From positions 6,315 through 70,314 of the forward strand of contig JAPPPQ010000059.1 of the NCBI GenBank assembly GCA_028817435.1: DNA of 64,000 nucleotides, written 5' to 3'. The position numbers and the translations under genes are program-made. The DNA is from Deltaproteobacteria bacterium. GTDB taxonomy: Bacteria; Myxococcota_A; UBA9160; UBA6930. Below the pieces are notes generated by a model. The model saw only the letters and a program-made list of their open reading frames with translations. It had not been told where the DNA came from and did not search any database. Below are positions 1 through 64,000 of the stretch, one piece after another; position 1 is the stretch's first letter, and each line of letters opens with the position of its first letter.

Positions 1-2167
1 GGCCGAACTTGCCGCCGGCGAAGCGGTCGAAGAAGCGCTTGGTGTCGAAGTAACGCGCCTTGAACTCGCGCACAATCTCATCCGGCTCTTCGCCAATGTC
101 AATGAATTCCATGCGCACCAGCGCGCGCGCGGCGGAGAGCATGGCGCGGTAGGACTGGGCTTCGGCCGCCGCCGCGTCGCCATCGTCCAGCGCCAACTGC
201 GCGTCGAATGCCTGGGATTCCGCGCGCATTACCTCAATGCCGAACAGCGAGACCACCTCGCCCGCGCACTCGCCCACGCCCAGATCGCCAATGCTGAACT
301 CGCGCGCGTCGCCCCAGTCGCTGTAGAAATCCGGCGCTTCGGCGTAGGGCGGCGCTTTCATAAAGGGCTGAATGACGGCGCGCAGCGCGCGCTTGCCCTG
401 CCGCTGCGCCCATTCCGGAAAGCGCTCCTGCGGGGCGCGCCCCTGCAGCCAGGCGTTGCACAGCGCCTCCACCACCAGTGGCGCAGCGCGGCTCGGCACC
501 GAGCCCATGGCCATGCCGTAGGCCGCCGCGTTGCCCCGGCTCTCGCCGCCCAAAATCACCTGGAAGTGCGGCGCCACGCGCCCTTCGATCTTGCGGCTGT
601 TGCCGTAGAAGCCGATGTCGGCGATGTGGTGCTGCCCGCAACTGTTGAAGCAGCCCGAGATTTTGATGCGCAGTTCCGAGAGAGCGCGCTCTGCCTCGGC
701 GGCCGCTTCGCCATTCGCCCCCGCGCCGTTTGCCGGTTGCGCGAGCCGCGCCGCGAGCCGCCCGCGCAGTTCTGCAGCCAGCCCCCGCGACGCCGCGATG
801 CCGAGCTTGCAGGTATCCGTTCCCGGGCAGGCCGTCACATCGGCCAGCCCCGCCGCGCCCGGCTCGCCGAGTCCGGCGGCGCAGAGCGCGGCGTGCAGCG
901 CGGGCAGCTCCGCTTCCGCCACGAAGCGCAACAGCACATTCTGCTCCACGCTGCTGCGCAGCCCATCTCCCGGCGCGGCCTTGGCGTAGCGGCGGGCAAT
1001 GTCGGCCAGCGCGCGGGCCTGCTGCGCCGTCAAATCGCCCAGCGGCAGATGCACCGCCACCGCGCAGCGCCCCGGCTGCCGCTGCGGCGTCACATTGCTC
1101 GCGCGCCAGCGTGCAAAGCCCGGCGCGTCCGCTGCCGCGCCGTTGGTTGCGCCGCGCGTCGCGCCATCTGCGCCGCCCTCGCCGGGCGCTGTGCGGCCGA
1201 GTTCCGCAAGAAACGCGGTGTGGCGGGGATCCGGCGGCAGCGCGGCGCGCTCTTCGGCGACCAGCCGCCGGAATTCCTCAATGCCGAGGCGCGCGACCAG
1301 AAACTTGATGCGCGCCCGCCCGCGGTTCTTCTTTTCGCCGAGCCGCGCAAAGACCCGGGCTACGGCCTGCACCTGCGGCAGCAATTCGCGCTCCGGCGTG
1401 AACTCCGAGAGCACCTGCGCCTGGTGCGGCACCGCGCCGAGCCCGCCGCCCACCACCACTTTGAAGCCGCGCTCTCCATCCCGCAGCCGCGCCACAAATC
1501 CCGCGTCGTGCATTTGCACCAGCCCGCAGGCGGAATCTTCGCAGCCCGAAAAAGCGGGCTTGAACTTGCGCCCGAAGTCCTGCACATCCGGGTGGCCGAG
1601 CAGAAAGTGCATGAGCGCCGCGGCGTAGGGCGAAACATCGAATGCCTCGCTGCTGCACACCCCCGCCAGCGGGCAGGCGGTGACATTGCGCACCGAGTTG
1701 CCGCAGGCTTCGCGGGTGGTAATGCCCACCGCCGCCAGCCGCCGCATCAGATCCGGCGTGTCTTCAATGTGGACGAAGTGAAGCTGGAAATCCTGCCGCG
1801 TGGTCACATGCAAAATCTCGTCCGAATACTCCTCGGCCAGATCGGCCAGGGTTTCCAGTTGCTCGGGCGAAAGCCCGCCGAAGGGGATTTTGATGCGCTG
1901 CATACCCGGCGCATCCCAGACCGTGTCCGGCCCCTTGGTGGGGCGCTCCGGAAAGTCCAGGCTGCGCACGGCAATGCCGTCGTGGCGCCGCCCGTTGTCG
2001 TAGCGCTGCCCATACACGCCGCGCCGCAGCCGGGTTTCGGCAAACGCCTTCTCGTCCAGCTTGCCCGCGCGGCGCAATTCCAGTTGCGATTCGAAGTGGT
2101 CAATCTCGCCGGCCCAATCGTCCGCAATGCGGCCCGCCAGGGCATCCTTCCACCGGGTTGCGCTCAC
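1..2167 (-). CDS. Nitrite/sulfite reductase (siroheme/4Fe-4S) with C-terminal HEPN-like region; runs off left edge
   Basis: Hand translation (absent from ORF track because there is no stop in the window). GTG at 2167 with GGAG RBS; MSATRWKDAL...RLRRGVYGQRYDNG, HVTTRQDFQLH, TACPGTDTCKLG and KISGCFNSCGQHH motifs; YRAMLSAARAL near the C-terminus. Confidence 0.9.
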   Translation of the reverse strand, partial: MSATRWKDALAGRIADDWAGEIDHFESQLELRRAGKLDEKAFAETRLRRGVYGQRYDNGRRHDGIAVRSLDFPERPTKGPDTVWDAPGMQRIKIPFGGLSPEQLETLADLAEEYSDEILHVTTRQDFQLHFVHIEDTPDLMRRLAAVGITTREACGNSVRNVTACPLAGVCSSEAFDVSPYAAALMHFLLGHPDVQDFGRKFKPAFSGCEDSACGLVQMHDAGFVARLRDGERGFKVVVGGGLGAVPHQAQVLSEFTPERELLPQVQAVARVFARLGEKKNRGRARIKFLVARLGIEEFRRLVAEERAALPPDPRHTAFLAELGRTAPGEGGADGATRGATNGAAADAPGFARWRASNVTPQRQPGRCAVAVHLPLGDLTAQQARALADIARRYAKAAPGDGLRSSVEQNVLLRFVAEAELPALHAALCAAGLGEPGAAGLADVTACPGTDTCKLGIAASRGLAAELRGRLAARLAQPANGAGANGEAAAEAERALSELRIKISGCFNSCGQHHIADIGFYGNSRKIEGRVAPHFQVILGGESRGNAAAYGMAMGSVPSRAAPLVVEALCNAWLQGRAPQERFPEWAQRQGKRALRAVIQPFMKAPPYAEAPDFYSDWGDAREFSIGDLGVGECAGEVVSLFGIEVMRAESQAFDAQLALDDGDAAAAEAQSYRAMLSAARALVRMEFIDIGEEPDEIVREFKARYFDTKRFFDRFAGGKFG

Positions 2168-2277
2168 CAGAAACTCCTTCCGCGCGGTTTTTCGCGCTGC
2201 TCGGCCGCAAACATAGCGCGCCGCGCCGGGGCCTGCGGGCCGCTCAAGCCGCCGCACGCAGGCGCCGCGCGCCGCGC

Positions 2278-3024
2278 TCAGTCTCCGCGCGGCTTGGCGC
2301 GCCCGGCGAGTGCGATGGAGTCGCGCTGCTCGCGCAGCATGGCGTCTGCCATGGAGTTTTCCGCGCCGAAGTTCAGCAGGGCCTTGGCGGCGGCGACGGC
2401 CTCGGGCGGGTGCGCGGCCATGCGCCCGGCCAGTGCGCGCGCCTCGTCCAGCAGCGCATCTCCGGGCACGGCGCGGTTCACCAGCCCCATTTGCGCGGCC
2501 TCCCGCGCGCCGATTTTGCGGGCAGAGAGCACCAATTCGAGAGCGCGGGCGCGGCCCACCAAACGCGGCAGCAGATGGCTGCTGCCCAGGCCGGGCAAAA
2601 TGCCCAGCGCCACGAAGGCAAAGCGCAGCTCTGCGCTCTCGGCGGCCAGGCGGATATCGCAGGGCAGCGCCATGGTCACGCCGACGCCGACGGCGTGGCC
2701 GTTGATCGCCGCGATCAGCGGCTTCGGGTAATCCAGCATTTCGAGGGGCAGCTTGCGCAGGAAGTCCTCTTCGCCCAGGCGCGGCCCTTGCCCTGCGCGC
2801 TGCCCCGCCCGGTGCGCGCGCAGGTGCTCCAGATCCACACCGGCGCAAAATGCGCGCCCCGCCCCCGTCAAAATTACCGCGCGCACCGCGGCATCGTTGC
2901 GCCAGGCGCGCAGCGCGGCGGTCACTTCTTCGCCCATCTCGGTGGTGTAGGCGTTCAGCTTTTCGGGGCGGTTCAGCGTGAGGACGGCAATGCCGCCGCC
3001 CACTTCGCTCTTGGTCTGGCTCAT
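2278..3024 (-). CDS. Enoyl-CoA hydratase/isomerase family protein
   Basis: LTLNRPEKLNA, AFCAGVDL and AAINGHAVGVG crotonase motifs; ATG at 3024 overlaps the upstream TGA (ATGA). Confidence 0.92.
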   Translation of the reverse strand: MSQTKSEVGGGIAVLTLNRPEKLNAYTTEMGEEVTAALRAWRNDAAVRAVILTGAGRAFCAGVDLEHLRAHRAGQRAGQGPRLGEEDFLRKLPLEMLDYPKPLIAAINGHAVGVGVTMALPCDIRLAAESAELRFAFVALGILPGLGSSHLLPRLVGRARALELVLSARKIGAREAAQMGLVNRAVPGDALLDEARALAGRMAAHPPEAVAAAKALLNFGAENSMADAMLREQRDSIALAGRAKPRGD

Positions 3025-3836
3025 GCGCCGCCTGCATCTGCATCCGGCGGGGGCGTCCACTGCGCCGGGCGCTTTTCGAAGAATGCCTGCGGCCCCTCGC
3101 GCTGATCGGGATGGTCGGCGTGGGCCAGCAATTCTGCGTGTGCAGAGTCGAGGCCGGCTTCCAGTCCGCCGTCGAGGCTCTGCCAAATGGCGCGCTTGCT
3201 GCGCATCAGCGCAGTGGGAGAGTGGCGCGCGATAAGCGCGGCCAGCGCCAGTGCGCGCTGCTGCAATTGCTGCGGCGGCAGCACCTCGCCCACCAGGCCA
3301 ATGCGCAGCGCCTCTTGCGCGCTCATGCGCTCCGCGCCGCCGAGCAGCGCGAGGCGGAACACCGCTTCCAGCGGAATGCGCCGCGCCAGCCCGGCGGGTT
3401 CCAGAGCCGAGACCATGCCGAGCGCCACATGGGTGTCGAAGAAAGTGGCCGTCTCCGAAGCGATGACCAGCTCGCTGTCCGCCACAAAGTGCAGTCCGCC
3501 GCCCACGCAAGCGCCGTTCACCGCGGTAATGACCGGCTTCCAGCAGCGGTTCTGCAGCGCGGTGATGCGCCCGAAGGGCGCTTCGCGGCGCGGCAGTTTG
3601 GCGAGTTGCTGGCTGTCTCCCGCTGCGGTTGCGCGGACATCGAAGCCGGTGCAAAAAGCCTTGCTGCCCGCGCCCGTCACAATGGCGCAGCGGATCTCCG
3701 GATCCCGCGCAATCTCGCCCCAGCGCCGCCGCAGTTCCAGGCACATCTCCAGGTCGAAGGCGTTGCGCGCCTCGGGATTGTCGAGGGTGAGCGTCGCAAT
3801 CTGCGCGCGCTTTTGGAAGTGCACCTGTCCCGGCAA
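3021..3836 (-). CDS. Enoyl-CoA hydratase/isomerase family protein
   Basis: LTLDNPEARNA, AFCTGFDV, KPVITAVNGACVGGG and AFFEKRPAQW motifs. Confidence 0.92.
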   Translation of the reverse strand: MPGQVHFQKRAQIATLTLDNPEARNAFDLEMCLELRRRWGEIARDPEIRCAIVTGAGSKAFCTGFDVRATAAGDSQQLAKLPRREAPFGRITALQNRCWKPVITAVNGACVGGGLHFVADSELVIASETATFFDTHVALGMVSALEPAGLARRIPLEAVFRLALLGGAERMSAQEALRIGLVGEVLPPQQLQQRALALAALIARHSPTALMRSKRAIWQSLDGGLEAGLDSAHAELLAHADHPDQREGPQAFFEKRPAQWTPPPDADAGGA

Positions 3837-3838
3837 AA

Positions 3839-4996
3839 TCAGCGCCTCCCCAAAATGGCAATGCCGCAGGCCGTCGGGTGGCCGCCGATGTTGTGAGAGA
3901 GCGCGAACTCTGCCGCCGGCACCTGCCGCGCCCCGGCGCGGCCCTGCAGCTGCAGCACATTCTCGTAGATCATGCGCACCCCCGTCGCGCCAGTGGGGTG
4001 GCCGAAGGCTTTGAGGCCGCCGTCGGTGTTCACCGGCAAATCGCCTTTGAGTTCGAAGCTGCCGGCCGCAATGTGCTCCTTCGCCGCGCCCTTTTCAATA
4101 AAGCCCAGATCTTCGTAGCTCAGCAACTCGGTGAGGGTGAAGCAATCGTGCAGTTGCGCTACATCAATCTGCCGCATCGGATCGGAAATACCCGCCTGCT
4201 CGTAGACTTCCTTGGCCGCCCAGCCGGTGGGCTTCCACGAGAGGAAGTCGTTGCCCGGATCTTTCTGCGGATTCGGCCCGGCAATTACCACCGCGCCCTT
4301 CAGCAGCACGAAATCGTCGCGGAACTGCGGCGCGAGATCGCTGCGCGTGAGAATCGCCGCCGCCGCGCCGTCGGTCTGCGCCGCGCAGTCGTAAAGGCCG
4401 AAGGGCCAGGAGATCATGCGCGCGTTCAGCGCGTCGGCAATGCTGATTTCGCGCTTCAGGAACGAGTTGGGCGCAAGCGTGCCGTTGTGGTGATTCTTGA
4501 CGGCAATCTTCGCCAGATCTTCCCGCCCCGCGCCGAACTTCTCGAAGTAGGTGCTGGCGCAGAGCGCAAACCAGCCCGCCGGCGTCTGCGGCAGGTCGCG
4601 CACGCGGTCCATCATTACCGAAGGCCCGGCGACGCCGCGATCCTTGGGCTTGTCGTAGCCCACCACCAGAACCGTATCGTGCAATCCGGCGGCGATGGAA
4701 AGAGCGGCGCAGCGGAAGGCGTCGGTGCCCGTTGCGCAGTAGTTCGACACCATTGTCACCGGCTTGCCGAAGAGCTTGAGCGCATCGCTGCACTCGTGCG
4801 GCCCCTTGTTCGAGTAAATGGAGCCGGTGAAGACCGCATCCACCTGCCGCTGCGGGCTCTCAATGCCCGCGTCGGCATATGCCTCGTAGGCGGCGTCCAC
4901 AATCATGTCCGCGGCGCTCTGCCCCCAGTTTTCGCCGAAGCGGCAGCAGCCCACGCCCACCACCGCCACCTTGTCGCGCAGCGCGTCCTTCTTCAT
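3839..4996 (-). CDS. SCP2-type thiolase / acetyl-CoA acetyltransferase-like protein
   Basis: NYCATG, HDCF, GHPTGATG and HNIGG motifs; alternative start at 5014. Confidence 0.9.
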   Translation of the reverse strand: MKKDALRDKVAVVGVGCCRFGENWGQSAADMIVDAAYEAYADAGIESPQRQVDAVFTGSIYSNKGPHECSDALKLFGKPVTMVSNYCATGTDAFRCAALSIAAGLHDTVLVVGYDKPKDRGVAGPSVMMDRVRDLPQTPAGWFALCASTYFEKFGAGREDLAKIAVKNHHNGTLAPNSFLKREISIADALNARMISWPFGLYDCAAQTDGAAAAILTRSDLAPQFRDDFVLLKGAVVIAGPNPQKDPGNDFLSWKPTGWAAKEVYEQAGISDPMRQIDVAQLHDCFTLTELLSYEDLGFIEKGAAKEHIAAGSFELKGDLPVNTDGGLKAFGHPTGATGVRMIYENVLQLQGRAGARQVPAAEFALSHNIGGHPTACGIAILGRR

Positions 4997-5010
4997 TCGC
5001 CTTTCCTCCT

Positions 5011-6513
5011 TCACTCCCCGGCGGGCGCAGCCTTCCAGTAATAGTTTGGGCGGCCGCCCACCCGGTGCATGCAGCGGAAGTGGAAATCCAGCGGCAGGCC
5101 GCTGCGCAAATCTTCCGCCGCCAGGTTGACGAGTTGCATATGCACCCGCGCGCCCTCAATGTCCACCACGCCCACAGCGGTGGGCGGCTCCGGTGTGGGA
5201 TAGAAGTAATCCAGGGTCCAGGTGACGAGCCTGCCGGTGCGGTCGGAGATGCGCCGCAGTTCGAAGTCGTCTTTGGCAAAGCAGCTTTCGCAGACGCGCT
5301 GCGGCGGAAACTGCAGCGCGCCGCAGGCGCGGCACTTTTGCGCCTTGAAGCCGATGTCGCTGTCGCGCTCCCGGAAGTGCACGGTGGCGGAGAGTCCCGG
5401 CGAAGCGCCCGCCTCGTATTCGGGAATCTCCAGCTCGCGCGCGCGGCGGTAGCGCTGGTAATCCGCCGCGCGCCGCCGCTCCAGGTGCCAATCCACGCCG
5501 CGCCGCGCCTCCAGCTTGGCGGCCAGCTCTGTTACCTCAAAGCCCATGGCGCAGCCGCCGTCTCCATAACCGGCGAGCAGAATGCGCTCTCCCGGCGCGG
5601 CCCGCTCCAGCGCCGATACCAACAGCAGCGGCGCAAATGCCGCGCCCGCATTGCCGAGCCTGCCGAACAACGGATCTACCAGCGACTCTGCCGCCGCGCC
5701 GAGCTTGCGCGCCGCCTGCGCATGACTGCGCGCATCCGGCGCAGCCAGCGCCACCCGCAACGCCGCATCGCTTTGCGCGGGATCAAACCCGCCCGCATCG
5801 CCCTGTGCGGGATCGGCACCGCCCGCCACCCCCTGCGCAGAGCCTGCGCGCACTTGCGCTCCTTGCCCCGCGCCGAGCTTTTGCAGCAGGCCGCGCACCG
5901 CCTCGGCAATGCCGGGGGCCGTGCCCTCCTGCAGCACAAAGCGCTCCTCCCATGCGTGCACGAAGCGCTCGCCGCCGCCGCGCCACACATTCACAATCTC
6001 GTCGGCAAAAGCGTAATGCCCGCGCAGCTCTGCCACGGTGTTTTCGCCGCCCACCAGCAGCGCGGCCGCGCCATCGCCGAAGTTGCGCTCCAGCGCCGAG
6101 CCCGGCGCGCCCAGCCTGCAATCGCTCGCCACCACCAGCACGCGCCGCGCCGTGCCCGCCGCCACCGCATCCAGCGCCGCGCGCAGCGCATCGCAGCCCG
6201 CGCGCAGCGTCCCCGACACATCCAGCGTGCGCACATCGCGCCGCAAATCCAGCGCCGCGGCAATCAGCGCCGCCGACTGCTTCTCCTGATAGGGGTGCGT
6301 GGTGCTGGCGAAAAAGAGCCCATCCAGCGATTCGCGGTCGAAGCCGCGCAGGCAGTTCCCCCCCGCCGCCACCGCCATCGTCACGCAGTCCTCATCGTGC
6401 CAGGCCACCGCCCGCTCCGGCCCGCCCTCGCGCCGCGCCCCCCCCGCCAGCGCCGCCAGCCCAACCCGCGCCCGCGGCACATAAGCCCCATAAGACACAA
6501 TCCCCACCGCCAT
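5011..6513 (-). CDS. HMG-CoA synthase-like domain fused to Zn-ribbon/OB-fold (DUF35-type) domain
   Basis: GIVSYGAYVP, GDGAAALL and YGDG motifs; C-terminal CxxC-x10-CxxC (CRACG..CESC) and RPNYYWKA; ATG at 6513. Confidence 0.88.
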   Translation of the reverse strand: MAVGIVSYGAYVPRARVGLAALAGGARREGGPERAVAWHDEDCVTMAVAAGGNCLRGFDRESLDGLFFASTTHPYQEKQSAALIAAALDLRRDVRTLDVSGTLRAGCDALRAALDAVAAGTARRVLVVASDCRLGAPGSALERNFGDGAAALLVGGENTVAELRGHYAFADEIVNVWRGGGERFVHAWEERFVLQEGTAPGIAEAVRGLLQKLGAGQGAQVRAGSAQGVAGGADPAQGDAGGFDPAQSDAALRVALAAPDARSHAQAARKLGAAAESLVDPLFGRLGNAGAAFAPLLLVSALERAAPGERILLAGYGDGGCAMGFEVTELAAKLEARRGVDWHLERRRAADYQRYRRARELEIPEYEAGASPGLSATVHFRERDSDIGFKAQKCRACGALQFPPQRVCESCFAKDDFELRRISDRTGRLVTWTLDYFYPTPEPPTAVGVVDIEGARVHMQLVNLAAEDLRSGLPLDFHFRCMHRVGGRPNYYWKAAPAGE

Positions 6514-6550
6514 TCGCCGCCTCCCTGCCTTTCCCGCCGCCCGCCGGGGC

Positions 6551-6571
6551 AATTTCGAGACGCATCGTATC
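6551..6571 (-). promoter_or_regulatory. Putative operator GATACGATGCGTCTCGAAATT overlapping the -10 of the HMGS-thiolase operon promoter
   Basis: Imperfect palindrome; 19/21 identical copy at 12777-12797. On the minus strand TTGACA is at 6593-6588 and TACGAT at 6569-6564. Confidence 0.55.
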
Positions 6572-6754
6572 GAAACCCGCCCCGGGGTGTCAAGCCGCCG
6601 AAGTGGCCTGAATCGACTGAATTTAGACTGATTTAGCCAGAGGTCTAAATTTAGCCCAGTGTCTAAGTAATTCCGCAAAGCACTCGGTCATTTCCAAAAA
6701 ATTGTTTGACCTAGTAAAACACTGAAACTCATTCCAAAATGTCGGCTGGTAGGG

Positions 6755-6782
6755 TTGACGCCATAGGTAAGTAGGTCATAAT
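6755..6782 (+). promoter_or_regulatory. Sigma70-like promoter of the defence operon
   Basis: TTGACG-16 nt-CATAAT, followed by a GGAGG RBS before ATG 6810. Confidence 0.55.
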
Positions 6783-6809
6783 CGCAACACGGAGGGGGGG
6801 CAGACTGCA

Positions 6810-7223
6810 ATGGCGCAAACGGTGAAACACCTGGAGATGATACAGGGCGTGATCAACCGGATGGCCGCCAATTCCTTTGATTTGAAGCGATGGAGTGTCT
6901 TGCTTGCCTCTGCGTTCATTGCAATCTCATGGCGACCCGAGGCTATGTCCCGTGTGGCGCTATTGGCACCGCTTTCGGTGTTGATCTTTTGGTGCTTGGA
7001 CAGTTACTATCTGCGACAAGAGAGGATGTATAGAAAGCTTTACGACAAAGTAAGAGTGCAGGAGCACACAGACTATTCAATGGATACACGCGAGTTCATA
7101 CAAGGGACAACTATAAGTAGCGCATTCTTTTCAGTGACTCTGGGATTGTTTTATATAGGCCTGATAGGCACTATAACGGCGGGAATCATTCTGCTAAACT
7201 TCCTCTCGAAAGGGGCGAACTGA
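6810..7223 (+). CDS. Small (137 aa) three-TM membrane protein, candidate TIR-associated effector
   Basis: KHLEMIQGVINRMAANSF..W, two hydrophobic helices, FWCLDSYYLRQERMYRKLY, then a third TM; stop overlaps the TIR start (TGATG). Confidence 0.75.
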   Translation: MAQTVKHLEMIQGVINRMAANSFDLKRWSVLLASAFIAISWRPEAMSRVALLAPLSVLIFWCLDSYYLRQERMYRKLYDKVRVQEHTDYSMDTREFIQGTTISSAFFSVTLGLFYIGLIGTITAGIILLNFLSKGAN

Positions 7224-7711
7224 TGAGAAGGGTTTTCTTTAGCTTTGATTGGGATGACGCTTGGAAGGTCAACCAAGTGAGACACAGTTGGTTGACGACC
7301 GGTGTGGAGGCTGTGGGCTTCATAGACGCCGCTGACATAGAGCAAGTGAAGAGGGCTAGCCATCAGGCAATCCAGAATTGGATCGATATGCAAATGAAAA
7401 GCACTTCCGTTACCGCTGTTCTGATAGGAGAGAACACACACAGGAGCCGATGGGTTAAGTACGAAATCAAAAAGAGCATTGATAAGAGGAACGGAATTTT
7501 GGAGATATACATTCATAACGTCAAAGACCGATTTGGCCGAACCTCATTCAAAGGGAAGTCGCCATTCGAAGAGCCTCCGTTCAATTGGAGGGCATCGCAT
7601 CAGGGCGAGCTTGCCTATCCTTGTTGTTGCTGCTACGATTGGGTGAGTGGCGAAAGCCATCAGAATGTTGGAGACTGGATAGAAAGGGCCGCGCAGCAAG
7701 CCGGGAGGTAG
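7223..7711 (+). CDS. TIR-domain protein (MTH538/DUF1863, Thoeris ThsB-like)
   Basis: RRVFFSF...NQVRHSW, TSVTAVLIGENT, WVKYEI (catalytic Glu position), C-terminal YDWV...WIERAA. Confidence 0.88.
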   Translation: MRRVFFSFDWDDAWKVNQVRHSWLTTGVEAVGFIDAADIEQVKRASHQAIQNWIDMQMKSTSVTAVLIGENTHRSRWVKYEIKKSIDKRNGILEIYIHNVKDRFGRTSFKGKSPFEEPPFNWRASHQGELAYPCCCCYDWVSGESHQNVGDWIERAAQQAGR

Positions 7712-7717
7712 TCCATA

Positions 7718-9538
7718 GTGAATGAGAGGGTGACAGAGCAGATCGTTCGCTCTCATCTCGACCGATCGGCCGAGGAAGCGGCTGGTGTGCGGTATTGGGA
7801 GCAGACGCCTGACAACGTGCGAATCGGGAAGTTGTTGCGGCGCGCATCCAAGAGCGGTGCGGGCGTGGGCAAGCCGGAATTCATTGTTTCTTTTGACGAC
7901 TACCAAGACTTTCTGATTGTCATGGAGTGCAAGGCGAATTTGGCGAAACACAAGAGTGCAGATGGGAAGAGCAAGCCCAAAGACTTCGCAGTTGATGGCG
8001 TTCGGCACTACGCCAAGCATCTCAGCCGAGAATTCAATGTTTTGGCTATCGCAGTTAGCGGCACCAAAAAGAGCAATCTTCGAGTCAGTCACTTCCTTCG
8101 ATTCAAGGGTGACTACGAAGATGAGAGCGCCGATAACCTCTTGGGCAGGCGTCTTCGAAAGCTTGGTGATTATACCAATTTTTACCGAAACCATGACAAG
8201 CTACTCAATCAGAACCTCAATGAGTTGCTTCTCTTTACCCAAGAATTGAACGAGAAACTGCATGGCTTGAGAATCAAGGGTTCTGATCGGAGTCTGCTCA
8301 TTAGTGCCATCCTGACTGCTCTTGAAGAAGATGGATTCTTGAATTCGTATCGCAAAATTACCAAGCCCACATTGCTTTTGAAAAACATCAGGAGTGCGAT
8401 GCTTGAATCGATGGACACATCCGGGATACAAGCTCCGATAATTCAAAGTGTCAAATCCAGCTATAGCTTTATGGATGTTCCGGGAAAGCTTGGACAAGGG
8501 CGAGTTTTGTCTGATTTGGTCGGAGACATTGACGATCGCGTCAATAATTTCAAGAAGACCCATGAATACTATGACTTCTTGGGGCAATTTTATATCGAAT
8601 TTCTGCGCTATTCCAATAGCGACAAGAGTCTCGGCATTGTCTTGACACCTCCACATATCACTGATCTGGCAGCCCGCCTTGCCAAGGTTGGAGCAAGCGA
8701 TATCCTTTACGATAATTGTGCAGGGACTGGCGGTTTCTTGATTTCTGGAATGAAGGAAATGATTCGAGATGCCCAAGGAGACGAGCGAATGATCAAGCAG
8801 ATCAAAGATAAGGGAATTGTCGGCGTCGAAGATCAGCCCGATATCGCAACATTGCTTTACAGCAATATGTTTATCCATGGAGATGGAAAGAGCAATGTTT
8901 TTCAAGGGGATTGCTTCGATGAAGAATTGAGCAGTCAGATCAAGACCGACTACAAGCCAAGCGTTGGATTTTTGAATCCTCCATTCAAAGTTGCTGCCAG
9001 CGATGCGGAAGAAATGGAATTCGTCCTCAATAACATGGCAACCCTTCGAATCGGAGGGCGGTGTGTCGCGTTGTTGCCCATGCAGTGCGCTCTTTCCCAA
9101 AGGGGAGTAAGGCAGTCGTTGAAGCAAAGAATACTGGACGAGCATACGCTGGAAGCCGTTCTTTCTCTGCCGGATGATATTTTTCACAAGAGTAAGGTTG
9201 GTGCTGTGACTTGCCTCATGGTATTTACGGCTGGGAAATCTCACCCGAAAGGCAAGAAGACTTGGTTTGGCTACTGCAAGGACGATGGATTTGTCAAGCG
9301 AAAGCCACAGGGTAGGGTTGACTACTACAACCGATGGCAGGGTATTAGGGATGGCTGGGTGCAAGATTTCCACAACAGGACAGTGCGCCCAGGGTTCAGT
9401 GTGATGAAGGAGGTTTCAGCGCAGGACGAATGGTGCGCTGAGGCTTTTATCGAAACCGACTACGCGAAATTGACAGAGTCTGATTTCGCAGAGGCGCTGA
9501 AGAAATTTACCGCATATAGGTTCCTGTCGGAGGGCTAG
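7718..9538 (+). CDS. Fused restriction endonuclease/N6-adenine methyltransferase (BcgIA-like, type IIB)
   Basis: N-terminal KPEF...MECK (PD/E-ExK nuclease motif), GIVLTP, motif I DNCAGTGGF, motif IV NPPF, DEWCAEAF tail. Confidence 0.88.
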   Translation: MNERVTEQIVRSHLDRSAEEAAGVRYWEQTPDNVRIGKLLRRASKSGAGVGKPEFIVSFDDYQDFLIVMECKANLAKHKSADGKSKPKDFAVDGVRHYAKHLSREFNVLAIAVSGTKKSNLRVSHFLRFKGDYEDESADNLLGRRLRKLGDYTNFYRNHDKLLNQNLNELLLFTQELNEKLHGLRIKGSDRSLLISAILTALEEDGFLNSYRKITKPTLLLKNIRSAMLESMDTSGIQAPIIQSVKSSYSFMDVPGKLGQGRVLSDLVGDIDDRVNNFKKTHEYYDFLGQFYIEFLRYSNSDKSLGIVLTPPHITDLAARLAKVGASDILYDNCAGTGGFLISGMKEMIRDAQGDERMIKQIKDKGIVGVEDQPDIATLLYSNMFIHGDGKSNVFQGDCFDEELSSQIKTDYKPSVGFLNPPFKVAASDAEEMEFVLNNMATLRIGGRCVALLPMQCALSQRGVRQSLKQRILDEHTLEAVLSLPDDIFHKSKVGAVTCLMVFTAGKSHPKGKKTWFGYCKDDGFVKRKPQGRVDYYNRWQGIRDGWVQDFHNRTVRPGFSVMKEVSAQDEWCAEAFIETDYAKLTESDFAEALKKFTAYRFLSEG

Positions 9539-9540
9539 AA

Positions 9541-10488
9541 ATGATTGAGGTTGGAGAATACTTCGACTTGCGATACGGTACCAGCTTGGAGCTGTACAAA
9601 TTGGTGCAGTCAGAGTCTGGGGTCAACTTCGTCGGGCGAGCTTCACAAAACAATGGGGTCGTCGCCCGCGTCGAACCCATTTTGGAGATTGAAGCCAATC
9701 CTGCGGGCACTATCTCCGTTGCACTTGGTGGGTCCGTCATGGAGTCGTTTCTGCAGGAATCCCCCTATTACAGTGGCCGTGATGTGGTCTATTTGATTCC
9801 TCGGGTCAAATTGAATCGGAAACAGTTCTTGTTCTATTGCATGTGTTTGCGGGCAAACAAGTTTCGATACAGCTATGGGAGGCAGGCTAATAAGACTCTG
9901 GCACAGATTCAAATTCCTGAAATTGATGAGATGCCGACTTATGTTCAGCGCATTCGGATGCCTTCCAAACCGAGTCGAGCTCCGAAATTGCAGAAAAAGA
10001 TCGTCTTGCCGAAATCGCGTGACTGGAAGGATTTCAGCATTTCCGAGCTGTTTTCCATAAAGGGAACAAAGACGACCAAATTGGAAGATTTGGTAAAATA
10101 CGGATCAGGCAAGTATCCGTATGTTACCACCCAAGCTGTCAATAACGGCGTTGCGGGATTTTATGATTACTTCACAGAAGAGGGCGGCGTGATTACGGTT
10201 GACAGTGCAGTTCTGGGCTTCGCAAGTTACCAGCGAGACAATTTTTCCGCCAGCGATCATGTGGAAAAGCTGATTCCCAAATTCTCTATGAATTCGTATT
10301 TGGCGATGTTCTTTGTCGTCATATTGAACGCAGATCAGTTTCGCTACAACTATGGCAGAAAAGCGAGTCAAGATAGGATGAGGCAGCGTAAGATCAAACT
10401 CCCTGCAAAACCGGGTGGAGATCCTGATTTCGAATTGATGGCAAGGTTTATCAAATCGTTGCCGTTTAGTTCTAACCTGCCCGGTTGA
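9541..10488 (+). CDS. Specificity (S) subunit of type IIB R-M system (BcgIB-like)
   Basis: Two repeated halves (NNGV...FRYSYGRQA / NNGV...FRYNYGRKA) and terminal PDFELMARFIKSLPFS; starts 2 nt after the RM gene. Confidence 0.85.
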   Translation: MIEVGEYFDLRYGTSLELYKLVQSESGVNFVGRASQNNGVVARVEPILEIEANPAGTISVALGGSVMESFLQESPYYSGRDVVYLIPRVKLNRKQFLFYCMCLRANKFRYSYGRQANKTLAQIQIPEIDEMPTYVQRIRMPSKPSRAPKLQKKIVLPKSRDWKDFSISELFSIKGTKTTKLEDLVKYGSGKYPYVTTQAVNNGVAGFYDYFTEEGGVITVDSAVLGFASYQRDNFSASDHVEKLIPKFSMNSYLAMFFVVILNADQFRYNYGRKASQDRMRQRKIKLPAKPGGDPDFELMARFIKSLPFSSNLPG

Positions 10489-10519
10489 CAACCATCGAAA
10501 ATTGGAGTAGGGGCTCGTT

Positions 10520-11542
10520 TCACCCCCCGGTGGCGAGGCAGGCGGCCATGGTTTCGCAGTGGGTGTCGGTGGGGGTGAGGGTTTGTTCCAGGACCAGGGC
10601 GCGTTTCAGGTAGTAGTGGGGGGGCATTTCCCAAGTGTATCCCATGCCGCCGTGGATTTGGATGCATTGGCGGGCGTTTTTCATGGCGGCTTCGCCGGCG
10701 ACGATGCGGGCGGCGGCGGCGGCGCGGGTGGGGTCGCCGATTTCGGGGTCGTCCAGGGTGGCGGCGGCGGCGTAGACGGCGGCGCGGGCGAGTTCCTGGC
10801 GCGTGAACATATCGGCGCAGAAGTGTTTGATGGCCTGGAAGGATGCAATGGGGCGGCCGAACTGCTCGCGCGTTTTTGCGTGGGCGACGGCGAGCTCCAG
10901 GGTGGATTCGGCGATGCCGAGCTGCAGGGCGGCCACCAGCACTGCTCCCTGCAGGCGCAGTTTGGCCGCGGCGTCGGCGTCGGCGATGCGCTCGCCCTGC
11001 GGCAGTGCGGGCAGGTGCAACAGCGGGGTCAGCGGGTCGAGGGGGGTGCCCACTTTGCGCCCCGCCGCCAGTGCGGGGCCGTCAATGCGGTGGACGCCGT
11101 CGCCGCGCAGCACGGCCAGCGCGTCGAGCTCTGCGCCGCTCTCAATCAGCACGGGCGCTGCACCGCGGGATTCCGCGTCGCCGCGGCCGCTCCAATCTGC
11201 GCCGCCGTGCGCGCAGTCGAGTCCGCCCACCAGCGTTTCGCCGCTGGCTGCGCCAGGGATCAGGGCGGCGAGCAGGTGGCTCCACAAAATGGGGCCGGGC
11301 GCCAGGCAGCGGCCGAGTTCGGCGAAAACCACGGCGGCTTCCGCCATGCCGAGTCCCACGCCGCCCTCGAGCTCGGGCAGGCGCAGGCCGAAGACGCCCA
11401 TGCCCGCCAGCGCCTGCCAGTCGTCGCGCAAGGCGGGCTCGCGCGCCAGCTCTGCGATGCGCTCGAAGCGATAGCGGTCGTCGCAAAAGCTGCGGATGCC
11501 CTGCTGCAGCGCGCGCTGGTCCTCGCTGAGTTGAAAGTCCAT
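10520..11542 (-). CDS. Acyl-CoA dehydrogenase family protein (short partner subunit)
   Basis: MDFQLSEDQ, REQFGRPIASFQAIKH and QIHGGMGYTWE motifs. Confidence 0.9.
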   Translation of the reverse strand: MDFQLSEDQRALQQGIRSFCDDRYRFERIAELAREPALRDDWQALAGMGVFGLRLPELEGGVGLGMAEAAVVFAELGRCLAPGPILWSHLLAALIPGAASGETLVGGLDCAHGGADWSGRGDAESRGAAPVLIESGAELDALAVLRGDGVHRIDGPALAAGRKVGTPLDPLTPLLHLPALPQGERIADADAAAKLRLQGAVLVAALQLGIAESTLELAVAHAKTREQFGRPIASFQAIKHFCADMFTRQELARAAVYAAAATLDDPEIGDPTRAAAAARIVAGEAAMKNARQCIQIHGGMGYTWEMPPHYYLKRALVLEQTLTPTDTHCETMAACLATGG

Positions 11543-11555
11543 GCCGTCCGCCCGC

Positions 11556-12731
11556 CTAGCGCGGTTCCCGGGGCATGCCGAGGCTGCGCTCGGCGATGAT
11601 GTTGCGCTGAATTTGCGAGGTGCCCGCGGCGATGGTGAGCGAGAGCGTGTTCAGAAACTTGTCCACAATGCGCGCGCAGGGCAGCGCGCCGATGTCTTCG
11701 CGCGCAAGGCCGGCGCGGCCCAGCAGCCGCACGCCCAATTCGTAGACGCGCTGGTTCAGTTCGGTAAAGGCGAGCTTCAGGGCCGAGCCGCCGACGCCGG
11801 GAACGCCGGTCTTCACCGCCTCTGCCAGTTGCCACTTCATCAGCGCCCACAGCGCGTCGGCCTCTGCCGCCAGGTGGCCGGCCTCGCGGCGCAGCGCCGG
11901 ATTCTCCCAGCCGCCGCGTTGGCGGGCCAGCCCGGCGAGCTCGGAGAGAAACTCGCGCAGTTCGAAGATGTCGCTGGCCCAGGCGCTGCCGCGCTCGAAG
12001 CGCAGCGTCACATTCATCACGCGCCAGCCGTCGTTTTCTGCGCCCACCCGGTTTTCAACCGGCACGCGCACATCGGATAGAAACACCTCGGAAAAATCAC
12101 TTTCGCCCAACAGCGTGGGCAGCGGGCGAATCTCAATGCCCGGCAGATCCATCGGCATAATCAGCCAACTGATGCCGCGGTGCTTGGGCGCATTGGGATC
12201 GGTGCGCGCCAGCAGTTCACAGTAATCGGCGGTGTGCGCAAAAGAGGTCCAGGTTTTGTGGCCGTTCACCACATAGCAATCGCCGTCGCGCACCGCGCTG
12301 GTTTGCAGCGCGGCGAGGTCGGAGCCCGCGCCCGGCTCGGAGAATCCCTGGCACCACACTTCTTCGCCGCGCAAAATGCGCGGCAGGTGCCGCCGCTTTT
12401 GCGCATCGCTGCCTTCGGCAATTAACGTCGGCCCGCCGTGGCGAATCCCCACAAAGTTGTGGCCGATGTAGGGCGCGCCCGCCCGCGCCATTTCCTCGTA
12501 GTAAACCAGCTCGCCGGTGGCGGAGGCGGCGCGCCCGCCGAACTCTGCGGGCCAGTTGATTCCGGCGTAGCCCGCGCTGTGGAGCCGCTGCTGCCAGCCG
12601 GTGTCGTAGGCGCGGCGCGCGGGCCAGTCGTCCCGGGGCGGCGGCGCGCCGTGGGCGGGCACGGCCTCGGCCAGCCACGCGCGCAGTTCCGCGCGCAGTT
12701 GCTCGTCGGCCTCCGAGTAGCGCAAATCCAA
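11556..12731 (-). CDS. Acyl-CoA dehydrogenase
   Basis: TTG start with GGAG RBS; WCQGFSEPGAGSDLA, NGHKTWTS and IAAGTSQIQRNIIAER motifs. Confidence 0.9.
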   Translation of the reverse strand: MDLRYSEADEQLRAELRAWLAEAVPAHGAPPPRDDWPARRAYDTGWQQRLHSAGYAGINWPAEFGGRAASATGELVYYEEMARAGAPYIGHNFVGIRHGGPTLIAEGSDAQKRRHLPRILRGEEVWCQGFSEPGAGSDLAALQTSAVRDGDCYVVNGHKTWTSFAHTADYCELLARTDPNAPKHRGISWLIMPMDLPGIEIRPLPTLLGESDFSEVFLSDVRVPVENRVGAENDGWRVMNVTLRFERGSAWASDIFELREFLSELAGLARQRGGWENPALRREAGHLAAEADALWALMKWQLAEAVKTGVPGVGGSALKLAFTELNQRVYELGVRLLGRAGLAREDIGALPCARIVDKFLNTLSLTIAAGTSQIQRNIIAERSLGMPREPR

Positions 12732-12776
12732 GCCGGTCTCCCTAGGGTGAATGCGGGCGGGGCGGATGCGGATTAG

Positions 12777-12797
12777 GATACGGCGCGTCTCGAAATT
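12777..12797 (+). promoter_or_regulatory. Putative operator GATACGGCGCGTCTCGAAATT in a divergent promoter region
   Basis: 19/21 identical to the site at 6551-6571 (minus strand). Confidence 0.55.
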
Positions 12798-12818
12798 TCG
12801 CCAGCGGCAGAGGGAGAG

Positions 12819-13757
12819 ATGCGCTTCACCGTTCAGCTTCCCACACAGCAAGTTGAGCCGCCGGGCGAGTTCTGCACGGCGGCGGCCATTGCCGGCATGG
12901 CCCGCGCGGCAGAAGCCGCCGGTTTCGATGCCTGCTTTGTGACCGATCACCCGATTCCGGGCGACCGCTGGCTGGCTGCGGGCGGTCACCACGCACTCGA
13001 TCCTTTCGTGGCGCTGTCTTGCGCCGCCGCCGCCACGCAGCGCATTCGCCTGCAGACTCATGTGCTGGTGGCGGCCTACCGCAACCCCTTTTTGCTGGCG
13101 AAGTCGCTGGCGAGTTTGGATGTGGCTTCGGGCGGGCGCAGCATTGCGGGGCTGGCCGCCGGTTATCTGGAGCCGGAGTTCGCCGCGCTCGGCGCGCGCT
13201 TCGAGCGCCGCAACGAGTTGGCGGACGAAGCCATCGCCGTGTTGAAGCAGGTGTTTCGCGGCGAAAGCGTGGCGCTGCGCGGCATTGATTTTGCGGCGCA
13301 GGGCAACACTGCATTGCCGCGCCCGCTCCAGCGGCCGCACCCGCCCATTTGGTGCGGGGGCAACAGCCGCCGCGCAATTCGCCGCGCGGTAGAGCTGGCG
13401 GATGGCTGGCTGCCTTTTCCCGTGCAGCGCGGGCTGGCCCGCCGCCTGGGCACCGCGCCCCTTGCCAGCGAGGACGATTTGGCCCGCGCCTTGGATTACG
13501 CGCGCGAACACGCCGCGCGCACGGGGCGCAGCGCGCCGCTGGATGTCGTCTTCACGCCCTTCGGCATGGATATGCAGACCGCGGCGGCCGGCGCCATGCC
13601 GGAATCCGGCGCGCTGCTCGAAACCATCGCGCGGCTCTCGGCGCTGGGCGTCACCTGGATTGCGGCGAGTCTGCCCTGCGAAAGCCGCGCCGAATTTGAG
13701 GCGCGCGCCGCTCACTTTGGCGAGCGGGTCATTGCTCAGGTCAGCCAGCGCGCGTAA
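12819..13757 (+). CDS. LLM-class (probable F420-dependent) oxidoreductase
   Basis: AEAAGFD..VTDHP, LDPFVALS, YRNPFLLAK and PPIWCGGNS motifs. Confidence 0.9.
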   Translation: MRFTVQLPTQQVEPPGEFCTAAAIAGMARAAEAAGFDACFVTDHPIPGDRWLAAGGHHALDPFVALSCAAAATQRIRLQTHVLVAAYRNPFLLAKSLASLDVASGGRSIAGLAAGYLEPEFAALGARFERRNELADEAIAVLKQVFRGESVALRGIDFAAQGNTALPRPLQRPHPPIWCGGNSRRAIRRAVELADGWLPFPVQRGLARRLGTAPLASEDDLARALDYAREHAARTGRSAPLDVVFTPFGMDMQTAAAGAMPESGALLETIARLSALGVTWIAASLPCESRAEFEARAAHFGERVIAQVSQRA

Positions 13758-14569
13758 GCATCCAGCACCGGCAGCACTTGGTCGCGGGGCGCAGATGGCA
13801 GGCGCAGCGCGCACTCGTCCATGCCGGTTTCGCGGTAGTGCGCGAGCTTCGCCGCATCGGGCAGCACGCCGATCAGCACCAGGTGCATTGCGCGCCAGTC
13901 GCGGCCCCGCGACTCGACGGCGCGGCGCAGGGCGGGAAGCGCCCGCGCCACCCCCGCGCCGCCAATGGGCATCCAGCCATCGGCAAACTCTGCAATGTGC
14001 GCGAAGAGTCCGGGGCCGGCCGCGCCGCCCAGCAGCGTCCGCGGGCGCGGCTGCTGCACGGGCTTCGGCCACTGCCAACTGGGCGCAATGCGCACAAACT
14101 CGCCCTCAAAGCCCGCCACCTCTTTCGCCCACAGCGCCTGCAAGGCCAGCAAGTGTTCGCGCGTGCGCGCGCGGCGCTGCTGCGGCGCCACGCCGTGATT
14201 TTGCATCTCCTCGCGGTTCCAGCCGTAGCCCGCGCCGAAGACGAAGCGCCCGCCGCAAATGCGGTCCAGCGTGGCTACCTGCTTGGCGTAGGCGATGGCG
14301 TCGTGCTGCGCCGGCAGCGCCACCGCGGTGCCCAGCAAAATGCGCCGGGTCACCGCCGCCGCCGCCGCCAGGGCCACCAGCGGATCGGGGCTGCGCTTGT
14401 ATTCCTCGGGAAGCTCGCCGCCCATGGGCGCGGGCGTGCGGCGGCTCACCGGAATGTGCGTGTGCTCGGGAATGTAGAGCGAGTGAAAGCCGCGGGCCTC
14501 GGCCTCGCGGGCCAGCTCTGCCACGGGAATGCACAGATCGGTGGCGTGAATGGTGACGCCGATCTTCAC
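13736..14569 (-). CDS. LLM-class (probable F420-dependent) oxidoreductase
   Basis: AEARGFHSLYIPEHTHIP, GYGWNREEM and WPKPVQQP motifs; GTG at 14569. Confidence 0.9.
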   Translation of the reverse strand: MKIGVTIHATDLCIPVAELAREAEARGFHSLYIPEHTHIPVSRRTPAPMGGELPEEYKRSPDPLVALAAAAAVTRRILLGTAVALPAQHDAIAYAKQVATLDRICGGRFVFGAGYGWNREEMQNHGVAPQQRRARTREHLLALQALWAKEVAGFEGEFVRIAPSWQWPKPVQQPRPRTLLGGAAGPGLFAHIAEFADGWMPIGGAGVARALPALRRAVESRGRDWRAMHLVLIGVLPDAAKLAHYRETGMDECALRLPSAPRDQVLPVLDAYARWLT

Positions 14570-14629
14570 GGAATTTCCCTCCGCCGCGGGGTGGTAGCGG
14601 AGGCGCAGAGTTGGTTCAATGCGCGGTCC

Positions 14630-17600
14630 ATGAGCGCATCTTTCGATTCGAGCTACGAGCTGGCGCACCGCTACACCCGCGAATCGGGCCGGGTCTATTT
14701 GACGGGGGTGCAGGCCCTGGTGCGGCTGCCGCTCATGCAGCGCGCCCGCGACGCGGCGGCGGGGCTCAACACCGCGGGCTTCATCTCCGGCTACCGCGGC
14801 TCGCCGCTGGGCGCTTACGATCTGGCGCTGTGGCAGGCGCGCGAGCTGCTCGAAGCCAGCCACATCCGCTTTGCGCCGGGGGTGAACGAGGACCTGGCCG
14901 CCACCGCGGTGTGGGGATCGCAGCAGGCGGTGTTGCAGCCCGGCCCGCGGGTGGCTGGCGTTTTCGCCATTTGGTATGGCAAAGGCCCCGGCGTGGATCG
15001 CTCCACCGACGCCATCAAGCACGGCAACTATCTCGGCGCTGCCCGGCACGGCGGCGTGCTGGCGCTCTGCGGCGACGATCCCGGCGGCAGATCATCGAGC
15101 ATCGCCCACCAGAGCGAGCAGGCGCTGGTGCACTGCGGCGTGCCGGTGCTGAACCCGGCGAATGTGCAGGAGTTTCTGGATTTGGGGCTGCTGGGCTTTG
15201 CGCTCTCGCGCTTTTCGGGCTGCTGGGTGGGCTTCAAGTGCCTCACCGACAGCGTGGACAGCGCGGCCTCGGTGGAAGTGGGCGCTGCGCGCGTGCAAAT
15301 TGCCGCGCCGGATTTCGCCTTTCCGCAGGCGGATCACCATGTGACCCTGAACAACGAGCCGCTGCGCATTGAGCGGCAGCTCTGGCAGGTGAAGCTGCCC
15401 GCGGCGCAGGCATTTGCGCGCGCCAACAAACTCGACCGCACCGTGCTCGATGCTCCGCGCCGCCGCCTCGGCATCGTCAGCGCGGGCAAGGCGTTTCTCG
15501 ACCTGCGCCAGGCGCTGGCCGACTTGGGAATCGATTCTGCGCGCGCGCGCGAGCTCGGCATTGTGCTCTACAAAGTGGCGATGACCTGGCCGCTGGAGCC
15601 CGAAGGGCTGCGCGATTTTTGCCGCGGGCTCGAGGAAGTGCTGGTGGTGGAAGAGAAGCGGCCGCTGATCGAGGAACAGTTGGCGCACATTCTCTACAAC
15701 CAGCGCGCGGACGAGCGGCCGCGGCTGCTCGGCAAGCGCGACCTGCGCGGCGCGCCGCTGCTTCCCGCCGAAGGCGAGCTCAGCGCGCAGCGCGTCGCCG
15801 CCGCGCTGCGCAGTTGGTTCGGGCGCAGTCTGGCCCATGCGCAGTTGCCGCCGCCGCCCGCCGCGCCGGGTGCAGAGCCGCCGCCGGGGTTGCGGCGGCT
15901 GCCCGCCTTTTGCTCGGGCTGCCCGCACAACACCTCCACGCAGCTTCCCGAAGGCGCCATGGCGATGGGGGGAATCGGTTGCCACGGCATGGCCGTTTGG
16001 CTGCCGGGGCGGCGCACCTACGGCGCCACCCACATGGGCGGCGAAGGCGCAAACTGGATTGGGCAGGCGCCCTACACCGAACTGCCGCACATCTTCCAGA
16101 ACATGGGCGACGGCACCTACTTCCATTCGGGGCTGCTGGCAATCCGCGCCTGCGTCGCCGCCGGGGTGAACATTACCTTCAAGCTGCTGGTCAACGGCGC
16201 AGTCGCCATGACGGGCGGGCAGCCCATCGAAGGCGAGCAACTGGAAGGCGAGATCACCACGCCGGGCATGGTGCAGCAGCTGGCGGCGGAAGGCGTCGCG
16301 CGCATTGCCGTGCTTTCCAACGAGCCGCAGAAGTATGCGCGCGGCGCGTTTCCGCGCGGCGTGCGCGTTCACCACCGCAGCGAGCTGATGCGCGTGCAGG
16401 AAGAGCTGCGCGGCGCAAGGGGCGTCTCTGCGCTGATCTACGACCAGACTTGTGCGGCAGAGGCGCGGCGGCTGCGCAAGCAGGGACGCCTTCCCGATCC
16501 CGATCAGCGCATCGTCATCAACGAGCGCGTCTGCGAAGGCTGCGGCGATTGCTCGGTGCAGAGCAACTGCATTTCCATTGAGCCCGTCGAAACCGAATTC
16601 GGCCGCAAGCGGCGCATTGACCAATCCTCCTGCAACAAGGATTACTCCTGCGTAGATGGCTACTGCCCCAGCTTTGTGAGCATCTTCAGCGGCAAACTGC
16701 GGCGGGCCGAAAGCGCGGCGCAGGGCGAATCCGAAGGCGATTGGCCGCCGCTGCCGCCGCCGCCGCTTCCCAAACTGGATGCGCCGTGGAATGTGCTGGT
16801 CGCCGGCATTGGCGGCGGCGGCGTCGTCACCATCGGCGCGATTCTCGGCATGGCGGCGCACCTGGAAGGGCGCGGCTGCAGCGAGCTGGATGTGACGGGG
16901 CTGGCGCAAAAGAACGGCCCGGTTTCGAGCCATGTGCGCATTGCGGCAACCGCCGAACAGCTCTTCGCGCCGCGCATTGGCGACGGCGCGGCAGATTTGC
17001 TGCTCGGCTGCGACCTGGTGGTGGCCACCAACGCCGAGAATTTGCCGAAGCTCGCGCCGGGCCGCAGCACGGCGCTGGTGAACAGCCGCGTGCAACCCAC
17101 CGCAGATTTCGCCAGCAACGCCGATCTCGATCTTTCCGCCGATGCCATGACCGAGGCGCTGCAACGGGCCTGCGGTGCCGAGGCGCTGCACATGATTCCC
17201 GCCGCAGAGCTTGCCACCGCGCTGCTGGGCGATGCGCTCTACGCCAATATGCTGCTGCTCGGCGCGGCCTTTCAGCGCGGGCTTTTGCCGGTGGGAGAGG
17301 GCGCGCTGCTGCGCGCCATTGAGCTGAACGGCCGCGCGCCGGAGCAGAACCGGCGCGCCTTTACCTGGGGGCGGCGCTTTGTGCAAGACCGCGCGGCAGT
17401 GCAGCGCGCGGCTGCGCCGCTGCTGCGCGGCGAAACCGCAGCGCAGGGACTCGCAGAGATTGCCGCGCTGCGCGGGCGCGAGCTGCGCCGCTATCAGGGC
17501 GCGCGGCTCGAGAAGCGCTACCTGCGCTTTGTCGCCCGCGTTGCAGAGCGCGAGCAGGCCGTTGCGCCCGGCAGCGAGTCGCTGGCCTGCGCCGCCGCCC

Positions 17601-18100
17601 GCTATGGCTTCAAGGTGTGGGCCTACAAGGACGAATACGAAGTGGCGCGGCTCTACACCGACGGCGCTTTTGCCGCGCAGCTTGCCCGGGAATTCGAGGG
17701 GCTGCGCAGCGCGCGGGTGCATCTCTCCATGCAGTTTCTGCCCGGCTGGCTTGCGCCCCGCCATGCGCAGACCGGCCGCCACCGCAAACTGAGCCTGCCG
17801 CTTTCGCTCATGCTGCTTTTCTTTCGCGCGTTGCGCAGGTTGCGCTGGCTGCGCGGCACGCCCTTCGACCCCTTCGGCTGGACGCGGCACCGCCGCCTGG
17901 AGCGCGGCTACGCCCTGGAATACGAGCGCACCGTCGAGCAACTGCTGGCGGGGCTCTCTCCCGGCAATCTGGCGCAGGCCGTCGAGATTGCCAGCTTGCC
18001 CGAGCAGGTGCGCGGCTTCGACAGCGTGAAAGAGCAGAGACTGGCCGCCGTGCGCGAAAAGCAGCGCGAGCTGCTCGACAACTTCCACCGCGCCGTCTGA
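14630..18100 (+). CDS. Indolepyruvate ferredoxin oxidoreductase family protein (fused alpha/beta)
   Basis: GFISGYRGSPLG, FCSGCPHN, MGDGTYFHSG (TPP motif), CEGCGDC, GIGGGGVVT and AYKDEYEVARL. Confidence 0.93.
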   Translation: MSASFDSSYELAHRYTRESGRVYLTGVQALVRLPLMQRARDAAAGLNTAGFISGYRGSPLGAYDLALWQARELLEASHIRFAPGVNEDLAATAVWGSQQAVLQPGPRVAGVFAIWYGKGPGVDRSTDAIKHGNYLGAARHGGVLALCGDDPGGRSSSIAHQSEQALVHCGVPVLNPANVQEFLDLGLLGFALSRFSGCWVGFKCLTDSVDSAASVEVGAARVQIAAPDFAFPQADHHVTLNNEPLRIERQLWQVKLPAAQAFARANKLDRTVLDAPRRRLGIVSAGKAFLDLRQALADLGIDSARARELGIVLYKVAMTWPLEPEGLRDFCRGLEEVLVVEEKRPLIEEQLAHILYNQRADERPRLLGKRDLRGAPLLPAEGELSAQRVAAALRSWFGRSLAHAQLPPPPAAPGAEPPPGLRRLPAFCSGCPHNTSTQLPEGAMAMGGIGCHGMAVWLPGRRTYGATHMGGEGANWIGQAPYTELPHIFQNMGDGTYFHSGLLAIRACVAAGVNITFKLLVNGAVAMTGGQPIEGEQLEGEITTPGMVQQLAAEGVARIAVLSNEPQKYARGAFPRGVRVHHRSELMRVQEELRGARGVSALIYDQTCAAEARRLRKQGRLPDPDQRIVINERVCEGCGDCSVQSNCISIEPVETEFGRKRRIDQSSCNKDYSCVDGYCPSFVSIFSGKLRRAESAAQGESEGDWPPLPPPPLPKLDAPWNVLVAGIGGGGVVTIGAILGMAAHLEGRGCSELDVTGLAQKNGPVSSHVRIAATAEQLFAPRIGDGAADLLLGCDLVVATNAENLPKLAPGRSTALVNSRVQPTADFASNADLDLSADAMTEALQRACGAEALHMIPAAELATALLGDALYANMLLLGAAFQRGLLPVGEGALLRAIELNGRAPEQNRRAFTWGRRFVQDRAAVQRAAAPLLRGETAAQGLAEIAALRGRELRRYQGARLEKRYLRFVARVAEREQAVAPGSESLACAAARYGFKVWAYKDEYEVARLYTDGAFAAQLAREFEGLRSARVHLSMQFLPGWLAPRHAQTGRHRKLSLPLSLMLLFFRALRRLRWLRGTPFDPFGWTRHRRLERGYALEYERTVEQLLAGLSPGNLAQAVEIASLPEQVRGFDSVKEQRLAAVREKQRELLDNFHRAV

Positions 18101-18161
18101 GCGCGCTGGCTGTGCGGTTTGGACGCGGCGCGCATGGCCGAACGGCTCGTGCGCGTTGCGT

Positions 18162-18620
18162 TCAGCCGTTGTCCGAAAAATCCAGGCCGGTGGGGCCGGG
18201 CGCGTTTTCCAGCAATTCAATGGCGTTGCCGAAGGGATCGCGCCCGTAGCACCAGCGCATGGGCGCTCCGCCCTGCGGCCCGGTGTTGAAGTCCACGCCG
18301 GCCTCGCAGAGGCGCTGGTAATCGCCGGGCACATCGTCGCTGGCCAGCGCAATATGCGCAATGCCGTGGCGGCTCACGGGCCGCCCGCCGTCGCCAGGCC
18401 CCACAGGCGCGCCGAACTCGAAGAGCTCGATGCAGGAGTTGCCTTTGCGGATCATCCGCACCTTGCAATCGGCCCGCGAAAGCCCAAAAGGCCGCTCCAT
18501 CAGCCCCTCGGGAAGCTCCGCCTCCATAACCACCTCAAAGCCCAGCACCCCACAGTAAAAGTCCAGCGCCCGCTGCATATCCGGCACCGAAAGCGCCGCA
18601 TGGTGAAGCCCGAGAATCAT
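18162..18620 (-). CDS. VOC (glyoxalase) family protein
   Basis: HHAALSV...FYCGVLGF, IELFEF, HIALA and RDPFGNAIELLE; AGGAGG RBS before ATG 18620. Confidence 0.9.
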   Translation of the reverse strand: MILGLHHAALSVPDMQRALDFYCGVLGFEVVMEAELPEGLMERPFGLSRADCKVRMIRKGNSCIELFEFGAPVGPGDGGRPVSRHGIAHIALASDDVPGDYQRLCEAGVDFNTGPQGGAPMRWCYGRDPFGNAIELLENAPGPTGLDFSDNG

Positions 18621-20275
18621 GTCGTCCTCCTTTCGTTGTGGAATTCGGCGTAGCGCTCGGCGACAAACCTCGCCAACCCCGGAATGTGCTCGGGTTCTCT
18701 CTGGATATTGCGCGACCATGCCAAAATCTGCGTGTTGCCGAATTGGCATTCGTGAAGCTTCACAGCAGATGACACATTGGGATGAGTCCTTTCTTCCCAA
18801 TTAAAAATGAAGCGATCCATTCCCTTCTTCACACCACTTCCGTTGACAATAACGAGGCGGTAGTGGCCTTGGCAAAGCTGCTGGTAGAGAAGCGGCGAGC
18901 CATCGTCGTCATCCATGAGCTTCTTGTGAATATCCCGGCGCTCCTCCTCGGATTCCCCAAGCTTGCTCCAACGGCGGGAAGTCGCCCACGGAGAGAGATC
19001 CAAATGGCAGGCGAGGTCCAGATAGCGGGCGTCGGGGCGAGCATCGGCGTAATAAGAGGCACGTGCTCCCGCTCGCAAAATGCAATCCAGCGGGAGAAAC
19101 CAATCGTAGGGCCGCTGCTCGAAATACCTGGCGCAGCCGTCGAGAATCATGGCCCCGTGATTGAAATCAAGGTCGCCATAGCTCAGCTCCTCGGACGGTT
19201 TTGAGAGCGATGTTAGCGTGGCAAGCCCGCGGTCTTCAGAGAATTCCCTGCTTGATGGGTTGAGGCTGACTGTCGCAACCGTCGCCCGCACGGGGTTGCC
19301 AAATGACACGACGGGCGTCGAGTCCGGGACGATCAGCCCTTCGCAACCCTCCGGCGGCGGAGCAGTTGCCTGCTCCAAGAGCCACTTAGGCCACTTCTTG
19401 CACGAATCCGTCATGTTGTCCTCCTTTCTCCCAGCGTAGGTTGCAACGAGTTCCTTTAGCGCTGGGATGTGACGCCTCGCGCCATGCTGACTCTGGATGT
19501 TACACGACCATGCCAGAAATTTCGTTTTGCCATATTTCCCCATATAGATGTCGGCTTTCGGCGGCCCTTCGAGGGGGCCCACCAGTGTCCAGTCTACGAG
19601 GCCGGAGTCTCGGAGCTGATTGATTACTGAAATTCCATTGACGATAACGAGGCAATAATTCATTTTCTGCAAATGCTTCGTGAGAAACGGTATGTCATCA
19701 CTCAAGAGTTCTGTGCGATGACTGTCGCCTAGCTCGCCCCAATTAGGCTTGGTCGCCCATTGAGCGAGATCCAAGTGGCAGGCAGTTCTGTTGAAGTAGG
19801 AGACTTCAAGCCCATCGCGCAAAATCTCATCCAGCGCATTGAACCAACCGTAGGGGTTTCGCTCGAAATATCCCGCACACTCGCCAATGATCTTCGCTCC
19901 GAGTTCCCTGGTGATTTCGTCGAAATTTCGGACTCCCAACCAAGGCAGCGTGGCAAGTCGGCGTCGCTCGCCCTCGAGCAGTGTGCCGCTACGGTCGAGA
20001 AACTCGCTGCAACTGGGGTTGATACCGAGCGTCGCAACCTTCGCATACGGATTTCCGAAAAACAAAACCGGCGTCGAATCCCTGACAATCACATCGTTGC
20101 AGCCCGGCGGCGGCGTGGAGCACGCACGCTCTACCATATACTCGGGCCACTCCGGGTGCGAATCCTTCATGTTTTCCCCCCTTTGCCGATTCATTTTTAT
20201 GATAATTTTCACCACCAAGCAAGCTGCTGCGATCACGAGGCAAGCTGCGGTGAGATACGCAAGGATTTTCAGCAA
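18617..20275 (-). CDS. Tandem two-domain uracil-DNA-glycosylase-superfamily protein (Brig1-like), with possible N-terminal TM
   Basis: Two ~250-aa homologous halves, each with PV..FGNP, AT..(I/L)NPS..EF, YFE..PY.WF, ACHLDL..WAT, VIVNG and LAWS.NIQ. Lower GC than the flanks. Alternative starts at 20170 and 19414. Confidence 0.75.
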   Translation of the reverse strand: MLKILAYLTAACLVIAAACLVVKIIIKMNRQRGENMKDSHPEWPEYMVERACSTPPPGCNDVIVRDSTPVLFFGNPYAKVATLGINPSCSEFLDRSGTLLEGERRRLATLPWLGVRNFDEITRELGAKIIGECAGYFERNPYGWFNALDEILRDGLEVSYFNRTACHLDLAQWATKPNWGELGDSHRTELLSDDIPFLTKHLQKMNYCLVIVNGISVINQLRDSGLVDWTLVGPLEGPPKADIYMGKYGKTKFLAWSCNIQSQHGARRHIPALKELVATYAGRKEDNMTDSCKKWPKWLLEQATAPPPEGCEGLIVPDSTPVVSFGNPVRATVATVSLNPSSREFSEDRGLATLTSLSKPSEELSYGDLDFNHGAMILDGCARYFEQRPYDWFLPLDCILRAGARASYYADARPDARYLDLACHLDLSPWATSRRWSKLGESEEERRDIHKKLMDDDDGSPLLYQQLCQGHYRLVIVNGSGVKKGMDRFIFNWEERTHPNVSSAVKLHECQFGNTQILAWSRNIQREPEHIPGLARFVAERYAEFHNERRTT

Positions 20276-20276
20276 A

Positions 20277-21803
20277 TTATCTGCTCCCCTCTCCCGGCCC
20301 CTGGCCGGGCGGGGGCAGTGTAGCGGCTTGGGCGCGGCGGGCTTGGAGGGCGGTGGTGATTTGGTGGTAGCGGGCGCGGGAGATGCGGTAGCGGGAGAGG
20401 AAGAACAGGTTGACGAAGTAGAAGAGGATGGGGCCGGGGGCGGCGACGATGCCGAGCAGGATGATGCTCTCGGGGCTGACGATGCTGCTTGCGTCTGCGC
20501 CCTGCGGCAGGCCGATCCAGTCCAGTGCGTATCCGCCCAGAAAGTTGCCGAAGCCCGATACCGCCTTGCCGGTGAAGGAAATAGCCGAGACGAAGACGCC
20601 CTCTTGCCGCTTGCCGGTTTCCAGTTCGTTCTCGTCCACGGTGTCCATAATCATCGAGCTCTGCAAAATGCCGATCATAATGGCGGCCAGCACCAGCACG
20701 CAGCCGTGAAAAGCCACCAGCCAGAACAGGCGCGGGTCGCCGTTTTGCGGCAGCCAGTCCAGAAAACGCAGCAGCACCATCATCGGCAGCCAGGTGCAGG
20801 CAAAGGCCATGAGCGAAAATGCAGTTCTGCGCTTGTCGGAGAGCTGGCTGAGCGGTTTGGCGAGCAGTGCGCCCGCAATGACGGGAAAGACCAGCATTCC
20901 GGTGATTGCGCCCAACTGCTCGTTGCTGAATTCCCAGAACCAGGTGCCCATGTGAGTCTCGAAAACTTCGCGCACGCCAATTCCAATCTGCAGAAACAGC
21001 GTGGCGAACACCAGCATTCGGTAGGAGCGGTTCTGCAGCGCGTTTGCGGCTTCTCCGGCGAAGCGCCGGAAGGAGAAGAAGGCGCTGCGCTGCGCCGGCT
21101 GCATCAGCCCGGGAATCAGCCGGCGCGTGCCCAGCGAGGAAATGAAAATGGCCGCCGCCACCACTACGCCGCAGAAGATTCCGAGCAGGTGGTAGTTGGA
21201 TACCTGGAAGCGCCCGTCAAAGCCGGTTGCGCTGTCCACAAACAAAAACTCCCAGCCGAACAGGGGGACGGAGAGCGCGCCGAACCAGCCCAGCATCCAG
21301 CGCCAGGAAACCAGCGTGGTGCGCCCGTCGTAGCTCCGGCTGATCTCCGGCCCCAGCGCGCTGCTCGGCACCATGTAGAGGGTGAGAAAGAAGCGCACGG
21401 CGACGGAGAAAAACACCAGCCAGGCAAAGAGCAGCCACTGCGGAAGCCCCGGCGGCGGCGCGAAGAGTCCGTAGAAGCAGAGCCCCATGGGCAGCGCCGC
21501 CGCAAACATGAAAGGATGCCGCCGCCCCAGTTTGGAGAGCAAGCTGCCCGGCCGCGCGCGGAAGTTGTCGGAGATGGAGCCCACCAGCGGGTCGGTGACA
21601 GCGTCCAGGCACAGTGCGATGAGCAGCGCAAAGCCGCTCCATTTGCCCGGCAGCCCCAGCACCGTGGTGTAGTAGAACAGCAGGAAGGCGTTGAATGCGC
21701 CGTTCTTCACGCCGTCGGCAATGGAGCCCGCGCCGTAGGCGGCCTGAATGCGGATGGGAATGCGCGCCGCCGCGCCCGCTTGGCTCACGGAGCTTCCGCT
21801 CAC
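20277..21803 (-). CDS. MFS transporter (glycoside-pentoside-hexuronide-like)
   Basis: AYGAG, DAVTDPLVGSISD..GRRHPF and GKRQEGVF motifs; many TM segments. Confidence 0.9.
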   Translation of the reverse strand: MSGSSVSQAGAAARIPIRIQAAYGAGSIADGVKNGAFNAFLLFYYTTVLGLPGKWSGFALLIALCLDAVTDPLVGSISDNFRARPGSLLSKLGRRHPFMFAAALPMGLCFYGLFAPPPGLPQWLLFAWLVFFSVAVRFFLTLYMVPSSALGPEISRSYDGRTTLVSWRWMLGWFGALSVPLFGWEFLFVDSATGFDGRFQVSNYHLLGIFCGVVVAAAIFISSLGTRRLIPGLMQPAQRSAFFSFRRFAGEAANALQNRSYRMLVFATLFLQIGIGVREVFETHMGTWFWEFSNEQLGAITGMLVFPVIAGALLAKPLSQLSDKRRTAFSLMAFACTWLPMMVLLRFLDWLPQNGDPRLFWLVAFHGCVLVLAAIMIGILQSSMIMDTVDENELETGKRQEGVFVSAISFTGKAVSGFGNFLGGYALDWIGLPQGADASSIVSPESIILLGIVAAPGPILFYFVNLFFLSRYRISRARYHQITTALQARRAQAATLPPPGQGPGEGSR

Positions 21804-23338
21804 GAAGCTGCGGAGTGCGCCTGCAGATGCGCGTCCCGCAGCTTCCGCTTGTCCACTTTGCCGGCTGCGCTGCGGCCGAGATCAGCGACGAACTCTGCGC
21901 TGCGCGGGCACTTGTAATGCGAGAGCCGCGCGCGGCACCATTGCACCAGCGCCTCGCCGCTCAATGTGCTGCCTGGGCGGCGCACCACCAGCGCGCGCAG
22001 CTCTTCGCCCATTTCGGCGTGCGGCACGCCGATGCAGGCTACATCCACCACATCGGGGTGCAGCGCCAGCACCTGTTCGCTTTCCGCCGGGTAAATGTTG
22101 ACGCCGCCCGAGATCACCATATCCGAGAAGCGGTCGGTGATATAGACGAAGCCCTCCTCATCTACATAACCAATCTCGCCCAGCGTGAAGACGCCCGGGC
22201 GCAGGTGCGCGGCGGCGGACTTTGCGGCGTCGTTGTGATAGACGACGCCGCGCCCGGTGCTGTCCCGGAAGTAGAGCCGCCCCTCAGTGCCCGGCGGCAG
22301 CGGCGCACCGGATTCATTCACCACCAGCGCCTCGAAGGGCGGGTTGGGGCGGCCCACCGAGCCGGGATGCGCCAGCCAATCTTTAGGGCCGATGCTGCAG
22401 GTGGTGCCCACTTCGGTGGCGCCGTAAGCCTCGTAAATGCAATCGCGCCACCATTCGAGCATGCGCCGCTTCACTTCTACGGGGCAGCGCGCGCCGGTGT
22501 GAAACACCAGCTTCAGGCTCGATACATCGAACTCTGCGCGCAGTTCTTCGGGAAGCTGCAGCAGGCGCACAAAATGCGTCGGCACCATTACGGTGGATTC
22601 GATGCGGTAGCGGGCGATGGCGCGCAGCGTGTTTTCGGCGTCGAAGCGGCCGAGCACCACCAGCGGCGCACCCCCGGCCAGGCAGCGCGACCCCGAGAGC
22701 GGCCCGGTGTGATAGAGCGGCCCCACCACCAAATGCGGCCCGAGCCGCGCGAAGGCGGTTTTGGCGAGCTGCGCCAGGTGTTCGTCCAAATCGCGCCCGG
22801 CGGCGAACATGGTGGGCGGCAACTCCGTGGCCTTCGGCCGCCCGGTGGTGCCGGAGGTGAACATGAGATTGGGGCGCGGCGGCAGATCCAGCGGCGGCGG
22901 CGCGGGCGAGGCGGCTTCGAGCCACTGGCGGAAAGAGCGCACCCCGGCAACGCCCTCGCAGTTCCAGCCGATTACCTGCGAAACCCCGGCCTGCCGCGCC
23001 GCCTCGACGCCGGCCTCGGCGGTTTCGGGACCCACAAAGAGCAATTGCGCGCCGGATTCGGAGAGGATGTAGGCGACTTCCGCCGGCGTCAGGTGGAAAT
23101 TCACCGGCACTGTGGAGGCGCTGGCGAGCAGGCCGCCCAGGTGGGCGAGCACCGTTTCGGCGTGGTTCTCGGCGAAGACGGCGACGCGGCGCGCTGCGCC
23201 GAGTTCGGTTTCGCGCAGCGCATTGGCCGCGCAGTTCAGTTGGCGGTCGAGCTCGGACCAGGTAAGGGCCTGCCGCGCATCGCGCAGCGCTACCTCTTCC
23301 GGGCGCTCGCGCGCCCGTTTGGCCGCAAACTCGGGCAC
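21800..23338 (-). CDS. Acyl-CoA synthetase (AMP-binding)
   Basis: FTSGTTGRPK, YEAYGATE, DMVISGGVNIYP and GKVDK motifs. Confidence 0.92.
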   Translation of the reverse strand: MPEFAAKRARERPEEVALRDARQALTWSELDRQLNCAANALRETELGAARRVAVFAENHAETVLAHLGGLLASASTVPVNFHLTPAEVAYILSESGAQLLFVGPETAEAGVEAARQAGVSQVIGWNCEGVAGVRSFRQWLEAASPAPPPLDLPPRPNLMFTSGTTGRPKATELPPTMFAAGRDLDEHLAQLAKTAFARLGPHLVVGPLYHTGPLSGSRCLAGGAPLVVLGRFDAENTLRAIARYRIESTVMVPTHFVRLLQLPEELRAEFDVSSLKLVFHTGARCPVEVKRRMLEWWRDCIYEAYGATEVGTTCSIGPKDWLAHPGSVGRPNPPFEALVVNESGAPLPPGTEGRLYFRDSTGRGVVYHNDAAKSAAAHLRPGVFTLGEIGYVDEEGFVYITDRFSDMVISGGVNIYPAESEQVLALHPDVVDVACIGVPHAEMGEELRALVVRRPGSTLSGEALVQWCRARLSHYKCPRSAEFVADLGRSAAGKVDKRKLRDAHLQAHSAAS

Positions 23339-23340
23339 GG

Positions 23341-24540
23341 TTACGCGGCTGCGCCCGGCTCTGCGGGCTCGTCCACCAGCGGCAGCCCCGCCATGCGCCG
23401 CAAGGTGCGGTGCATATTGATCAGCGAGGGCTCGTTGCGGCCGAAGGTGGTCCAGCGCTGCATTCCGCTGTTCAGATTCTTCTGCACCTGGGCGGAGACC
23501 CAGTAATCCTCCTGATCCACCACCGAGTAGATGTAGTCGAAGTGCTGCCTGCCGTGCTCCCGGCGCTCTTCGCTGTCCACGGGCTTGCGCAGATACAGGG
23601 TGTAGCGGGTGATGTGCTCGCCGACGGTTTCGCCGGGGAAGAGCTGGAAGAACTCCACCTCGTCCTGCGATACCAGCAGCGAGATGTTGGGGTAGATGTA
23701 ATGCACGAAGGAGAAGTATTGAAAGGGATCGCCCCATTCGGATTCGGGCTTGTGCGCCAGGCCCAGCACGGCCTTGCTCGGGAAGCCCAGCCGGTGGTGT
23801 TCGCCGTGCTTGCCGTAGCGGTCGTAGCTCATGCAGTTGGTGAGCGAAAACTGCCCCACGGTTTTCGCGTGCAGCGGGCCGAAGTGATAGCCCTCGCAGA
23901 AAGTGTCGAGGGCCAGCTTCCAATTGGTGGGCAGCCGCCACTCGCCGCTCTGAATGCGCGTGGCCTCGCCGAGCCGCCAGCCGCCCAGCTCCGGGCCGAG
24001 CTCGCCCAGGTGCTCGTCCACACTGAAGCCGGCTTCGGGATCGGGCGCGGCATAGATGAGGCCGTGCTTTTCCTCGCAGGGCAGGGGTTGCAATCCGTAA
24101 TCCTGCGCCGCAATGGGGCCGAAGCTCTGCGCCTTGAACACGGCTTGCAGCGCGCCGTCGAGCCCGTAGCGCCAGGCGTGATAGGGGCAGACAAAGCCGC
24201 CCTGGGGCAGCCGCCCGCTGCCGGAAACCAAGCGCGCGGCGCGGTGGGCGCAGGCGTTCACAAAGGCGCGCACGCCGCCATCCGCTTGCCGCACCACCAC
24301 CATGGGCACGCCGGTATCGTCGTGGGTGCGGTAAGAGCCGGGCTCGGGCAAATCGCCGCTGAGGCAGATGAGTTGGGGCGCGCGGCTGAAGATGCGCTGC
24401 TTTTCCAGCTCGAACTGCTGCGCATCGGTGTAGTTGGAGGTGGGATTGCGCCGCGCCCCGTCGGGGTGGCTGGCGGTGGTGCCGCTGGATGCGTAGTGCA
24501 CCAACTGCCGCAGCACTTCGAGCAGCTCTGCGTGTTCCAT
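23341..24540 (-). CDS. Rieske non-heme iron oxygenase alpha subunit
   Basis: NACAHR...CPYHAW Rieske motif; NWKLALDTFCEGYH...LH mononuclear Fe site. Confidence 0.92.
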   Translation of the reverse strand: MEHAELLEVLRQLVHYASSGTTASHPDGARRNPTSNYTDAQQFELEKQRIFSRAPQLICLSGDLPEPGSYRTHDDTGVPMVVVRQADGGVRAFVNACAHRAARLVSGSGRLPQGGFVCPYHAWRYGLDGALQAVFKAQSFGPIAAQDYGLQPLPCEEKHGLIYAAPDPEAGFSVDEHLGELGPELGGWRLGEATRIQSGEWRLPTNWKLALDTFCEGYHFGPLHAKTVGQFSLTNCMSYDRYGKHGEHHRLGFPSKAVLGLAHKPESEWGDPFQYFSFVHYIYPNISLLVSQDEVEFFQLFPGETVGEHITRYTLYLRKPVDSEERREHGRQHFDYIYSVVDQEDYWVSAQVQKNLNSGMQRWTTFGRNEPSLINMHRTLRRMAGLPLVDEPAEPGAAA

Positions 24541-24679
24541 GGGATCCTCCGCTGCGGCTCTGCGCTTTCCGGTTGCGGTGGGCCGATTTTGTGGCGGGCC
24601 GTGGGCTCCCGGCCGCCGCCCATGCTACCACGCTAGACTGCCCCGGCCCGCGCCGCCGCGGGAAAACGGGCGGGGGGCC

Positions 24680-25741
24680 ATGCCGGAACCGGGCCAGCAC
24701 TGCATTGAGATTGAGCGCCCCGCCGACGCGGTCTTCGATTTCGCCGCGGGGTTGCACAATGCCCCGCGCTGGCTGTCCGGCGTGCTGGAAGTTTCGCCCC
24801 TGGGCGCTGCGGGCGCGGGGCTTGCCTCGCCGTCCCGCGGCGGCCTGGCCCGGCCCGGCGGGCGCTATCAGGCGCGGCTGCGCCTGCCCGGTGGCGCGCA
24901 GCGGCTGTGCTTCCAGGTGGAGGCGCTGCTGCCCGGCGAGCTGATGGTGCTGCAGGCCGCTGCGCCGCTGCCGCTGCGCCTGCTGCTGCTGGTCAGGCCC
25001 AGCAGCGCCCGGCGCACGCGGGTTTGCTGGCGCTGCGAGCTGCCGCCGGGGCGGTTGCCCGAGCTGGCGCTGCTGGCCGCCCTGCGCGCCGTCGCCGAAT
25101 CTCGCTACGCCCACCGCAGCCTGCAGCGGCTGAAGCTGCTGATGGAGGTGGCGCCCAGCATGCGCGCCGCGCAGGTGCGCCGCTTCGGCCCGCCCTCCGA
25201 GGTGCTCGAAATTGCCCCCGCCGCGCCGCTGCCCGAGCCGGGGCCGCGGCAGGTGCTGGTGCGCGTAGCCGCCAGTTCGGTGAATCCCGCCGATCTGGCG
25301 CGCATAGCAGGCCGCGCGCCGCGCCTTTGGGGCCGCCCGGCGCTGCCGATGATCCCCGGGCGCAATGTGTCCGGCGTGGTGGTGGCTGCCGGCGCGCGGG
25401 CGCGGCGCTTTAAGGTGGGGGATGAGGTGTGGGGCGCCACCGGCCCGGCGGCGGGGGCCTGGGCCGAGTTCGCCGCCGCCGCCGAGCGCGCGCTGGCCCC
25501 GAAGCCCAAATCGCTCTCGGACGCAGAGGCCGCCGCGCTGCTGTCGGGCTTCGACGCGCCAAGCGGCGCGGCGCTGGCCAAAATTGGGCGGCAGGTGGAG
25601 GCGGGGCGCATTCGCCCGGAGGTGGAGCGCGTGCTGCCGCTGGCGCAGGTGGGCGAGGCCGCGGCCCATGTGGCCTCGCGCCGCGCCCAGGGCCTGGTGT
25701 TGTGGATTGAGCGCGGCAGCCCCCGGGTGGCCGTCGCCTGA
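24680..25741 (+). CDS. SRPBCC-like domain fused to a medium-chain dehydrogenase/reductase (GroES-like) domain lacking the Rossmann fold
   Basis: IEIERPADAVFDF...PRW (SRPBCC); VLVRVAASSVNPAD, FKVGDEVWG, GAWAEF; no GxxGxxG segment. Confidence 0.65.
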   Translation: MPEPGQHCIEIERPADAVFDFAAGLHNAPRWLSGVLEVSPLGAAGAGLASPSRGGLARPGGRYQARLRLPGGAQRLCFQVEALLPGELMVLQAAAPLPLRLLLLVRPSSARRTRVCWRCELPPGRLPELALLAALRAVAESRYAHRSLQRLKLLMEVAPSMRAAQVRRFGPPSEVLEIAPAAPLPEPGPRQVLVRVAASSVNPADLARIAGRAPRLWGRPALPMIPGRNVSGVVVAAGARARRFKVGDEVWGATGPAAGAWAEFAAAAERALAPKPKSLSDAEAAALLSGFDAPSGAALAKIGRQVEAGRIRPEVERVLPLAQVGEAAAHVASRRAQGLVLWIERGSPRVAVA

Positions 25742-25886
25742 TCCGCCCCTCATTTTTCGCTTGCGGGGGCTTGCGGGGCGCATTAGACTCGGCGGCGGGT
25801 GCGCCCCCATCGGAGTTGTCCATGCTTCTCACACTGGTCCACGGGCGTTACGAAGGCCGCTGCGGCCCGCGCGTCGGGGTGCGGGC

Positions 25887-27086
25887 GTGAAGCTGAACCT
25901 GCGCCGCCCCAAGCTGGTGATCCCCCTGCTGGTACTGGCGGGGGGCGCGGTGCTGAGCGCCGTGCTGTTCGCCACGGCCTCGGAGGTGCAGCGCGAATCG
26001 CTGCCCCAGTCGGTGCCGGCGGTGCGCGTGGTGGTGGCCGAGCCCCGCCCGGTGCGGCTGATGGTGCGCTCTCAGGGCACCGTGGCGCCGCGCACCGAGA
26101 GCGAGATTGTGGCCGAGGTCTCGGGGCCGGTGGTGTGGACCTCGCCCGCGCTGGTGGCCGGCGGCTTTTTCGAGGCGGATGCGCCGCTGCTGCGGCTGGA
26201 CCGGCGCGACTATCAGACGGCGCTGGCCAGGGCGCGGGCTGCCCTGGCCAGGGCGGATGGCGAGCGCACCCACGCCCGCGCCGCGCTGAAGCGCATTACC
26301 CGGCTGGCGCAGGGCGACATTGCCAGCCCCTCGCAACTGGACGACGCGCGCCGCACCGCGCGGGTGGCCGAGGCCGGGCTGCAGGAGGCCCGCGCCCAGC
26401 TGGATCAGGCGCGGCGCGATCTGGGCCGCACCGAAATCCGCGCGCCCTACAAGGGCCGCGTGCGCGAGGAGCATGTGGATGTGGGGCAATTTTTCGCGCG
26501 CGGCCAGTCCGTCGCCACCATCTACGCCACCGATTATGTAGAGGTGCGGCTGCCCGTTCCCGACCGCGATCTCGCCTATCTGGATTTGCCGCTCTTCGGC
26601 CCCGGCGCGCAAGATGCGCAGTCTGCCCCCGAGGTGCAGTTGCGCGCGGACTTCGCCGGCGCCGATCACGAGTGGGCCGGGCGCGTGGTGCGCACCGAGG
26701 GCGAAATTGACGCGCAGAGCCGCATGGTGCATGTGGTGGCGCGGGTGGAAGATCCCTACGGTGCGGCGGCGCGGGATCACGGCGCGCCGCTGGCGGTGGG
26801 CCTGTTTGTGCGCGCCGAAATTGCCGGGCCGCAGCGCGAAGATGTGGTGGTGCTGCCGCGCTCTGCCCTGCGCGACGACGGCAGCATTCTGGTGGTGGAT
26901 GGCGAAAGCCGCCTGCGCCGCCGCCCGGTGAAGGCGCTGCGCGTGGATCGCGAGCAGGCGCTGCTCTCCGGCGCAGAGCTGGCCGGGCTGCGCATTTGCA
27001 TTTCGCCGCCCCGCGCCTTTGTCGAGGGCATGCTGGTGCGCGTGGCGGACGCGCCGGAAGCGCCGGAAGCGGGGCCGCGCTCATGA
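25887..27086 (+). CDS. RND efflux periplasmic adaptor (membrane fusion protein)
   Basis: N-terminal TM; QGTV.PR..IVAEVSG, coiled-coil hairpin, IRAPYKG and GLFVRAEI. Confidence 0.9.
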   Translation: MKLNLRRPKLVIPLLVLAGGAVLSAVLFATASEVQRESLPQSVPAVRVVVAEPRPVRLMVRSQGTVAPRTESEIVAEVSGPVVWTSPALVAGGFFEADAPLLRLDRRDYQTALARARAALARADGERTHARAALKRITRLAQGDIASPSQLDDARRTARVAEAGLQEARAQLDQARRDLGRTEIRAPYKGRVREEHVDVGQFFARGQSVATIYATDYVEVRLPVPDRDLAYLDLPLFGPGAQDAQSAPEVQLRADFAGADHEWAGRVVRTEGEIDAQSRMVHVVARVEDPYGAAARDHGAPLAVGLFVRAEIAGPQREDVVVLPRSALRDDGSILVVDGESRLRRRPVKALRVDREQALLSGAELAGLRICISPPRAFVEGMLVRVADAPEAPEAGPRS

Positions 27087-30000
27087 AGCGTCCCATCCAC
27101 TGGTTTGTGCACAACCCCGTGGCCGCAAACCTGTTGATGATGTTCTTTCTGGCCGGCGGCGTCATTGCAATCTACGGCATTTACCAGGAGGAGTTTCCCT
27201 CCATTCAGATTGATGTGGTGCAGGTTACGGTGGAATACCGCGGCGCTGCGCCGGAAGAAACCGAGCAGGGCGTTTGCATTCGCATCGAAGAGGCGGTGGA
27301 GGGCGCGCCCGGCGTGAACCGCATCCGCTCGGTTTCGGTGGAGGGCGCCTGCGTCGTCAGCATCGAAATCGCAACCGGCTTTGACCCGAATGTCGTGCAG
27401 GTGGAGATCAAGAATCGCGTGGACGGCCTTTCCACCCTGCCGGCGGAAAGCGAAAAACCCGTCGTCAAGGTTCTCACCGAAGTATCCGATGTGCTGCAGG
27501 TTGCCGTGGCCGGCGAGGTGGATGAGCGGACGCTGCGCGTGCTGGGCCAGCAGGTGCGCGACGGGATCGCCGCGCTGCCCGGCGTCTCCCAGGTGCAGCT
27601 TGAATTTTCGCGCCCCTATGAAATTTCGGTGGAGGTTTCGGAAGAAACGCTGCGCCGCCACGGCATTACCTTTGACGAAGTGGCCGAGGCCGTGCGCCGC
27701 CGCTCCTTCGATTTGCCGGGTGGCTCGGTGAAGACCCGCGCGGGCGAAATTTTGCTGCGCACCCAGGGCCAGGCATACACCGGCCGCGAATTCGAAGATC
27801 TGGTGGTGCTCTCCCGTTCCGACGGCACGCTGCTGCGCCTCGGCGACATGGCGGTGGTGCGCGACGGTTTTCAGGACAGCGAACTCTACGCCCTCCTCGA
27901 CGGCCGGCCGGCGGTCATGGTGACGGTGCTGCGCGTGGGCGAAGAAGACGCCATTGAAATTGCTGCCGCCGTCCGCGCTTACCTGGGCGAAAAAGAGCGC
28001 CAGCTTCCCGAGGGCGTCTTCTTCGCCACCTTCAACGACGAGGCCGCTGCGCTGCAGCTGCGGCTCTCCACGCTGGTGGGCAACGCGCAAAGCGGCATGC
28101 TGCTGGTGCTGATGGCCCTGGGCTTTTTGCTGCGCTTCCGGCTGGCCATGTGGGTGGCGGCAGGCGTGCCCATCGCCTTCATGGGCGCATTCATGATGTT
28201 CCCCGTCTTCGATCTGTCGCTCAGCACGCTCTCGGTCATGGCCTTTATTCTGGTCATTGGCATTGTGGTGGACGATGCCATCGTGATTGGCGAGAGCGTT
28301 TATACCCGGGAGCGCGCGGGCGAACCGCAAATTGAAGCAGCGGTGAGCGGCACCGTGGCGGTTTCGGTGCCGGTGATTTTCGGCGTGGCCACCACCATGG
28401 CGGCCTTTTTGCCGCTGATTCTGGTGCCCGGCAGCATCGGCAAGTTCTTTGCGGTGATTGGACTCACCGCGGTGCTGTGCCTGCTCTTTTCGCTGATCGA
28501 ATCGCAGCTCATTCTGCCCGCGCATCTGGCGCATCGCCGCACCTCCAGCAGCACGGGCACGCCGAACCGGCTGGTTGCATTTTGGCAGCGGCTGCAGGGA
28601 ACGCTGGGCGATGGCCTGGAGCGCATCGGCCAGGTGCAATACGGCGCGCTGGTGAAGCGCGCCGTCGAGTGGCGCTATGTGACGCTGGCTGTTGCGCTGG
28701 GATTGATCATGATCTCGGTGGCGCTCTTCGGCAGCGGGCGGCTGCGCTACCAGTTTTTTCCGCCGGTGGAAGGCGACACCATCTATGCCACCCTGACCAT
28801 GCCGCCCGGCGCGCCGCTGGCCGAAACCGAAGCGGGCGTGGCGCAGTTGCACGAAGCCGCCGAGCGCCTGCGCGTCGAGCTTGCGGAAATGCACGGCGGG
28901 CGGGATGTGGTGCTCTACACCCTCGTCACCGTGGGCGGCGCGCAAAAGCGCGACGGCCCGCAGTTGCCGGGCGAGGCGGGCAGCTCCGACATTGCGGAGG
29001 CTTCGCTTTACCTGCTGCCCGACAAAGAGCGCGATGTGGAATCGGCTTGGGTGGTGAGTCGCTGGCGCGAGCTCACCGGACCGATTCCCGGCGCGCAGCA
29101 GATCAACTTCACCGCCGACGCCTTCGGCGCGGGCAAGGCCATAGATGTGGAGCTGCGCGGCAACTCCATCCAGGCGCTGGAAGCTGCGTCGGCGGAGCTG
29201 AGAGAAATTCTGGGCGGCTACGCGGGAGTCAGCGACATCAGCGACAGCTTCCGCAGCGGCAAGCGCGAAATCAAGCTGAGCCTGCGGCCCGAGGCGCGGC
29301 CGCTCGGCATTACGCTGCGCGATTTGGCGCAGCAGGTGCGGCAGGCATTCTATGGCGAGGAAATTCAGCGCGTGCAGCGCGGCCCCGACGACATTCGCGT
29401 CATGCTGCGCTACCCCGAAGGCGAGCGCCGCACGCTCGGCTCGCTGGAAGATATGCGCATTCGCACCGCGGCCGGCGTGGATGCGCCCTTTGCGAGCATT
29501 GCCCACGCCGAGCACGGCCATGGCTATTCCTCCATCAACCGCACCAATCGCCTGCGCACCGCCAATGTCACCGCCGCGGTAGACCGCAGCATTGTCACGC
29601 CCGAGAGCGTGCTGGCCGATATTGAGCGCAAGATGCCAGCCGTGCTCGCCCAATATCCCGGCGTCACTTTCAGCTTTGAGGGCGAGCAGAGCCAAGAGGA
29701 TGAGGCCATTCTCGGCCTGATCAAGGGCGCTGCACTGGCGCTGCTGCTCATCTACGCGCTGCTCGCAATTCCGCTGCGCTCCTACCTGCAGCCCCTGATC
29801 ATCATGAGCGTGATTCCCTTCGGGCTGGTGGGCGCGCTCTTCGGCCACCTGATTTTGGGCTGGGATGTGGTGTTCTTTTCCATCCTCGGCATTGTGGCGC
29901 TCTCCGGCGTGGTGGTGAACGCCAGCCTGGTGCTGGTGCATTATGTAAACGCGCGCCGCGCCGAAGGCGCCTCTGTAATCCAGGCCGTGCACGATGCCGG

Positions 30001-30262
30001 CGGGGCGCGCTTCCGCCCCATTGTGTTGACCTCGGTCACCACCTTCATTGGCCTGGCGCCGCTGATGTTTCTGGAGAGCATTCAGACGCGCATGATGGTG
30101 CCCATGGCCATTTCGCTGGCCTTCGGCGTGCTGTTCTCCGCCGCCGTGACCCTGCTGCTCGTCCCGAGCCTCTATGTGGTGCTCGAGGATCTGCACGACC
30201 TCGCCGCCCGCCGCCGCCACGCCCCCGAGGAAACCGCCCCCCAAGCCGCCGCCGCCGGCTGA
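27083..30262 (+). CDS. RND efflux permease (AcrB/AcrD/AcrF family)
   Basis: WFVHNPVAANLLM, GIVVDDAIVIGE and RFRPIVLTSVTT motifs; ATGA coupling to the adaptor gene. Confidence 0.93.
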   Translation: MKRPIHWFVHNPVAANLLMMFFLAGGVIAIYGIYQEEFPSIQIDVVQVTVEYRGAAPEETEQGVCIRIEEAVEGAPGVNRIRSVSVEGACVVSIEIATGFDPNVVQVEIKNRVDGLSTLPAESEKPVVKVLTEVSDVLQVAVAGEVDERTLRVLGQQVRDGIAALPGVSQVQLEFSRPYEISVEVSEETLRRHGITFDEVAEAVRRRSFDLPGGSVKTRAGEILLRTQGQAYTGREFEDLVVLSRSDGTLLRLGDMAVVRDGFQDSELYALLDGRPAVMVTVLRVGEEDAIEIAAAVRAYLGEKERQLPEGVFFATFNDEAAALQLRLSTLVGNAQSGMLLVLMALGFLLRFRLAMWVAAGVPIAFMGAFMMFPVFDLSLSTLSVMAFILVIGIVVDDAIVIGESVYTRERAGEPQIEAAVSGTVAVSVPVIFGVATTMAAFLPLILVPGSIGKFFAVIGLTAVLCLLFSLIESQLILPAHLAHRRTSSSTGTPNRLVAFWQRLQGTLGDGLERIGQVQYGALVKRAVEWRYVTLAVALGLIMISVALFGSGRLRYQFFPPVEGDTIYATLTMPPGAPLAETEAGVAQLHEAAERLRVELAEMHGGRDVVLYTLVTVGGAQKRDGPQLPGEAGSSDIAEASLYLLPDKERDVESAWVVSRWRELTGPIPGAQQINFTADAFGAGKAIDVELRGNSIQALEAASAELREILGGYAGVSDISDSFRSGKREIKLSLRPEARPLGITLRDLAQQVRQAFYGEEIQRVQRGPDDIRVMLRYPEGERRTLGSLEDMRIRTAAGVDAPFASIAHAEHGHGYSSINRTNRLRTANVTAAVDRSIVTPESVLADIERKMPAVLAQYPGVTFSFEGEQSQEDEAILGLIKGAALALLLIYALLAIPLRSYLQPLIIMSVIPFGLVGALFGHLILGWDVVFFSILGIVALSGVVVNASLVLVHYVNARRAEGASVIQAVHDAGGARFRPIVLTSVTTFIGLAPLMFLESIQTRMMVPMAISLAFGVLFSAAVTLLLVPSLYVVLEDLHDLAARRRHAPEETAPQAAAAG

Positions 30263-31290
30263 TGAAGCCGCTCCGCATCATTCAGTGGTTCACGGGCGAA
30301 ATCGCGCGCCACCAGATCCGCGTTCTGGCGGCCTGCCCGTCCATGGAACTCGTGGGCGCATTCGTCCACCACGCGGAGAAAGACGGCCTGGACGCCGGAG
30401 AGATCGCCGGCATTGCACCGCTCGGCGTGCGCGCCACCCGCGCCCCCGAAGCGCTTCTCGCCCTCGACGCAGATTGCGTCCTCTACAACCCGCCCGCCGA
30501 GCGCTACGACGAGATCATTCCCATCCTCGCAAGCGGCAAGAATGTCGTCAGCATCATGGCCGGCTGGAATCCCAAAAAGCACCCCCGCTTCCCCGAGATT
30601 CTGGCCGCCTGCGAAAAGGGCCAGTCCTCCCTCTTCGGCACCGGACTCAACCCCGGCCTGAGCTACGAAATGGCGCTGCTCGCCTCGTCCATCTGCACCG
30701 ATATCGAGTCCATCTACATCAAAACCTGCGAGCCGCAGGCATCGCTGAGCGAGGTTTTCCTGCAACTCTTCGGCTTCGGCAAAACCGAAGCCGAGCTCGC
30801 CTCTGGCCCTCGGGGCGCGCATTCCATTTTCGCCGCCACCCTGCATCAAATCACCGACCTGCTCGCCGAATCCCTCGACCTGCCCCACGACGACACAGAC
30901 TTCGGCTACGAGTTCGAGCCCGCCACCCGGGACTACGAAGGAAAAATCACCGTCCGCAAAGGCACCATGGCCGGCCTGCTGCTGAAAGCCTCCACCACGC
31001 ACCGCGCCCGCCCCGTGGTCACCATCGAACTCCGCTTCCTGCTCGGCCCCGAGTTCGTGCGCGAATCCTGGCTCGCCGACGGCCCCTCCCATGGCTGGAT
31101 TGACATCAATGTCCGCGGCACCCCCGGCAGCCGCATCACCCACGAAATCTATATGCCCGAAGACATCATCGGCACCTGGTCCACCGGCACCAAAGCCATC
31201 AACACCATCCCCTTCGTCTGCCAATCCCCTCCCGGCCTGCTCTCCCCCCTGAACCTCCCCCTAGGCCGAATGCTCAAACTCACCCCATGA
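30262..31290 (+). CDS. Dihydrodipicolinate reductase-like / NAD(P)H-dependent amine dehydrogenase family oxidoreductase
   Basis: RIIQWFTGEI, KDGLDAGEIAG, ILASGKNVVS, GTGLNPG and NTIPFVC..PPG. Confidence 0.75.
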   Translation: MKPLRIIQWFTGEIARHQIRVLAACPSMELVGAFVHHAEKDGLDAGEIAGIAPLGVRATRAPEALLALDADCVLYNPPAERYDEIIPILASGKNVVSIMAGWNPKKHPRFPEILAACEKGQSSLFGTGLNPGLSYEMALLASSICTDIESIYIKTCEPQASLSEVFLQLFGFGKTEAELASGPRGAHSIFAATLHQITDLLAESLDLPHDDTDFGYEFEPATRDYEGKITVRKGTMAGLLLKASTTHRARPVVTIELRFLLGPEFVRESWLADGPSHGWIDINVRGTPGSRITHEIYMPEDIIGTWSTGTKAINTIPFVCQSPPGLLSPLNLPLGRMLKLTP

Positions 31291-31331
31291 GCGATTTCAT
31301 TATTCATTGAACTTTGACACACGACGATACA

Positions 31332-34300
31332 TTAACAAAAGTGACGACCACACCGAAGGGGCTCCCACTGCGATACGTTAACTACGAAAGTCTGTGTAGC
31401 TTTTAGGCCTCCAGTGTCTGTTGCTGTTACTGTGATCCTAGCGCTGCCATTTCTCACCGCGCGGATGGTCACTGTGCTACCGGATGCGCTTGCTGTCGCA
31501 ATGTTGATAGTTGAGGACCGTGCTGAGTATGTGAGCGTATCGCCATCGGGATCCCTGAATTTCCCCGAAACATTGATTGAGAATGTTGAGATCAAATCAC
31601 GATAGATACGTTGGCTGCTGATGCTATTCACCGGAACCGGTGCGCGGTTGGGTGGCCTTACCGTGAAGGTCTGTGTGGCGGTCAAGCCACTGGGATCTCG
31701 GGCCGTTACAGTCACCGTGCCGCTAAACCGGTTCGACCTGGATATACTAACAGTGCTACCGGATACGGGCACATATTGTGCCGAAGTGAATGATCCTCCG
31801 GAGATTATTGCTGTGTAGGTAAGCGTATCGCCATCCGGATCGCTGAATTTGCGTGACACGTCCACCGACATATTGAATGAGGTCGATGGGCCGGAGCAGA
31901 CAACACTCCAATAACAGACGCGAGGAGTGCTAACGATAGTCAGTGTCTGTGTTTCGATTCTGCCCACTGGTTTCGGACGGCGGTTGGGGACCGTCACCGA
32001 GAACCTTTGTGCGGCTGTGCCTCCAAACGGGTCTCTCGCTGTTATCGTGACCGTTACCGTGCCTTGGGTCACCGGTGTAAGGATTACCAAATTGCCGGAT
32101 ATACGCGCGGTTGCAACGGCGTTGGAGGAAGATGTCGCTTGATAGGTGAGAGTGTGGCGGTCCGGGTCGCTGAATTTACCCGATACATTCACCGTATCTG
32201 CGCGGCCAATTGGCAGACTTTGGTTGCCGATGGTGCCGTTCTGGATCGGCGGGTGGTTGGGGACCGTCACCGAGAAGCTCTGTGCGGCGGTTCTGCCATA
32301 CGGGTCCCGCGCGGTTACCGTGATCGTCGTCGTTCCCTTGATGCCAGGCGTAATGGTCACCACGCTTCCGGACACACGCACGGTTGCGATGGCGGTGTTG
32401 GAAGATACCGGCGTGTAAGCGAGGGCCTGGCGGTCCGGATCTGTGAAGTAGCCCGCCACATTTATCTGCGTCGAAGCAGTTGCATGCAGCATCCGGCTGC
32501 CGATGGTGTTGTTTCGGGCCGGCGGGCGGTTGGGGACCGTTACCGAGAACCTTTGTATGGCGGTGCTGCCAAACGGGTCTCGCGCAGTTATTGTGATTGT
32601 CGCCGTTCCCTTGACGCCGGGCGTAATGATCACCGCGCTGCCGGACGGGCGCACGGTTGCAGCGGCGGTGTTGGAAGATACCGGCGTGTAAACGAGAGCG
32701 TGGCGGTCCGGATCTCTGAAGTAGCTCGCGAGATTTATCTGCCTCGAAGCAGTCCCAGTGAACCTTTGGAGAGGGATGGAGCTGTTTGGGACCGGCGGGC
32801 GGTTGGGGACCGTCACTGAGAATCTCTGTATGGCGGTGTTGCCAAACGGATCTCGCGCGGTTATTGTGATCGTTGCTGTTCCCTTGACGCCGGGCGTGAC
32901 GATCACCGCGCTGCCGGACGGGCGCACGGTTGCAACGGCGGTGTTGGAAGATACCGGTGTGTAAACGAGAGCGTGGCGATCCGGATCTCTGAAGTAGCCC
33001 GCGAGATTTATCTGCCTCGAAGCAGTCCCAGTGAGCGGCTGGGGAGGGATGGAGCCGTTCGGGACCGGCGGGCGGTTGGGGACCGTCACCGAGAATCTCT
33101 GTATGGCGGTTTCGCCAAGCGGATCTCGCGCTGTTACTGTGATCGTTGTTGTGCCGACGGCTACTGGCGTAACAGTCACTGTGCCGCCGGAAGAACGCGC
33201 GGTTGCTACGGCGGGGCGGGAGGATACCGGTGTGTAAGTGAGAGCGTGGCGATCCAAATCGCTGAATTTGCTCGATACATTCACCTGCAATGTCTGGCCA
33301 ATCCACAACCTCTGGTTGCCGATGCTACCGTTTGCGGTCGGCGCGCGGTTTGGCACTGTCACCGAAAACTCATGCGTGGCGGTTCCACCGCTGGAATCTT
33401 TGGCCTTTATGCTGAAAGTGGCCTCGCCCACGGCCACTATTGTAAAGGACACCGTGCTACCGGACACATTTGGCGTCGCCAAATTGGTGCCGGATACTGA
33501 CGCCTCGTAGGTAAGTGTGTCGCCATCCGGATCAATGAATTTGTTCTCTGCGCGTATAATTGCGACATCGCCAACCCACAGTATTTTATCCCGAATCTCG
33601 CCGATTGCGACTGGCGCGCGATTGGAGACTGATGCCGAGAAAATTTGCTTGGCGGACAGGCCGTCGGGATCGCTGGCTGTCACCGTGATTGTGACCGTGC
33701 CTCTTTTCACTGGCGTGAGAATCACCGCGCTGTTGAGCGTGGAGGCGACGACAATGGCAGTATTCGACGACGCCACTTCGTAGCTGAGTGTATCGCCATC
33801 AGGATCGCTGAATTTCCCCGATACATCCACCGCCCCGGCCGCGCTCCCTACCTCCAGCGGTTGGGGGGCAATGCTTCCCACCAATATAGGCTTGCGGTTT
33901 GGCTGTGAGATCACGGTCACAGAGAAAACCTGCTCAGCGGAAAGACCGTCCGGATCGGTCGCTGTCAATGTTATTGTGGTCGTGCCTGCGGCCACCGGCG
34001 CAACAGTCACCGTCCTGTCGGATATGCGCACGGTCACAATGGCGCTGCCGACCGTCTTCTCATAGGCGAGGGTATCGCCATCCGGATCGCTGAATTTCCC
34101 CGATATATCCGTGCTCCAGTCGGCATCTCCCAACATCAATGTTTGAGCGCCGATGTTGCCGTTCGCAACCGGCGCGCGGTTGGGCCTTCTCACAGTCACT
34201 GCAATTTCCTGCGTGGCGGATAGGCCGCCGAGGTCTTTGGCGCTTACGGTGATTGTAGTGGAGCCAACGGCTACCGGTGTGATGGTTACCGGGTTGCCGG

Positions 34301-35498
34301 ACGCGCTGGCGGTCGCGATAGTGATGTCGGACGATTCCGCCGTGTAGGTGAGGGTATGGCCATCCGCATCGCTGAATTTTCCAGACACATCCACGGTCTT
34401 GGGCTCGTCCCCCAGCGTCAGCGTTAGAGGGGGAATGTTGCTGACTGCGGTTGGCGCGTTGTTGGAGATCGTTACAGAGAATGTCTGCGCGGCTTTCAGG
34501 CCGCTGGGATCTTTGGCGGTTACGGTGATTGTAGTGGAGCCAACGGCCACTGGGGTGATGGTTACCGGGTTGCCGGACGCGCTGGCGGTTGCGATAGCGC
34601 TGTCGGAAGATTCCGCCGTGTAGCTGAGTGTGTCGCCATCTGCATCAACGAATTTCTCCGATACATCCAATTCCTTGGATGCGCTTCCCAGCGTCAGTGT
34701 TTGAGGTTCAATGTTGCCTTTGGGGAGCGGCGCGCGGTTGGAGCTGTTCACCGTCACCGAAATTTGTTGCGCGGCATTCAGGCCGCCGGGATCTGTGGCA
34801 GTTACCGTGACTGTGGTCGTGCCTGCGGCCACAGGCGTAATGGTCACCGTGCTGCCAGACGCGCTGGCGGTTGCGATAGCGATGGCGGACGATGCCGCCG
34901 AATAGCTGAGAGTATCGCCGTCCGGATCGGTGAACTTGCCCGATACATCCACACTCCATACCGCGCCGCGTTCCGTCAGCGGCGGGCCGCTGATGCTGCC
35001 TGCTGGTTGCGGCGCGCGGTTGACAATTGCCGTCACAGACAGCCGATAGCTTCCGGTGCTGTTTCGCTGTCCCATCGCAACCAGGAAGTAATCTCCGGCA
35101 CCGCTCGTGGGCACAGCATATTCCAAACGGGCGTTGTTCCCAGTTCCTCCACGGTTGACAAATCCGAGCCTTGTCGCGCTGAGGTTGCGGAAGACGAGCC
35201 GCGGGTCGCCAAGGGCGGTCGCCCCGTTCACTGCCTCGCTTTCCAAATCGAAGCGGTATTTCGTTGCGGATGCGAGGGTTACCCGGAACCAATCCTTGTC
35301 TCCGCTGGTCTCGATATTCCCGGTCGAGCTGCCCCCCACGACAACGGTTCGGGTGGTCCTCTTGTTATTGGGCTCGTCATCGGCGGCCGCTGCTCCCGAC
35401 GCCCCGCCAGCCCGCGGCACAATTGTCAGGCCGGTGCTGCTGCTGCCGTAGGCAGACAGCGAGACAATGACGAGGCACAGCAGCAAGAAGCGCGGCAT
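31332..35498 (-). CDS. Secreted adhesin-like protein: PPC-like domain plus 13 Ig/cadherin-like repeats
   Basis: Signal peptide; GNIETSGDKDWFRVTL...GDYFLVA (PPC-like); 13 ~91-aa units starting NRAP/NRPP with F.DPDG/R...Y and TA.DP.G; lower GC than flanks. Confidence 0.85.
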   Translation of the reverse strand: MPRFLLLCLVIVSLSAYGSSSTGLTIVPRAGGASGAAAADDEPNNKRTTRTVVVGGSSTGNIETSGDKDWFRVTLASATKYRFDLESEAVNGATALGDPRLVFRNLSATRLGFVNRGGTGNNARLEYAVPTSGAGDYFLVAMGQRNSTGSYRLSVTAIVNRAPQPAGSISGPPLTERGAVWSVDVSGKFTDPDGDTLSYSAASSAIAIATASASGSTVTITPVAAGTTTVTVTATDPGGLNAAQQISVTVNSSNRAPLPKGNIEPQTLTLGSASKELDVSEKFVDADGDTLSYTAESSDSAIATASASGNPVTITPVAVGSTTITVTAKDPSGLKAAQTFSVTISNNAPTAVSNIPPLTLTLGDEPKTVDVSGKFSDADGHTLTYTAESSDITIATASASGNPVTITPVAVGSTTITVSAKDLGGLSATQEIAVTVRRPNRAPVANGNIGAQTLMLGDADWSTDISGKFSDPDGDTLAYEKTVGSAIVTVRISDRTVTVAPVAAGTTTITLTATDPDGLSAEQVFSVTVISQPNRKPILVGSIAPQPLEVGSAAGAVDVSGKFSDPDGDTLSYEVASSNTAIVVASTLNSAVILTPVKRGTVTITVTASDPDGLSAKQIFSASVSNRAPVAIGEIRDKILWVGDVAIIRAENKFIDPDGDTLTYEASVSGTNLATPNVSGSTVSFTIVAVGEATFSIKAKDSSGGTATHEFSVTVPNRAPTANGSIGNQRLWIGQTLQVNVSSKFSDLDRHALTYTPVSSRPAVATARSSGGTVTVTPVAVGTTTITVTARDPLGETAIQRFSVTVPNRPPVPNGSIPPQPLTGTASRQINLAGYFRDPDRHALVYTPVSSNTAVATVRPSGSAVIVTPGVKGTATITITARDPFGNTAIQRFSVTVPNRPPVPNSSIPLQRFTGTASRQINLASYFRDPDRHALVYTPVSSNTAAATVRPSGSAVIITPGVKGTATITITARDPFGSTAIQRFSVTVPNRPPARNNTIGSRMLHATASTQINVAGYFTDPDRQALAYTPVSSNTAIATVRVSGSVVTITPGIKGTTTITVTARDPYGRTAAQSFSVTVPNHPPIQNGTIGNQSLPIGRADTVNVSGKFSDPDRHTLTYQATSSSNAVATARISGNLVILTPVTQGTVTVTITARDPFGGTAAQRFSVTVPNRRPKPVGRIETQTLTIVSTPRVCYWSVVCSGPSTSFNMSVDVSRKFSDPDGDTLTYTAIISGGSFTSAQYVPVSGSTVSISRSNRFSGTVTVTARDPSGLTATQTFTVRPPNRAPVPVNSISSQRIYRDLISTFSINVSGKFRDPDGDTLTYSARSSTINIATASASGSTVTIRAVRNGSARITVTATDTGGLKATQTFVVNVSQWEPLRCGRHFC
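31981..33345. repeat. 273-bp intragenic tandem repeat (five units, repeats 7-11 of the adhesin)
   Basis: GGTTGGGGACCGT recurs at ~31982, 32255, 32528, 32801 and 33074 (exact 273-bp period). Confidence 0.9.
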
Positions 35499-35509
35499 GC
35501 CAGCTTCTT

Positions 35510-36940
35510 TCAGTAGCCCGAAGCCAAATTGCGGTGGAGGGCGGGGGCGATGCTCACTCCCAGGCTGCGCGGCGTCTGCATATCGTCGTTCAGCAACAAT
35601 TGCGCACTCACCACCTCAAGGGTCTTTCCCCTGGGAATGCGCAGCAAAATCGGCGCGCCGTTGAAATCCTCCCCTTCCACCGCGGGATTCTCTCCGTCTC
35701 CGGGGCGAAGGCGAAGCTCGTAAAACAAATCACGCGCCGCAGGCCGCGCCAGCGAGACCTTCATCTCAATGGCGTTTCCGGATTCCGCGGTGGTCTGCAC
35801 AAACCGCACCACCACCTCTCCGTTCCCATCGGAATGGCGCGCATCTGCAATATCCCGCTGCGCAACCGCAATCTGGCCTTCCTGCTCCACCGGGCGCCAC
35901 AAATTGCCCGAGGCTGCCGCGCCGAAGTGTTGCGGCGCGCGCGCGCGCGAACCCTCGTAGCGCGCCACCTCCCGCACCGAGCGCGGCGAGTTGCGGCGGT
36001 CGCCGAGCGGAATGCTGAGCTGAATGCCAGTAATCCAGCCCCGGTGCCCGCCCGCGTCTATTCCCGAGGCGCGCCAGCCCGTATGCAGCTCCACCCAGCG
36101 GTTGTATTGCCACGAAAGGCCCACCCGGCTCGCGCGCGAATACCCCGAGCCCCCGGGAATCCGCCAGCGGCTCACCGCGCCTTCCAGCTCGAAAGCGTGC
36201 GGCAGCTCAAAGCGCCCCGAAACTTCCATCCCTTCAAGGGCCTGTTCCTCGTATCCCAACCTGCTGCTCGCCACCCAGCCCGTTGCCGGCAGGTAGTAGT
36301 TGAACGCGGCGGTGGCCCGAGGCCCCGCCCAGTCCAGGCCCATCACGCTGCGGCTGTGGCCCCGCTCCAGGTTGTATTGCTGAAAGAACGAAAGGCCCAG
36401 CACGCCGCCGCGCCCCTGCCAAGCCGGCGTCCGGCCCACCAGGCCCAGGCGCAGGTCGTGGCGCCGCCTGCCTGCGTCGTCCAGCCAAATACTGGCGCCC
36501 TGCTGGACGAACCACGCCCGGCGCTCCCCGCCGCCCGCGCTGCCGCCCGCTTGAAAAGAAGCGCCGCTCCGCCCGCCTGCCAGCGGCATGACGAGATCAA
36601 CATCCCCCTGCAGCCCTTCGCCAAAGCGGAAGGAGAGATCGTCCGTAAGGCTGAAGTGCTCGCCCAGCAGCCGCTCTCCCGAGGCTTTGACGAGGCCCAG
36701 CACCATCGGCAGCGCGGCATTCGAGAGGCGCTGCAGGGCCGTGTCGGAGAGGCAGTCCCGCGTGCCCGCCGGGCGGCTTTGGACGCCCCCGCACTCCGAG
36801 GCCAGCTCTGCCACGAACCTGGGGACGGGGGAGGGGGCCGCCTTGTCCACTGCCCAAGCGCCGCCCGGTGCCCAGAGGGACAGGCAGAGCGCTGCGGCGG
36901 GAAGGCTGTTTGCGAGCTTCACGGCAGCATGAGACTTCAT
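35510..36940 (-). CDS. Inverse autotransporter (intimin/invasin-type) beta-barrel with a single Calx-beta-like C-terminal domain
   Basis: Signal peptide; GDVDLVMPL, WFVQQG, LGLVGR, HSRSVMGLDW, FNYYLP.TGW, EQALEGME, LWRPVE; C-terminal KVSLARP...AVEGEDF...IPRG...NDD. Confidence 0.72.
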   Translation of the reverse strand: MKSHAAVKLANSLPAAALCLSLWAPGGAWAVDKAAPSPVPRFVAELASECGGVQSRPAGTRDCLSDTALQRLSNAALPMVLGLVKASGERLLGEHFSLTDDLSFRFGEGLQGDVDLVMPLAGGRSGASFQAGGSAGGGERRAWFVQQGASIWLDDAGRRRHDLRLGLVGRTPAWQGRGGVLGLSFFQQYNLERGHSRSVMGLDWAGPRATAAFNYYLPATGWVASSRLGYEEQALEGMEVSGRFELPHAFELEGAVSRWRIPGGSGYSRASRVGLSWQYNRWVELHTGWRASGIDAGGHRGWITGIQLSIPLGDRRNSPRSVREVARYEGSRARAPQHFGAAASGNLWRPVEQEGQIAVAQRDIADARHSDGNGEVVVRFVQTTAESGNAIEMKVSLARPAARDLFYELRLRPGDGENPAVEGEDFNGAPILLRIPRGKTLEVVSAQLLLNDDMQTPRSLGVSIAPALHRNLASGY

Positions 36941-37077
36941 CTGGAAGCCCAATGTCAATACTTTTCGCAGAAATTTCGCCTTCCCCCAGGGGAAAGCGCG
37001 CAAAAGCCACCTGTGGGCCGTTTCGGGATTTTTTGGGCCGGGCGTTTTTTTGTTGACACGGGGCCTGCCCTCGTGGT

Positions 37078-37093
37078 ATTTGTCCGGACAAAT
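37078..37093. promoter_or_regulatory. Perfect 16-bp palindrome ATTTGTCCGGACAAAT, probable GntR/HutC operator
   Basis: Lies downstream of TTGACA (37053-37058) and upstream of the TBDR; second copy at 46956-46971. Confidence 0.7.
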
Positions 37094-37121
37094 TCACTTC
37101 TCGCACTGGGGAGGGAGACCC

Positions 37122-39563
37122 ATGCCGAAAATGCCCTCGATTCGCAGGCTCTCGGAGAGCGCCGCCGGGGCGGCCTTTGGCGCGGCGCTGGCCGTGATGC
37201 TGGCACCTGCGGCGCTCGCCCAGCAGGCCGCGCAGGCCCCGGGGGGAGAGGAGGCGCGCGGCGGGGCGATTGAGGAGATCATCGTCACGGCCACGCGCCG
37301 GGCGGACAACCTGCAGAATGTGGCGGGGGCCATCACGGCCTTCGGGGCGCAGGCCATTGAGCGCGACCGCATCTACGGGCTTGAGGATGTGGCCTCGCGC
37401 ACGCCGGGCTTTCTGATCGGGCAGCAATCGCCGGCCGCGCCGGAGCTGACGATTCGCGGCATCGGCTCCGATGACCGCGAGGCGGGCAGCGACCGCTCGG
37501 TGGTGCTGTTTGTGGACGAGGTCTATATCGGCCGCGCTGGCGGCAGCGCCCTGGATTTCTTCGATCTGGAGCGCATTGAGGTGTTGCGCGGGCCGCAGGG
37601 AACGCTCTGGGGGCGCAATGTGGTGGGTGGCGCGGTCAATCTGGTAACGCGCAAGCCGGGGCCGGACCCCTACGCGCGGCTCAGCATCGGCGCGGGCAAC
37701 TACGATCTGCTGGAAGGCCGGGGCGTGATCAACCGGCCGCTCGGAGGCGACCTTGCGGCCAAGCTCTCGTTCAGCTTCCGCGACCGCGACGGATATTCGC
37801 GCAACACCGTCTTCGATGAGGATGTGGACGGCGGCAACAACGCCAGCCTGCGCGGCCAACTGCGCTACGGCGGCGAAAGGCTCACCGCCCTCTTCACGGC
37901 CGATTACAACACCGAGCAGGTGGACGGCATCAGCTCCAAGCCGGATCCGGTGGGGGGCGCCTTCAATGTTACAGGCCGCGGGTCGCAGCTCCTGCCGGAC
38001 ATCCGGCTGGTGGGCAACAACATCGTTGGCGAATTGGACCGCCATATCTACGGCGCAACGCTGCGGCTGGATTACGAGACGAGCGCCGCGGTGTGGACCT
38101 CGCTCACCAGCTTCCGCCGCGTGGCCTTCGAGGTGCAGCGCGATATTGCCGGCGCCACGCTGAGCGGCGGCAGCCCGGGGCAGAACTTGGGATTCGCCTC
38201 CATTGCGCTGAACGACGAGGCTTCCAACACCTTCTCGCAGGAACTGCGAGTCTCTTCGCCCTCCGATGCGGGGGCGTGGGAGTGGACCGTCGGCGTGTTC
38301 TACCTGTTTGAGGATATTGAGCGCGACCAGATTCGCGACCGAAATCTGACACGGACCCGGCCGTCGGCAATAACGATCAATGGAGTGAGTCATCCCACCC
38401 CGGCAGGGGAGTGCGATCTGGGCATGACGCACCCCACAAACCCGCAGCCGGCGTGGCTGCCGGTGGATGGTTCCTGCCGCACTGTCTCTCGCCCGCTCTT
38501 CGATCAGGCGATTGAAGCGACCAGCTACGCGGCCTTCGCCCAGGCGACCTGGGCGGCCGCCGAGCGCTTCCGCATCACCCTCGGCGGGCGTTACACCAGT
38601 GACTCCAAAGACTTCGATCTAGAGGTGAGCAGCACACGGGAGCGGCTGCCGCGCGGAGATGCCAACTTCGGCGATCCCGCCGCCTTGAACGCAGTGAACT
38701 CGTTGAACCCCGCAGGTGAAGAATTCACCCTGTCCGTTGATGACAGTTGGAGCGCCTTCACCCCAAAGCTCACCCTGGATTACCAGTTGGCAGAAAATGT
38801 GCTGGCCTATGTGACCGCCTCCCGGGGTTACAAGAGTGGTGGATTCAACGGCTTGGGGCCGAGCGAGGAGGAAGCCAGAAAATCCTTCGATCCGGAATAC
38901 GCATGGAATTATGAAATCGGCGTCAAGTCGCAATTTTTCGCCGACCGGCTGCGCTTCAATCTGGCCGGCTTCCGCATGGACTTCGAGGATCTGCAGCTTC
39001 GCCGGCGCATTCTCCGCGTGCCGGGCGACGACGCCAGCGCGGTGGTGATAGTCTTCAACGCCGCCGAGGCCGAGATCATTGGCGCGGAGCTGGAGATGGT
39101 GTTCGCGCCTTCCCCCAACTTGATTTTGTCGGGCAGCTACTCCTTCCTCGATACCGAGGCCACCCGATTCACCGACATAGCCGATGACCGCTTCACCGGC
39201 ACGCAGTTGCCCCGCGCGCCGGAGAGCGCCTTCACGCTGGCGGCGGAATACAGCATTCCGCTGCGGGCGGGCGAGCTCAGCCTGCGCGGCGAATACCGCC
39301 AGCGGGGAGATCACTGGTTTGGCATCGGCGAACTCACCCACCGCAGCGGCGTTCGCGCCGGTTTTGAAGAGGCATACGGAATCTTCGACGCCAGCCTCAC
39401 CTACACCCCCAATGGCGAGGGCTTGGGCTTCGCCATCTGGGCCAAGAACCTCACCGACGAGGAATATCGGAGCCATGTGCAACCGATTTCAAGCGGTGCA
39501 GGGGGCATCACCCGTTACGGCGATCCTGCAACCTGGGGCGCCACGCTGACCTGGAGTTACTGA
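37122..39563 (+). CDS. TonB-dependent receptor
   Basis: IEEIIVTATRR TonB box, ERIEVLRGPQGTLWGRN, GYKSGGFN; terminal aromatic residue (WSY). Confidence 0.93.
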   Translation: MPKMPSIRRLSESAAGAAFGAALAVMLAPAALAQQAAQAPGGEEARGGAIEEIIVTATRRADNLQNVAGAITAFGAQAIERDRIYGLEDVASRTPGFLIGQQSPAAPELTIRGIGSDDREAGSDRSVVLFVDEVYIGRAGGSALDFFDLERIEVLRGPQGTLWGRNVVGGAVNLVTRKPGPDPYARLSIGAGNYDLLEGRGVINRPLGGDLAAKLSFSFRDRDGYSRNTVFDEDVDGGNNASLRGQLRYGGERLTALFTADYNTEQVDGISSKPDPVGGAFNVTGRGSQLLPDIRLVGNNIVGELDRHIYGATLRLDYETSAAVWTSLTSFRRVAFEVQRDIAGATLSGGSPGQNLGFASIALNDEASNTFSQELRVSSPSDAGAWEWTVGVFYLFEDIERDQIRDRNLTRTRPSAITINGVSHPTPAGECDLGMTHPTNPQPAWLPVDGSCRTVSRPLFDQAIEATSYAAFAQATWAAAERFRITLGGRYTSDSKDFDLEVSSTRERLPRGDANFGDPAALNAVNSLNPAGEEFTLSVDDSWSAFTPKLTLDYQLAENVLAYVTASRGYKSGGFNGLGPSEEEARKSFDPEYAWNYEIGVKSQFFADRLRFNLAGFRMDFEDLQLRRRILRVPGDDASAVVIVFNAAEAEIIGAELEMVFAPSPNLILSGSYSFLDTEATRFTDIADDRFTGTQLPRAPESAFTLAAEYSIPLRAGELSLRGEYRQRGDHWFGIGELTHRSGVRAGFEEAYGIFDASLTYTPNGEGLGFAIWAKNLTDEEYRSHVQPISSGAGGITRYGDPATWGATLTWSY

Positions 39564-39580
39564 ACTGCTGAGCTACTGAG

Positions 39581-40603
39581 GTGCATTTGCGGCTGCTGCT
39601 CACACTACTGCTGTTGCTCTCTGCGCTTCCGGCGCTGGCGGGGGAGCCGCGGGTCTTCCGCATCTCTCTCGACACGGGGCCGAACCACCTGCGCAACCAT
39701 GTGGTGGAGCGCTTTGCAGAATCGCTGCGCGCGGCGGCGGGCGAGCGGCTGGATGTGCAGGTCTTTCACTCCGGCCAACTGGGCAAGGGCCGCGATGTGC
39801 CGAAGGCGCTGATCTGGGGCAGCGCGCACATGGGCGTGCCGGTCATGCAGCACTTGGCGCGCTATGTCCCCGATGCCAATCTGTTCGGGCTGCCCGTCTT
39901 CTACGGCGCGGGCAGCGATGCCGTTTGGCGTCTTGCCGAAACCAGCGCCAACGCGCGCATCACCCAGACCATTGAGCGCAAGCTGCGGGTGAAGGTGCTC
40001 GTCCCCTATCTGGAGCTCGGCGAGACCACGCTGTTCACCAGCCACCCGGTGCGCTCGCCTGCGGATTACGCGGGGCTCAAGATCCGCAGCATTGGCGGCG
40101 CGGCGGTGCCGGTGCGGTTGCGGCGGCTCGGCGCGAACCCCGTCACGCTGCCTTTTGCCGATGTGCCGCTGGCGCTGGGGCAGGGCGCGCTGGACGGCAT
40201 TATCAGCACCTACGAAAGCGTGCGCAGCGGGCAGCTCTGGCAGGTGGGGCTGAACCACGCATTCGAAGACCGGGGCGAGGCGGTGCTCTACGCGCCCATG
40301 GTGGGCATCGAAACCTGGCGCGCGCTGCCGCCGGATCTGCGCCGCGCGCTGCAAAGCGCCTGGGCCGAAGCGGCGGCCGACAGCCGCGCGCTTTCGGCGC
40401 GGCGGCAGTCATCGGCGCGGCAGGCGTTCATTGACGCGGGTGGCGCAGTCGCCCGCGCCGATGCCGCGCAGTTGGCAGATTTGCGCCGCCGCATGCGCGC
40501 CGATGCCGCGCAGTTGCTGCGCGAACTGCACATGAGTCCCGCACTGCTGAGCGCCGCGCTCGGCGAAGGAGACGGCCATGGAGCGCCGCCTGCGCCTCGC
40601 TGA
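39581..40603 (+). CDS. dctP: TRAP transporter substrate-binding protein
   Basis: Signal peptide; VQVFHSGQLG, DYAGLKIR, LGANPVTLPFADVPLALGQGALDG. Confidence 0.88.
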   Translation: MHLRLLLTLLLLLSALPALAGEPRVFRISLDTGPNHLRNHVVERFAESLRAAAGERLDVQVFHSGQLGKGRDVPKALIWGSAHMGVPVMQHLARYVPDANLFGLPVFYGAGSDAVWRLAETSANARITQTIERKLRVKVLVPYLELGETTLFTSHPVRSPADYAGLKIRSIGGAAVPVRLRRLGANPVTLPFADVPLALGQGALDGIISTYESVRSGQLWQVGLNHAFEDRGEAVLYAPMVGIETWRALPPDLRRALQSAWAEAAADSRALSARRQSSARQAFIDAGGAVARADAAQLADLRRRMRADAAQLLRELHMSPALLSAALGEGDGHGAPPAPR

Positions 40604-41135
40604 GGATTGGGCCATCGGCGTGCTGGCGCTGGCCGCTCTCGGCATCGCGCTCTACGGAACGCTCACGCGCTATATGCTGCCGCACTTCGCAGCAGATTGG
40701 AGCGAAGAGGCATTTGTCTATGCCGTCATTTGGGCAATCTGGCTCTCGGGCGGCCGGCTCGTGGTTACGGGCGGCCATGTCCGCTCGGACTGGCTGCTGC
40801 GCGTGCTGGGCGGCCGCGCTGCCCGCGCGTTGGAAGCCCTGCACTCCACGCTGGGTTTCGCTTTCTGCATTGCGTTCTGCTTCTTTGGCTTCGATGTGGT
40901 GCGGCTGGCGCTGCAGTTGAACGAGCGCAGCGACAGCACCCTGCACTTTCCCATGGCGCTCTACTACCTGGCCATGCCGGTGGGGTTGCTGCTGATGGCC
41001 GCGCGCTACGCCACGCATTTGCGCGGCGTGCTGCGCGGCCAAACCTTGCCCACCGCGCCGCTTGCGCCGGGAGCGCCGGTCGAGCCAATCGCCCCGCCCG
41101 ATCCGCCTGCGCCGCCCGGCGCGGAGTCCCGCTGA
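40578..41135 (+). CDS. dctQ: TRAP transporter small permease
   Basis: RY...WSEE and GHVRSD motifs; about four TMs; lies between dctP and dctM. Confidence 0.85.
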   Translation: MERRLRLAEDWAIGVLALAALGIALYGTLTRYMLPHFAADWSEEAFVYAVIWAIWLSGGRLVVTGGHVRSDWLLRVLGGRAARALEALHSTLGFAFCIAFCFFGFDVVRLALQLNERSDSTLHFPMALYYLAMPVGLLLMAARYATHLRGVLRGQTLPTAPLAPGAPVEPIAPPDPPAPPGAESR

Positions 41136-42385
41136 TGCTCGCGGCGCTGCTCTTCCTGCTGCTGGCCAGCGCGGGCGTTTCCATTTACCTCGCGCTCGGC
41201 ATCAGCAGCGCGCTGCTCTTTGCGGCAGATGGCGAGAGCCTGTCGGGCTTCGTGCAGGTCATTGTGGACCGGCTGAACTCGCAGACTCTCATGGCGGTTC
41301 CCTTCTTTGTGATAGCCGCCACCTTTATGCGGCGCGGCGGCATGGCCCGCACGCTGGTGGAGCTCGCCGATGCCAGTGTCGGCGGGCTGCCCGGCGGCTT
41401 GGCGCTGGTGGCCATTTTCGCCGCAACCCTGTTCGCGGCAATTTCCGGCTCCTCGCTGGCCACCGCCATGGCCATGGGAACGCTGCTGATTCCCGAAATG
41501 CTGCGGCAATCCTACGACCGCAAATTTGCCGTCGGCGTGGTGGGCGCATCGGGAACCCTCGGCATTCTCATTCCGCCCAGCCTGGCGCTGATTGTCTTCG
41601 GCGTGGTGGCCGAACAGTCTGTGCCCAAGCTCTTTTTGGCCGGCGTCGTGCCGGGTTTGCTGCAGGCCGCGCTGTTTGCGCTGCTCGTGGTGTTCCGAAT
41701 GCGCAACCACCCGCTGCCCCCGCGCACCACGCGGCGCGCGCCCCTGCGCCGCGCATTGCCGGCGCTGGGCCTGCCCGCATTCGCCATGGGCGGCATTTAC
41801 AGCGGGCTGGTCACCGTCACCGAGGCGGCGGCGCTGCTGGCGGCCCTTGCCATTGCCGCCGGGCTGGCCTCCCGGAGCATCCGCCCCGGCGAAGTCGTGC
41901 CGCTGCTGGCCGACGCCATGCGCACCTGCGCCGGGCTCATTCTGATCGTCGCCTTCGCCATGGCGCTGGGCCACTGGATCACCATCTCGCAAATTCCGGC
42001 GCGGCTGGTGGAGGCCAGCGCCGGACTCGAGCTTTCTGCCTGGCAATTCCTGCTTCTGATGAACCTGGTCATGCTGCTGCTCGGCGCAGTGCTGGAAGTG
42101 CTGTCGGTGATTCTCATCACCGTGCCCATCGTCCTGCCGCTGTTGCCCGAATTCGGAATCGACCCCATCCACTACGCCATTATTGTTGTGGTCAACATGG
42201 AATTGGCGCTGCTCACGCCTCCTATTGGCTTGAACCTCTTTGTGCTCTCCGGAATCTCCAAAGCGCCGCTGTCCGAAGTGATTCGCGGCGTTGCGCCTTT
42301 TTCAATTGTGCTCGGAGCGCTGCTGCTGCTGGTCACTTTTGTGCCGCTGCTGACTCTGACGCTGCCCAAGTGGGTATTCGGCTGA
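41135..42385 (+). CDS. dctM: TRAP transporter large permease
   Basis: LMAVPFF, FAAISGSS.AT, GTLGILIPPS, GIDPIHY and LTPPIGLNLF. Confidence 0.92.
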   Translation: MLAALLFLLLASAGVSIYLALGISSALLFAADGESLSGFVQVIVDRLNSQTLMAVPFFVIAATFMRRGGMARTLVELADASVGGLPGGLALVAIFAATLFAAISGSSLATAMAMGTLLIPEMLRQSYDRKFAVGVVGASGTLGILIPPSLALIVFGVVAEQSVPKLFLAGVVPGLLQAALFALLVVFRMRNHPLPPRTTRRAPLRRALPALGLPAFAMGGIYSGLVTVTEAAALLAALAIAAGLASRSIRPGEVVPLLADAMRTCAGLILIVAFAMALGHWITISQIPARLVEASAGLELSAWQFLLLMNLVMLLLGAVLEVLSVILITVPIVLPLLPEFGIDPIHYAIIVVVNMELALLTPPIGLNLFVLSGISKAPLSEVIRGVAPFSIVLGALLLLVTFVPLLTLTLPKWVFG

Positions 42386-42458
42386 ATCTGCGCTCAACTG
42401 CACTCCCGCTCCTTGCTCCGAGCACGCCCATAACAATGAAGAACAGAAAGGAGGCATC

Positions 42459-43667
42459 ATGCCGCTGCCGCTCAGCGGCCTGCGCGTGCTTGCGGTGGAA
42501 CAGTATGGCGCGGGCCCTTTCGGCACGCAGTTTCTCGCCCAACTGGGGGCCGAGGTCATCAAAATCGAAAGCCCGGATGGCGGCGATGTCTCGCGCTCGC
42601 TGGGTCCCTACTACGCAGAAGGCGTGGCGCCGGACGCCGCGAGCCTGTTCTTTCAGAGCTTCAACCACAACAAGAAGAGCATCACGCTGAATTTGAAAGC
42701 GGCAGAGGGCCGCGAGGTCTTCGCCCGGCTGGCCGCGGGCGCAGACGCCGTGGCCTGCAACCTGCGCGGCGATGTTCCCGCGCGCCTGGGACTCACCTAC
42801 CCGCAGCTCAAGCGCCACAACCCGCGGCTGGTTTGCGCGCACCTTACGGCCTACGGGCGCAGCGGCGCGCGCGCCGCCTGGCCCGGCTACGATTACATGA
42901 TGCAGGCCGAAGCCGGCTACTTCATGCTCACCGGCGAGCCGGAAACGCCGCCCGCGCGCTTCGGCCTTTCGGTAATTGACTTCATGACCGGACTCGGCAT
43001 GGCCTATGCGCTCACCGCCGCGCTGCTCTCCGCGCAGCGCGACGGCGTGGGCCGCGATGTGGATATCAGCCTCTTCGATATGGCGCTCTACAACCTGAAT
43101 TATCTGGCGCTGTGGTTTCTGAACGCGGGCCACGCGCAGCAGCGCGCGCCGCGCTCCGCCCACGCCTCGCTCACCCCCTGCCAGCTTTACCGCAGCCGCG
43201 ATGGCTGGATTTACCTGATGTGCAACAAAGAGAAATTCTGGCCGCTGCTCTGCGAATACATCGGCCGCCCGGAGCTGGCCGCCGACCCGCGCTTTGCAAA
43301 TTTCTCAAAGCGCCTTGAGAACCGCGCGCTGCTCACAGAGCTGCTCGACGCAGAACTCGCAAAGCGCAGCACCGCCGAGTGGTTGCGGCATTTTGATGGC
43401 GCGGTGCCCGCCGCGCCCGTCAACGACCTTCGCCAGGCGCTCGAGAATCCCTTCGCCGCGCAGTCGGGCCTGTTCTGCGATCTGCCGCTGGGCAATGCCG
43501 AATCCGGCGCCGGCGCGCTGCGCATTCTGGCCAACCCGGTGCGCTGCGGCGAAACACTGCCGCCCGCGCCCGCGCCCCGGCTTGGCGAGCACACCGATTC
43601 GGTGCTACGGGAAGCGGGCTTCGACGACTCCACATTACAACGGTTGCGCGCCGGGAAAGTGATTTGA
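42459..43667 (+). CDS. CaiB/BaiF family (class III) CoA transferase
   Basis: PLSGLRVL...GAGPF, LGAEVIKIE, NKKSITLNLK, PGYD and APRLGEHT. Confidence 0.92.
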   Translation: MPLPLSGLRVLAVEQYGAGPFGTQFLAQLGAEVIKIESPDGGDVSRSLGPYYAEGVAPDAASLFFQSFNHNKKSITLNLKAAEGREVFARLAAGADAVACNLRGDVPARLGLTYPQLKRHNPRLVCAHLTAYGRSGARAAWPGYDYMMQAEAGYFMLTGEPETPPARFGLSVIDFMTGLGMAYALTAALLSAQRDGVGRDVDISLFDMALYNLNYLALWFLNAGHAQQRAPRSAHASLTPCQLYRSRDGWIYLMCNKEKFWPLLCEYIGRPELAADPRFANFSKRLENRALLTELLDAELAKRSTAEWLRHFDGAVPAAPVNDLRQALENPFAAQSGLFCDLPLGNAESGAGALRILANPVRCGETLPPAPAPRLGEHTDSVLREAGFDDSTLQRLRAGKVI

Positions 43668-44461
43668 CGCAGCGGCCCACGCCCCCCCAGGTCCGCACCA
43701 GGCGGCCGGTTTACCGCCGCATCGCCGACGAACTGCAGGCGGCCATCGAGAGCGGCGGCTACCCCATCGGCGCGACACTGCCCACCGAGTCCGAGCTCTG
43801 CCAGCACTTCGGCGTGAGCCGCCACACCATCCGCTCGGCGCTGCGCTTGCTCGACGAAGCCGGGCTCACCGCGCGCCGCCACGGCTCCGGCACCGTCGTC
43901 ATTTCCGACACCGGCGGGCGCGATTACGAATTTGTGCAGGTGGTGAACACCGTGGACCACCTGCGGCGCGTGCACCGCGAAATGCGCCTTGAGGTCCTCG
44001 AAACCGGCAGCGATCCGCCGCCCCGCGATCTCGCCACGCGCTTCGGCTTCCGCGCCGCCGGAGACTGGCGCTCGCTCGTGGGGCTTCGCATGGGCAAGCG
44101 CATCGGGCGCGTGGCGCTGGCCGTCGGCTTGGCGCGGGTCTATCTGCGCGCGCAGCTCAATTTCGATATGAGCGAGCTGGCTGCAGCCGGCCTGAGCTTC
44201 TTCGACACCATCGAAGAGCAGAGCGACACGCGTTGCACGCGGGTGCACCAGGAAATTTCGGCGCAGGCGCTTTCTGCGGTAGATGCCGAGCGGCTCGGAA
44301 TCGAAGCCGGCGCGCCCGCGCTGCGCATCGCCCGCGTCTATCACGACGAAGCCGAGCTGGTCTTCCTGGTTTCGGACACGCTGCACCCGGCAGATCTCTT
44401 CCGGCTGCATATGAACTTTCACCGCCGTGCTGCGCCGCCTCAGTCTTCGCCGGAGATATAG
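43664..44461 (+). CDS. GntR/HutC-family regulator (wHTH + UTRA)
   Basis: YRRIADEL, LPTESELCQHFGVSRHTIRSAL, RHGSGT and C-terminal UTRA-like ALRIARVY. Confidence 0.9.
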   Translation: MTQRPTPPQVRTRRPVYRRIADELQAAIESGGYPIGATLPTESELCQHFGVSRHTIRSALRLLDEAGLTARRHGSGTVVISDTGGRDYEFVQVVNTVDHLRRVHREMRLEVLETGSDPPPRDLATRFGFRAAGDWRSLVGLRMGKRIGRVALAVGLARVYLRAQLNFDMSELAAAGLSFFDTIEEQSDTRCTRVHQEISAQALSAVDAERLGIEAGAPALRIARVYHDEAELVFLVSDTLHPADLFRLHMNFHRRAAPPQSSPEI

Positions 44462-45591
44462 CGCCCGGTGTGTTCGCCCAGGCCGGGGCCGCGCCCCGGC
44501 GAAGGACGGCGGCCGTTCAGGCGAATCGGAAAGCCCAGCATCTGCAGACCATCGGGCCGCGCCGGGTGCGCCACCTGCTCAATCATGTCCACCTCGCCCA
44601 CAAAGGGATTCGCAAGCGCTTCGGCCAGGCTGTTCACCGTTGCAATGGGAACGCTGTCGGCGAGCTTCTCAATCCAGTGGGCCACCGGCGCTTCGCCGAG
44701 CAGCGCTTCAATTTCTTCCTGCAGCGCCGCGCGGTTTTCGCCCCGCGCCTGTTCCGAGGCAAAGCGCGGATCTTCCAGCCAATCGCGGCGGCCCATGCGC
44801 TCGCAAAAGCGCTGCCAGAACATCGGCGTCTGGCACATCAAAAACAGCCAGCCATCTTGCGCGCGGAAGAGCTGGCTCGGGGCGATGGTGGGATGCGCCG
44901 AGCGCGGGCGGCGCGGCGTCGAATCTCCCGCATTCAATTGCCAGGTTGCCGGGTAGGAGAGCTGGTGCAGCGCGACATCGAAGAGCGACACATCCACATC
45001 GCCGCCCACTCCCGTGCGGCGGCTCTGCGTAACCGCCGCCAGCAGGCCCAGCGCAAACACCGCGCCGGTCATAAAGTCCACCATCGAAAGCCCGAAGCGG
45101 GTGGGCGGCGCGTCCGGCTCGCCGGTCAGGCTCAGAAAGCCCGCCTCGGCCTGCATGAGATAATCGTAGCCGGGCCGCTTTTCGCGGCTGTTGCCGCGGC
45201 CGTAGGCGGAGAGGTGCGCGCAGACAATGCGCGGGTTGACCGGCGCAAGCGCCGCGTAGGTAAGGCCGAGCTTTTCCGGCTGGTCGCCGCGCAGGTTGTT
45301 CATCAGCGCATCCGCTTCCGCCGCAAGCTGCTGCAGCTTTTCGCGGCCGCCGGGCGCCTTCAGATCCAGGCACAGCGATTGCTTGCCGCGGTTGAAGGTC
45401 TGGAACATCTGGCTGTCTGCTTCGCCCAGCAGATGCGGCCCAAAGCGGCGGGAGTAATCTCCCCCGCTGGCCGGGCTCTCAATCTTCACCACCTCTGCGC
45501 CCAGGCCGGCCAGCAGCATGCTGCCGTAGGGGCCGGCCCCAAAGTGCTCCAGCGTGAGAATGCGCAGCCCCGCAAGCGGGTTCTGCAGCAT
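44440..45591 (-). CDS. CaiB/BaiF family (class III) CoA transferase
   Basis: PLAGLRIL...GAGPY, NRGKQSLCLDLK, PGYDYLMQAEAG; paralog of 42459-43667. Confidence 0.92.
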   Translation of the reverse strand: MLQNPLAGLRILTLEHFGAGPYGSMLLAGLGAEVVKIESPASGGDYSRRFGPHLLGEADSQMFQTFNRGKQSLCLDLKAPGGREKLQQLAAEADALMNNLRGDQPEKLGLTYAALAPVNPRIVCAHLSAYGRGNSREKRPGYDYLMQAEAGFLSLTGEPDAPPTRFGLSMVDFMTGAVFALGLLAAVTQSRRTGVGGDVDVSLFDVALHQLSYPATWQLNAGDSTPRRPRSAHPTIAPSQLFRAQDGWLFLMCQTPMFWQRFCERMGRRDWLEDPRFASEQARGENRAALQEEIEALLGEAPVAHWIEKLADSVPIATVNSLAEALANPFVGEVDMIEQVAHPARPDGLQMLGFPIRLNGRRPSPGRGPGLGEHTGRYISGED

Positions 45592-46112
45592 CAGTAGTGC
45601 TCCACTTTGTCGTCCACGGCGTGGCCCTCTTCGGGCATGAGCATATTGCGCTTGAAAGTGCAGACCATTTCGCCGCGCTGGTTGAAGCCCTGGGTGAGCA
45701 CCGTGACAATGCCCTGGCCGGGGCGCGACTTCGACTTGCGCTTGCCCAGCACCGTGCTTTCGGCGTAGAGCGTGTCGCCCACAAAGACCGGCGCGGTGAA
45801 CTTCACCTCGTCCATGCCCAGGTTGGCCAGCGCCTTTTGCGAGCAATCGCTCACGCTCATTCCGATCATCAGCGCCAGCGTGTAGGGGCTCACCACCAGG
45901 TTCTTCTTGAACTCCGAAGCCGCGGCGTAGGTGTTGTCGAAGTGGTGCGGATGGGTGTTCAGGGTGAGCAGGGTAAACAGGTGATTGTCATACTCGGTGA
46001 CCGTTTTGCCGGGGCGGTGTTCGTAGGTGTCGCCCACGGTGAATTGCTCGTAGTAGCGCCCGAAAGTCTCGCGGTAGCGATTCTCTCCGACCTGCTTCAT
46101 CCACTTGACCAT
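45591..46112 (-). CDS. MaoC-family acyl-CoA (de)hydratase
   Basis: GRYYEQFTVG...HRPGKTVTEYDN, NTHPHHF and FTAPVFVGDTL. Confidence 0.9.
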   Translation of the reverse strand: MVKWMKQVGENRYRETFGRYYEQFTVGDTYEHRPGKTVTEYDNHLFTLLTLNTHPHHFDNTYAAASEFKKNLVVSPYTLALMIGMSVSDCSQKALANLGMDEVKFTAPVFVGDTLYAESTVLGKRKSKSRPGQGIVTVLTQGFNQRGEMVCTFKRNMLMPEEGHAVDDKVEHY

Positions 46113-46114
46113 GT

Positions 46115-46954
46115 TCAGCTTCCTCCCGGTTCGCCAGCCGCGGCCAGCACTTGTTGCGCCCGCTTGAATACGGGCAATTCCACCAGCGCGCCATCCAGTT
46201 GACCGAGCCCGCCGCTCTGATAAGCCGCCACCACGCGGCGCGCGTGTGCAACTTCGCCGGCGCTGGGCGCAAGCGCGCGGTGAATGGGCTCAATTTGCCT
46301 GGGGTGAATAGCGCAGCGCGCGCGAATGCCCAGCGCGCGGCTGCGCCGCGTTTCGGCTTCGCAACCCTGCGCATCGTCCAGCGCCAGGTAGGGCACATCA
46401 AAGAGCGTTGCGCCGTTGGCGGCGCAGGCGCAGGCCAAACGCGAGCGCGCGTAGAGCAGCGCCTCCCAGGTGGTTTCGCAGCCCGCCTCGGCGGCGAAAT
46501 CCACCGCGCCGAACAGCACGCATTCCGCGCGGGGGTGGGCCGCAATCTCGTAAGCGCCTTCCAGCGCATCGGGCGATTCGATCAGCGGAAACAAAAAGCC
46601 GGCGCTGGGCGGCAGCACCTTGTCCAGCAGGCGCAGCTCTGCGGCGTGGCGCAGCTTCGGAATCATCACGAAATCTGCAGAGCAGGCGGGTTCGGCCAGG
46701 GCCAGCAGATCGGCCTGGCCGGCGGCGGTATGCAGCGCATTGATGCGCAGCCCCGCCGGCGGGCCGCCGCGCCGCCCGCCCAGCCAGGCCAGCACCGCCT
46801 TGCGCGCCTCCGGCTTGTCGGCTTCGGCCACGGCGTCCTCCAAATCCAGGCAAACCAGGTCGGCCCCGGCCCGGTGGGCCTTATTGAAGCGATCCGGCCG
46901 GGAGCCGGGGACGAAGAGCAGGCTGCGGTAGCTGCGGTGGGGAGCGGCGGCCAT
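46115..46954 (-). CDS. CitE/HpcH-like acyl-CoA lyase (citryl-/malyl-/citramalyl-CoA lyase family)
   Basis: RSLLFVPG, DLEDAV, PLIES, FGAVDF and AIHPRQI. Confidence 0.9.
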   Translation of the reverse strand: MAAAPHRSYRSLLFVPGSRPDRFNKAHRAGADLVCLDLEDAVAEADKPEARKAVLAWLGGRRGGPPAGLRINALHTAAGQADLLALAEPACSADFVMIPKLRHAAELRLLDKVLPPSAGFLFPLIESPDALEGAYEIAAHPRAECVLFGAVDFAAEAGCETTWEALLYARSRLACACAANGATLFDVPYLALDDAQGCEAETRRSRALGIRARCAIHPRQIEPIHRALAPSAGEVAHARRVVAAYQSGGLGQLDGALVELPVFKRAQQVLAAAGEPGGS

Positions 46955-46955
46955 A

Positions 46956-46971
46956 ATTTGTCCGGACATAT
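46956..46971. promoter_or_regulatory. Second copy of the operator (ATTTGTCCGGACATAT) upstream of the lyase operon
   Basis: 15/16 match to 37078-37093; overlaps a TAATAT -10-like hexamer on the minus strand. Confidence 0.7.
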
Positions 46972-46999
46972 TACAGCCCCGCCCGCCCCGCGCCACCCC

Positions 47000-47890
47000 T
47001 CACAAATCGCCCCGGTTCGGCGCGGGCGCGGCGCGCTTGGGGTCGGTGCGCCGCATCAGGCCCTCCTGGGCCACGCTGCCAATGCGCGGCCCCTGCCTGG
47101 CGAACAGCGCCCCGTGCACAAAGCCGCGCGCGCCAAAGGCCGTCGGGCTCTCCTGCACATACAAAATCCAGTCGTCCACGCGCAGCGGACGGTGAAACCA
47201 CACCGCGTGGTCCAGGCTCGCCATCATCACATCGCGGCGGCGCTTGCGGTGCGGGCGGTAGATGTTGTCCACCAGCCCCATATCCGATGCGTAGGTGAGC
47301 AGGCACTGGTGCAGCAGCGGGTCGTCCGGCAGCGGGCTGGGCGCGCGCAGCCACACCAGGTTGGGGCTGCGGTTCGGCGCGCCGCCAAACCAGCTGTGGG
47401 CCTGGGTAGAGCGCATTTCAATGGCCCTGGGCCGCGCCAGCCAACTGCGCAGCGGCTCGGGCACCTGCGAGCCCAGCTCGCGCGCGCGCTCTTCCCAGGT
47501 GGGCAGGCCCTCCGGCGGCGGCGCATCCGGCATTTCGTCCTGGTGCTCGTAGCTCGGCTCCGGCTCGTGGAACGAGGCCGACATATTGAAGATGGCCTTC
47601 TCGTGCTGCCGCGCCACAACGCGCCGCGTGGTGAAAGAAGAGCCATCTCGAATCCGGTGCACATCATAAACCACCGGCAAATCGGGGTCTCCCGGCCGCA
47701 AAAAGTATCCGTGCAGCGAGTGCGCCCGCCGCTCTTTCACCGTGCGCCCCGCCGCCGCCAGCGCCTGCGCCGCCACCTGCCCGCCAAACAGCCGCATCGG
47801 CCCCCGCTCCTCATTGCGCCCCCGAAAGCGATCCGGCTCCACCTCCTCCAGCCGCAGCAAATCCACCAACCGCCCCAACGCCTCGTGCAT
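47000..47890 (-). CDS. tesB: Acyl-CoA thioesterase II
   Basis: LFGGQVAAQAL, HSLHGYFLRPG, RDGSSFTTRRV, YASD, ASLDHAVWFH and QEGL. Confidence 0.93.
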   Translation of the reverse strand: MHEALGRLVDLLRLEEVEPDRFRGRNEERGPMRLFGGQVAAQALAAAGRTVKERRAHSLHGYFLRPGDPDLPVVYDVHRIRDGSSFTTRRVVARQHEKAIFNMSASFHEPEPSYEHQDEMPDAPPPEGLPTWEERARELGSQVPEPLRSWLARPRAIEMRSTQAHSWFGGAPNRSPNLVWLRAPSPLPDDPLLHQCLLTYASDMGLVDNIYRPHRKRRRDVMMASLDHAVWFHRPLRVDDWILYVQESPTAFGARGFVHGALFARQGPRIGSVAQEGLMRRTDPKRAAPAPNRGDL

Positions 47891-48274
47891 TATTTTGTCT
47901 CTTCTCGCTGCTGCCTGCGCGGAGCAGGAAGCGGTATTTAGCCGTTTGAAGTCAATTTATTGCCGTAATGGGGGTATTCAGAGGCTTTTTAGTGCTTTAT
48001 CTCTTTTTATTGCTCGTTTTCGGCGATTTTCCTGCAAATCCGGCGGATAGTAAAAATTGAGACTAGGGAATTTTTTCTCGTTTCTCCTTGCCTTTTGATT
48101 ATAGAAGGATTTAACCTTGCGGGCAAAGAAATGCTGGTCGAATGCCTGCCAGCCTGCTCAGCGCGGATGTGGTGACGAATTACGGAGAACCACGGAGCTG
48201 CGGCGTTGATTTGATTTGGCAATACAGAAGCTCTGACGAGGCCTCCCCAACTCAAAGCATAAAAGGAGCACGCC

Positions 48275-50955
48275 ATGACTTTTTCGACAACTTACCAAGA
48301 GGCGGCACCCGACCTGCGCAACCGTGCCATGCATCGCGCCCTCTCGTCCTTCGCTGGGTGTTTCCCCGCGGGGGGGGGGGGGGGGACAGGCAGGCTGTTC
48401 TCAGCTTCCTGCGCTGCATCGGGCTCGCTCTGGTTTTGCTGTTCTCGGCGGATGGCGTGGATGCGGGGGAGTTTCCGGGAGAGCAGGTGATAGAGGAGAT
48501 TGTGGTCACCGGTTCGCACATTCGCCGGGATCAGCAGCGCGATCTGGCGTCGCCGTTGCAATCTCTCAGCAGCGAGGAGATCGCCGAACAGGGAGCGAAG
48601 GATATCCCTGATATCATTCGCAACCTGACCGTCAGCACTGGGGCGGAATACCAGGTCAGCGGCCTGAATCAGCCTCAGACGGCAGGGACCTCGAATATCA
48701 ACCTTCGCGGGCTTGGCCTGAGTTCGACCTTGATCCTGATAAACGGGCGCAGGCAGACGCTGTCCTCTATTGCCAAGCAGGATGACGGTTCGTCTTTCGT
48801 GGATACCAATTCACTGGTTCCCATGATTATGATTGAGAAGATAGACATCTTGAAAGATGGCGCGGCGGCGACTTATGGCACGGATGCGGTTGCCGGCGTG
48901 GTGAACTTTATCACCCATAAGAAATTCGAGGGATTCAAGACAGAGCTGAGCTACCAAGGAGACGGGCACGACGATTTGTCAATTGGCGCGATGTTCGGCG
49001 GGGCTGGCGGTGCCAGCAATTTCGTGATTGCAGCTAGCTACCAGGATCGGAATATTCTGGAAGCGGGCGAGCGCGACTGGCCCTCCGGCACAGCGCTTTC
49101 CAGTTTGGGTCAACCCGGAGCCTTCCGATTGAGCTCGGGGAGTTTCATGGCGGATCCGGCCTGCGGGGCTGGTGGCACATTTCTCCGTTTTGGAGGCACT
49201 TTTTGCGGAATGGACATCACGCCGTTTTTCGACCTCATGCCGGAAGAGAGTCGTCTCAATGTTGCAGCGAATTTCTCCCATGAATTCAGCGAATCATTGA
49301 GCGCTTATGTCGAATTCTCCTATGCGGCGAACGAGGGAGAAACGAGGGCTACTCCTTCGTATCCGATCCTGAGGAGCTTTCCGCAGATTCCGGCCACCGA
49401 TCCGAACAACCCCTTCGGCGAGCAGGTGATGTTCTTTGGGCGAACGATTGGGCCCGATGGTGCCCCGACCCTGTTGACTTTCGATTATGAAACATGGCGC
49501 GTTGCAGGGGATCTAACTGGAGATTTGTGGAACTGGTCTTGGAATCTCTCTGCTACCTACAGCACAAATGAAGCTGATGTGGGAAACGGCGATACGGTGA
49601 TATCTCGCCTTCAGGCTGGTCTCGCCGGCACTGGCGGTCCAAACGGCAACGAATTTTACAGTCCCTTCGGGGGAGCGACAAATTCTGCCGGGCTGATTGC
49701 TTATCTCCAAGAAGATTCTCTTCAAGCGGGTGAATCATCTCTGCTCACCGTGGAATTGATCACCAGCGGTGAAATGTTTGATATTCCTGCAGGTGCAGTA
49801 TCGGCTGCTTTGGGAGCCCAATATCGGTCGGAGGATCTGCAAGTTGATCTCGATGATATTCTGAATGCCGACGATTTCTACACATTGCCGGGGGGTGCGG
49901 ATTTTTCGGTAGATCGTGATGTGTTCGCATTTTTTGGTGAAATTATTGTTCCGTTGCATACTGCACTTGAATTGCAACTGTCTGCCCGATACGAGGATTA
50001 TGGCGACAATGTAGACAGCGTTGATCCAAAAGTGGCGGTCTTGTGGGTTCCGGTGTCCTGGATTTCCATGCGCGGCTCGTTTGGGACATCATTCCGTGCT
50101 CCCTCGTTGCTTCAAACAAACGGCAGGCTGGGCGCCAATGATGTGGTCAATGATCCGGCCACGAATTTGAACAGTCTGTTCCGCACGATCAACACCAGCG
50201 GAAATCCGAACTTGAAGCCGGAACAGGCGGATGTGCTGAACTTTGGCATTACACTTTCGCCCATAGAATCGCTGGAAATCAACCTGGATTGGTGGAGCTT
50301 TGACTACACAGATCTCATCGTGAAGGAAAGTGCGCAGTCTCTGATCAACCAGGCGTTCGCGGACACGAATGCAGGAATGACAGGAACGGCTGCCCAGAGA
50401 AAAGTTGTCAGGGTTGGTGGTTTCATTACCCAGATCAATAGCGAATTCATCAATGCGTCTTCGATGGAAGCGGATGGGATTGATTTCCAAATTCGCTATG
50501 GAATGGACACTTTCCTGGGGCAGCTTGAATTTGGCTCGGAATGGACCTATGTTTCCGGTTTTGAGATTCAGGAGAGTGCGAGTTCCGCGGTTGTTGAAGC
50601 GGTGGGTAGCAGGAATAACTCCAATTTCGCTAGGCCCGTCCCGGAGTTGCGCGGAAACATCTCTGCGAATTGGCAGAACGGAAACCAGTCGGCTTACCTG
50701 GTAGCTCGATATATCGATTCCTACAAGGATGACGCAAGTTCGAATGCAAAGATATCCAGCCATACCACGGTGGATTTGAGCTACAGCTATTCATTTGGGA
50801 GTATGCTGGGCGGCGCGGAATCGAAGGTCACACTGGGAGCAATCAACCTCTTCGACCGGGATCCGCCCGCCGTGACCACATTCATCGGATTTGATGTTCA
50901 GACGCACGATCCTCGAGGGAGGTTGCTCTACGCCAAGCTGTCATATTCCTTCTGA
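48275..50955 (+). CDS. TonB-dependent receptor (lower GC); RBS-bearing start is frameshifted at a poly-G tract
   Basis: IEEIVVTGSHIRR, NLRGLG...LINGRR, KDGAAATYGTDAVAGVVNF, terminal YSF. AGGAG-ATG at 48275 is in a different frame from the body. Confidence 0.85.
48370..48385 (+). repeat. G16 homopolymer in the 5' coding region of the TBDR
   Basis: Counted directly in the sequence: 16 consecutive G. Confidence 0.95.
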
Positions 50956-51037
50956 TCTCTGGCGCGGTAGGCTATTCTCTCCTCCAGCGCGCGGGGCCGC
51001 CTTGTCTCATGGCAGGGCGGCGGAGGAGTGAGGGCGT

Positions 51038-52249
51038 ATGGCGAATCATCCGAGGCGGGAGGGGGTGCGGCTGCTGGATCGGTTCTTTTATCTGGATCCG
51101 CATGAGCACTTTCGCTGGATGCGGGAGCATGCGCCGGTTTACTGGGATGAGACGGCGGATGGGGGGCTTTGGGGGGTGTCGCGCTACCAGGACATTATGC
51201 GGGTTTCGCGGCAGCCGGAGGTGTTCTGCTCGGGGCAGAGCTCGCGGCCGGAGCGCGGGACGCTGGTGCCCTCGATGATCAATCTGGACGATCCGCTGCA
51301 CAAGCGGCGGCGCAAGCTGGTGAACGAGGGCTTTACGCCGCGCCGCATTGCCGCGCAGGAGCCGGGGCTGCGGCGGCTCATTAACGAGTTGATGGATTCG
51401 GTGGCGGGGGCGGGGCGCTGCGATTTTGTGCGGGATGTGGCGCGCTGGATTCCGATGATCGTCATTGGCGATATGCTCGGCGTTGCGCCCGCAGACCGCG
51501 AAATGCTGCTGGAATGGTCGGACTGGCTGCTCGGCGCGGGCGAGGGCACAGAGCACGCCAGCGAGGAAGAGTGCCGCGCCCGGCAGCAGCAGGCCGCGGT
51601 CTCCTACTTCGCATATCAGCGCCAGGTGGTGGCCGAACGCCGCGCGCGCCCGCGGGACGATCTGGTTTCGGTGCTGGTGCACGCGCAGATAGACGGCGAC
51701 AAGCTCGACGAGGAAGAGGTGCTGCAGGAAAGTCTGCTCATTCTCATCGGCGGCGACGAAACCACGCGCCATGTAATGACGGGCGGTTTGGAGCAACTCA
51801 TCCGCAACCCCGGCCAGAGGCAAAAGCTCATCGAAAACCCGGCGCTGATTCCCGGCGCGGTGGAAGAAATGCTGCGCTGGGTAAGCCCCATCGTGAACAT
51901 GAACCGCACGCTCACCCGCAATGTGGAAATGCACGGCGAAATTTTGCGCGAGGGCGACCGGCTGCTGCTGCTCTATCCCTCGGGCAACCGCGACGAGCGC
52001 GTCTTTGCGCGGCCGGATGTCTTCGATGTGACCCGCGAGCCGAACCGCCATGTGGCCTTCGGCGGCTTCGGCACCCACCACTGCCTGGGCGCAACCCTGG
52101 CCCGCCTGGAACTGCGCGTGCTCTTCGAGGAACTGCTGCGCCGCTGGCCGGATATTGAGCTGGCCAGCAGCGAGCCGCTGCGCCGCCGCCCCAGCAACTT
52201 CATCACCGGCATTGAAGAAATGCCGGTGCGCTTCACGCCGGATCGCTGA
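51038..52249 (+). CDS. Cytochrome P450 (CYP125/142-like appearance)
   Basis: GGDETTR (I-helix), EEMLRW (ExxR) and FGGFGTHHCLG heme motif. Confidence 0.93.
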   Translation: MANHPRREGVRLLDRFFYLDPHEHFRWMREHAPVYWDETADGGLWGVSRYQDIMRVSRQPEVFCSGQSSRPERGTLVPSMINLDDPLHKRRRKLVNEGFTPRRIAAQEPGLRRLINELMDSVAGAGRCDFVRDVARWIPMIVIGDMLGVAPADREMLLEWSDWLLGAGEGTEHASEEECRARQQQAAVSYFAYQRQVVAERRARPRDDLVSVLVHAQIDGDKLDEEEVLQESLLILIGGDETTRHVMTGGLEQLIRNPGQRQKLIENPALIPGAVEEMLRWVSPIVNMNRTLTRNVEMHGEILREGDRLLLLYPSGNRDERVFARPDVFDVTREPNRHVAFGGFGTHHCLGATLARLELRVLFEELLRRWPDIELASSEPLRRRPSNFITGIEEMPVRFTPDR

Positions 52250-52271
52250 GCCCCGCCCGCCCGGCGCAGCG

Positions 52272-54191
52272 CTATTCGGGCGTGAACCAAATGGGCGAGG
52301 TCCAGGCGCGCTCCCGAATTACCGGGCGGTGATCGGGGGCGCAGCAGCCGGCGTATTCCGGCGGCACGGTATCGGGCGCGGCGCAGTTGACCTTGGCCGC
52401 GGTGCAGAGCCGCTGGCTCCAGCGGCAGCTCGGATTCTCCAGCACGCGGGCGTAGTAAAAAGCGCCGGCATCGGGATCGAAATCCGGATCTTGCCACACC
52501 GCGCAAAGCTGCTTCGCGCCGCCGCCGCGCTGTTCGCAGGTAGCGGGGTCCACGCTTGCGTCCCCGTCGCCGCCCGCAATGTCAAAGACGCGCTCGCGCG
52601 CCTTGCCCCGCTCAATCCAGCCCTTCACAATTTGCACGCGCTCCAGCGGCGTGCCGGGCTGCCGGGCGCTGCCGGGATCTTGCAGCGCCCACACCGCCAG
52701 CCGGGGCGCTGCGCCATCGGCATTTTCCGGCGGCGCGGGCAGGTCGCCGCCCATGGGCACGCCGCCCTGGTAGCCGCGCGCCACAAAGTCGGGCGCGCTG
52801 CACATATTCTGCGGATAGTTCCAGCCGCCGAACATACGCACCACGGGGCGGGTGCCGCTGGTGCCGTAGGCTTCGCGCCGCTGCATGGCGGCGAACAGCG
52901 ATTCGCGCGTGTTCTCTTCGGCCCACAGCACGGCCAGCCCGCCGGGGTTGAACTCCAGATTATCGGGCAGCCCCACCGCGCCGCCGCCCTGCATGCCCGC
53001 GCCGCCGTGGCCCGCCGCGCCGTCCTCTGTTGCCAGGCCGGGCGTGCCCAGGTGCGTATCGGTGCTGGCCACAATTCCATAGCGCAGCGGATTCACGCCG
53101 AGCCTGCGCTGCAGCACCAGTCCCTTCTTCAGCGCCTCGCGCACCGTGGCGCTGCGTTGCGGGCCGGTATCGGCCGCCGCGCCGCTCAGGTTGAGCTGCC
53201 GGAAGCGGCCCACGCCGGCAAAGCTCGCATAGGGCAGCTTCTCAAAAGCGCAGGCTTCGTCTTTGGTATCGCCGCCCAGCAGGCATTCCGAATCGCCCTT
53301 GTGCTGCATAATCTCCACCAGCGGTTCCCAGCGCTGGCGCATCCGCGCTTCTTCCCGGTTTACGCGGCGCTTTTTGGCGTCCGCCGTCAGGCGCGCGGAT
53401 TCAAAGATCAGCCCGGGGCCGCTGAGATTGGAGTTGTGGGGAATGGTAAGCGCGTCGCAGCCCGGCGTTCCCTCAATGCAATCGCGCTGCAGCCGCTCCC
53501 ACAGCGCAAAGGCCGAAGGCGTTTCGACCCAGCTCGGCGGATAGGCGGGCACTTTCGCGTTCTTGAAGATGACATTGCGGTGCAAATTGCCGCCGCCCGC
53601 CGTGGAGGCCGTCCACTCGTAGCCGATGAAGCTGCTGAACGAGCAGGCGGAGCTTCGGTCATAGGCTTCCTCGGCGGCGGCCTGAATTTCTCCCCACACC
53701 ACGGCGGCCTGCTCCAGGCAGCGGCGGTCGTCTTCGCCGCAAAAGGCGAAGCGATCCCTCGCGATGATGGTGCGGATGGCCATGACATTGAAGGCCAGCG
53801 GGCCGAAGTTGCGATACATCCAGCAGAAGTCGCCCTCGTGGCCGGGCTGCTCCGGGTCGCGGCAAATGCGCACTTCGCCGAGCCCTTCGGCGTGGTCGGT
53901 CACCACCGCAAAGTCCAGCGGCCGCCGCAGCCTGGCGCTGCGCTGCGCCCTGCCGCGCTCGTCGTAGGGCTGCAGCCCCAGCCGCTGGCCCTTGGCAAAG
54001 CGGTAGGCATCGCGGGGCGTGTTGCGGGTATCCTGGCTGCTCGCATCGAAAGAAAAAGCGGTGTGCACATGGGTGTCGCCGAAGAAGGGCCGCCGCAGCG
54101 GGTCGCTGCTGGCGCAGGCCGCGCGCTCGGCCGCCGGGGCGGCGCTCGCCGAAAACGCCAGGCAGAGCAGGGCCAGTGTGAATTGCCGCAT
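52272..54191 (-). CDS. DUF3604 domain-containing secreted protein (PHP-like metallohydrolase)
   Basis: FGDTHVHT.FS.DA, LDFAVVTDHAE, GYEWT, NLHRNVIF, IPHNSNLS and ERAWTSPIW. Confidence 0.88.
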   Translation of the reverse strand: MRQFTLALLCLAFSASAAPAAERAACASSDPLRRPFFGDTHVHTAFSFDASSQDTRNTPRDAYRFAKGQRLGLQPYDERGRAQRSARLRRPLDFAVVTDHAEGLGEVRICRDPEQPGHEGDFCWMYRNFGPLAFNVMAIRTIIARDRFAFCGEDDRRCLEQAAVVWGEIQAAAEEAYDRSSACSFSSFIGYEWTASTAGGGNLHRNVIFKNAKVPAYPPSWVETPSAFALWERLQRDCIEGTPGCDALTIPHNSNLSGPGLIFESARLTADAKKRRVNREEARMRQRWEPLVEIMQHKGDSECLLGGDTKDEACAFEKLPYASFAGVGRFRQLNLSGAAADTGPQRSATVREALKKGLVLQRRLGVNPLRYGIVASTDTHLGTPGLATEDGAAGHGGAGMQGGGAVGLPDNLEFNPGGLAVLWAEENTRESLFAAMQRREAYGTSGTRPVVRMFGGWNYPQNMCSAPDFVARGYQGGVPMGGDLPAPPENADGAAPRLAVWALQDPGSARQPGTPLERVQIVKGWIERGKARERVFDIAGGDGDASVDPATCEQRGGGAKQLCAVWQDPDFDPDAGAFYYARVLENPSCRWSQRLCTAAKVNCAAPDTVPPEYAGCCAPDHRPVIRERAWTSPIWFTPE

Positions 54192-54298
54192 GGGTTTCCT
54201 CCCTCTGTGGCCGGTGGCCGCCGGAGCCTATCACGCCGCGCCGCCCCTTGCGCTGCGCGCCGCCGCCCGGCGCGGTAGCATTCCCGCAGGAGGTTGCC

Positions 54299-55372
54299 GT
54301 GCCCCTTCCCGGCCAGCGCGATCCCGGCGAAACCCGCGCGGCTCTGGCCGCCTGGCTCGCCCGGCAAATGCCCCATGCCCGGGACATTGAGATCCCGTGG
54401 ATTGAGATTCCCCAGTCTTCGGGATTCTCCAACGAGACCTTTCTCTTCGACGCCGCCTGGAGCGAGGACGGCGCGCCGCAGCGCCGCGAGTTCGTGCTGC
54501 GCGCGCAGCCGCGAAGCTACGCGCTGTTTCCGCACATTGATGTGATTGCGCAGCAGTTCCGCACCATGAAGCTGCTCGCCCGGCACAGCGATGTCCCCGT
54601 CGCCCCGGTGTTCTGGGCAGAGCCCGATCCCGCGGTGCTGGACCAGCCCTTTTTCGTCATGCAGCGCATTTCCGGCGAAGTGCCCGGCGACAACCCGCCC
54701 TACACCAAGAGCGGCTTCATCATGGAGCTTGCCCCCGCCGAACGCCGCGCGCTTTACCAGAGCGGCCTGGAAGCGCTGACGCGGGTGCATCGGGTCAACT
54801 GGCGCGCGCACGGCTTCGAATGCCGGGAGCGCGCGCGCTACGGCCCGCCCGGCCCGCGTCAACTGCACGGCTATTTCGCCTACTACCGCGACTGGGCCTG
54901 CGAGGGCAAACCGCACCCGGTAATTGATCCGGCCTGGCGCTGGCTGGAATCGCACTGGCCCGAAGACGGCGGCGAGCTGCAGCTTACCTGGGGCGATGCG
55001 CGCATTGGCAACCAGATTTTCCACGAGCTGCGCTGCGTGGCGGTGCTGGACTGGGAAATGACGGCCATTGCCAACGCCGTGAGCGATCTCGGTTGGTGGC
55101 TCTATATGCAGCGCTTCCACACCGATGGCATGGAAGCGCCGCTGCCGGAGGGCTTCTTCACCCGGGAAGAGGTGATTACGTTTTGGGAGCAGCGCCTTGG
55201 CCGCCGCGCCGAGCACATTGAGTTCTACGAAATTCTCGGCGGCTTTCACTTTTCGCTGATTATGGTGGCGCTCGCCCGCAATGTGCATCGCCTGGCCCCG
55301 GACCAAATGCCCGCCGATTTTGGCGTGACCAACCCGGGGCCGCGGGTGCTGGCCGCAATGCTGAATCTCTGA
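54299..55372 (+). CDS. Aminoglycoside/choline phosphotransferase-family protein (ACAD10-like kinase domain)
   Basis: GFSNET, PFFVM, WGDARIGN and VLDWEM; AGGAGG RBS before the GTG. Confidence 0.85.
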   Translation: MPLPGQRDPGETRAALAAWLARQMPHARDIEIPWIEIPQSSGFSNETFLFDAAWSEDGAPQRREFVLRAQPRSYALFPHIDVIAQQFRTMKLLARHSDVPVAPVFWAEPDPAVLDQPFFVMQRISGEVPGDNPPYTKSGFIMELAPAERRALYQSGLEALTRVHRVNWRAHGFECRERARYGPPGPRQLHGYFAYYRDWACEGKPHPVIDPAWRWLESHWPEDGGELQLTWGDARIGNQIFHELRCVAVLDWEMTAIANAVSDLGWWLYMQRFHTDGMEAPLPEGFFTREEVITFWEQRLGRRAEHIEFYEILGGFHFSLIMVALARNVHRLAPDQMPADFGVTNPGPRVLAAMLNL

Positions 55373-55444
55373 CCCTGCGGCGGTGCTACACTGGCCCGCC
55401 GCTTTCTCCGCATTCTCGCATTCTCGCATTTGGGAGGCTTCGCC

Positions 55445-56572
55445 ATGCGCACCGCATTTTGCGACCGGCTCGGCATTGAGTTTCCGATCTTCGCCTTCAC
55501 CCACTGCCGCGATGTGGTGGCCGCCGTGTGCCGGGCCGGCGGCTTCGGCGTGCTGGGCGCCATTGGCTTTCAGCCGGAGCAGCTCGAGCGGGAGCTCGCG
55601 TGGATAGACGAGCGCGTCGGCGACGCCGGCTACGGCGTGGATTTGGTGATTCCGCAGCGCTACGAGGGAATCGGCGAGGACGACCCCGCCAAGCTGGAAG
55701 AGCAGTTGCGCGCCGCTATTCCGCCGCAGCACCGCGAGTTCGCCGCCAAGCTGCTGGCCGATCACGGCGTGCCCGAGCTGCCCGCGGACCAAAAGCACCA
55801 CGAATTGCTCGGCCTGAGCCTGGCCACCGTGGCGCCGCAGCTCGAGGTGGCGCTGCGCCATCCGAAGGTGCGGCTCATCGCCAACGCGCTGGGCACGCCG
55901 CCCCCCGAGGTGGTGCAGCGCGTGCAGCAGAGCGGGCGGCTGATCGGCGCGCTCTGCGGCAAGGTGCACCAGGCGCAGCGCCACCGCGATGCGGGGCTGG
56001 ATTTCATCGTCGCCCAGGGCACCGAGGGCGGCGGCCACACCGGCGAAATCGGCTCGCTGGTGCTCTGGCCGCAGATTGTGGATGCGGTGGCGCCGCTCCC
56101 GGTGCTGGCGGCGGGCGGCATTGCCAGCGGCCGGCAAATTGCCGCGGCGCTGGCGGTGGGCGCGCAGGGCGCGTGGACCGGATCCATTTGGCTCACCGTC
56201 GAAGAGGCCGAATGCCCGCCCGCGCAAATGGAATCCTATCTGGGATCGGGCAGCGAAGGAACGGTGCGCTCGCGCTCTTTCACCGGCAAGCCCTGCCGCA
56301 TGCTGCGCAACGATTGGACGGATGCATGGGAGCGCCCCGACACCCCCGCGCCGCTGCCCATGCCGCTGCAGAATATGCTGAGCATGGATGCGATTTCCCG
56401 CACCCAGCGCTACGCCGGCGGCAAGGGCGCGCAGGCCGTCGCCTTCAATCCCGTGGGCCAGGCCGTCGGCATGATGAACGAAATCAAATCGTCACGAGAG
56501 CTGATCTACGAACTGGTCGAGGGCTATCTGGATTCCGTCGAGCGGCTGCAGGGCCTGCAAGCCAGCGCATAG
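55445..56572 (+). CDS. Nitronate monooxygenase family flavoprotein
   Basis: FAFTHCRDVVAAV, AQGTEGGGH, VLAAGGI and TGKPCRML. Confidence 0.88.
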   Translation: MRTAFCDRLGIEFPIFAFTHCRDVVAAVCRAGGFGVLGAIGFQPEQLERELAWIDERVGDAGYGVDLVIPQRYEGIGEDDPAKLEEQLRAAIPPQHREFAAKLLADHGVPELPADQKHHELLGLSLATVAPQLEVALRHPKVRLIANALGTPPPEVVQRVQQSGRLIGALCGKVHQAQRHRDAGLDFIVAQGTEGGGHTGEIGSLVLWPQIVDAVAPLPVLAAGGIASGRQIAAALAVGAQGAWTGSIWLTVEEAECPPAQMESYLGSGSEGTVRSRSFTGKPCRMLRNDWTDAWERPDTPAPLPMPLQNMLSMDAISRTQRYAGGKGAQAVAFNPVGQAVGMMNEIKSSRELIYELVEGYLDSVERLQGLQASA

Positions 56573-56586
56573 TTGCGGCGCGCCGG

Positions 56587-56661
56587 GGTGAGCGAGGGGA
56601 TTTGAACCCCCGACCTCCAGGGCCACAACCTGGCGCTCTAACCAACTGAGCTACGCCCACC
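56587..56661 (-). tRNA. tRNA-His(GUG)
   Basis: G-1 + GTGGGCG/CGCTCAC acceptor stem, TTGTGGC anticodon loop, TTCAAAT T-loop, C discriminator; CCA not fully encoded. Confidence 0.93.
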
Positions 56662-56720
56662 ACCGGCGCGCCGAGGCTAACGCGCACACTCGCCCCGTGT
56701 CAAACCGCTACCCTCCCCCC

Positions 56721-56797
56721 GCCCCGGTAGCTCAGACGGACAGAGCAGCTGCCTTCTAAGCAGCCGGTCGGGGGTTCGATTCCTCCCCGGGGCGCCA
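56721..56797 (+). tRNA. tRNA-Arg(UCU)
   Basis: GCCCCGG/CCGGGGC acceptor stem, GCTGC-CTTCTAA-GCAGC anticodon arm, TTCGATT T-loop, encoded CCA. Confidence 0.95.
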
Positions 56798-56852
56798 GCC
56801 GGGGCGGCCGCTCAGTGGGGCAGGGGGTGGCTACACTGCGCCGCGGGGAGTT

Positions 56853-58136
56853 ATGCAGCAGGCGATGCACAGCGCGGCGGGCCGCGGGGCGGAAGCCGCG
56901 CAGCGGGTGGGGGGGGCGGGCATTGTGCTGCTCGGCGTGCTGGCGCTGGCGATGCAATTGCCGGTTACCCTGCCGGTGCCCGTGTTGCGCGGGCTGGTGC
57001 AGGAGCGCTTCGCTGTTTCGGAGCTGCTCGCCTCGCTGTTCATGTCGGCGAACATGGTGGGGGCGGTAATTGCTGCGCCGCTGGCGGGCGCGCTGGCAGA
57101 TCGCTTCGGGCGCAGGCCGCTGTGCATTGCCGCGGCGCTGCTGGCCGATGCGCTGTTGTTTCTGTCGCTCACGCTGGAGCTTCCCTATGCGGCTTTTCTC
57201 ACGCTGCGCTTCTTCGAGGGCTGCGCGCACATTTCTGCAATCTCGCTGCTGCTCGGGCTGGCGGCAGATGCGCGTCCGGCCGCAGAGCGCGGTTGGGTAA
57301 TGGGCGTGGTGGGGGCGGGCATGATGCTCGGTGTGGGCATTGGCGCGCCGCTGGGCGGCTGGCTCGGCGCCGATGGTGTGCTGCGCCCCCTCTACATTGG
57401 CGCGGCGCTGCTGCTGGCCTGCGCCCCCGCGGTGCTGTGGCTGCGCGAAACCGCCGCCCGCCAACACCGCCACCGCCCGGGCCTCGCCGAGATTGCCGGG
57501 CTGCTGCGCCGCCGCCGCCTGCTGCTGTTGCCGCTGCTCTTCGCCTTTGCCGACCGCTTCACCGTCGGCTTTTTCACCACCACCTTCTCATTTTTTCTGA
57601 GCAGCGTGCACGGCTTTGCCGCGCCGCAAATCGGCGTGCTGTTCGGATTCTTCATGCTGCCCTTCGCCATGCTCTCGCTGCCATGCGGCTGGCTTTCGCA
57701 GCGCAGTTCCCGCGCGCTGCTGCTCTGCGGCGGCAGCCTGTTGTATGGCGCGCTGGTGGCGAGCCTGGGCCACTGGCCGGGCGCATGGCTGGTGGCGCCC
57801 ATGCTGGCTTCCGGCGCAGCGGCGGCGCTGATGTTCGTCCCCTCGCTGCTGATGACCAGCGAACTCACCCCCGGCGCGGCGCGCACCACCGCCCTCGGCG
57901 CATTCAACGCCGCCGGCAGCCTGGGCTTCATCATCGGCCCCGTGGTGGGCGGCGCGGTGAGTCAAATTGTCGCGGCAGATTGGGGCTGGCTGACGGGTTA
58001 CCGCGCGGCTTTCTGGGTGGCGGGCGCTTCGGAAATCGCCCTGGCGCTGCTGGCCTTTCCGCTGTTGTGGCGCTTCGAGAAAAGCGCGCGGAATCAGCCC
58101 GGCGCGGGCGAGCCGGGCGCGGCCGGCTCGGGATAA
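56853..58136 (+). CDS. MFS transporter
   Basis: MFS motif A ([10 protein letters not shown]); about 12 hydrophobic segments. Confidence 0.9.
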
Positions 58137-58774
58137 CCGACGCCGCAGCCGCCCAGGCCGCAGTAGCCGCCGGGATTCTTGTGGAGGTATTGCTGGTGGT
58201 AATCCTCGGCGTAGTAAAAGCGCGCGGCCTCGCAGATTTCGGTGGTGATGGGGCCGCGCCCGGCGGCGGCAAGCGCTTCGCCGTAACGCGCCGCGCTGGC
58301 CTGCGCCAGCTGATGCTGCGCCGCCGAGTAGGTGTAGATGCCCGAGCGATACTGCGTGCCCACATCATTGCCCTGCCGCATACCCTGGGTGGGGTCGTGC
58401 CCCTCCCAGAAAATTCGCAGCAGGGCCTCGTAGCGGATGGCGGCGGGATCGAAGACCACGCGCACCGCTTCGCTGTGGCCGGTCATGCCGCTGCACACTT
58501 CTTCGTAGGTGGGGTTGGGCGTGTGGCCGGCGGCGTAGCCCACTGCGGTGCTGAAGACGCCTGCGGCCTGCCAGAACAGGCGCTCTGCCCCCCAAAAGCA
58601 GCCCAGCGCAAACATCGCGCATTCCAGCCCCTCGGGAAAAGGCGGCAGGATGGGGCGGCCCAACACGGCGTGGCGGTTGGCGACGCGCAGCTTCTGCGCC
58701 CGTCCGGGCAGCGCCTGCCCAGGGCCGGGGATGGCCGGGCCTTGCCGGAAGCTCACTGGCGCGCTCTTTTGCAC
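58094..58774 (-). CDS. msrA: Peptide-methionine (S)-S-oxide reductase
   Basis: [25 protein letters not shown] and AEDYHQQY; exact start uncertain. Confidence 0.95.
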
Positions 58775-58854
58775 TACACTGCTAGGCTAGCACAGCGCCC
58801 CCACGGCGTTGCCCGCAGAGCAGGCGGAAGCAGCGCGGCTGGAAGGAACTGGAC

Positions 58855-61665
58855 ATGGCGGACACGGGAGCGGGTGTGGCAGCCGCGCGTGCGGCTGGAC
58901 GGCGGAGTGCGGGCATTGCGGCGGGGCTGCTCTGCCTGGCCTTGGCCGCGGCGTGCTCCAGCGGCGGCGGCAGCGCGCCGCCCCCGCCCCCGGCGACCGT
59001 GCCGCCCACCACTCCCGTGCCGCCCACCACGCCGGAGCCGCCCATGCCGCCTCCGCCGCCGGAGCCGCCGCCCTTCCCGCGCACCACCACCGATCCGGCG
59101 GGCTTCAATTTCCCCTCTTTCACCGACGAGCAGTTCGCGGCGGCGAAGCGCCCCTTCGAGGAGAACCGGGAATACCGCGTCAGCTATACGCGCGGGACCA
59201 CCATGGGGACCGATGGGTCTCTCGGCCTGATCAACGCCGCCGCCGCCTACGCCCGGGGGGCGACCGGCGCGGGAGAGACGATGGTATTCGGCGACAGCGG
59301 CTTTTACCCGGACCACCGCGAGCTCAGCGCCAATGGCAAATTCACTCTCGTCGCCAACTTCGGCGCAGCGTGCACTGCCGAGGAGATCCGCCGGAGACTC
59401 TGCGCCGACGCCGACCACGGCACCGCCACCGCCGCTGTTGCCGCAGGCACCCGCCACAATCCCGGCCTGGGCGGCGGAATTGATATGCACGGCGTGGCCT
59501 TTGACGCCAACATCCGGGGCGTCCGCCGCCGCCTCGGCGCGGGTGGCAGAACCGGGCTCCGGCTGCTCCCGACTCTGAGCGGTTACGACGACAGCGATGA
59601 TGCCGCTTTCTACGAACGCCTGCTCTATGAGCCGGTAGATGCCAGCCTGCCCGTGGAGGAGAGAACCTACGACCGCAATCGGCCCTGGGGCTTCGTTTTC
59701 AATTTCAGCTTTGGCACCGTCCACGGCATTGCTTCCTTCAATCGGGAGCAGATCCGAAACGCGTTTCCCCGGCTCGCCGCGCTGTTCGCCCAGGCGCACC
59801 GCCCCGCCGCCGACCGCAGCATCATCGTGTGGGCCGCCGGCAACGGGGTGAACGAAAATTACGACAGAGACTTTGACGGCGACGGCGAACTGGACACCTG
59901 TGGCGGCATTGTTCCCGGCGGCCTCTGCCCTGCGCCTTCCCCCGGTGCGGAGCAGCCCCGGGAAGAAGTGGATGCGGGCGATCCCGTTGATTCCAGCGCT
60001 CCCACCATAACAACCGCACTCGGCGTTCACTTCCCGGAACTGGTGGGCCATATCCTGGCAGTGGTGGCCGTTCAGCAAGACGGGCACATCGCCGGATTTT
60101 CCAACCGCTGCGGCATCGCCCGGGATTTCTGCCTCGCTGCTCCCGGCGTTGGCATCGTCGGGCCTCAAATGGGATTGGGCGAAACCAATTCCCGAGGCGA
60201 AACGGTGTTCCCGACCGACAGCTACCGCACATGGCAAGGCACCTCTTTCGCCGCGCCCATGGTCACCGGCGCGCTGGCCGTCATGCGCTCGTTCTTCAAG
60301 AACCCCGACGGCAGCTACGCGCTCGGCAACACCGAGCTCGTCACCCGCCTGCTCGCCACCGCAGACCGCACCAACTACAACGCCGACGGCAGCGGCGGCC
60401 CGGATTACTCCGACAGCGCCATCTACGGCCAGGGCCTGCTCGATCTCGACGCCGCCACCCGCCCGGTGGGCCGCCTGTCCACCGCCATGCACGGCGCGGG
60501 CGATCCCGCGGGCATTGGGCTCGACACCGTCGGCGCAGCATTCGGCGCGGGATTCGCCCAGCGCCTTGGCGCCACAAAGGTGGCGCTCTACGACGAGTTG
60601 AACGCGCCCTTCTTCCGGCCCGCCGCCCAGTGGCTGCGCAATCCAGAGCCGCGCGGCGCAGAGCGGGATACCGGCGTGTTCCGCGCCGGGGTGCAGAGCG
60701 GCGCGGCCGGATTCGCCTTCGCCGCCCGCCGCGTGCTGGGCGCGGCCGATTTGCGCTCCGCCGCGCGCTTGGAATCGGCCGCGCCGCGCCAGTGGCTCGA
60801 AGGCGCGCTGGTCACTTTCGGCAGCGGCAATTCCTCGTGGTGGGCGGGCTGGAACGCCGCCGCGCTGGATGGCGCACCCGGCCTCGGCCCCGGCGCAGAT
60901 GGTTTTGGCGCTGCGGATGCATTGGGCGGCGCGCGCCGTGCGCCGTTCTTTTCTTTCGTCGGCGACGGCCCCGGCGCGGGATTTTCCCGCAGCATTGGCG
61001 GCGGGCGCATTGCACTGCGGGTGCAGCGCGGCGCGCCCTTGGCAGAGGGCCGCGCACTGGGCGCGGCCTGGAAATCCGGCATGGCGGCAGATTTGCGCTG
61101 GCGCCCAGGCAAAATGCCGCTGGCCCTGCACCTCGGCGTTGTGCGCGAACAGGATGGATTCCTGGGCGCGCGCGCCACCGGCGCCATGGGCCGCGCCAAA
61201 AGCACCACCGCTTTTGCCGGCGTGGGCGCAAACTGGCGCATGGGAAACTGGCTCGGCAGCGCCAGCGCGTTTCTCGGCACAACCGATCCGCAAACCGCGC
61301 CGGGGTTGTTGCGCGGGGTGAGCGAGCTGCGCAGCGAAGCCTTCGCCCTCAGCGCAACCCGGCGCGGCCTGTTGCAGCGCGATGATCGCTTCACCCTCCG
61401 CCTGGCGCAGCCGCTGCGCGTGCGCAGTGGCGCGGCGCACTTTCGCTTTGCGGCAGGGCGCACGCGCTATGGCGAGATGCTCTACCGCGATCACCGCATT
61501 GCGCTGCGGCCGCAGGGCCGCGCCATTGAAGTTTCGGCCGCATGGCAGGGCCAGTTGCGCGGCGGCCAGCTGCGCCTCGGCCTCCGGGCTACCCGGCACC
61601 CCGGCCACAATGCCGCGGCGGGTTTTGCCGGCGGAGGCTGGCTGAGCTACCGCAGGCAATTCTGA
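58855..61665 (+). CDS. S8 (subtilisin-like) protease lipoprotein with Pro-rich linker and C-terminal beta-barrel-like domain
   Basis: Lipobox LAAAC; catalytic D (GDSG), H (DHGT), oxyanion N (AAGN), S (GTSFAAP); YGQGLLDL; terminal Phe. Confidence 0.88.
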   Translation: MADTGAGVAAARAAGRRSAGIAAGLLCLALAAACSSGGGSAPPPPPATVPPTTPVPPTTPEPPMPPPPPEPPPFPRTTTDPAGFNFPSFTDEQFAAAKRPFEENREYRVSYTRGTTMGTDGSLGLINAAAAYARGATGAGETMVFGDSGFYPDHRELSANGKFTLVANFGAACTAEEIRRRLCADADHGTATAAVAAGTRHNPGLGGGIDMHGVAFDANIRGVRRRLGAGGRTGLRLLPTLSGYDDSDDAAFYERLLYEPVDASLPVEERTYDRNRPWGFVFNFSFGTVHGIASFNREQIRNAFPRLAALFAQAHRPAADRSIIVWAAGNGVNENYDRDFDGDGELDTCGGIVPGGLCPAPSPGAEQPREEVDAGDPVDSSAPTITTALGVHFPELVGHILAVVAVQQDGHIAGFSNRCGIARDFCLAAPGVGIVGPQMGLGETNSRGETVFPTDSYRTWQGTSFAAPMVTGALAVMRSFFKNPDGSYALGNTELVTRLLATADRTNYNADGSGGPDYSDSAIYGQGLLDLDAATRPVGRLSTAMHGAGDPAGIGLDTVGAAFGAGFAQRLGATKVALYDELNAPFFRPAAQWLRNPEPRGAERDTGVFRAGVQSGAAGFAFAARRVLGAADLRSAARLESAAPRQWLEGALVTFGSGNSSWWAGWNAAALDGAPGLGPGADGFGAADALGGARRAPFFSFVGDGPGAGFSRSIGGGRIALRVQRGAPLAEGRALGAAWKSGMAADLRWRPGKMPLALHLGVVREQDGFLGARATGAMGRAKSTTAFAGVGANWRMGNWLGSASAFLGTTDPQTAPGLLRGVSELRSEAFALSATRRGLLQRDDRFTLRLAQPLRVRSGAAHFRFAAGRTRYGEMLYRDHRIALRPQGRAIEVSAAWQGQLRGGQLRLGLRATRHPGHNAAAGFAGGGWLSYRRQF

Positions 61666-64000
61666 TGCGTCCGCTGCGCAATGCACCTTGGCCTGTCTGG
61701 CTGCTCTGCCTGTTTTTCGCCGCCTGTTCCAGCGGCGGTGGTGGTGGTGGCGCGCCTTCGCTGCCGCCCGATCCGCGGCAGGTGGATCCCCCCGACCTCA
61801 ATGCGCGGCAACAGCGCTTTGCCGAAAGCGCGGAGTTCGCGGAGCAATCGGCCCTGTCGCAGATTGGCGCGGGCTATGCCTATGCGCGGGGCGCCACCGG
61901 CGCAGGCGAAACGCTGGTGATTGTGGACAGCGGGCTGCAGGCGAACCACCGGGAATTCGCCGGCAAACGAGTGCAGATTTCCGGTCACCCGAATACTCCC
62001 GGTTATCGCGCCGGAATTGCGCAGAGCAGCCATGGCACCGCAACCGCCGGCGTCGCCGCCGCCCGCCGGGATCTCGACACCGCGGTGTCTCGCAATATGC
62101 ACGGCGTCGCCTTCGACGCCGATGTGCACATGGTGAACATTCCGCTGGGGAGCGCGCCGCCCACCTACACACCGCTTCCCCTTTCTGCCTTCAGCGGCAG
62201 GGACGATCTCTACTGGGAATCGCTGCTCGGCTACGCGGCGGGGCTGGGGGCCATCGTCAACCTGAGCCTCGGCTTCCCAGGCGCGATCAGCGAGCCCGCC
62301 TATACCCGCACGGAGGTGCGCCGCGTCTTTGCGCGAACAGCGGCGGCGCTGGCGCAGGCCGGAACGCCGGATGCGGAAAAGAGCATATTCGTATGGGCGG
62401 CGGGCAATGCGGGTCAGTCCTTCACCGCCGCTGGCGAAGCGGCGCGGGCCGATGCGCCGGAACTTCTGGGCGGTCTGGGCGTGCACTTCCCCGAGTTGCG
62501 AAGCCATGTGCTCGCCGTTGTAGCGCTGGGAGACCGGCCGGGCGCATCGGGGCAGCTCGAGATCGCCAGCTTTTCCAATCACTGCGGCATTGCCCGGGAT
62601 TTTTGCCTCGCTGCTCCAGGTCTGCGGCTCACCGCGCCCGCTACCGATACGAGCCGCATGGATCGCTACCGCTCTTTCTCCGGCACCTCCGCCGCCGCCC
62701 CCGTGGTGAGCGGCGCGCTGGCCGTGCTGCGGCATCGCTTTCGCAACGATGATGGCAGCTATGCCCTCGGCAACACCGAGTTGGTGGCGCGGCTGCTGGC
62801 GACGGCGGACCGCACGGGCGTGTTTGCCAACAGCGACATCTACGGGCGGGGCAAGTTGGATTTGAACGCCGCCACCAGACCCAGCGGCGCGGTGCGGTTG
62901 CTGCTGGGGGAGACTCTCGCGGGTCCCGCTGCGCCGGAATCGCTGAGCGCGCTTGCGCCCGGCGCGGCATTCGGAGATGCGCTCTCGTCCGCGCTCGCGC
63001 GCCGCCAAGTGGCCGCTTTCGATTCGCTGGATGCGCCGTTCCGGCGCTCACTGGCCTCGTATCTGCCGGCGCAGTCCGGCGCGCGCCGGAGTTTGCCGGA
63101 GCAATTGCGCGCACTGGGAGGCGACCCGCGCGGCGCGGCGCTCGCCATGGCCGGCGGCGGCGTCCTGCGGCTGCACGCCTCGCGCGCGGCGGATGCAGCG
63201 GGCGCGGCGGATGCACTGCGCAGCGCGGGCGCGCCACCTTTTCCGCAGCCGGGAAATTTTGCGCACGCCGCAACTGCATCCGCAGCGCAACTGGATTCGC
63301 TGTGGTTCTCGCAGTCCCTCGGCGCAAGCGGCGCGGGTGTTTTTTTGGGATTGCGCGGCCACCCGGGCTGGGATTTCGGCCTGCACGCGGCGGGCGCGGT
63401 ATCGCCGGGGCAGTTCAGCGACAGCGGGGCCTTTGCGAATCCCTACCTTTCTTTTGCCCGCGCGGGTGGCGTGGCGGGTGTGGCGGCGCCCGCCGCGGGG
63501 GGCGTGTTGCGCGCGGCGGCTTTTCGGGGCGGCGCGCAGTGGGGCGCGCTGCGCGATCCGGACGCGGCGCAGGCATTCGGCGGCGTGCTGGAGTTTCAGG
63601 CGGGTAGCAGGGCGCGCGGCGCTGCGCTTTCGGCGGGGATGTTGCGGGAGCCGGAGCGGCTGATGGGAAGCCGCCAGCGCGGCGCATTTGGCGGCGGCGG
63701 CGGGCGCAGCTGGTTTGCGGGCGCTTCGGCGCACTGGCCGTTGACAGGCGCGGCGCGCGGCGGATTGCGCGGCTTCGCATCGCTGCACGCCGGCTACACC
63801 CGCGCCGCACCGCGCGCGGGCGTTTCGCAGAGCGCCATGCTGTCGTGGCAAGCGCCGCTGTGGAGCAGCGCCTGGGCCGTGGGGGTTTCGAGGCGCGGCG
63901 TGCTGGCGCCACGCGACCAGTTGTCGCTGCGCCTGTCGCAGCCGCTGCGGGTGGAACGGGGCCGCGCCGCGCTGCGCTGGATCAGCGGCCGCCATTGGAA
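61665..64000 (+). CDS. Second S8 protease lipoprotein (paralog); runs off right edge
   Basis: Hand translation from ATG 61665 (TGATG overlap): FAACSSGGG, AYARGATGAGETLVIVDSG, SHGTATA, WAAGN, SGTSAAAP. Confidence 0.85.
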   Translation, partial: MRPLRNAPWPVWLLCLFFAACSSGGGGGGAPSLPPDPRQVDPPDLNARQQRFAESAEFAEQSALSQIGAGYAYARGATGAGETLVIVDSGLQANHREFAGKRVQISGHPNTPGYRAGIAQSSHGTATAGVAAARRDLDTAVSRNMHGVAFDADVHMVNIPLGSAPPTYTPLPLSAFSGRDDLYWESLLGYAAGLGAIVNLSLGFPGAISEPAYTRTEVRRVFARTAAALAQAGTPDAEKSIFVWAAGNAGQSFTAAGEAARADAPELLGGLGVHFPELRSHVLAVVALGDRPGASGQLEIASFSNHCGIARDFCLAAPGLRLTAPATDTSRMDRYRSFSGTSAAAPVVSGALAVLRHRFRNDDGSYALGNTELVARLLATADRTGVFANSDIYGRGKLDLNAATRPSGAVRLLLGETLAGPAAPESLSALAPGAAFGDALSSALARRQVAAFDSLDAPFRRSLASYLPAQSGARRSLPEQLRALGGDPRGAALAMAGGGVLRLHASRAADAAGAADALRSAGAPPFPQPGNFAHAATASAAQLDSLWFSQSLGASGAGVFLGLRGHPGWDFGLHAAGAVSPGQFSDSGAFANPYLSFARAGGVAGVAAPAAGGVLRAAAFRGGAQWGALRDPDAAQAFGGVLEFQAGSRARGAALSAGMLREPERLMGSRQRGAFGGGGGRSWFAGASAHWPLTGAARGGLRGFASLHAGYTRAAPRAGVSQSAMLSWQAPLWSSAWAVGVSRRGVLAPRDQLSLRLSQPLRVERGRAALRWISGRHW

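What the first reader, a model, noticed from the sequence alone, without database searches (positions are those of the whole stretch)
6810..7711. ThsB-like TIR coupled to a small 3-TM protein with no canonical Thoeris effector
Seen: a 137-aa membrane protein overlapping (TGATG) a DUF1863-type TIR that keeps the WVKYEI glutamate; no SIR2, SLOG, Macro or caspase domain anywhere nearby. Established: ThsB TIRs make NAD-derived signals that are read by ThsA effectors carrying such domains. Inference: the TM protein, with its polar segments (HLEMIQ..INRM..NSF; LDSYYL.QER.YR.LY), is a compact signal-gated or directly TIR-activated membrane effector, i.e. a non-canonical Thoeris-like system, possibly with a different messenger.
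Basis: partly seen in the sequence, partly recalled or inferred. Interest (0 to 1): 0.75.

Follow-up and report, generated by a model that had tools for sequence, protein, structure and literature searches.

The report
Catalogued TIR plus membrane-effector defence pair
This is an intact two-gene anti-phage module, a TIR signalling enzyme next to a small three-helix membrane protein, but the pair is already catalogued and a form of it appears to have been tested, so it is an ordinary new member of a known kind.

Summary
ORFs 6810-7223 (137 aa, three hydrophobic helices) and 7223-7711 (162 aa, ThsB-type TIR with the YEI glutamate E81) share one base (TGATG).

The pair is not unclassified. PADLOC's library matches both genes as candidate system PDC-M50, A at 4.9e-40 and B at 1.5e-49.

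The membrane family is very large, with 5671 50%-identity clusters. It is TIR-linked: 57 of 80 loci have a TIR gene within 500 bp.

The closest relatives of this TIR pair either with this membrane family (43 of 80 loci) or with the type I effector ThsA (25 of 80). That is the pattern Yirmiya et al. (bioRxiv 10.64898/2025.12.03.692087) describe for type V Thoeris, whose three-helix effector ThsF is annotated 'DUF2270' and responds to 3'cADPR.

I could not prove identity with ThsF. The family stays below Pfam's DUF2270 cut-off and the paper's tables were not readable. I rate it about 85% likely.

Most likely mechanism (inferred): a phage-triggered TIR makes an ADP-ribose-derived signal, and the membrane protein oligomerises and breaches the membrane.

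The pair lies in a 3.8-kb low-GC island beside an unrelated BcgI-like restriction system. Interest is low.

The parts
6755..6782 (+). Promoter-like site TTGACG-16-CATAAT, 28 bp upstream of the first gene
   Evidence: Consensus scan gives 10 of 12 matches. The region has 6 such sites against 3.8 +/- 1.6 in shuffles, so this is a pattern match only.
6810..7223 (+). 137-aa membrane protein with three hydrophobic helices, PADLOC PDC-M50A family; the predicted effector (probably ThsF of type V Thoeris)
   Evidence: PDLC04686 at 4.9e-40 and no Pfam family. Model pLDDT is 86.3 with helices 2-40, 46-83 and 109-136. R17, D64 and E71 are conserved in 218 of 218 aligned members. A GGAGG lies upstream of the ATG.
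7223..7711 (+). 162-aa ThsB-type TIR protein (PDC-M50B / ThsB1); the predicted phage sensor and signal synthase
   Evidence: PF08937 at 8.2e-22. PDLC00431 ThsB1 at 1.3e-52 and PDLC04688 PDC-M50B at 1.5e-49. E81 is invariant in 28 of 28 relatives. The best solved relative is B. cereus ThsB at 2.3e-24.
7718..9538 (+). Neighbour, a separate system: 606-aa fused nuclease-methyltransferase of a BcgI-like type IIB/IIG restriction system
   Evidence: PDLC03608 REase_MTase_IIG at 4.7e-125, covering profile positions 37-609 of 614. PF02384 at 1.9e-24. It is not linked to PDC-M50 pairs in 91 other loci.
9541..10488 (+). Neighbour: 315-aa specificity subunit of the same restriction system
   Evidence: PDLC03594 Specificity_II at 9.8e-47, covering 1-322 of 322. 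PF01420 at 7.6e-23.
6640..10500 (.). Low-GC island holding the four genes
   Evidence: GC is 0.43-0.57 inside against 0.60-0.75 in the flanks. The membrane family was found in 0 of 40 related genomes searched.

Best explanation
The two genes form a Thoeris-type abortive-infection module. It is PADLOC candidate PDC-M50, and very probably the 'type V Thoeris' (ThsB + ThsF) of Yirmiya et al. 2025.

The proposed mechanism has three steps, all inferred:
- The 162-aa TIR protein senses phage infection. It uses its conserved glutamate (E81) to convert NAD+ into an ADP-ribose-derived second messenger, most likely 3'cADPR.
- The 137-aa protein sits in the inner membrane with its N-terminus in the cytoplasm and its C-terminus outside. 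It binds the messenger on its cytoplasmic face, where the conserved polar residues cluster (H7, Q12, R17, N21, S22, K26, D64, E71, R75, Y78).
- As a homo-oligomer it opens or disrupts the membrane, stopping the infected cell before the phage matures.

Shown here: the genes are intact, they belong to these families, the families are tightly linked across phyla, and the TIR clade exchanges this effector for ThsA. Inferred: the signal, the oligomer, membrane damage and the defence phenotype of this particular locus.
For: Classification: both genes match PDC-M50 models.

Linkage from the effector side:
- Of the 80 best loci encoding a relative of the membrane protein, out of at least 554 in species-representative genomes, 42 have a relative of this TIR within 400 bp.
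- 15 more have another TIR-type gene within 500 bp, making 57 of 80.
- Two further loci have a TIR 619 and 2530 bp away.
- The order is usually membrane gene then TIR, but it is reversed in L032, L053, L062 and L064 and on Priestia and Klebsiella plasmids.

Linkage from the TIR side:
- Of the 80 best loci for this TIR's relatives, 43 carry the membrane family, 41 of them within 210 bp.
- 25 of the other 37 carry ThsA1 (SIR2-SLOG) immediately upstream.
- Exchanging effectors on one TIR clade is what a diffusible signal predicts. It is also the pattern the paper reports for its 'DUF2270' partner: one TIR cluster held 302 type I, 160 type IV and 122 DUF2270 pairings (section read).

Effector role of the membrane module: it occurs fused behind a SLOG (LD_cluster2) sensor domain in P0272 and next to a SLOG gene in L024.

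Topology: in 218 members K+R averages 4.26 in the N-terminal segment and 7.04 between helices 2 and 3. It averages 1.37 in the short loop and 0.13 in the C-tail.

The TIR: its catalytic glutamate is invariant. Its closest solved relative is the type I ThsB of B. cereus.

Published tests (sections read): type V systems from Bacillus defended against phage, their TIRs made 3'cADPR, and the effector of one was triggered by added 3'cADPR. That effector has three membrane helices and an AlphaFold3 heptamer model with positively charged pockets.

Mobility: the island has low GC and the family was found in 0 of 40 relatives searched. The family is on 150 plasmid records.
Against: Identity with the tested ThsF is not proven:
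- The window's protein has no PF10028 hit at E<=0.1.
- Family members reach at most 18.4 bits against a cut-off of 25.
- Profile-profile comparison with 30 canonical DUF2270 proteins gives only 2.4-6.5% probability.
- The paper's tables of gene IDs were not available to me.

The paper itself reports that added 3'cADPR did not trigger a second type V system (Bacillus sp. 1NLA3E). The messenger may therefore differ even within the type.

Of the 80 effector-side loci, 21 showed no TIR within 3 kb at my thresholds. Some of these have radical SAM, DUF1801, STAND-WD40 or restriction genes as neighbours.

No solved structure resembles the model. Nothing here shows expression or defence by this locus.
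Confidence: 0.7

Rival explanations
1. The architecture and logic are the same, but the membrane family is not the tested ThsF. It would be one of the 18 predicted, still unverified TIR-associated effectors of Yirmiya et al. (Figure 1C), possibly read by a messenger other than 3'cADPR.
For: The family fails Pfam's DUF2270 cut-off, and hhalign probability is 2.4-6.5%. [quoted passage not shown] Its tables were not readable.
Against: - In the TIR clade shared with type I ThsA, this family is the only recurrent small membrane partner I found (43 of 80 loci). My own DUF2270 model found nothing at E<=10 in the ORFs of 160 loci, with a positive control at 170.7 bits.
- Canonical PF10028 passes the cut-off in 1 of 301 genomes of the phylum where the paper says type V is enriched, and there it lies between mdh and bacA. 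This family is in 8 of 301, with ThsB next to it in 3 of the 6 strong hits.
- Sub-threshold DUF2270 hits keep one register, protein residue about 27 against profile position 23.
- The family occurs in Bacillus thuringiensis.
Confidence: 0.12
2. The TIR activates the membrane protein by direct protein contact, as a pre-assembled or infection-induced complex, with no diffusible messenger.
For: The genes are translationally coupled by a one-base overlap. The 137-aa protein has no recognisable nucleotide-binding domain.
Against: - The family pairs with several different TIR clades: PADLOC ThsB models 00431, 00422 and 00430, long TIR_2 proteins of 400+ aa, and DUF4062.
- Gene order flips, and in two loci the strand as well.
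- The same TIR clade serves ThsA, which is known to be signal-gated.
- The module is also fused to SLOG sensors.
Confidence: 0.08
3. The roles are reversed. The TIR is an NAD+-depleting effector, and the membrane protein is a sensor, anchor or regulator.
For: The paper states this possibility for its unverified configurations. Bacterial TIRs act as NADase effectors in CBASS, Pycsar, SPARTA-type and Avs systems (named in the section read).
Against: Relatives of this TIR sit next to ThsA in 25 of 80 loci, where ThsB is the signal maker. Its closest solved relative is deposited as a 'putative cyclic ADP-D-ribose synthase ThsB1'. The membrane module appears as the C-terminal output of a SLOG-sensor fusion.
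Confidence: 0.06
4. The pair is an inert passenger or has a function unrelated to phage defence.
For: There are no expression data for this locus. A few family members lie in non-defence contexts, such as L128 next to an enoyl-CoA hydratase and a DEAD-box helicase (weak hit, 8.4e-8).
Against: Both frames are intact and keep every invariant residue of their families. The pair sits next to a restriction system in a horizontally acquired island. The family is on 150 plasmid records and is often beside other defence genes.
Confidence: 0.04

Closest known systems
PADLOC candidate system PDC-M50 (PADLOC-DB v2.0.0, models PDLC04684-04688)
   Same: Both genes match its models over their full length, A at 4.9e-40 and B at 1.5e-49. 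They are adjacent on one strand.
   Different: Nothing differs in sequence terms. PDC-M50 is only a candidate in the library: the name occurs in 0 papers of the searched library, so the label carries no mechanism.
Type V Thoeris, ThsB + ThsF ('DUF2270' effector); Yirmiya et al., bioRxiv 10.64898/2025.12.03.692087
   Same: It is a two-gene operon of a TIR plus a small effector with three membrane helices. The TIR clade is shared with type I systems. It is widely spread, including Bacteroidota and Bacillus.
   Different: The window's effector is not a Pfam PF10028 member at the curated cut-off. Identity with the tested ThsF proteins could not be checked against the paper's tables. This locus comes from a high-GC genome and is untested.
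Type I Thoeris (ThsB + SIR2-SLOG ThsA), e.g. Bacillus cereus MSX-D12
   Same: The TIR clade is the same: the best solved relative is BcThsB at 2.3e-24, and the PADLOC ThsB1 model matches at 1.3e-52. 25 of the 80 closest TIR loci carry ThsA1.
   Different: There is no ThsA here. The only SIR2 protein in the assembly is Dsr1-like and on another contig. The output is a membrane protein, not an NADase.
Type VII Thoeris (ThsH, SLATT domain) and SLATT effectors of CBASS
   Same: These are small membrane-spanning effectors thought to oligomerise on signal binding. Like SLATT, this module also associates with SLOG domains.
   Different: No SLATT family was hit by any of 35 members at E<=5. The type VII signal is canonical cADPR.
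Type II Thoeris (ThsC: transmembrane helices + Macro domain, His-ADPR)
   Same: The effector is membrane-targeting and driven by a TIR signal (passages read).
   Different: There is no Macro domain. The protein is 137 aa with no Pfam family.

Membership tests
PADLOC PDC-M50 | Protein A matches a PDC-M50A model | tested here: met
   PDLC04686 at 4.9e-40, residues 2-124 on profile positions 2-127 of 134. Three further PDC-M50A models also match.
PADLOC PDC-M50 | Protein B matches the PDC-M50B model | tested here: met
   PDLC04688 at 1.5e-49, residues 1-159 on profile positions 2-158 of 162.
PADLOC PDC-M50 | The two genes are adjacent | tested here: met
   They are on the same strand with a one-base overlap.
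Thoeris (general) | ThsB-type TIR protein with the catalytic glutamate | tested here: met
   PF08937 at 8.2e-22. E81 is invariant in 28 of 28 relatives and aligns to the YEI of BcThsB. That this glutamate is catalytic is recalled knowledge.
Thoeris (general) | A dedicated effector gene next to the TIR gene, conserved across lineages | tested here: met
   57 of 80 effector-side loci have a TIR gene within 500 bp, and 41 of 80 TIR-side loci have the effector within 210 bp.
Thoeris (general) | The TIR makes a signalling molecule on infection, the effector responds to it, and the system protects against phage | not testable with these tools
   This needs phage challenge, LC-MS and toxicity assays.
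Type V Thoeris (ThsB + ThsF) | Effector with three membrane-spanning helices | tested here: met
   The model has helices 2-40, 46-83 and 109-136, and there are hydrophobic segments. The charge distribution fits an N-in, C-out topology.
Type V Thoeris (ThsB + ThsF) | Effector is a Pfam PF10028 (DUF2270) member at Pfam's own cut-off | tested here: not met
   The window's protein has no hit at E<=0.1. 9 of 35 and 8 of 30 family members give only sub-threshold hits, at most 18.4 bits against 25. hhalign probability is 2.4-6.5%. The paper's annotation was made on cluster representatives and is described there as noisy.
Type V Thoeris (ThsB + ThsF) | Effector belongs to the paper's ThsF cluster or DefenseFinder ThsF model | not testable with these tools
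   The supplementary tables and the new DefenseFinder models were not available.
Type V Thoeris (ThsB + ThsF) | The TIR belongs to a cluster that also serves type I ThsA | tested here: met
   Of the 80 closest TIR loci, 43 carry this membrane family and 25 carry ThsA1.
Type VII Thoeris / SLATT | Effector carries a SLATT domain | tested here: not met
   No SLATT family was hit among 35 members at E<=5, and no non-PDC-M50 PADLOC model matched at E<=0.1.
Type II Thoeris | Effector carries a Macro domain behind its transmembrane helices | tested here: not met
   The protein is 137 aa with no Pfam family. Macro matches in the assembly lie on other contigs.
Type I Thoeris | SIR2-SLOG ThsA next to the ThsB | tested here: not met
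   The neighbours are the membrane gene and a restriction system. The only SIR2_2 protein is Dsr1-like and on contig C58.

The most novel reading that the evidence does not exclude
The PDC-M50A membrane module may not be the tested ThsF. It may instead be a general-purpose killing module that different sensors (ThsB TIRs of several clades, SLOG domains fused or adjacent) switch on. In this clade it would answer a messenger other than 3'cADPR, or a protein contact. A 137-aa protein with no known nucleotide-binding fold would then be the smallest known receptor for a TIR signal.
Probability: 0.12. Interest if true: 0.5.

Novelty: new member of a known kind. Interest (0 to 1): 0.22.

Why it matters
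It adds one more horizontally acquired copy of a very common defence pair, this time in a high-GC genome held by sponge-metagenome runs. As a discovery it matters little.

Two points keep some value. First, the family is huge (5671 clusters at 50% identity, on 150 plasmid records) yet has no Pfam family, no solved structure and no paper under its PADLOC name. A clear link between PDC-M50 and the named Thoeris type would help annotation. Second, how a 137-aa three-helix protein reads an ADP-ribose-derived signal is unsolved. The invariant R17, D64 and E71 and the SLOG fusions give concrete mutants and comparisons to test.

Tried and rejected
- Homo-oligomer prediction (4 copies): no verdict (score 0.10, mark 0.42). 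It counts neither for nor against.
- Fold searches of the membrane-protein model. Foldseek against the PDB gave 0 matches at E<=0.001. VIA-align over 48,161 chains gave only generic helical hairpins, best Z 9.2, below the roughly 13 bar for helical proteins.
- ESM Atlas: the nearest clusters are unnamed. The nearest named one (8xMP, score 0.86) is only a lead.
- Canonical DUF2270 homology: hhalign probability 6.5% and 2.4%.
- Search for Bacillus relatives by exact peptide patterns from a Priestia plasmid protein: 1 locus only.
- Empty-site test. Orthologues of the flanking acyl-CoA dehydrogenase were found in relatives. The other flank gene is not within 1.5 kb in any of the 7 relatives' loci, so synteny is not conserved and no empty site could be shown.
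- No direct repeats flank the island.
- The island's DNA has no match among plasmids in distant mode.
- Four-gene composite idea (pair plus restriction system): only 3 weak methylase hits of another kind in 91 loci, so I rejected it.
- Expression: no RNA holder listed among the sequencing runs.
- Literature: 'PDC-M50' in 0 papers. 'ThsF / DUF2270 / type V Thoeris' only in the Yirmiya preprint. '8xMP' gave nothing relevant.
Full report
**What is in the sequence**

ORF 6810-7223 encodes 137 aa and ORF 7223-7711 encodes 162 aa. They are joined by TGATG, so the stop and the start share one base.

A GGAGG precedes the first ATG. A promoter-like TTGACG-16-CATAAT lies at 6755-6782. That is a consensus match only: the region has 6 such sites against 3.8 +/- 1.6 in shuffles.

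Two more genes follow with gaps of 6 and 2 bases. They encode a 606-aa protein (7718-9538) and a 315-aa protein (9541-10488).

All four genes sit in a stretch of GC 0.43-0.57. The flanks have GC 0.60-0.75. The flanking long ORFs I scanned are metabolic: enoyl-CoA hydratase, thiolase-like, ChsH2-like, two acyl-CoA dehydrogenases and others.

**What the four genes are**

- The 162-aa protein is a ThsB-type TIR, PF08937 at 8.2e-22.
- The 137-aa protein has no Pfam family at E<=0.1.
- In PADLOC's library the 137-aa protein matches PDC-M50A (PDLC04686, 4.9e-40). The TIR matches ThsB1 (PDLC00431, 1.3e-52) and PDC-M50B (PDLC04688, 1.5e-49).
- The 606-aa protein matches a fused nuclease-methyltransferase model (PDLC03608, 4.7e-125). 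The 315-aa protein matches a type II specificity subunit (PDLC03594, 9.8e-47). Together these are a BcgI-like restriction system; the name BcgI is from recall.

It is in fact a catalogued candidate system. The label PDC-M50 occurs in no paper of the searched library, so it brings no mechanism with it.

**The membrane protein**

The AlphaFold2 model, built on 35 aligned relatives, has mean pLDDT 86.3 and pTM 0.75. Its helices are 2-40, 46-83 and 109-136.

The first helix starts as an amphipathic N-terminal segment and runs into a weakly hydrophobic membrane segment. The second and third are clearly hydrophobic.

In an alignment of 218 members, lysine plus arginine averages as follows:

| Segment | Mean K+R |
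|---|---|
| N-terminal segment | 4.26 |
| Loop between helices 1 and 2 (6 residues) | 1.37 |
| Segment between helices 2 and 3 | 7.04 |
| C-terminal tail | 0.13 |

By the positive-inside rule this places the N-terminus and the long polar segment in the cytoplasm.

The conserved polar residues are all on that side or at the interface: H7, Q12, R17, N21, S22, K26, D64, E71, R75 and Y78. R17, D64 and E71 are present in 218 of 218 members.

No solved structure resembles the model.

**Size and spread of the family**

A profile search of 1.84 billion cluster representatives found 5671 with E<=0.001 and 908 with E<=1e-30. Two searches of the 90%-identity collection gave 176 and 2590 relatives. All names given by sources are 'hypothetical protein', including an entry from Bacillus thuringiensis.

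A relative was used as the query against plasmids. The family is on 150 plasmid records: Klebsiella 42, Escherichia 36, Campylobacter 10 and others.

The family was not found in 40 related genomes searched. Together with the GC drop, this marks the island as horizontally acquired.

**Linkage to TIR genes, from the effector side**

| Finding in the 80 loci | Loci |
|---|---|
| Relative of this TIR within 400 bp | 42 |
| Relative of this TIR at 619 or 2530 bp | 2 |
| Another TIR-type gene within 500 bp (14 TIR_2/ThsB_TIR/TIR; 1 DUF4062 plus weak TIR_2) | 15 |
| Total with a TIR-type gene within 500 bp | 57 |

For the 36 loci without a relative of this TIR, I scanned 48 neighbouring ORFs, the largest on each side. 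A few more neighbours give only faint TIR hits.

The remaining loci have other neighbours: a SLOG gene (L024), radical SAM-SPASM genes, DUF1801, STAND-WD40 proteins or restriction genes. Some end at a contig edge.

Gene order is usually membrane gene then TIR. It is reversed in L032, L053, L062 and L064, and on a Priestia and a Klebsiella plasmid.

**Linkage from the TIR side**

At least six of these are the same places as in the first set.

- 43 loci carry the membrane family, 41 of them within 210 bp.
- Among the 23 most similar TIRs, 21 have it next door.
- For the other 37 loci I scanned 43 of the 62 candidate neighbours. I dropped 19 downstream ORFs, mostly at loci where an upstream gene of about 480 aa was present.
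- In 25 of those 37 loci, the gene immediately upstream is ThsA1, the SIR2-SLOG effector of type I Thoeris. One is Sediminibacterium magnilacihabitans DSM 22423, a genome the paper names for its Thoeris island.

So one TIR clade exchanges ThsA for this membrane protein. That is expected if the TIR emits a diffusible signal and the neighbour is the receiver.

**Further support for an effector role**

The module occurs as the C-terminal part of a 378-aa protein whose N-terminal part is a SLOG domain (P0272, LD_cluster2 at 1.7e-15). It is also fused behind an 8xMP membrane domain in P0337.

The family pairs with several different ThsB models (PDLC00431, 00422, 00430) and with long TIR_2 proteins. 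That argues against a specific conserved TIR-effector interface.

**The TIR**

E81 of 'YEI' is invariant in 28 of 28 relatives. The best solved relative is the ThsB of Bacillus cereus (9b7d, deposited as 'putative cyclic ADP-D-ribose synthase ThsB1', and 6lhy). The match is 2.3e-24 over residues 2-143, with the glutamate aligned.

**Comparison with the literature**

I read the abstract, Results sections 5-9, the Discussion, the supplementary figure legends and one Methods section of Yirmiya et al. (bioRxiv 10.64898/2025.12.03.692087). Its supplementary tables were not available to me.

The paper predicts 29 Thoeris configurations and verifies 11. Several have membrane effectors.

Type V is a TIR plus ThsF. 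ThsF is 'annotated' as PF10028 DUF2270, has three membrane helices, and is modelled as a heptameric channel with positively charged pockets between protomers.

- Type V TIRs made 3'cADPR on infection.
- Added 3'cADPR was toxic to cells carrying the B. thuringiensis system, but not to cells carrying a second type V system.
- The DUF2270 partners were found in a TIR cluster that also held 302 type I and 160 type IV pairings.
- Type V is said to be enriched in Bacteroidota.

**Is PDC-M50A the same as ThsF?**

Evidence against:
- The window's protein has no PF10028 hit.
- Family members reach at most 18.4 bits against a cut-off of 25. Sub-threshold hits occur in 9 of 35 and 8 of 30 members scanned.
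- hhalign against 30 canonical DUF2270 proteins gives 6.5% and 2.4% probability.

Evidence for:
- The weak hits always use the same register, residue about 27 on profile position 23.
- By eye, the two families share a layout: an N-terminal helix ending in W, two membrane helices, then an E/R/Y-rich helix ending in 'RVR'.
- Canonical PF10028 passes the cut-off in only 1 of 301 genomes of the phylum of Winogradskyella immobilis. There it lies between malate dehydrogenase and bacA.
- This family is in 8 of the same 301 genomes, with a ThsB next to it in 3 of the 6 strong hits.
- My own DUF2270 model finds nothing at E<=10 in the ORFs of all 160 TIR- or effector-centred loci, while a control scores 170.7 bits.
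- The TIR clade is shared with type I, as the paper describes.

I therefore take PDC-M50A to be the paper's ThsF with about 85% probability. I do not file it firmly, because the Pfam criterion as written is not met and the gene lists were not seen.

Earlier notes of this scan reached the same reading for other genomes. I used them as leads only. One of them links PDC-M50 to type XI (a HIT hydrolase), which does not apply here because there is no hydrolase gene.

**Mechanism**

Shown: the genes are intact, they belong to these families, the two families are linked across phyla and on plasmids, and the TIR clade exchanges effectors.

Inferred: phage-triggered synthesis of an ADP-ribose-derived messenger (3'cADPR most likely), its binding on the cytoplasmic face of an oligomer of the 137-aa protein, membrane breach and abortive infection.

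Rivals, with my odds:
- A distinct untested type with another messenger: 0.12.
- Direct TIR-effector contact: 0.08.
- TIR as NADase effector: 0.06.
- No defence function: 0.04.

**The neighbours**

The restriction system is a separate unit. In 91 loci carrying PDC-M50 pairs, nothing resembles it beyond three weak methylase hits of another kind. No other Thoeris effector is in the assembly. The only SIR2_2 protein is Dsr1-like and on another contig.

**Verdict**

The functional reading is broadly right and the novelty claim is wrong. This is a new member of a known kind and interest is low.

Noticed in passing
window 7718-10488: An intact BcgI-like type IIB/IIG restriction system lies 6 bases behind the TIR gene. 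It has a 606-aa nuclease-methyltransferase, whose N-terminus carries a PD-(D/E)xK-like 'PEF...MECK' motif, and a 315-aa specificity subunit with two target-recognition halves. It is not linked to PDC-M50 pairs elsewhere.
   Followed up: partly
window 6615-6673: At the left edge of the low-GC island there is an imperfect palindrome with repeated TTTAGNC / GTCTAA motifs (arms 6626-6653 and 6646-6673, 75% complementary). It lies about 100 bp upstream of the promoter-like site. It could be an operator or an integration scar.
   Followed up: no
G000 contig C58:54906-58301 (L113, ORF 346-2262 on the - strand): A 637-aa SIR2 protein matches only the first half of PADLOC's Dsr1 model (positions 2-652 of 1248, E 7e-137). 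It may be a short or truncated DSR1-like defence gene.
   Followed up: partly
proteins P0272, P0337, P0261: There are fused forms of the membrane module. P0272 is SLOG (LD_cluster2) plus the module. P0337 is an 8xMP membrane domain plus the module. P0261 has an unassigned 225-aa N-terminal part plus the module. In locus L024 a SLOG cluster 3 gene lies next to the module.
   Followed up: partly
L124:1495-3355 (- strand): In one Bacteroidota-type genome a strong family member (4.8e-47) lies 8 bp downstream of a 445-aa protein with a GH25 muramidase domain. The arrangement recalls an endolysin with a holin, which hints that the module can serve in lysis cassettes.
   Followed up: no
proteins P0193, P0201, P0216, P0223, P0236-P0239 (alignment A2): A subgroup of this TIR's relatives, about 195 aa long, carries a glycine- and alanine-rich hydrophobic insertion of about 35 residues before the C-terminal YDW motif. 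It may be a membrane hairpin inside the TIR protein.
   Followed up: no
L140 and L149: Two Poribacteria-labelled loci carry a second copy of the membrane family within 1.7-1.8 kb of the TIR-effector pair.
   Followed up: no
window 6700-7720: The stretch is held in full by seven runs labelled sponge metagenome, from three studies; these may be its source. One further run of a fourth study holds it at 0.97. Many of the closest TIR and effector relatives come from genomes labelled Poribacteria or other sponge associates.
   Followed up: no
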